Source: Promethearchaeia archaeon (GTDB taxonomy: Archaea; Asgardarchaeota; Lokiarchaeia; Sigyniarchaeales; SOKP01). Taken from it: DNA of 23,638 nt. Positions 1 to 23,638 of this stretch are shown here, in pieces. Location of the stretch: contig JAHQWG010000038.1 in NCBI GenBank assembly GCA_029856045.1, positions 1 through 23,638 on the forward strand, read 5' to 3'. The translations under genes and the position numbers were made by a program. Below the pieces are notes generated by a model that saw nothing but the letters and a program-made list of their open reading frames with translations, was not told the origin of the DNA and did not search any database. The first letter of the stretch is position 1. Each line of letters opens with the position of its first letter.

Positions 1-255
1 CATGTAACCTTCTTTCTTTTTTTCATATATTTATTTGCCTTTTATTTTAATTCGTGGATAATTTTACTTCTGGTAATCATTATAGCGTGTTTTATGGGTA
101 TAAATCGAATAACGCTTGGTATGCATTATCCATTGGACATAATTTTTGGTATAGTGTTTGGTTTTATATTCAGCTTCTTATATATTCACTTAACTGCATC
201 TATATGGATTGGAGGATACCTCACCTTTTTCCAGTGGATACAGGATACATTTTAA
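1..255 (+). CDS. PAP2-family (phosphatidic acid phosphatase type 2 / undecaprenyl-PP phosphatase-like) membrane phosphatase, 5'-truncated
   Basis: Not in the ORF track. Frame 1 is open from base 1 to TAA 253-255 and reads HVTFFLFFIYLF...MGINRITLGMHYPLDIIFG...QDTF*. RxxxGxHYPxD matches PAP2 motif C3, and the leading H fits the end of motif C2 (PSGH). Confidence 0.85.
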   Translation, partial: HVTFFLFFIYLFAFYFNSWIILLLVIIIACFMGINRITLGMHYPLDIIFGIVFGFIFSFLYIHLTASIWIGGYLTFFQWIQDTF

Positions 256-370
256 TTCAATATAATGAATTTAATTCAAAAAATGCTAAAAAATAAAATG
301 TTTCCGAAGAAACGGTAAGTAATTCTTCGTTATGTCCGTTCAAACATGACGCTTTTAACAACAAATAAAG

Positions 371-378
371 TATAAATA
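371..378 (+). promoter_or_regulatory. Putative archaeal TATA box of the aor operon
   Basis: TATAAATA preceded by purine-rich AAATAAAG (BRE-like). SD-like AGGTG at 447-451 lies 6 nt before the ATG at 458. Confidence 0.45.
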
Positions 379-457
379 CCTTTAGGATCTTTTCAGTAAA
401 AAAATTTAAAAAAAAAAATTAAAAAAAAATTTTAAAAAAAGATAAAAGGTGTAAATT

Positions 458-2194
458 ATGCCAAAAAAAATTATAAGAGTGAATATGAACAAGCTCGAAG
501 CAAACTATGAAGACTTACCTGAGAAATATCAAGCTTTAGGCGGACGTGGTTTAACTTCGACAATTGTTGCGGATGAAGTTCCACCAACTTGTCATCCATT
601 GGGACCTAATAATAAGGTTGTTTTAGCTCCAGGAATTGTAACTGGAACTAATGCCCCAAGCTCTGGTCGTATTTCAGTTGGTGGAAAGTCCCCTTTAACG
701 GGAGGAATAAAGGAAGCAAATGCGGGAACAGATTTTGGACAGAAGCTGGGTAGGTTACGCATTGGAGCAATTATTATAGAGGGACAAAAGGAAGGAGATG
801 ATTATTATCTTCTGAAGATTACAAATGATGGGGCTGAATTCAAAAATGCAAATAAGTGGGTAGGAAAGGGTCTTTACGAGGTGTATAAGGATCTTCGTAA
901 AGAGTACGGAGAAAAAATCAGTATCTGTGGTGTTGGTATCGCGGCAGAATTACGTGGAGGAAATTCAGGACTCAGTTTTAATGACCCCGAAGGATTGCCT
1001 AGCAGATATGCTGGAAGAGGGGGACTTGGAGCAGTTATGGCGTCTCGAGGATTAAAATTTATAATTGTTGATGATACTGGCGCTCCAGGAGTAGAAATCA
1101 AGAATGCAGAACTCTTTAAAACGGGTATAGCTAAACTTGTAAAGGCACTTGGTGATCATGATGTAACTAAACCGGGAGGAGCTCTCAATACTTATGGTAC
1201 AGCTGTATTAATCAACATCATCAATGAGAGTGGCGGTTTACCCCAAAGGAATTTTTCCCGAGGACAAGATGACAGATCATCAAAAGTATCTGGTGAAGAA
1301 AAGGCTGAAGAAATAAAGAAAAGAGGAGGGGCACGTCCTCATGCTTGTCATCCAGGGTGCGTTATTCAGTGTTCTGAAGTTTGGACAAAACCAGGTGGAA
1401 AAGATCCTGTCGGAGTTCTAGAATACGAATCTGTCTGGGCATTAGGTCCAAATTGTGAAATTTATGATTTAGATACCATAGGCGAACTCAATCGCGCAAT
1501 TAATGACCTAGGGATGGATACAATTGAAACAGGTGACACAATTGCAGTAGCTATGGAAGGAGGTTTAATTGAATTTGGAGATGGGAAGGGAGCTATAAAA
1601 CTTCTGGAAGAAATACGTAAAAAAACCCCAACTGGGAGAATATTGGTTAATGGAACGGAATTTACTGGTAAAGCTTTTGGAGTAACGAGAATCCCCACAG
1701 TAAAAGGTCAGTCTATGCCTGCTTATGATCCAAGAGCAATAAAAGGAATAGGAGTCACCTACGCTACTTCCCCTATGGGTGCAGATCATACAGCAGGTTA
1801 TGCAATAGCTACGGAAATTATGGGTGTAGGAGGAACAGCTGATCGTTTAGAACCTAAAAAGGCAGAACTCTCTCGCAACTTACAAGTAGCCACAGCTGTT
1901 GTAGATTCGACAGGTTACTGTCTATTCATAGCTTTTGCCATCCTTGATATTGTTGAAGGATTACAAGGTGTTGTCGATTCAGTTAATGGTGTGTTAGGGG
2001 CAAATCTAACATTAGATGATATCCCTACAATTGGAATGCAAATCCTTGAAACTGAAATAAAGTTTAATAAAGCAGCTGGATTCACATCCTTGGATGATAG
2101 ACTTCCCGAATTCATGAAAGAAGAAAAGCTTCCGCCAGATAATGAAGTTTTTAATGTTACAGATGAAGAACTGGACAGTGTCTTCAAATTTTAA
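458..2194 (+). CDS. aor: Tungsten-containing aldehyde:ferredoxin oxidoreductase (AOR family)
   Basis: Family motifs GGRGL, KSPLTGGIKEANAG, AGRGGLGAVM, ACHPGCVIQC (4Fe-4S ligands), EYES, GMDTI, YDPR, GADHT and a late Cys in GYCLF. 578 aa. Confidence 0.93.
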   Translation: MPKKIIRVNMNKLEANYEDLPEKYQALGGRGLTSTIVADEVPPTCHPLGPNNKVVLAPGIVTGTNAPSSGRISVGGKSPLTGGIKEANAGTDFGQKLGRLRIGAIIIEGQKEGDDYYLLKITNDGAEFKNANKWVGKGLYEVYKDLRKEYGEKISICGVGIAAELRGGNSGLSFNDPEGLPSRYAGRGGLGAVMASRGLKFIIVDDTGAPGVEIKNAELFKTGIAKLVKALGDHDVTKPGGALNTYGTAVLINIINESGGLPQRNFSRGQDDRSSKVSGEEKAEEIKKRGGARPHACHPGCVIQCSEVWTKPGGKDPVGVLEYESVWALGPNCEIYDLDTIGELNRAINDLGMDTIETGDTIAVAMEGGLIEFGDGKGAIKLLEEIRKKTPTGRILVNGTEFTGKAFGVTRIPTVKGQSMPAYDPRAIKGIGVTYATSPMGADHTAGYAIATEIMGVGGTADRLEPKKAELSRNLQVATAVVDSTGYCLFIAFAILDIVEGLQGVVDSVNGVLGANLTLDDIPTIGMQILETEIKFNKAAGFTSLDDRLPEFMKEEKLPPDNEVFNVTDEELDSVFKF

Positions 2195-2206
2195 GAGCTT
2201 ACAAAA

Positions 2207-2500
2207 ATGCCTATACAATTAAAATTGTATGGAGATTTAAGAAAAATAGCGCAGCAGCACAATTACTCGAAAGGTGCTCCAAGTGTCTTTAATATCAATG
2301 ATGTAGGGATAAAATCAGTAAGTGATATTCTTAAAAAAATCGGGATAGAAGAAAGCAAAACAAGTCATATATTTGTAAATAGGGCATATTCTGGATTTCG
2401 AAAAAAGGTTAAAGCCGGAGATAGAGTTGCGATTTTCCCAAGAAATATGGCATTACTATATAAATGGTACTTTAAGAAGGTGGAAGACCACGACGAATGA
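2207..2500 (+). CDS. MoaD/ThiS-like beta-grasp (ubiquitin-like) protein lacking the C-terminal GG
   Basis: IQLKLYGDLR...IFVN...GDRVAIFP is the MoaD/SAMP pattern, but the protein ends RNMALLYKWYFKKVEDHDE. Located directly after aor. Confidence 0.8.
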   Translation: MPIQLKLYGDLRKIAQQHNYSKGAPSVFNINDVGIKSVSDILKKIGIEESKTSHIFVNRAYSGFRKKVKAGDRVAIFPRNMALLYKWYFKKVEDHDE

Positions 2501-2732
2501 TTTAATTACCGTTACGGTTAAATTATTTGCCGATTTAAGACAATATGGAGCGGTTAAATCAGTGATAAATTTACCAAAAGGTAGTAGTGTAAATTCTGTA
2601 ATCGAAAAATATAAAATACCTAGGAAAGAAAAAAGGTTGATAACCTTGGTTAATAGAATACGTCAAGAAAATGATTGTAATCTCAATGATGGGGACATTA
2701 TAGCAATTTTCCCATTAATCGGTGGAGGTTAA
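2490..2732 (+). CDS. MoaD/ThiS/SAMP-family sulfur carrier with C-terminal GG; probable non-canonical ACG start
   Basis: VTVKLFADLR...LVN...LNDGDIIAIFPLIGGG. The ORF-track TTG start (2427) overlaps the upstream gene by 74 nt and adds a non-MoaD-like leader. ACG at 2490 follows AGGTGG (2478-2483) and gives an 80-aa protein. Confidence 0.85.
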   Translation, partial: TTNDLITVTVKLFADLRQYGAVKSVINLPKGSSVNSVIEKYKIPRKEKRLITLVNRIRQENDCNLNDGDIIAIFPLIGGG

Positions 2733-2913
2733 TCAATCTTTTCCAAAATATTTTTTAAAAATTATATTTTCTTTTTTTTTAAAATTAGCTTAACACTTAT
2801 TAACAGTTGAGAAATGCTTAAGTAGATCTTATTATCTTTTTCTTTTTAAGTTAAAAATTAAATTCAATCATTATTTTTATTTCAAATACTTCACTATAAG
2901 GAGGGAAAAGATT

Positions 2914-3582
2914 TTGGGAAAATATACTTGTCATTTGAGTAAAAAGGCAATAGCTCCATGTACATTTAATCGACCAGGCATTGAAAATTGTCCTATGAGA
3001 ATCGCCCCAGACATTTTAGAAAAAGCAAAAAAAATATATGAAGAAGATGATGAAACCAAAGAAATCACAAAAAATGCGTCAATAGTTGAAGCAACGGGTT
3101 ATATCAAGTGGCCAAGATTGAAAGACACTATTGAATTTGCCATACTTCAAGGATATAAAAAATTAGGCATCGCTTTTTGTGTCGGATTAATGAATGAAGC
3201 GAAGAAAGTAGTAGAAATTCTTGAACGGTATAATTTTGATGTGACAAGTATTTGTTGCAAAACAGGAGGTCTTTTAAAAACAGAAGTTGGTGTTCCTAAA
3301 GAATTTGAAATGAAATCAAAGACCGGGTATATGATAGGGGCGGTAACTTGCAATCCTGTTGCTCAAGCATTACTTTTAAATGATGCTGGGACAGAAATGA
3401 ATATTATCTGTGGTTTATGCGTTGGTCATGATATTACTTTTACAAAATATTCTGAAGCCCCCGTAACTACTCTTATTGCTAAGGATAGAATGACACAACA
3501 CGCTCCCTCATCAATATTATTTACACATTATGGAAAATCATTCTTTTCTGAGGATATTCGGGAAAGAAAAACCAAAAAATAA
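2914..3582 (+). CDS. DUF1847-family putative metal-binding protein
   Basis: GYKKLGIAFCVGL, ICCKTGG, CNPVAQA, GLCVGHD, VTTLIAKDR motifs. Confidence 0.85.
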   Translation: MGKYTCHLSKKAIAPCTFNRPGIENCPMRIAPDILEKAKKIYEEDDETKEITKNASIVEATGYIKWPRLKDTIEFAILQGYKKLGIAFCVGLMNEAKKVVEILERYNFDVTSICCKTGGLLKTEVGVPKEFEMKSKTGYMIGAVTCNPVAQALLLNDAGTEMNIICGLCVGHDITFTKYSEAPVTTLIAKDRMTQHAPSSILFTHYGKSFFSEDIRERKTKK

Positions 3583-3697
3583 AATTTCTTTTTTCTTTTA
3601 ATTCAATTTTAAGTCATTGGGTAATAGTCATTCAAGAGGTTATTCAATAGAAATTGATATTCTCAAAATATAAATAACTAAAAAGTTTATTGAGATT

Positions 3698-4783
3698 ATG
3701 CAGAAAAAAATTGATATACCTCCAGAATATTTAAGTAAATCCTATTCTGATTCAATAACTGATGGTTTTTCTCTTTTCAAAGAGACTTATTTAAAGGTAT
3801 TGCCAATTTTTATCATGGTTTCAGTTCTCTTTTTGATTATTTCAAGCTTAATTATGACAGATCCAACTTGGCAATTATTGGAATTAAATTTACAATTAGA
3901 TCAAATGCTTGAAAATATAGATTATGAAACAGCAAGCTATGAAGAATTGCAAGAAATAATGAATTTTATGATACCCATTTTAGGATTCAGTTTTCTAATT
4001 TTAGGTGCAGAATTATTTTTTTCGAATTTTTCTCAATTTTTAGCCTTCAGTATTGTTGGAGGTTTTTTATATAAAATATATCTGAAACAAGACGCAAATT
4101 CTGGAGAAGAATTTAAAAGATCTATGAAAATCGAGACATTATTAATTCCTATCTTATTTGCTATATTTATATCAATAGGATTGTTTCTTTTATTTTTACC
4201 TGCCTTGATAATATATATTTATTATATATTCTCTCCAGTAATGCATTCGATAGAGTCTGAAGAAAAATTAAACTGTTTTAAATCGAGTCGTAATTATTCA
4301 AAAAAGAATTTCTTGAGAATTTTCGGTATAATTATTTTAAATTCAATATTAATAGGTATTATTTCATGGATTTATACTTCAATTCTTGATTTAATAATAC
4401 CTACCGCACAATATAATGCTGCTTTTCACCCAGCAACAAGAAATTATTTGATGGTTATAATTTATACTTTAATCTACAATATTACAAATATGCTTTTATC
4501 TCCACTTTTATCATGCTTACTAATTACTCTGTTAGTTTATTGTAAAAAGCAGTGGTATAACAGAGATTTAAGAATGCAATATTACCAAAGAAGCCCCCCA
4601 CCACAAATTCCGATGTCTAGTTCTACTCCTTATGAACTTCCAAAACAGCCTATCCTTAAACCCCAAACACAACCAGAAACAATAGAGCCAGAATCACAAA
4701 TATTTTGTCCCTATTGTGGATTTTCAATGGAGAGAAGTCTCAATTTAAGATTTTGCCCTAGATGTGGCGAGAAGATTCCTTAA
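3698..4783 (+). CDS. Multi-pass membrane protein with Pro-rich linker and C-terminal zinc ribbon
   Basis: About 6 hydrophobic segments, then SPPPQIP...PQTQPE, then CPYCG...CPRCG. Confidence 0.75.
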   Translation: MQKKIDIPPEYLSKSYSDSITDGFSLFKETYLKVLPIFIMVSVLFLIISSLIMTDPTWQLLELNLQLDQMLENIDYETASYEELQEIMNFMIPILGFSFLILGAELFFSNFSQFLAFSIVGGFLYKIYLKQDANSGEEFKRSMKIETLLIPILFAIFISIGLFLLFLPALIIYIYYIFSPVMHSIESEEKLNCFKSSRNYSKKNFLRIFGIIILNSILIGIISWIYTSILDLIIPTAQYNAAFHPATRNYLMVIIYTLIYNITNMLLSPLLSCLLITLLVYCKKQWYNRDLRMQYYQRSPPPQIPMSSSTPYELPKQPILKPQTQPETIEPESQIFCPYCGFSMERSLNLRFCPRCGEKIP

Positions 4784-4934
4784 ACCAGCATGTGATAAGA
4801 AAAAAATTGCGATATAAGTTTAAAAACTTTGGAATACGCTCAATTTTCTTTTTTACAAAAAGCATAAATGTTTTTAAATATATAGTTATTTAAATTTCCA
4901 ATTTTATATTTTTAAATATAAGAACCAATTTGGT

Positions 4935-5732
4935 TTGAAATCAGAGATTTATATGATTTTCAATACAGAATATATGTTTGAGATTACAAGAAGTGATATT
5001 AAAAATCCGGTAATGTTAATTGGATGGCCAGGAATTGCTTTAGTAGGAAAAATTGCAATTACAACAATAATAGAGTCAATAAAAGCGAAATCCTATATAA
5101 AAATCGAATATAACGATTTTCCTCCAAAATCGATTATTGAAAAGGGCAATATGAAATTACCAACTGCAAATATTTATTATAAATCTGGTGAAGACCATGA
5201 TTTTTTCTTTTTAACGGCAGATTTTCAGCCTCAAACTGCTGATGGCATCTATGAATTTAGCAAAAATTTATGTGAATTGATGAAAAACATTACTAATAAT
5301 AGCATGCAAATGTATATTAGTACTGGAGCGTTAGTTCCTGAAGTAATACCGGAAATCGTAAATATTTACATATCTGGAACAGATCCAAATATTGTCGAGA
5401 GTTTTTTAAAAATAGAAAACACAAAAGTAATGGAGGGAGGTATCATTGCAGGAGCTAATGGAATATTACCTACATATGCTGGTGTTAAAGGATATGCACC
5501 AGGAGTTTGTTTGTTAGCCGAGACCGTACCAGTTCCTATGTTAAATGCCGATCCAAAAGCTTCAAGAGCTCTGGTTACCACTATTAAAGAATATTTTTCT
5601 CTTTCAGATGTGAGCTATGAGGAGTTAGATAAACAGGTTGTAGATCTAGAGAAAATGATTTCTTCATTAAAGTCTAGAGTTGTAAGTGATTTTGGGAAAA
5701 AAAAAACCGGCGACGAATCATATTTTCGTTAA
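4935..5732 (+). CDS. PAC2-family proteasome assembly chaperone homolog (PbaA/PbaB-like)
   Basis: IGWPGIALVGKI, DFQPQT, IAGANGIL, CLLAET, DPKAS motifs. The true start may be the ATG at 4953. Confidence 0.88.
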   Translation: MKSEIYMIFNTEYMFEITRSDIKNPVMLIGWPGIALVGKIAITTIIESIKAKSYIKIEYNDFPPKSIIEKGNMKLPTANIYYKSGEDHDFFFLTADFQPQTADGIYEFSKNLCELMKNITNNSMQMYISTGALVPEVIPEIVNIYISGTDPNIVESFLKIENTKVMEGGIIAGANGILPTYAGVKGYAPGVCLLAETVPVPMLNADPKASRALVTTIKEYFSLSDVSYEELDKQVVDLEKMISSLKSRVVSDFGKKKTGDESYFR

Positions 5733-5776
5733 TGTAGTTTAAAGGGAAGTAAAATTAATATTTATGTGATCTATAA

Positions 5777-6229
5777 ATGGATTATTCGAAATTGTTAGCG
5801 CCTTGTGGCGTCTATTGCGGTGTTTGCCCATATCTAATTGCTTATAAAAACAATGATGATAAGTTAAAACAAAAATTAGCAAAGAGTATTGGGATAAAAC
5901 CAGAAAAAATAATCTGTGAAGGTTGTAATTCTGATTTAGTTTTTTTTTTTTGTAAAGCGTGTAAAATTAAAGAGTGTGTACAAAATAAAGATATCCAGAG
6001 TTGTGCAGAATGTGAAGAATTTCCTTGTGATTTAATAGAACGCTTTCCCTTTAAAGAATTTATTAAAAAAGTTAAATGGGATGTGAATTATCAAAAAAAA
6101 TTTGGTAAAGAGCAATGGATATCTAAAACTATTGATTTAAACACTTGTCCAACTTGTCGAGCATTACAACATTGGAGAGCTAGAATCTGCAAATCTTGTG
6201 GCACTAAATTAAAAGAACGTTATTTATAA
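5777..6229 (+). CDS. DUF3795-family Cys-rich protein with C-terminal zinc ribbon
   Basis: APCGVYCGVC, CEGC, CKIKEC, CAECEEFPC, then CPTC...CKSC. Confidence 0.85.
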   Translation: MDYSKLLAPCGVYCGVCPYLIAYKNNDDKLKQKLAKSIGIKPEKIICEGCNSDLVFFFCKACKIKECVQNKDIQSCAECEEFPCDLIERFPFKEFIKKVKWDVNYQKKFGKEQWISKTIDLNTCPTCRALQHWRARICKSCGTKLKERYL

Positions 6230-6305
6230 AAATAATAGATTCATTAACAACTTTCTAATTTTTAATCGAAGAATTAAAAAAAGAAAAAAGGATATTTATT
6301 ATTGT

Positions 6306-6851
6306 ATGCCATTAACACCTTTTCATTTAGGACCTGGGCTTTTAATCGGATTGATTTTGCTTAATCTCATTGATTTTCCCACATTTTTGATAGCAAGCGT
6401 AATTGTTGATGTAGAACCAATTATTGTTATCTTATTTGATTTAGATTATCCTTTACATGGTTTTTGTCATTCCTTTTTGGGAGGGACTATTATTGCTTTT
6501 CTCTTAGCAGCAGTGATGAGTAAAATTAGAAAACCAATTTCTCCTTTATTGTCATTTTTTAAATTAGAACAAGAAATATCATTTAAAAGAATCTTAGTAG
6601 CTGCTTTAGCTGGTGTTTATATCCACATTCTACTCGATGCCCCAATTTATACCGATATTCAACCATTATTCCCTTTAGATATAAATCCCTTCTATCGAAG
6701 TTCTGGAGCACCTGGATTAATGGAAACAATGATATGCGTATGGTGCTTTATGGGTGCAGTTCCTGTTTATTTAATTATATTGTTACAAGCTTGGAGAACT
6801 TCAAGAAAGATAAATTCGATTGAACAAAAGACCAGTCCAGTTTTAGATTAA
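6306..6851 (+). CDS. Membrane-bound putative metal-dependent hydrolase (YdjM/DUF4184-like)
   Basis: MPLTPFH, VDVEP, HGFCHS, HILLD, and PLFP motifs within hydrophobic helices. Confidence 0.7.
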   Translation: MPLTPFHLGPGLLIGLILLNLIDFPTFLIASVIVDVEPIIVILFDLDYPLHGFCHSFLGGTIIAFLLAAVMSKIRKPISPLLSFFKLEQEISFKRILVAALAGVYIHILLDAPIYTDIQPLFPLDINPFYRSSGAPGLMETMICVWCFMGAVPVYLIILLQAWRTSRKINSIEQKTSPVLD

Positions 6852-6959
6852 TTTAATGATTGTTTGAAAAAACACAATTAAATACATTTTTAATTTTCCT
6901 TTAATACTTCTAAATAAATTAAACAAACAAAATTCAAATTAAAAAGAGATGTATTATAA

Positions 6960-8978
6960 GTGAAATTTTTTAAGCTGTTTAATCCGTTAAAAATCGGACA
7001 AATAGAATTAAAAAACAGAATTGTAATGCCTGCAATGCATTTGGGGTACGCTAAAGAAAGTTTTATAACTGATCGTATGATTGATTTTTATGTTGAAAGA
7101 GCAATAGGAGGTACTGGTCTTTTAATAATAGGTGGTTGCCACGTTCATAGGTTAGGAATGGGGTTACCGAGTATGGTTGGAATAGATGATGATAAATATG
7201 TTCCCGGTTTGACTGAGCTTGCTAGTAAAATCCATGAAGCTGATAATAACGTTAAAATTGGAGCTCAATTATATCATTCTGGGAGATATTCAATGCCATT
7301 TGTTATTCATGATACACCCATTTCATCTTCACCTACTTATTCAAAATTTTCTAAAACCACACCAAGAGAGATGACCTATGAGGATATTAAAGAGGCTCAA
7401 GAAGCTTTTGCTGCAGCAGCAGTTAGAGCAAAAGACAGTGGTTTTGATAGTATAGAGGTTTGTGCTTCAGCAGGGTATTTAGTAGGACAATTTTTATCTC
7501 CGTTGGTTAATAAAAGGACTGATAAATATGGTGGAGAACTTGAGAGTCGCTTAAATTTTCCGTTAGAGTTAATTGAAACAGTTCGTGATAAAATAGGAAA
7601 TCTTACATTTGGTTTTCGAGAATCTGGTGATGATTTTATGCCAGGTAGTCTAACCTATAAAGATAAACCGCCTATTGCTAAAGCTTATGAAAAGGCAGGT
7701 TTAGATTATATTAATATTACAGGAGGATGGCACGAATCTAGGACCCCACAAATAACTGCCGAAGTTCCTCCTGGTGCGTATTCTTATCTTGCAGAAAATA
7801 TTAAAAATACAGTATCAATCCCAATTTTTGCCTCTAATAGGATTAATGATCCAATATTAGCCGAAGAAATTTTGATGGCTGACAAAGCAGATTGCATTTG
7901 TTTTGGAAGAGCATTAATAGCAGATCCATATCTACCAAATAAGGCATTAAAAGGTGAACTACGAGATATTCGACATTGCGTTGCATGTAATCAAGGCTGC
8001 TTCGATAATGTCTTCGCCGCAAAGCCAATTCAATGCTTAAGAAATGCTCAGGCAGGAAATGAACGAAAATATAAACTTAAAAAGATCGATGAAGCAAAAA
8101 GAATTATGATCATAGGAGCTGGACCTGCGGGTTTAGAAGCAGCAAGAATTGCAAGAACCAGAGGTCATATTGTAGAATTATTTGAAAAAGAAAATAAAAT
8201 TGGTGGGTTAATTCATTCAGTTTATATGCCCCCTGGAAGAAAATCATTTGAAAAAATGATTGATTATTATGAATATCAGATTGAGAAACTTGGAATAAAT
8301 CTGCATTTAAATAATAATGTTACAGAGCAGACAATCGAACAAATTAATCCTGATGTTATTCTTTTTGCAACAGGTGCAAAACCAATCATTCCAAATATTC
8401 CAGGAAGCGATAACGATAACGTATTTTTTGCTTCTGACATTTTAGAAAGAAATGCGCCATTAGGTAAAAATGTTGTAATCATCGGAGGAGGTGGAACAGG
8501 TATTGAAGTGGCGATTTATGTAGCAAAATTTGGTGCTTTGACAAAAGATGCACTTGAATTTTTAACTTTTTATAACTGTTTAGAACCTGAAGTTGCTTTA
8601 AATATGCTTTATAAAGGAAATAAAAAAGTTACTATATTAGAAATGTTACCTCGAGCCGGAAGTGACATAGGTAAAACCACAAAATGGACTTTACTAAGTA
8701 AATGTGATAAATTAGGAGTAAATATAATCACAAATGCTAACATTACTAAAATAGAGAAGAATAGAATAATTTATTCGCTACCAGATCAGGAAGATTTAGA
8801 AATTGATGGTGTTGATACATTTATACTTGCAACAGGTGTAAAACCAAATGATGAATTATTTAATCAACTTAAAAAATCTGGAAAATACAAAAAATTATTC
8901 CTAATCGGAGATTGCAAAGAACCTGCGACGATCTTAGAAGCAACACACCGAGGTTATCGCGTCGCAAACAAGATTTAA
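6960..8978 (+). CDS. fadH: 2,4-dienoyl-CoA reductase (FadH)-like NADH:flavin oxidoreductase
   Basis: Old-yellow-enzyme barrel (LKNRIVMPAMH, QFLSPLVNKRTDKYGG), CVACNQGC Fe-S motif, and two Rossmann motifs (IIGAGPAG, IIGGGGTG). 672 aa. Confidence 0.85.
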   Translation: MKFFKLFNPLKIGQIELKNRIVMPAMHLGYAKESFITDRMIDFYVERAIGGTGLLIIGGCHVHRLGMGLPSMVGIDDDKYVPGLTELASKIHEADNNVKIGAQLYHSGRYSMPFVIHDTPISSSPTYSKFSKTTPREMTYEDIKEAQEAFAAAAVRAKDSGFDSIEVCASAGYLVGQFLSPLVNKRTDKYGGELESRLNFPLELIETVRDKIGNLTFGFRESGDDFMPGSLTYKDKPPIAKAYEKAGLDYINITGGWHESRTPQITAEVPPGAYSYLAENIKNTVSIPIFASNRINDPILAEEILMADKADCICFGRALIADPYLPNKALKGELRDIRHCVACNQGCFDNVFAAKPIQCLRNAQAGNERKYKLKKIDEAKRIMIIGAGPAGLEAARIARTRGHIVELFEKENKIGGLIHSVYMPPGRKSFEKMIDYYEYQIEKLGINLHLNNNVTEQTIEQINPDVILFATGAKPIIPNIPGSDNDNVFFASDILERNAPLGKNVVIIGGGGTGIEVAIYVAKFGALTKDALEFLTFYNCLEPEVALNMLYKGNKKVTILEMLPRAGSDIGKTTKWTLLSKCDKLGVNIITNANITKIEKNRIIYSLPDQEDLEIDGVDTFILATGVKPNDELFNQLKKSGKYKKLFLIGDCKEPATILEATHRGYRVANKI

Positions 8979-9033
8979 TTTTTTTTATCATTTAATTTTT
9001 TTCAGCCTATTAAAAAATCTAAAAGGGAAGATA

Positions 9034-9951
9034 TTGGTCAAATCAACAACAAGAAAAGGTATCCGCAGAGAGATATTTTCACCAGAAGATATAAAAAAAA
9101 TACCAAGTCTTTCAAATCAAAGAATTTTGGGATATATAAATGACTTAATAAGATTTCTTAATAAGAAAATTGGTTTAGATAATATAAAATCAATTATTTT
9201 ATTTGGAAGTATTGTCAATGCTAATGATGTTTCTAAGATTTCAGACTGCGATTTACTAATAATCTTATCTGACGATATTTCAGATGCCAAAATCAATTCA
9301 TTAGAAAAATATTTCTTCGAATTAGAGATCAAACACAAGTTAAATATTAAGCCAAATGATTTTTTGGGCTCTATACTCAAAATTATTGAAAAATCTACGG
9401 GAATGTATGTATCTCATTTTGTAACAAGAAAATCTCACTGGTTAGCACAAAAATTTGCCAAAGTTTTTCGAGTAAATAGAATTTTTGCTTTTTTATTCGC
9501 TCCGAGAAATATTGTATTAAAAAATATGATTAATTCCTCAATTATTCTTTTAGGAGAAGATTTACGATATATTGATGATGAAATTTCCATTGATTCATTT
9601 GGAATGATTAAAAGTATTATTTTAAATTTAGTTATTTCAATTTTCTCAATTGGATTTGGTTTAATTTATAAAAATACTTTAAAATATGAATTAGAAGCAA
9701 TAAAATGGTCATTAAAGGCATCAAATTTTTATTTATTTAATGATTCTTGCGAACTTAATAAAATTATTAAACGTTTTGTAAAATTAAGTAATAAAAGTAA
9801 TTCATTATTCTCTTTTTTCAATAGATTTATATATTTAAGAAATCATCCAACTAAAACTAGTTTTGGATATTCTTTCCTTACACCAATAAATATATTAAGA
9901 ATTCATAATTTGGGATTGTCGTATAAAAAACTAATTAAAGATAAAAAATAA
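9034..9951 (+). CDS. Pol-beta superfamily nucleotidyltransferase-domain protein
   Basis: IILFGS...SDCDLLII (hGS-x-DxD) motif followed by a helical, partly hydrophobic C-terminal region. Confidence 0.75.
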   Translation: MVKSTTRKGIRREIFSPEDIKKIPSLSNQRILGYINDLIRFLNKKIGLDNIKSIILFGSIVNANDVSKISDCDLLIILSDDISDAKINSLEKYFFELEIKHKLNIKPNDFLGSILKIIEKSTGMYVSHFVTRKSHWLAQKFAKVFRVNRIFAFLFAPRNIVLKNMINSSIILLGEDLRYIDDEISIDSFGMIKSIILNLVISIFSIGFGLIYKNTLKYELEAIKWSLKASNFYLFNDSCELNKIIKRFVKLSNKSNSLFSFFNRFIYLRNHPTKTSFGYSFLTPINILRIHNLGLSYKKLIKDKK

Positions 9952-10044
9952 TATGATTATTAAATAATTACAAATTTATAGATTCAAATTTTTATTATAA
10001 TTAATACAGCTTGAACTAATTAAATAACTCCTTGGGATGAATTA

Positions 10045-10587
10045 ATGTCCAGAATTGGTACAAATTTAAAAGATATATATCTAGAAATTTTATCGCATGT
10101 AAAGTTTGAATTAGAATTTCATAAGGACAAAGAAAATCCAATGTTTGAGAGGATTATGAAAACCAGACGATTTCAGCAAAAATTACAAAATTTAAAAGAA
10201 TTCATATTCGAATATTATGATCTTCTATATAAAGATAAAGAAAACCCAGTTACTAGGGCCGCTCTTAAAGAGCAGCTCAATAATCTCTCTCGCTTAATCA
10301 ACTACTATGATGATCTCAGTAATTTCTATGATGATTTGGTGCTTGGAAAAATAACAAAAGAAAAATTTAAAGATATAATCAACTATAGTCATATTCAGTT
10401 ACTTTTTTTAATTCTAACTTCAATATTGGACTGGGAACACTATAGAAACTCTTTTATTTTCCCTGAAGATAAAGAGAAAGAGAAAAATTTAAAACAATTT
10501 CTAACTAAAGTAGCTTCTGAGGAGATTAAGAGTATTGATGATATTTTGGATTTAGAACAAAAAATTTTCCAAAATTTAAAGGTTTAA
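10045..10587 (+). CDS. Hypothetical alpha-helical protein
   Basis: 180-aa ATG-started ORF with protein-like composition; no recognisable motif. Confidence 0.65.
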   Translation: MSRIGTNLKDIYLEILSHVKFELEFHKDKENPMFERIMKTRRFQQKLQNLKEFIFEYYDLLYKDKENPVTRAALKEQLNNLSRLINYYDDLSNFYDDLVLGKITKEKFKDIINYSHIQLLFLILTSILDWEHYRNSFIFPEDKEKEKNLKQFLTKVASEEIKSIDDILDLEQKIFQNLKV

Positions 10588-10595
10588 ATTCAATT

Positions 10596-12881
10596 TTAAA
10601 AAATTTTAAAATCTTCTTCCCTTAATTTATCATATTCGTCAAATATTAAACCAATTTTGTTTAGAAGTTTTTTAACAATTTTTTGTTTACCTTTATGAGC
10701 CTGCATTGTATCTAAGATAATTTGTTCAATATCCGCCTCATATTCACCAGTTATCGCAGAAATTTTCTTAAATTCTTTTTGACTGATACCTAAGGTATCC
10801 AATTCACTTAAAATTTGAGTCATATTATCTTCTAATTTTTGAGTGGCACTTTTAGCTTTCATACTTTTATCATGCAATGACTCAATAGTTTCAAGATACT
10901 TTTTATCTTCTTCAGAAAGCTCTATCTCTTGAATATTATAACCCTCAATACGCTCTTTTAAAAGTAATTCCACACGATTGTATATTGCTATTGCTCTTTT
11001 AACATCTAATAACACAGCGAATAAGTCGTATTTTCTTTTTAAACGTGCTTCACATATCCACAAATAACCATCATCATATAGAGTTTTAAGTTTACCTAGG
11101 CTACTAATTTCCCACTCATCAATTGATAACATTAATTGGGTTTTATCTATCTCTATCTCTTTTCTTCGCTCTTGTGAGATATTTTCTTTAGATAATTCTT
11201 TTTGAACCTTTTTATAGTCTTGTTTAAGGAGAATTGCTTTTAATTTGAGAATATGAGCCTTATTTTCAATATTGGTAATACTTCTCCTTTCACCCCTTAT
11301 CTCACAAAAGGAAAAAATATCTATTGCCTCATTTAATAAAGATATAAATTTTTTTACATTTGATTCAAAGTAGAATCTTAAATCATATACTTTCTGCAAT
11401 GCTCGATCAATTTGAATTTCTAATTCAAATATATAGTCAATTAATGATGTTTGTTTTCTTTCTGATAATATTTTTGATTTTTCATCCATATCCTTAACTA
11501 GAGATTTAAGAGATAACGCCCAACAAATTCCTCCAGGAATCCAAAATAATATTGCGATAATCATCATATTATAGACACTTCCTAATAATTGTATTAAAGT
11601 AAAGGAAATAAGGAGAGTGATACCTTTTCCAGTTTGTTCTGAAAGACGAAATAGGGATGCAGTTGTACCTTTATGCTCGGGTAAATTAACATCAAACATT
11701 ACAGCATTTCTATTTGCAATGGGTCCCGCACTTAAAGTTGATCCAATCAATGCAAAAATGAAGAAAATTATATAGGAAGGATAGTTAACAAATATTGCTC
11801 CAACAGCAATAAAAATATACTGGCTTGTTTGTTCAACTGGAATTGGTTCGGGAATATTTAAAGAAGTTACAAATTCAGAATTTAAAGGCCTTAACATTAA
11901 AAATGCAATTAGACATAATGGAACTGTTGTAATCATACAAAAAACCGCCAATCTAACACGGTTTTTACGATTCCTTCTAAATAATGTATCGCTTAACCTT
12001 GAAAGGAGCATATTTCCTAAAATATATCCAATCCCAACTAAACCTCCAAAAATTGTTGCTGTTTGAATACGTATAGCGGCTGGCAATACATTAAAAAAAG
12101 ACTGGGATAACATAGAAATTAAAAAATATACAATTATCGTTCCAGGGATAATTGCGAAAAATCCTTGTATTATTAGATATTTATTTGTATTTTTTTGTAT
12201 AATTTGTGTTAATTCACTTTTAGAGATCTTATAAACATATTCTAATTCATATTGGGATAAATCTAATAATTCTGCCTCGCTGGCACCTCGTTGTGGAAAG
12301 TCTACAAAAAATAATATGAAAGTAACTATAATGCTAATTAATGAGAGAAGGATGAAGGGAAATTTCCACCCAAATCCTAATATGTTTAAAGGTCCTAAAA
12401 ATGAAGACAAACCCTGACCAACACCGTTAGATACACTAGAAAGAATAGCAATTGTTCCAAACCAACCAGAACGTTCATCTGGTGGAATAATATCTGATAT
12501 AATAGAGTATCCTACTGGTAAAACACACCCCAAACCAAAACCACTTAAAATTCTGGAAAAAATTAATACCCCAAAATATTCACTTGTTCCAGTAAGAAAC
12601 ATTCCAATCGTCCAAGCAAAAGCCCCAGCTAATAAAATTTTTGACCTATTTATTCTATCAGTGTAATAACCCCAAAGTAGGGCAAAAAGAGCACTAACCA
12701 GCACAAAAAAAGCATCTGGAATTGCAACAAGTGAATCATCAATGTTAAAATATTCTTTTATTACACCATAACTTGGTATGAGCATATTCGCACAAGCAAC
12801 GGAAATAAATAAAAGTATCATAATTAAAATTACGGGAATTAATTGCGAACCCCTAATTTTAGTAATAGGAATATGAGTCAC
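10596..12881 (-). CDS. MFS transporter (spinster-like) fused to a ~300-aa soluble helical C-terminal domain
   Basis: MFS motif A-like WGYYTDRINR, SRILSGFG, ISDIIPPDERSG, and second-half LSDTLFRRN; about 12 TM segments, then a charged helical tail. Confidence 0.85.
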   Translation of the reverse strand: MTHIPITKIRGSQLIPVILIMILLFISVACANMLIPSYGVIKEYFNIDDSLVAIPDAFFVLVSALFALLWGYYTDRINRSKILLAGAFAWTIGMFLTGTSEYFGVLIFSRILSGFGLGCVLPVGYSIISDIIPPDERSGWFGTIAILSSVSNGVGQGLSSFLGPLNILGFGWKFPFILLSLISIIVTFILFFVDFPQRGASEAELLDLSQYELEYVYKISKSELTQIIQKNTNKYLIIQGFFAIIPGTIIVYFLISMLSQSFFNVLPAAIRIQTATIFGGLVGIGYILGNMLLSRLSDTLFRRNRKNRVRLAVFCMITTVPLCLIAFLMLRPLNSEFVTSLNIPEPIPVEQTSQYIFIAVGAIFVNYPSYIIFFIFALIGSTLSAGPIANRNAVMFDVNLPEHKGTTASLFRLSEQTGKGITLLISFTLIQLLGSVYNMMIIAILFWIPGGICWALSLKSLVKDMDEKSKILSERKQTSLIDYIFELEIQIDRALQKVYDLRFYFESNVKKFISLLNEAIDIFSFCEIRGERRSITNIENKAHILKLKAILLKQDYKKVQKELSKENISQERRKEIEIDKTQLMLSIDEWEISSLGKLKTLYDDGYLWICEARLKRKYDLFAVLLDVKRAIAIYNRVELLLKERIEGYNIQEIELSEEDKKYLETIESLHDKSMKAKSATQKLEDNMTQILSELDTLGISQKEFKKISAITGEYEADIEQIILDTMQAHKGKQKIVKKLLNKIGLIFDEYDKLREEDFKIF

Positions 12882-13241
12882 CTATTTGTGTCAAAGAAAT
12901 ATTAGAAAAAAAAATGATTATTAGTAATTAAAAAGAAGACCTATTTAAAGAATTAAATGAAAAAGGTGTAATTAAAACAGACCTATATTGGTAGTGGCCA
13001 ATTAAAAAATTTGGAGATAAAATCGATTTTTAAAAACAGAATCGAATCTTAGAATTAATAGTTTTCTGTTAAAATAGAGCTAAATGTAAATATCGAATGT
13101 AATTATCTTTATATTAAGAAAATTGATTAATTTGTTTCGATTTTATATTTATGCATTGTGAGTTTTGAAAAAATTTATTTGAAATAAATAACAATTATAG
13201 TTAAATCTAAAAAGAGAATTAATTATTTAAAGTCTATTTCT

Positions 13242-13313
13242 GGGCCTGTGGATTAGTGGAAGATCGCTTGCTTGGCATGCAAGAGGTCACGGGTTCAATT
13301 CCCGTCAGGTCCA
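13242..13313 (+). tRNA. tRNA-Ala(GGC), CCA not encoded
   Basis: Acceptor GGGCCTG/CAGGTCC with the G3:U70 Ala identity pair; anticodon arm CTTGC-TTGGCAT-GCAAG; T-arm ACGGG-TTCAATT-CCCGT; discriminator A; followed by a T-tract. Confidence 0.96.
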
Positions 13314-13320
13314 TCTTTTT

Positions 13321-13341
13321 GTAATATCACTGTGATATTAC
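13321..13341. repeat. Perfect inverted repeat GTAATATCAC-T-GTGATATTAC
   Basis: 10-bp arms with a 1-nt spacer, flanked by T-tracts, immediately downstream of the tRNA. Confidence 0.85.
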
Positions 13342-13536
13342 TTTTTAGCTAAAACAATAAATTAATTATTAACTATTAAATATAAAATATCTATAAAAAA
13401 AGAGTTGAATGAAATCAACTAAATTTTTTATTTAAATAAGAATAAAATATGATCTGTACATCCTAAAAAATTATAGATTATAAATTTAGGAGAGACATAA
13501 TTTTTAAAAATAATAAAGTTAAATATAGAATGAGCA

Positions 13537-14514
13537 ATGCTAGAAGAAGTAAATTCACACCGAAATATAATTGATTATATTTTTCTATTACGTTTTATGA
13601 AGTTCTCTAAATCAGGTCTTATTAAGTTATTTCAGAGCCCGACAATGGAGATCTCTCGCTTTAAATCCTTGAATAAAGATAAGTTAACAAAGATCCTGCT
13701 ATATAAAAAGAAGCAAAGTTTAGATCATTTCAATAAAATTTCAAATCTATATGATTTCAATCCAAATGATAAGGAATACTCTGAATTGGAAAAAATGGTA
13801 AAATATTGCATACAGAGAAATATTAAAATTTTAACCCCTTTTGATAAAAATGTTCCTAAATTGTTTCAAATATTGCAGCCAGAAAAGCGCGATTTAATCT
13901 TTATCAAGGGACAAATTGCTGATATTGATTTAAAATCTTATTCTATTTGCGGATCTCGAACACCAACAAAAGATGCAATGATTAAAACCCACCAAATTGC
14001 GGGATTTTTAGCTAAGTATAAATTCACTCTTATAAATGGATTTGCTAAAGGTATAGATATTGAGGCTTTTTTAGGAGCTCATAAGCAAAATGGGAGGTAT
14101 ATAGGTATCTTAGCATCCGGTGTTGAGAATGTTTATCCTTCTGATAATAGGCAATATGAACAATTGGTTATTAAAAATGGCGCACTAATATCACAAAGCT
14201 TTTTATGGAATCGCGTCACTAAATTCACGCTACAAATGAGAAACCGACTTTCTGCACAATTATCATTAGGTAGCATCTTTATTGAAGGCAGTTATAAATC
14301 GGGAACGAAATGGCAGTATAAGTTTGCAAAAGAAGCTAAGCGTTTAGTATTTTATTTAGAGCCAAAAAATTGGGATCATGAAAATGCACATGTTTTAAAG
14401 ATTGTTAAGGATGGGGGCGGAATTGAAATAAAAAATGATCTAAGTAATATCAAAAATATTGTTGATGTTCTAGAAAAGGAGAATTTTAAGAGGATGGAGG
14501 TTTTTAACGATTAA
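13537..14514 (+). CDS. dprA: DprA/Smf-like (SLOG-fold) DNA-processing protein; candidate ShosA-like antitoxin
   Basis: SICGSRTPT, INGFAKGIDIEA, ILASG, GALISQ, RNRLSAQLS, EG..KSGT motifs. Lacks the C-terminal winged-helix extension of many competence DprA proteins. Confidence 0.88.
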   Translation: MLEEVNSHRNIIDYIFLLRFMKFSKSGLIKLFQSPTMEISRFKSLNKDKLTKILLYKKKQSLDHFNKISNLYDFNPNDKEYSELEKMVKYCIQRNIKILTPFDKNVPKLFQILQPEKRDLIFIKGQIADIDLKSYSICGSRTPTKDAMIKTHQIAGFLAKYKFTLINGFAKGIDIEAFLGAHKQNGRYIGILASGVENVYPSDNRQYEQLVIKNGALISQSFLWNRVTKFTLQMRNRLSAQLSLGSIFIEGSYKSGTKWQYKFAKEAKRLVFYLEPKNWDHENAHVLKIVKDGGGIEIKNDLSNIKNIVDVLEKENFKRMEVFND

Positions 14515-15229
14515 GCAAATTAAATTTAATTTTGGAATATTTACATATAAAGAAATTATTATTAATTCAATTCCACTTATTAAAGGGAGATTCACTCTAA
14601 ATATAACACCTAACCGTCCAGATGAATTTAGAAGACCTTTCTGGTTTTATGATTTAACATTAAAACTTAAAATTGATGATGTTATTTCTTTGGGAGCATA
14701 TTATCCTCAAAGGAATTTTGATAATGATTCAAAAAACGCTCCTAATCTAAAATATCCCGCATTATCGAACATAGTGTTCTATTCTAAATCCGGACCATTG
14801 CATAGAGAGCCAAAGATTTTTATAAGAACATCTAGAGAGCAACAATTGAGAATAATTTCAAATTTTTATGCTAATTATTTAAAATCTATAATTGGATCAT
14901 TAAATTATGATGAAATAATTCCTGTACCTGCTAAATTAGAGTATTCTTTTAACTCAGTTGAAATAATTAGTAAGGAATTTAGCAATATTTTCAATATTCC
15001 AATGAATTTAAGTAGGATAAATCGAACATCTGATTATGAAAAGGAATACTCTATAAATTGCGATAATAATGATTTAGAACAGATAAGAATATTATTAATA
15101 GATGATATTATTACCGACGGAAAAACTAAGGAAAAGATCTGCTTTAGATTGAATGAAAAGGGTTGTAATGATATAGATATGATAACTCTCGCAAGAACAG
15201 ATCATAATATTTACGAGTATGATGGGTAA
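14507..15229 (+). CDS. Type I phosphoribosyltransferase-domain protein (ComF/ShosT-like); probable non-canonical start (ACG 14507 or ATT 14510)
   Basis: IIPVPAK and PRPP-binding RILLIDDIITDGKT, C-terminal ITLART. The frame is open upstream of the track's TTG (14690) back to the dprA stop, where GGAGGT (14496-14501) precedes ACG-ATT. Confidence 0.8.
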   Translation, partial: TIKQIKFNFGIFTYKEIIINSIPLIKGRFTLNITPNRPDEFRRPFWFYDLTLKLKIDDVISLGAYYPQRNFDNDSKNAPNLKYPALSNIVFYSKSGPLHREPKIFIRTSREQQLRIISNFYANYLKSIIGSLNYDEIIPVPAKLEYSFNSVEIISKEFSNIFNIPMNLSRINRTSDYEKEYSINCDNNDLEQIRILLIDDIITDGKTKEKICFRLNEKGCNDIDMITLARTDHNIYEYDG

Positions 15230-15715
15230 AGATCTAATTTTATAGCTTAATGAAAATCATTTAATATCACTCATTGGGTTTTAAGATAATAGACTTTTAG
15301 AGATTTTAGAAATAGTATTAATTTTCTCAACAGCTGAGAGAGATTAAGATATATCATATTTCTGTCGGAATTTAACAGGAGCAATATAAATTTTTATTTT
15401 ATTCTTTTATAAAAACCCGAGAAAATTTTGCATTCATAATTTCTCTTTTTTTGTTTTGGGAATCTCTATCGCTTTATATATTTTCATGTATGCGAGTTCA
15501 CGATCGCCTTTAATGCCATTTATTAATTTCAGATAATCAATATGCAGGTTAGGTGATTGAAAATTTTTAATATTTTTCTCTCTTTGCTCATATATTTTAT
15601 AGCTCCTCAATTATCTAGAGGCACAATCTAATATATTTTTTTTCAGCTGACGAAATTGAACGAAGAAAGTAATTTTTCTCCTTTAGCAATACAAATGATA
15701 AAAAAACAGTTTTTT

Positions 15716-15734
15716 CTATGTCGTAACGACATAG
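15716..15734. repeat. Perfect inverted repeat CTATGTCGT-A-ACGACATAG
   Basis: 9-bp arms with a 1-nt spacer, ending 8 nt before the att-like repeat. Confidence 0.85.
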
Positions 15735-15742
15735 GTTTGGGC

Positions 15743-15759
15743 CAATTCCCATCAGGTCC
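15743..15759 (+). repeat. attR-like duplication of the tRNA-Ala 3' end
   Basis: CAATTCCCATCAGGTCC versus tRNA CAATTCCCGTCAGGTCC; followed by GCCA and a T-tract. Confidence 0.75.
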
Positions 15760-15813
15760 GCCATTTTTAATTACATTATCTTCGCCTTTATCAGATTTTT
15801 TTCCAAAATAAAT

Positions 15814-15891
15814 CTATGTAGATCTAACAATAAAATTTAAATATATGGAATTCTTTTTATAAAGTAAGTTATACTATGTATTTTCAACAAT
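15814..15891 (+). promoter_or_regulatory. Promoter of the 2TM-PadR operon with two repeated operator-like boxes
   Basis: CTATGTA-N5-AACAAT at 15814-15831 and 15874-15891 (60 bp apart), flanking TATA-like TTTAAATATA (15836-15845). Confidence 0.55.
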
Positions 15892-15925
15892 TAATTTAAT
15901 ACAAAAATATAAATTGTGAAGAAAT

Positions 15926-16447
15926 ATGGATGTTAGTTCTAAGTTTTCTGAAGAGAGTTTAAGAAAAATCGCTGAAGAAAAGATAAATTATAGAATATCG
16001 GTTAGAATCCATTTAACTGCTTTCATATTGGTGAATGCACTACTTTTATTTATAAATCTCTTAACACTTCCTAATGAGTTATGGGTATTTTATCCATTTT
16101 TTGGATGGTTAATAGGATTAAGTGTCCACACTGTTGGATACATTTTATATGCACAGGGAGTATATCCTATGGCGAAAAGAGGTTTTATATTTAATTTAAC
16201 TGCTTTTCTCTCAACAATGTTATTCTTATTTCTTATCAATATTTTAACTCTCAGTTCGTATTTATGGGTTTTTTTCCCAGCGTCTTCTTGGGGATTTGCT
16301 TTGATTGTACACCTAATTATTTACTTGCTATATTATAGACAATCAATAACTAAATCTGATGAAAGAATATCGAAAAAAGAAATGGCTATTGAAAAAGAAC
16401 TTCAAAAAATGAAGATTAAATTAGAAAAAAAAAGAAGTACGTTGTGA
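15926..16447 (+). CDS. 2TM-domain membrane protein (two tandem 2TM units)
   Basis: Repeated pattern HLTAFILVN..LWVFYPFFGW..GLSVH / NLTAFL..LWVFFPASSWGFALIVH, with a C-terminal IEKELQKMK. Confidence 0.82.
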   Translation: MDVSSKFSEESLRKIAEEKINYRISVRIHLTAFILVNALLLFINLLTLPNELWVFYPFFGWLIGLSVHTVGYILYAQGVYPMAKRGFIFNLTAFLSTMLFLFLINILTLSSYLWVFFPASSWGFALIVHLIIYLLYYRQSITKSDERISKKEMAIEKELQKMKIKLEKKRSTL

Positions 16448-16454
16448 GATGTAG

Positions 16455-17114
16455 ATGTGGTTTGGGAAATTCTTAGATATCAAAGACCAAGTAGACGCAG
16501 AAACTTCTGAATTTAAGAAGAAACTATTTGCTGATATTAAAAAAGATAAATTGACTCCCCTAGAATTCTCGATACTAGAGAATATTTTCAACCATGAAGA
16601 GATTTCAGGTTATGACCTTATTCATTATTTGAATGAACACTTTGCAGGGACATGGGAGGCCAAATCAGGGACTATTTATCCAATTTTGTCCAAATTAAAA
16701 ACTCAAGGTTTTCTAAAAACAAGAACTGTTAAAAGTCCAATTGGACCTTTGAAAAAACTTTATCAATTAACAGAAGCTGGAAAAGAAATTTTGAAGGGAA
16801 AGGTAAATCAACATTTCTTAGATCAAATAAAATTCATGGAAAATTTTTTAAATGAATTAATATCGATTTATATTCATTCATTTCCAGAAGAGGAGCATAA
16901 AGATAAAATTTCTGAAGTTCAGGATTTAATAAGAAAAACATTTGAAAATATTGCTAAGAAGATTCACTTAATAGTTGCATTTAAAGAGATATGCCCAAAA
17001 TGTAAAAACGAGATTGAAAGAAAAGTGGCTTTTTGTCCGCATTGTGGAGAACCTATGTATTCAGATAAATCAGAACGTTTACATTCAGAAAATGAGAATG
17101 AGGCAAAAACGTAA
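16455..17114 (+). CDS. PadR-family transcriptional regulator with C-terminal zinc ribbon
   Basis: SGYDLI, GTIYPILSKL, KLYQLTEAGK, then CPKC...CPHCG. Confidence 0.9.
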   Translation: MWFGKFLDIKDQVDAETSEFKKKLFADIKKDKLTPLEFSILENIFNHEEISGYDLIHYLNEHFAGTWEAKSGTIYPILSKLKTQGFLKTRTVKSPIGPLKKLYQLTEAGKEILKGKVNQHFLDQIKFMENFLNELISIYIHSFPEEEHKDKISEVQDLIRKTFENIAKKIHLIVAFKEICPKCKNEIERKVAFCPHCGEPMYSDKSERLHSENENEAKT

Positions 17115-17162
17115 TTAAATAAAACAAATTTATTTTTACGACTTAATTTTATTTTTTAATTA

Positions 17163-17885
17163 TTAACTTTTCTCTAATTTTTGAACAGAGCCATCTTCTT
17201 GACCAATATAAGCAATTGATGTCATATTAATAAAAAGGCCAGTATCTACAATACCCGAAATACTTAATAATTTTTTATTTAAATCTTTAGGATCTTTTAT
17301 AATGCTAAAATCAGCATCAATAATGAAATTACTATTATCTGTCACGACCGGACCCATTTTAGCCACAGCCATTCTTAAATTAGGGACTCCGTTAAATTTC
17401 TCAATTTCTTTCATTATTGGAATGCAAGCCCCCGGAAAAATTTCAATTGGAACTCCTTTTTTCCATTTTTCTCCAAGATATTTCGATTTTTTTCTAAAAT
17501 CTGCTATAATAATTAATTTTTTAGAATAAGAAGCGAGAATTTTTTCTTGAACCAGGCAACCGCCACCTCCTTTTATTAAATTAAGTTTTTCATCAATTTC
17601 ATCAGCCCCGTCGAGATCTATATCAAGCTCGGGATTTTGATTTAATGTCCCTAAAGTTAATCCATTTTCAATTATTAACTGCTCTGCTTGATATGATGAA
17701 GGAATACAAATGACATCCCAATTATTTCCTTTTACAATTTTAGCTAATTCTCTTACAGCAAAAACAATAGTAGAACCACTACCTATACCAATTTTCATAT
17801 TATTTCTAATATTTTCTTTAACTGCAAGTTTTGCAGCTTCACGCTTACATTTTTCAATAAGATTAATATCTCCCATCTTTTTCAC
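17163..17885 (-). CDS. rpiA: Ribose-5-phosphate isomerase A
   Basis: IGIGSGST, DGADEID, LIKGGGG...QEKI, VVTDN, GIVDTGLF. Confidence 0.96.
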   Translation of the reverse strand: MKKMGDINLIEKCKREAAKLAVKENIRNNMKIGIGSGSTIVFAVRELAKIVKGNNWDVICIPSSYQAEQLIIENGLTLGTLNQNPELDIDLDGADEIDEKLNLIKGGGGCLVQEKILASYSKKLIIIADFRKKSKYLGEKWKKGVPIEIFPGACIPIMKEIEKFNGVPNLRMAVAKMGPVVTDNSNFIIDADFSIIKDPKDLNKKLLSISGIVDTGLFINMTSIAYIGQEDGSVQKLEKS

Positions 17886-17905
17886 TTTCCATATTATTTT
17901 CCAAT

Positions 17906-18331
17906 TTAGATTTTTTTCAATAACTTTAAAATTCGAATGGCTAAATATACTGCATTATCACCACGATCAATTCCTACACAAGCAACAGGTACTCCTGGTG
18001 GCATTTGAACAATAGATAATAGTGCATCTAATCCCCCTAAATTATGACTTACAGGAACCCCAATTACTGGTTTGTCTGTTTTAGAAGCGATTACTCCAGG
18101 TAAGGCTGCAGATAACCCTGCAACTGCTATAAAAATTAAGGATTTTGTTGAGTTAATGTATTTATCCAATTCCTCGGGATTTCTATGTGCAGAAAGAATT
18201 TTAAATTCATGCTTTATGTTATTTTCTTCTAACACTTTTAATGCTTTATCAAAAACTAGCTTATCTGAATTACTACCAGCAATAACTGAAACCAATGATT
18301 CCTCATTTTTACCTATGTTAAAATTGGACAT
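17906..18331 (-). CDS. purE: N5-CAIR mutase / AIR carboxylase
   Basis: [42 protein letters not shown]. Confidence 0.96.
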
Positions 18332-18531
18332 AATTAATCTAAATATTTTAAAAATAAAAATAATTCTAATAGGTTCTTAATATTTTCAAATAAATTTATC
18401 AAAAACTTTAATCTTATATTTTAATATTCAATACCAAATTATCAAAAAGTTTAATATTATTTTTTTATTTCCTTAATTAACATCAAAAACTTATTGTCAA
18501 AATAATTTAAAAAAACGAGGAAATTTTAAAA

Positions 18532-19821
18532 ATGGGTAAAGAAATGAATGAAGTTTGGCTTATAGATTATGCTCGTACGGCTTTTTCCCGTTCTAGGCCA
18601 AAACAACCTGAAAGAGATGTATTTGGAGAAATTAGAAGTGATGAATTACTTGGTATGTTAATGAGAGAATTCTTTGATCAAAAATTAGCCGATAAAGGAA
18701 TCGAAAAAAAGGATATAGATGAAGTAACAGTTGGAACTGCAATGGGGGTATATGAAAATTGGACTTATGGGGGTCGACTTCCCTGTTTTATAGCTGAATT
18801 TCCAGTGGAAGTACCTGCATTATTTGTGGATAGGCAATGCGGATCTGCTGGTTCGGGACTACATGTTGGTATAATGGAGATTATGACAGGGTATAGCAAA
18901 ATTTGTTTGGCTACTGGAGTTGAACATATGACCCGGGTTTCGATGCAAAATGATTGGGTCAGACCAAACTTGGCTATGGTAAGTAAAAAAAGTAAATGGT
19001 ATAGACCTCAATACGACCTTATGACTACAATAAATATGATCCAAACCGCTCAAAAACTATACGAACAAGAAATACCTGCCTTTACTAAAGAAGATTTGGA
19101 TAAACTTGGAGTAAGATCTCATAATTTAACGGTTAAAAACCAGAAAGAAGGATGGTTTAAAGGTGAAATTATTCCAATTGAGGGGCATGCTGAAGGAAAT
19201 GTTGAAGAACCAATGATGGTTGATAGAGATATGGCAGCGAGAGCCTCCAACTTAGAAGGTGTTGCAAAATTAAGGAGATTATCAAAACCATTCTTTTTAG
19301 AAAAAAATGGTGGCAAACAAGGATATTTTGATAGAGAAGGCACTAAAGAAGGAGTAATTACAGCAGGAAACTCATCACCGTTAAACGCTGGAGCGACTGC
19401 AGGTCTTGTGATGGATGCTAAAGAAGCAGAAAAAAGAGGTCTTAAACCAATGGCAAAAATTGCTGCTATTGGTTGGGGTGCTGTTGATCCATCAGTTATG
19501 GGCAGAGGACCTGTCCCTGCAACGGAAATGGCTTTAAAATATGCTGGTCTAACTGCTGATGATATGGATTATTGGGAAATAAACGAAGCATTTACTGTTG
19601 TTACCTTAAATTGTATGAAACACTTTAACATTCCGGAAGAAAAGGTTAATGTTATGGGTGGGGCAACAGCTATTGGTCATCCTTTGGGCTCAACAATGGT
19701 TAGATTACCAGGTACCTTAGCACGAATCTTAAAGGACAAGAACGCTAAGTATGGTTGTGCTAATGCATGTTGCGGTGGGGGCCAAGGAGTAGCTGTTATA
19801 TTAGAAAATCCAAACGCATAA
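18532..19821 (+). CDS. Acetyl-CoA C-acyltransferase (thiolase)
   Basis: DRQCGS active-site Cys, EINEAF, GHPLG, CCGGGQG. Confidence 0.94.
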   Translation: MGKEMNEVWLIDYARTAFSRSRPKQPERDVFGEIRSDELLGMLMREFFDQKLADKGIEKKDIDEVTVGTAMGVYENWTYGGRLPCFIAEFPVEVPALFVDRQCGSAGSGLHVGIMEIMTGYSKICLATGVEHMTRVSMQNDWVRPNLAMVSKKSKWYRPQYDLMTTINMIQTAQKLYEQEIPAFTKEDLDKLGVRSHNLTVKNQKEGWFKGEIIPIEGHAEGNVEEPMMVDRDMAARASNLEGVAKLRRLSKPFFLEKNGGKQGYFDREGTKEGVITAGNSSPLNAGATAGLVMDAKEAEKRGLKPMAKIAAIGWGAVDPSVMGRGPVPATEMALKYAGLTADDMDYWEINEAFTVVTLNCMKHFNIPEEKVNVMGGATAIGHPLGSTMVRLPGTLARILKDKNAKYGCANACCGGGQGVAVILENPNA

Positions 19822-19854
19822 ATTATAAAATTTTTTATAAATTTTTTTTTTAAT

Positions 19855-20607
19855 TTAAATTTCGTAATTTGCAAGATAAGTTAAGAAATTATCCAAATTT
19901 GACTCATTTACAATTAAATAATCCCCATCTATCTTAAAATCGAATTTTTCAGCCCATAATATAATTAAATTCAACAATTCTTCTTTATTTGACTTTAATA
20001 TTGTTCCAATATGCTCTATTTTTATTTTTGAAGAAATCTTAATCAATCTTTTTAATTTATCAATAATTTCCTTAGAAAAAGAATGAAAATCAAATGATTC
20101 CAAATCAGCATTAGAATTACTTAACTCCTTTAACATTCTTTCTGATTCTCTTTTCCCTTGGATTGCATAACTAAATGAAGAATCAATTTTTAATGATTGA
20201 TTATAATAGGAGAGAGATAATCCATAATCCTTTATTTCCTCATAGAGAAATCCCATATTATATAAGACATATTTATCTTTGGGATTTATTTTTAGGGCAT
20301 TGTTATAGTACTCGATTGCCTTTTCATATTTTTTCTGTTTGAAATGAATAATACCCAAATTATACCAAGCTTTCACGTTATTTTTATCTAATTCGATGAT
20401 TTCCTCATAACAATGAGCGGCTTTTTCATAATCTGGAGTAAAATCATCATCCAAATAGAGTCCATATTTAAATAAACAGTTGATTAAATGGTTTTTTGCA
20501 TTTTTCTTCAATAAATTTTTAAATAGCTCTATTGATTCTTCATATTTCCCTTGTCTAAGTAATAATAATCCTTTTTCTAAATCATCTTTATTACTGTTTT
20601 TAGAAAT
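19855..20607 (-). CDS. TPR-repeat protein with C-terminal winged-helix (PCI-like) domain; probable ATT start
   Basis: TPR consensus (AWYNLG..YEKAIEYYNNALKINP). The frame continues upstream of the TTG at 20511 as ISKNSNKDDLEKGLLLLRQGKYEESIELFKNL (another TPR-like unit) up to a stop at 20625-20623. GGGTG at 20619-20615 precedes ATT 20607. Confidence 0.8.
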   Translation of the reverse strand: MSKNSNKDDLEKGLLLLRQGKYEESIELFKNLLKKNAKNHLINCLFKYGLYLDDDFTPDYEKAAHCYEEIIELDKNNVKAWYNLGIIHFKQKKYEKAIEYYNNALKINPKDKYVLYNMGFLYEEIKDYGLSLSYYNQSLKIDSSFSYAIQGKRESERMLKELSNSNADLESFDFHSFSKEIIDKLKRLIKISSKIKIEHIGTILKSNKEELLNLIILWAEKFDFKIDGDYLIVNESNLDNFLTYLANYEI

Positions 20608-20690
20608 TTTAATACACCCAATTTATTGCTACTTTTGTTAATTAAAAAAATAAATAGAATTTGCAAAATTTTTACTAGGAAGATTAAAAA

Positions 20691-21146
20691 TTATAACTCC
20701 GTTTCATATAAAACTTCTTTAGATTTCTTGATACCTAATTTTAATAATAATGATCTCAAAGCACTATCAGAATCACGGCAATAAATATATATTTTGTTTA
20801 TTTTTAGAGTGTTTTTTACGTATTTCATTAATTCTCTTATTATCCGCTCCTCTATGCTACGTTTGTAAGAATCTTCTTTTTTCGTCATAACTTGATGGAG
20901 CACGCAATTTTCATTGCCTAATATATCGATATATGCAGAAACAAATCCGACACCAACAATCTTCCCATTTTCTCTTGCGAGAATAATTGAATTTCGAAGC
21001 TTAAGATCGAGAACTCTTTTATTTAATTCTATTTCAAATCGTTCTTTATATGAGAAGTAGTAAGATTTATTTTCGATAAAATCTTCAAAAATTTCTAAAA
21101 TTTCTTCTTTATCTTTTCTGGGATCGTATCTATCAATAACAATCAT
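20691..21146 (-). CDS. GNAT-fold (acetyltransferase-like) protein
   Basis: ILARENGKIVGVG, LHQVMT..SYKRSI, ALRSLLLKLG pattern; the acetyl-CoA binding motif is degenerate. Confidence 0.65.
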   Translation of the reverse strand: MIVIDRYDPRKDKEEILEIFEDFIENKSYYFSYKERFEIELNKRVLDLKLRNSIILARENGKIVGVGFVSAYIDILGNENCVLHQVMTKKEDSYKRSIEERIIRELMKYVKNTLKINKIYIYCRDSDSALRSLLLKLGIKKSKEVLYETEL

Positions 21147-21398
21147 AGATAATTCTCTATTTATTGTTGTTAAATTAAATTTAAATTATATTATTTCGAA
21201 CTTGACTTTAATCTTATCTTTTTTCTTTTCGAATATGTTATTACAAAATTATTTATATTTATTCTTAAAAAAATTTGGAAGTCACAAAATAAAATTAAAA
21301 TTATTTATTGATTGATAAAATTTCTTTTTATTTTTATTGTTATTATCGTACCTATTGTACTAATTTTGATTTAATTATAAATTTAGAGATTAGAATTT

Positions 21399-21890
21399 AT
21401 GAAAATTCCTTTTAAAAAAATTGATAAAGAGATTCAAATTCCTATTCCTTCTAAGCCTGATGATGCTGGTGCAGATGCTCGGATAACCGGTTTTAAAAAA
21501 GTTATTATTGATGATAAAGGTGAAAAACTATTGGAAGTAGTAAAATCCGACACCTATATCTTACGCCCTCTTGAAAGAATTGGATGTTCTTTAGGATTTG
21601 CAACTGCAATACTCGAAGGATTTTATTTTAAAGTTGTTCCAAGAAGCGGTCTTGCTTTATGGGATGGTTTAAGTATAGTAAACTCACCTGGAACTATAGA
21701 TTCCGGTTATAGAAATGAATGGATGGCAATTGTAGTAAATTTATCAAACTCAGATGTTGTTTTGAAAAAAGGAGAAAGAATTTGTCAACTTATTTTAGCT
21801 AAAAAATACGATTATGAATTCGTAGAAGTCGATGAATTACCAAAATCAGAGAGAAATTTTGGAGGATTTGGTTCTACTGGTAAAAAATAA
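21399..21890 (+). CDS. dut: Trimeric dUTP diphosphatase
   Basis: All five motifs present: DAGAD, PRSG, GTIDSGYR, RICQL, RNFGGFGSTG. Confidence 0.95.
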   Translation: MKIPFKKIDKEIQIPIPSKPDDAGADARITGFKKVIIDDKGEKLLEVVKSDTYILRPLERIGCSLGFATAILEGFYFKVVPRSGLALWDGLSIVNSPGTIDSGYRNEWMAIVVNLSNSDVVLKKGERICQLILAKKYDYEFVEVDELPKSERNFGGFGSTGKK

Positions 21891-21971
21891 ATAACTTATC
21901 TTAAAAAGAGAATAAAAAAATAAAAATTATTTAAATTTTTAATAATGATTTTCTGATTTCTTATTCTTTTT

Positions 21972-23638
21972 CTATCCGCCACTGCTACGTTTTCGTTTAA
22001 TGAAGATAAATATTAAGACAGCTGCACTACCGACTCCTACAATTATAATAATTATTATTATTATAATTATACTAGGATCGATTTCTACACGTGGATAACT
22101 GTTTGGATCATTTGGATCTGTGCCAGCATCTATTTCTTCGGCATCATCAAAATCATCGCCATCTGTGTCAGGTGCATTAGGATTAGTTGGCTCATTGTTA
22201 AATGCTTCATTTTTACTTCCAGTAATTTCTTCTCCATCAGTAAGACCATCATTATCAGTATCAGAGTCATTTGGGTTAGTTGGAAGATTATTATAGAGAT
22301 TTCCGGTTCCAGTACATTCCGCAGTATCGTTTAGACCATCATTATCAGTATCAGAGTCATTTGGGTTAGTTGGAAGATTATTATAGAGATTTCCGGTTCC
22401 AGTACATTCCGCAGTATCGTTTAGACCATCATTATCAGTATCAGAGTCATTTGGGTTAGTTGGAAGATTATTATAGAGATTTCCGGTTCCAGTACATTCC
22501 GCAGTATCGTTTAGACCATCATTATCAGTATCAGAGTCATTTGGGTTAGTTGGAAGATTATTATAGAGATTTCCGGTTCCAGTACATTCCGCAGTATCGT
22601 TTAGACCATCACCATCAGTATCAGAGTCATTTGGGTTGGTTGGAAGATTATTATAGAGATTTCCAGTTCCATTACATTCTGCAGTATCATTTAAACCATC
22701 CGCATCAGTATCAAGAGCATTTGGATTAGTGGGTTGATAACTATATGCTGTATTGTTATTGCCAGTAACTTCTTCCCAATCATTCAGGCCATCACCATCA
22801 CTATCTGAATTGTCAGGATAAGTTGGTTCATTATTAAATGGATTTAATATACCTGTGATTTCTTGATAATTATTAAGGCCATCTCCATCATTATCAAAAT
22901 ATAAAGTAAAATCTGAATTAACTATTGGATAAAGATCTAACCCATTTGGCCCAATATTATAAGGAAGTAGCGTATCTCCTCTTCCATCACCATTAATATC
23001 GACACCTCCATAATCATCCCAATAATTACCTGAATAATTCGCTGGAATCATTTCTGCCCACCATCTATAATATAGATTTTTGCTTCCCTCATCTATTCCA
23101 TTTGTACTTGTTTGATTAGCAAATGTATTCCAATAAATCCAATTATTATTTGCATCTTTTCCACCCGACCAATTTAATATATGAAGCCCAACTGTATTAT
23201 TTGTTATTATAGACTGCCAAATAGTGTTATTCCATGAACCCCAAATAACTAATCCTACATTTGTATTATTGAAGATTGTTTCAAACGATAAATCATTGAA
23301 AGAACTGTTTATTAAGACAGTTCCATTCCAACAAAAGCTAATATCATTAAATGTGAAGTTATTAAGAGTAGAATTTATTAGATAAATTCCGGAAATTGAA
23401 CAATCAGAAATATTATTTGATGAAATTAAATTATCTTGTGCGTTAATCAGATAAATTCCTATGTTTAAATCGGATGTAAGATTATTATTATGAATATAAA
23501 TAGATCCATTTGAATGCCATGAATAAATTCCCCATGTAGTATTATAGATAATATTATTCATAATCTCAATATAACATTCTGGAAAAATCATAATTCCGAC
23601 TTCAGTAGCATTATATATAACGTTATTCACTATTAAAG
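21972..23638 (-). CDS. Membrane-anchored surface protein: NosD/parallel beta-helix repeats + DxDxDG Ca-binding (thrombospondin type 3-like) repeats + C-terminal TM; 5'-truncated
   Basis: GIYL..NN.I repeats, GNYWDDY, multiple DxDxDGLxD, poly-Ile TM and KRKR tail; many N-x-S/T sequons. The frame is open to the window edge. Confidence 0.85.
   Translation of the reverse strand, partial: LIVNNVIYNATEVGIMIFPECYIEIMNNIIYNTTWGIYSWHSNGSIYIHNNNLTSDLNIGIYLINAQDNLISSNNISDCSISGIYLINSTLNNFTFNDISFCWNGTVLINSSFNDLSFETIFNNTNVGLVIWGSWNNTIWQSIITNNTVGLHILNWSGGKDANNNWIYWNTFANQTSTNGIDEGSKNLYYRWWAEMIPANYSGNYWDDYGGVDINGDGRGDTLLPYNIGPNGLDLYPIVNSDFTLYFDNDGDGLNNYQEITGILNPFNNEPTYPDNSDSDGDGLNDWEEVTGNNNTAYSYQPTNPNALDTDADGLNDTAECNGTGNLYNNLPTNPNDSDTDGDGLNDTAECTGTGNLYNNLPTNPNDSDTDNDGLNDTAECTGTGNLYNNLPTNPNDSDTDNDGLNDTAECTGTGNLYNNLPTNPNDSDTDNDGLNDTAECTGTGNLYNNLPTNPNDSDTDNDGLTDGEEITGSKNEAFNNEPTNPNAPDTDGDDFDDAEEIDAGTDPNDPNSYPRVEIDPSIIIIIIIIIIVGVGSAAVLIFIFIKRKRSSGG
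22243..22740. repeat. 90-bp coding tandem repeat (4 identical units, one near-identical, one diverged partial)
   Basis: Units start at 22243, 22333, 22423, 22513, 22603 and 22693, encoding NDTAECTGTGNLYNNLPTNPNDSDTDNDGL. Confidence 0.95.

Follow-up and report, generated by a model that had tools for sequence, protein, structure and literature searches.

An islet of about 2.4 kb in the genome of a Lokiarchaeon, inserted at the 3′ end of a tRNA-Ala gene, carries two overlapping genes for a DprA-like protein and a ComF-like PRTase, and we judge at a probability of roughly 0.55 that the pair is a mobile ShosTA-like toxin-antitoxin or abortive-infection cassette. By analogy with bacterial ShosTA (DprA-PRTase), the class that we would propose, with the same slight preference, is type IV toxin-antitoxin. 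The window, by which we mean the whole 23,638-nucleotide stretch of DNA that was analyzed, had been the subject of a preliminary description that correctly placed the pair in an Asgard archaeon and overrated its novelty, ShosTA being already listed as over-represented in Asgard archaea in DefenseFinder surveys (PMC11291487). ShosTA-type pairs in these archaea are known from published surveys, and this locus is a modest variant. What it supplies is a clean natural comparison of a filled site with an empty one, together with a compact candidate toxin that would link the competence protein ComFC with the defense toxin ShosT.

A tRNA-Ala site, filled and empty

The integration target is a tRNA-Ala(GGC) gene at 13241..13315 (+), detected by ARAGORN and scoring 67.4 bits with the Rfam tRNA model. 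Its 3′ 18 nt, CAATTCCCGTCAGGTCCA, form the attL core at 13296..13313 (+), from which a weaker similarity to attR runs on to ~13329. A single further copy of this 18-mer, with 2 mismatches, lies at 15743..15760 (+) and constitutes a degenerate attR; 0.02 such matches are expected by chance. In empty sites, the DNA found here to the right of attR directly adjoins the tRNA. In G001, G002, and G004, which belong to the same genus as the source genome (G000), the tRNA is fused straight to the sequence found from window position 15761 onward, with flanks 87-96% identical. Because the tRNA and the right flank are contiguous in these three congeners, window ~13316-15760 (~2.4 kb) is a real insertion, and the same comparison places its borders precisely at the tRNA 3′ repeat. 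The locus is a tRNA-integrated islet, bounded by a tRNA 3′ direct repeat and missing from related genomes, as had been described. The islet occurs at salt-marsh and marine-sediment sites. No joint bypassing it was found in the contigs of four DNA runs, no RNA datasets carrying it were listed, and its right arm had no DNA match in 41 genomes apart from one 54-nt match on another contig of the source genome. ORF inspection found no recombinase-sized ORF between the two repeats; the cassette may have arrived within a larger element that inserted at the tRNA-Ala gene and later degenerated, leaving no integrase.

The pair had been called the only clear cargo, which needs amending, as a decayed NYN-domain fragment and two subterminal palindromes are present in it too. 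The fragment, a 58-aa ORF at 15434..15610 (−), aligns over 40 aa at 43% identity (pairwise E 4e-7) with NYN-domain proteins, in the part spanning their residues 21-60; its full-length relatives match PF01936, and it is probably the remnant of a decayed NYN-domain gene. Both palindromes are perfect. Just inside attL, GTAATATCAC-T-GTGATATTAC at 13321..13341 has T-runs on either side, a DNA fold of −5.7 kcal/mol (z −7.1), and is specific to the islet, being missing in the empty sites. Its counterpart just inside attR, CTATGTCGT-A-ACGACATAG at 15716..15734, has a DNA fold of −6.6 kcal/mol (z −7.4).

The two genes and the start of the PRTase

The dprA-like gene, the presumed antitoxin gene, occupies 13537..14514 (+) and encodes 325 aa. 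The region kept upstream of it, 13423..13536 (+), is the presumed promoter and the left part of a 1.85-1.95 kb mobile unit; in blastn, similarity to two related loci (L006/L007) begins at 13423, at 83% identity. The protein has an N-terminal helical SAM-like domain followed by a Rossmann/SLOG domain. It matches Pfam PF02481 (DNA_processg_A) at 2e-36, with 125.5 bits against a cutoff of 29.6, and Pfam SLOG LDcluster4 at 5e-7. In VIA-align, its AF2 model (pLDDT 90.4) gave Z 28.1 with 3maj and 27.9 with 3uqz (279-283 residues aligned) and Z 24.5 with ShosA 8zva (281 residues aligned). As modeled, the window DprA carries the complete two-domain DprA fold, which it has in common with the competence DprA/Smf proteins of S. 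pneumoniae (3UQZ) and R. palustris (3MAJ). Unlike those proteins, it falls under the cutoff of the NCBIfam dprA equivalog TIGR00732 (119 bits against 191) and is not encoded by a core gene. A dN/dS of 0.11-0.15 indicates purifying selection.

The ComF-like PRTase gene, the presumed toxin gene, runs from 14510 to 15229 (+) and encodes ~239 aa in a frame open from 14474. It is co-oriented with dprA and overlaps it, the dprA stop being TAA at 14512-14514. The preliminary description had the PRTase start at 14507. The codon there is ACG, which is not a canonical start, and ATT at 14510 is the likelier one; it shares one T with the dprA stop (ATTAA, 14510-14514). Homologues begin with ATG where the window reads ACG ATT. 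The ACG was seen again in contigs of three runs, and three further lineages have an ATT start, the PRTase being broken in one of them. The noncanonical start could alternatively mean that the window PRTase is poorly expressed or decaying; its dN/dS of 0.27-0.40 indicates purifying selection. Under the ShosTA-like reading, a downstream PRTase gene whose near-cognate start is coupled to the dprA stop would yield less toxin than antitoxin, and this recurrent overlap of start and stop may set the toxin dose. Two other gene models were rejected. A 179-aa PRTase starting from TTG 14690 would use as its start the codon of the Leu in the ISLG motif, a residue that is nearly invariant, and the 60 codons upstream of it are conserved, have a dN/dS of 0.41-0.51, and are modeled at pLDDT 86-91. 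A DprA-PRTase fusion via a +1 frameshift was dropped because no fusion appeared among the best 150 matches of a search run without a length limit.

The description of an overlapping, co-oriented pair of a SLOG-fold DprA and a PRTase with an intact PRPP-binding loop agrees with the Pfam matches and with the loop itself, LLIDDIITDGKT, in which D210, D211, T214, and T218 are invariant across the PRTase family alignment. An unrecognized N-terminal region is indeed present, as ~60-75 aa of beta-strands and not the ~100 aa proposed. The PRTase had also been said to have neither a HAD domain nor a ComF zinc finger, and neither was found: it has no Pfam match to HAD, and the alignment reveals no Cys motif in the window PRTase or its family. 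The segment between "YDL" and "ISLG", where related Lokiarchaeal proteins have the CxxC...CxxC that class-B and ComF-like relatives carry, is reduced in the window PRTase to ~8 residues.

An intact PRPP loop next to a SLOG domain also suits a nucleotide-signaling or salvage pair, in which the DprA-like SLOG domain would bind or process a modified nucleotide made by the PRTase and the outcome would be regulation and not killing. The SLOG fold is common to the nucleotide-binding proteins LOG, PpnN, and ThsA, which the DprA model matches at Z 13-19, and the LDcluster4 match points the same way. The protein is, however, a complete two-domain DprA with a far better match to ssDNA-binding DprAs (Z 28 against 13-19), and a mobile, patchy distribution is ill-suited to housekeeping metabolism. 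We regard this reading as quite improbable.

Distribution and mobility of the pair

The pair is neither core nor syntenic. The PRTase is patchy, occurring in 5 of 41 relatives and none of four congeners, and dprA is patchy in the order to which the source genome belongs. In all loci inspected, dprA has a PRTase gene, whole or as a remnant, next to it, and it is immediately upstream of the PRTase wherever there is enough upstream DNA, one divergent subgroup excepted. A unit of ~1.85-1.95 kb, 94.7-99.1% identical, recurs in at least four unrelated flank contexts (L006/L032, L007, L029, and L030). The DprA-PRTase unit is accessory and has moved from one genomic site to another. At a further locus (L008/L034) a tRNA-Gly lies 220 nt upstream of the pair; a search there for an attR-like repeat of the 3′ end of this tRNA found none. 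Decay is one-sided: G010 has an intact dprA beside a PRTase interrupted by 2 TAA stops, G001 and G002 keep an intact dprA next to which only ~50 codons of a class-B PRTase survive, and among the related loci inspected there was no case of a broken dprA beside an intact PRTase. A very improbable reading treats the ~1.9-kb unit as an integrase-less element promoting its own spread, with DprA loading RadA onto an incoming single strand so that short homologies recombine the cassette into new sites; it would account for near-identical, sharp-ended cassettes in unrelated contexts without a recombinase gene.

The surroundings count against the ShosTA-like reading. The islet is flanked in the window by genes for an MFS transporter, a 2TM protein, and PadR, which is not a defense island. 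PADLOC and Pfam scans of the neighbors at related loci gave weak hints only, an LmuB-like ATPase (35 bits) and AAA_15, the former being the sole weak defense-like neighbor. A profile scan of viral contigs found no relative of the PRTase. A window with no clear defense-island context would suit a purely selfish addiction module, whose toxin-antitoxin biochemistry would stabilize the carrier element and play no antiviral role, as would the cassette-like mobility and the plasmid location of such pairs in other lineages: DprA+ComF-family pairs resembling the window pair lie on Streptomyces plasmids and, next to an integrase, on a haloarchaeal megaplasmid. We consider this explanation unlikely, since the islet retains no replication or transfer functions to stabilize and homologous DprA+PRTase systems in bacteria defend against phages (PMC9122126, PMC11961720).

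Between competence proteins and ShosTA

Structural comparison did not favor the preliminary ShosTA assignment, the PRTase being nearer to competence ComFC than to E. coli ShosT and the DprA-like protein nearer to competence DprA than to E. coli ShosA. The best structural match of the PRTase is ComFC of H. pylori (7P0H): its AF2 model (pLDDT 84.7) gave Z 12.9 with 7p0h (rmsd 3.5, 166 residues), the next rows standing at 9.2, and Z 9.1 with the PRTase domain of ShosT (8zvd; 171 residues aligned). The ShosTA-like reading is counted down for this clear difference, and also for the slight one by which the DprA model is nearer to competence DprAs (28) than to ShosA (24.5). In sequence, the nearest relatives of the PRTase outside its own family are ComF-family proteins. 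Its best NCBIfam match is TIGR00201, the ComF/GntX family with which it has the PRPP loop DDIIT-G-T in common, yet its score there is only 28 bits, the cutoff being 233; a PDB sequence search with the PRTase profile gave matches to many PRTases that were confined to the PRPP loop, and it does not discriminate.

ComFC also resembles the window PRTase in being partnered with DprA: in S. pneumoniae and C. jejuni it binds ssDNA and has an interaction with DprA (PMC9005727). These likenesses, the structural matches included, speak for a DprA/ComFC-type ssDNA-handling module, in which the PRTase-fold protein would bind ssDNA or nucleotides and pass ssDNA to DprA, RadA would be loaded, and the mobile DNA would gain help in the recombination or establishment of incoming DNA with no toxin-antitoxin pair involved. 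We hold this to be fairly unlikely. ComF and ComFC have an N-terminal 4-Cys zinc finger, which ComFC requires for membrane association and DNA internalization (PMC9005727) and which the window PRTase is missing, and no ComEC (PF03772) was found in the source genome, whose completeness by marker genes is 100%; both points count against a role in DNA uptake. The context also differs from that of ComFC in competence, the window pair being patchy, mobile, and accessory, outside any competence regulon, and with no ComEC or ComFA partner found. Repeated loss of the PRTase with dprA retained argues against such a module as well.

For the ShosTA-like reading, then, the accessory, mobile pair and the missing ComEC support what the preliminary description called an archaeal variant, and membership is unproven because the PADLOC models are non-specific. 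The close linkage of the two genes, the purifying selection on both, the one-sided decay, and the similar pairs on plasmids and in phage SopEPhi also count in its favor. The ShosT model (PDLC03962) matches the PRTase weakly (17.6 bits, E 6.5e-4, positions 48-214 of 237), gives 19-25 bits with housekeeping PRTases of the source genome, and has matches in all 14 control genomes. The ShosA model (PDLC03961) scores 138 bits with the window DprA and 207 bits with a housekeeping Enterobacter Smf, with matches in 10 control genomes. A predicted complex of DprA and PRTase scored 0.00, which gives no verdict and is not evidence either way. The best-characterized comparison is ShosTA of E. coli APEC O1 (the "DprA + PRTase" of P2-like prophage hotspots; structures 8ZVA-8ZVD, 9VZO, and 9W2P/Q), the mechanism of which has been described (PMC11961720, PMC12961424). 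Like the window pair, it is an overlapping two-gene operon on mobile DNA that encodes a ~325-aa DprA-like protein and a type-I PRTase whose PRPP loop contains a DD pair; in ShosT, that pair is essential for toxicity (PMC11961720). Unlike the window PRTase, ShosT has an N-terminal HAD/pyrophosphatase domain (residues 1-164), whereas the window PRTase begins with a ~60-aa beta-strand region of its own. In the window the A gene precedes the T gene, and in E. coli ShosTA and the P2-like phage SopEPhi it follows; this reversal, the weak ShosT match, and the non-specific ShosA HMM all weigh against the ShosTA-like reading.

Were the pair to act as a ShosTA-like cassette, the PRTase would consume PRPP and so disturb nucleotide metabolism, with replication damage as the result. 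The DprA-like protein would bind ssDNA and bring the archaeal recombinase RadA, in place of the RecA of E. coli ShosTA, and the damage would be repaired; the toxin would in this way be neutralized through repair, without the antitoxin binding it. A virus that shuts off host expression, or whose ssDNA floods the cell, would remove this protection, and the infected cell would be killed or arrested. If the DprA-like protein does act via RadA, bacteria would share a recombination-based antitoxin mechanism with the archaea that are related to eukaryotes.

SopEPhi offers a further comparison. Its cos-proximal hotspot contains, next to the portal gene Q, orf14, a 193-aa PRTase, and orf15, a 325-aa DprA-like protein, both of which match the PADLOC ShosT/ShosA models (orf14 at 60 bits on ShosT). 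Like the window PRTase, orf14 is short and single-domain, has neither HAD domain nor zinc finger, and overlaps the DprA-like gene. Because this short form, matched by the PADLOC ShosT model, has no HAD domain, that domain is perhaps not defining for ShosT. The SopEPhi pair is bacterial and phage-borne whereas the window pair is archaeal, and orf14 reaches only 16.5 bits on the window-PRTase family profile. The two PRTases have in common G-x-Y-x-P near the start of the core, PVP/VVP, and LLIDD, and they end in a similar C-terminal N-x-YE tail.

Insertion of the islet at tRNA-Ala

The only tRNA in the window, a tRNA-Ala(GGC) at 13241-13315 (ARAGORN and Rfam), ends in 18 nt (13296-13313) for which a search of the window returned one further copy, at 15743-15760 with 2 mismatches, against 0.02 chance matches expected from shuffled sequence. 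These repeats, attL and attR, bound the islet that carries dprA and the PRTase gene. A 7.3-kb query around the tRNA site was searched against four genomes of the same genus, and in three of them (G001, G002, and G004) the left flank and tRNA adjoin the right flank, collinear and at 87-96% identity, with the counterpart of approximately 13330-15742 absent. In all three, the intact tRNA is directly continuous with the DNA found after attR in the window. The 2.4-kb islet is therefore a genuine insertion at the 3′ end of the tRNA, bounded, as the preliminary description stated, by that end and its duplicate.

None of the ORFs between the repeats encodes a recombinase. Perfect palindromes with T-runs on both sides lie in islet-specific DNA just inside attL (13321-13341, 10+1+10 nt) and just inside attR (15716-15734, 9+1+9 nt); they differ, do not form a pair of terminal inverted repeats, and may be terminators or recombinase sites. 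A 58-aa ORF (15434-15610, minus strand) has 43% identity over 40 aa to residues 21-60 of NYN-domain proteins of 169-175 aa from two related genomes and is probably what remains of a third gene in the original element. Together, the palindromes inside the att repeats and the NYN-like fragment suggest that the islet is the decayed remainder of a larger integrated element. The window flanks hold no defence island. The left neighbor of the tRNA encodes a 761-aa protein (10596-12881, minus strand) in which an MFS transporter domain is fused to a long C-terminal region, about 300 aa and charged.

The DprA and a ComF-derived PRTase

The 325-aa product of dprA (13537-14514) gives hits to Pfam DNA_processg_A (2e-36) and to a SLOG family. 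Along its entire length, the AlphaFold model of this protein (pLDDT 90.4) aligns with genuine DprAs (3maj, Z 28.1; 3uqz, Z 27.9), and E. coli ShosA (8zva) scores slightly below these at Z 24.5.

Positions 14474-15229 form the open PRTase frame, in which the earliest ATG, GTG, or TTG is a TTG at 14690. This codon was rejected as the start, as it encodes the conserved Leu of an ISLG motif and the 60 codons upstream are conserved (dN/dS 0.41-0.51) and structured, the N-terminal 60 residues being modeled confidently as β-strands. Homologues of about 240 aa cover the longer reading at 98-100%. Where they have ATG ACT AAG the window has ACG ATT AAG, and contigs from three public runs, which belong to two studies, show this ACG without differences, one run possibly being the window's source sample. 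AGG ATT occupies the PRTase start in three other lineages (the loci L002, where the PRTase itself is broken, L033, and L008/L034). In L008/L034, a TGA stop immediately precedes the ATT, so the conserved N-terminus must begin at or near ATT. The final T of the ATT is also the first T of the dprA stop (ATTAA). On the strength of homologue length and coverage, the ATT in other lineages, this overlap, the reproduced ACG, the upstream dN/dS, and the β-strand model, we take the PRTase to be a protein of about 239 aa whose weak start is coupled to translation of dprA. The longer reading proposed earlier thus stands, but its start codon at 14507 is ACG where homologues have ATG.

Family assignment by profile gave 20.5 bits for Pfam Pribosyltran, under the family cutoff, and comF as the top NCBIfam family at 28 bits versus a cutoff of 233. 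The PRPP-binding loop noted previously is intact (LLIDDIITDGKT), with key residues invariant across the family. Searching 1.84 billion representative proteins by profile gave only 13 clusters at E<=1e-30, and the family is therefore small; proteins of the ComF family make up the next tier, at about 50-70 bits. Among structural matches to the PRTase model, H. pylori ComFC ranks clearly first (Z 12.9, 166 residues), with PurF at Z 9.2 and ShosT at Z 9.1 (171 residues). A CxxC...CxxC segment lies between 'YDL' and 'ISLG' in relatives from the same order, namely the PRTases that accompany a second DprA class (class B) and database proteins that include P0060 and the Lokiarchaeota MAG protein P0128. 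Since about 8 cysteine-free residues replace this segment in the window's family, the sequence comparison indicates a ComF-derived PRTase that has lost its zinc finger; a HAD domain is also lacking, and the preliminary description agrees on both points.

Pairing, spread, and decay

The pair is accessory, neither core nor syntenic: of 41 related genomes, 5 have the PRTase, whereas all four congeners lack it, and dprA genes are likewise patchy in the order. A unit of approximately 1.85-1.95 kb with a common left end recurs at 94.7-99.1% identity in at least four unrelated contexts, and the neighbors include housekeeping genes as well as unknowns; a tRNA-Gly lies 220 nt upstream of the pair in L008/L034. 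Of the window, only 13423-15251 is shared with these cassettes. Directly upstream of one copy is a 773-aa SMC/AAA_15-like ATPase (L029, 107-2425) with a weak match to LmuB (Lamassu).

Wherever upstream DNA exists in the genome and metagenome loci, DprA directly precedes the PRTase, with two exceptions: a decayed-fragment locus and a divergent subgroup with another upstream gene. The latter's PRTase (L038, 991-1740), which starts at TTG and reads MKISKIEFDYG..., is preceded by an unrelated ORF that exceeds 256 aa and has no Pfam match. The second DprA class (L021 in G009, L022 in G011, L018 in G001, and L020 in G002) scores 205-215 bits on PF02481 and is followed by a zinc-finger ComF-like PRTase; at the loci inspected, each class precedes a PRTase gene or remnant. 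About 50 codons of a class-B PRTase are left beside intact dprA in G001 and G002, and G010 has a broken PRTase beside intact dprA. An intact PRTase beside a broken dprA was never seen among the related loci examined.

Toxin-antitoxin module or DNA handling

Bacterial ShosTA is a type IV toxin-antitoxin defense system in which ShosT (424 aa) joins a pyrophosphatase domain to a PRTase domain; the DD pair of the PRPP loop is essential for toxicity and the N-terminal domain is of marginal importance, while ShosA is a DprA-like ssDNA binder that acts through RecA and does not bind ShosT (PMC11961720, PMC12961424). P2-like prophage hotspots have yielded a DprA and PRTase pair that protects against T7 and lambda (PMC9122126). 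SopEPhi has a short ShosTA-type form (orf14, 193 aa; orf15, 325 aa) adjoining the portal gene, on which the PADLOC models score 60 bits (ShosT, orf14) and 238 bits (ShosA, orf15). These models are nonspecific: the ShosA model gives housekeeping Smf 207 bits and fires in 10 control genomes, and the ShosT model fires in 14 of 14, with housekeeping PRTases of the host genome (G000) scoring as high as the candidate.

The pair could instead handle ssDNA in the manner of DprA and ComFC. Both proteins are structurally nearer ComFC and competence DprA, and ComFC binds ssDNA and interacts with DprA (PMC9005727), which keeps this rival live. Against DNA uptake, the alternative raised at the outset, no ComEC was found in G000 (100% complete by markers), the two genes are mobile, patchy, and strictly paired, and decay is one-sided, with the PRTase broken or truncated beside an intact dprA. 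On these grounds the pair appears to fit a ShosTA-type module better than DNA uptake. The proposed archaeal ShosTA variant is thus favored by mobility, pairing, and decay pattern, but neither the PADLOC models nor the structures place it within the family.

ShosTA-type systems in Asgard archaea are already known from surveys: DefenseFinder surveys find them more often among Asgardarchaeota than among other prokaryotes (PMC11291487) and report them to be widespread in archaea (bioRxiv 10.1101/2024.10.26.620412). Specific to this locus are the filled- and empty-site proof of insertion, the cassette-like spread of the dprA-PRTase unit, a candidate toxin that derives from ComF but lacks the zinc finger, and the recurrent ATT start overlapping the dprA stop. 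Similar DprA and ComF-family pairs occur on Streptomyces plasmids (26 with a DprA hit); on both a Streptomyces anulatus plasmid (L050) and the Halopiger xanaduensis megaplasmid pHALXA01 (L049), genes annotated 'ComF family protein' and 'DprA' lie next to each other or overlap, and in Halopiger they directly follow a site-specific integrase.
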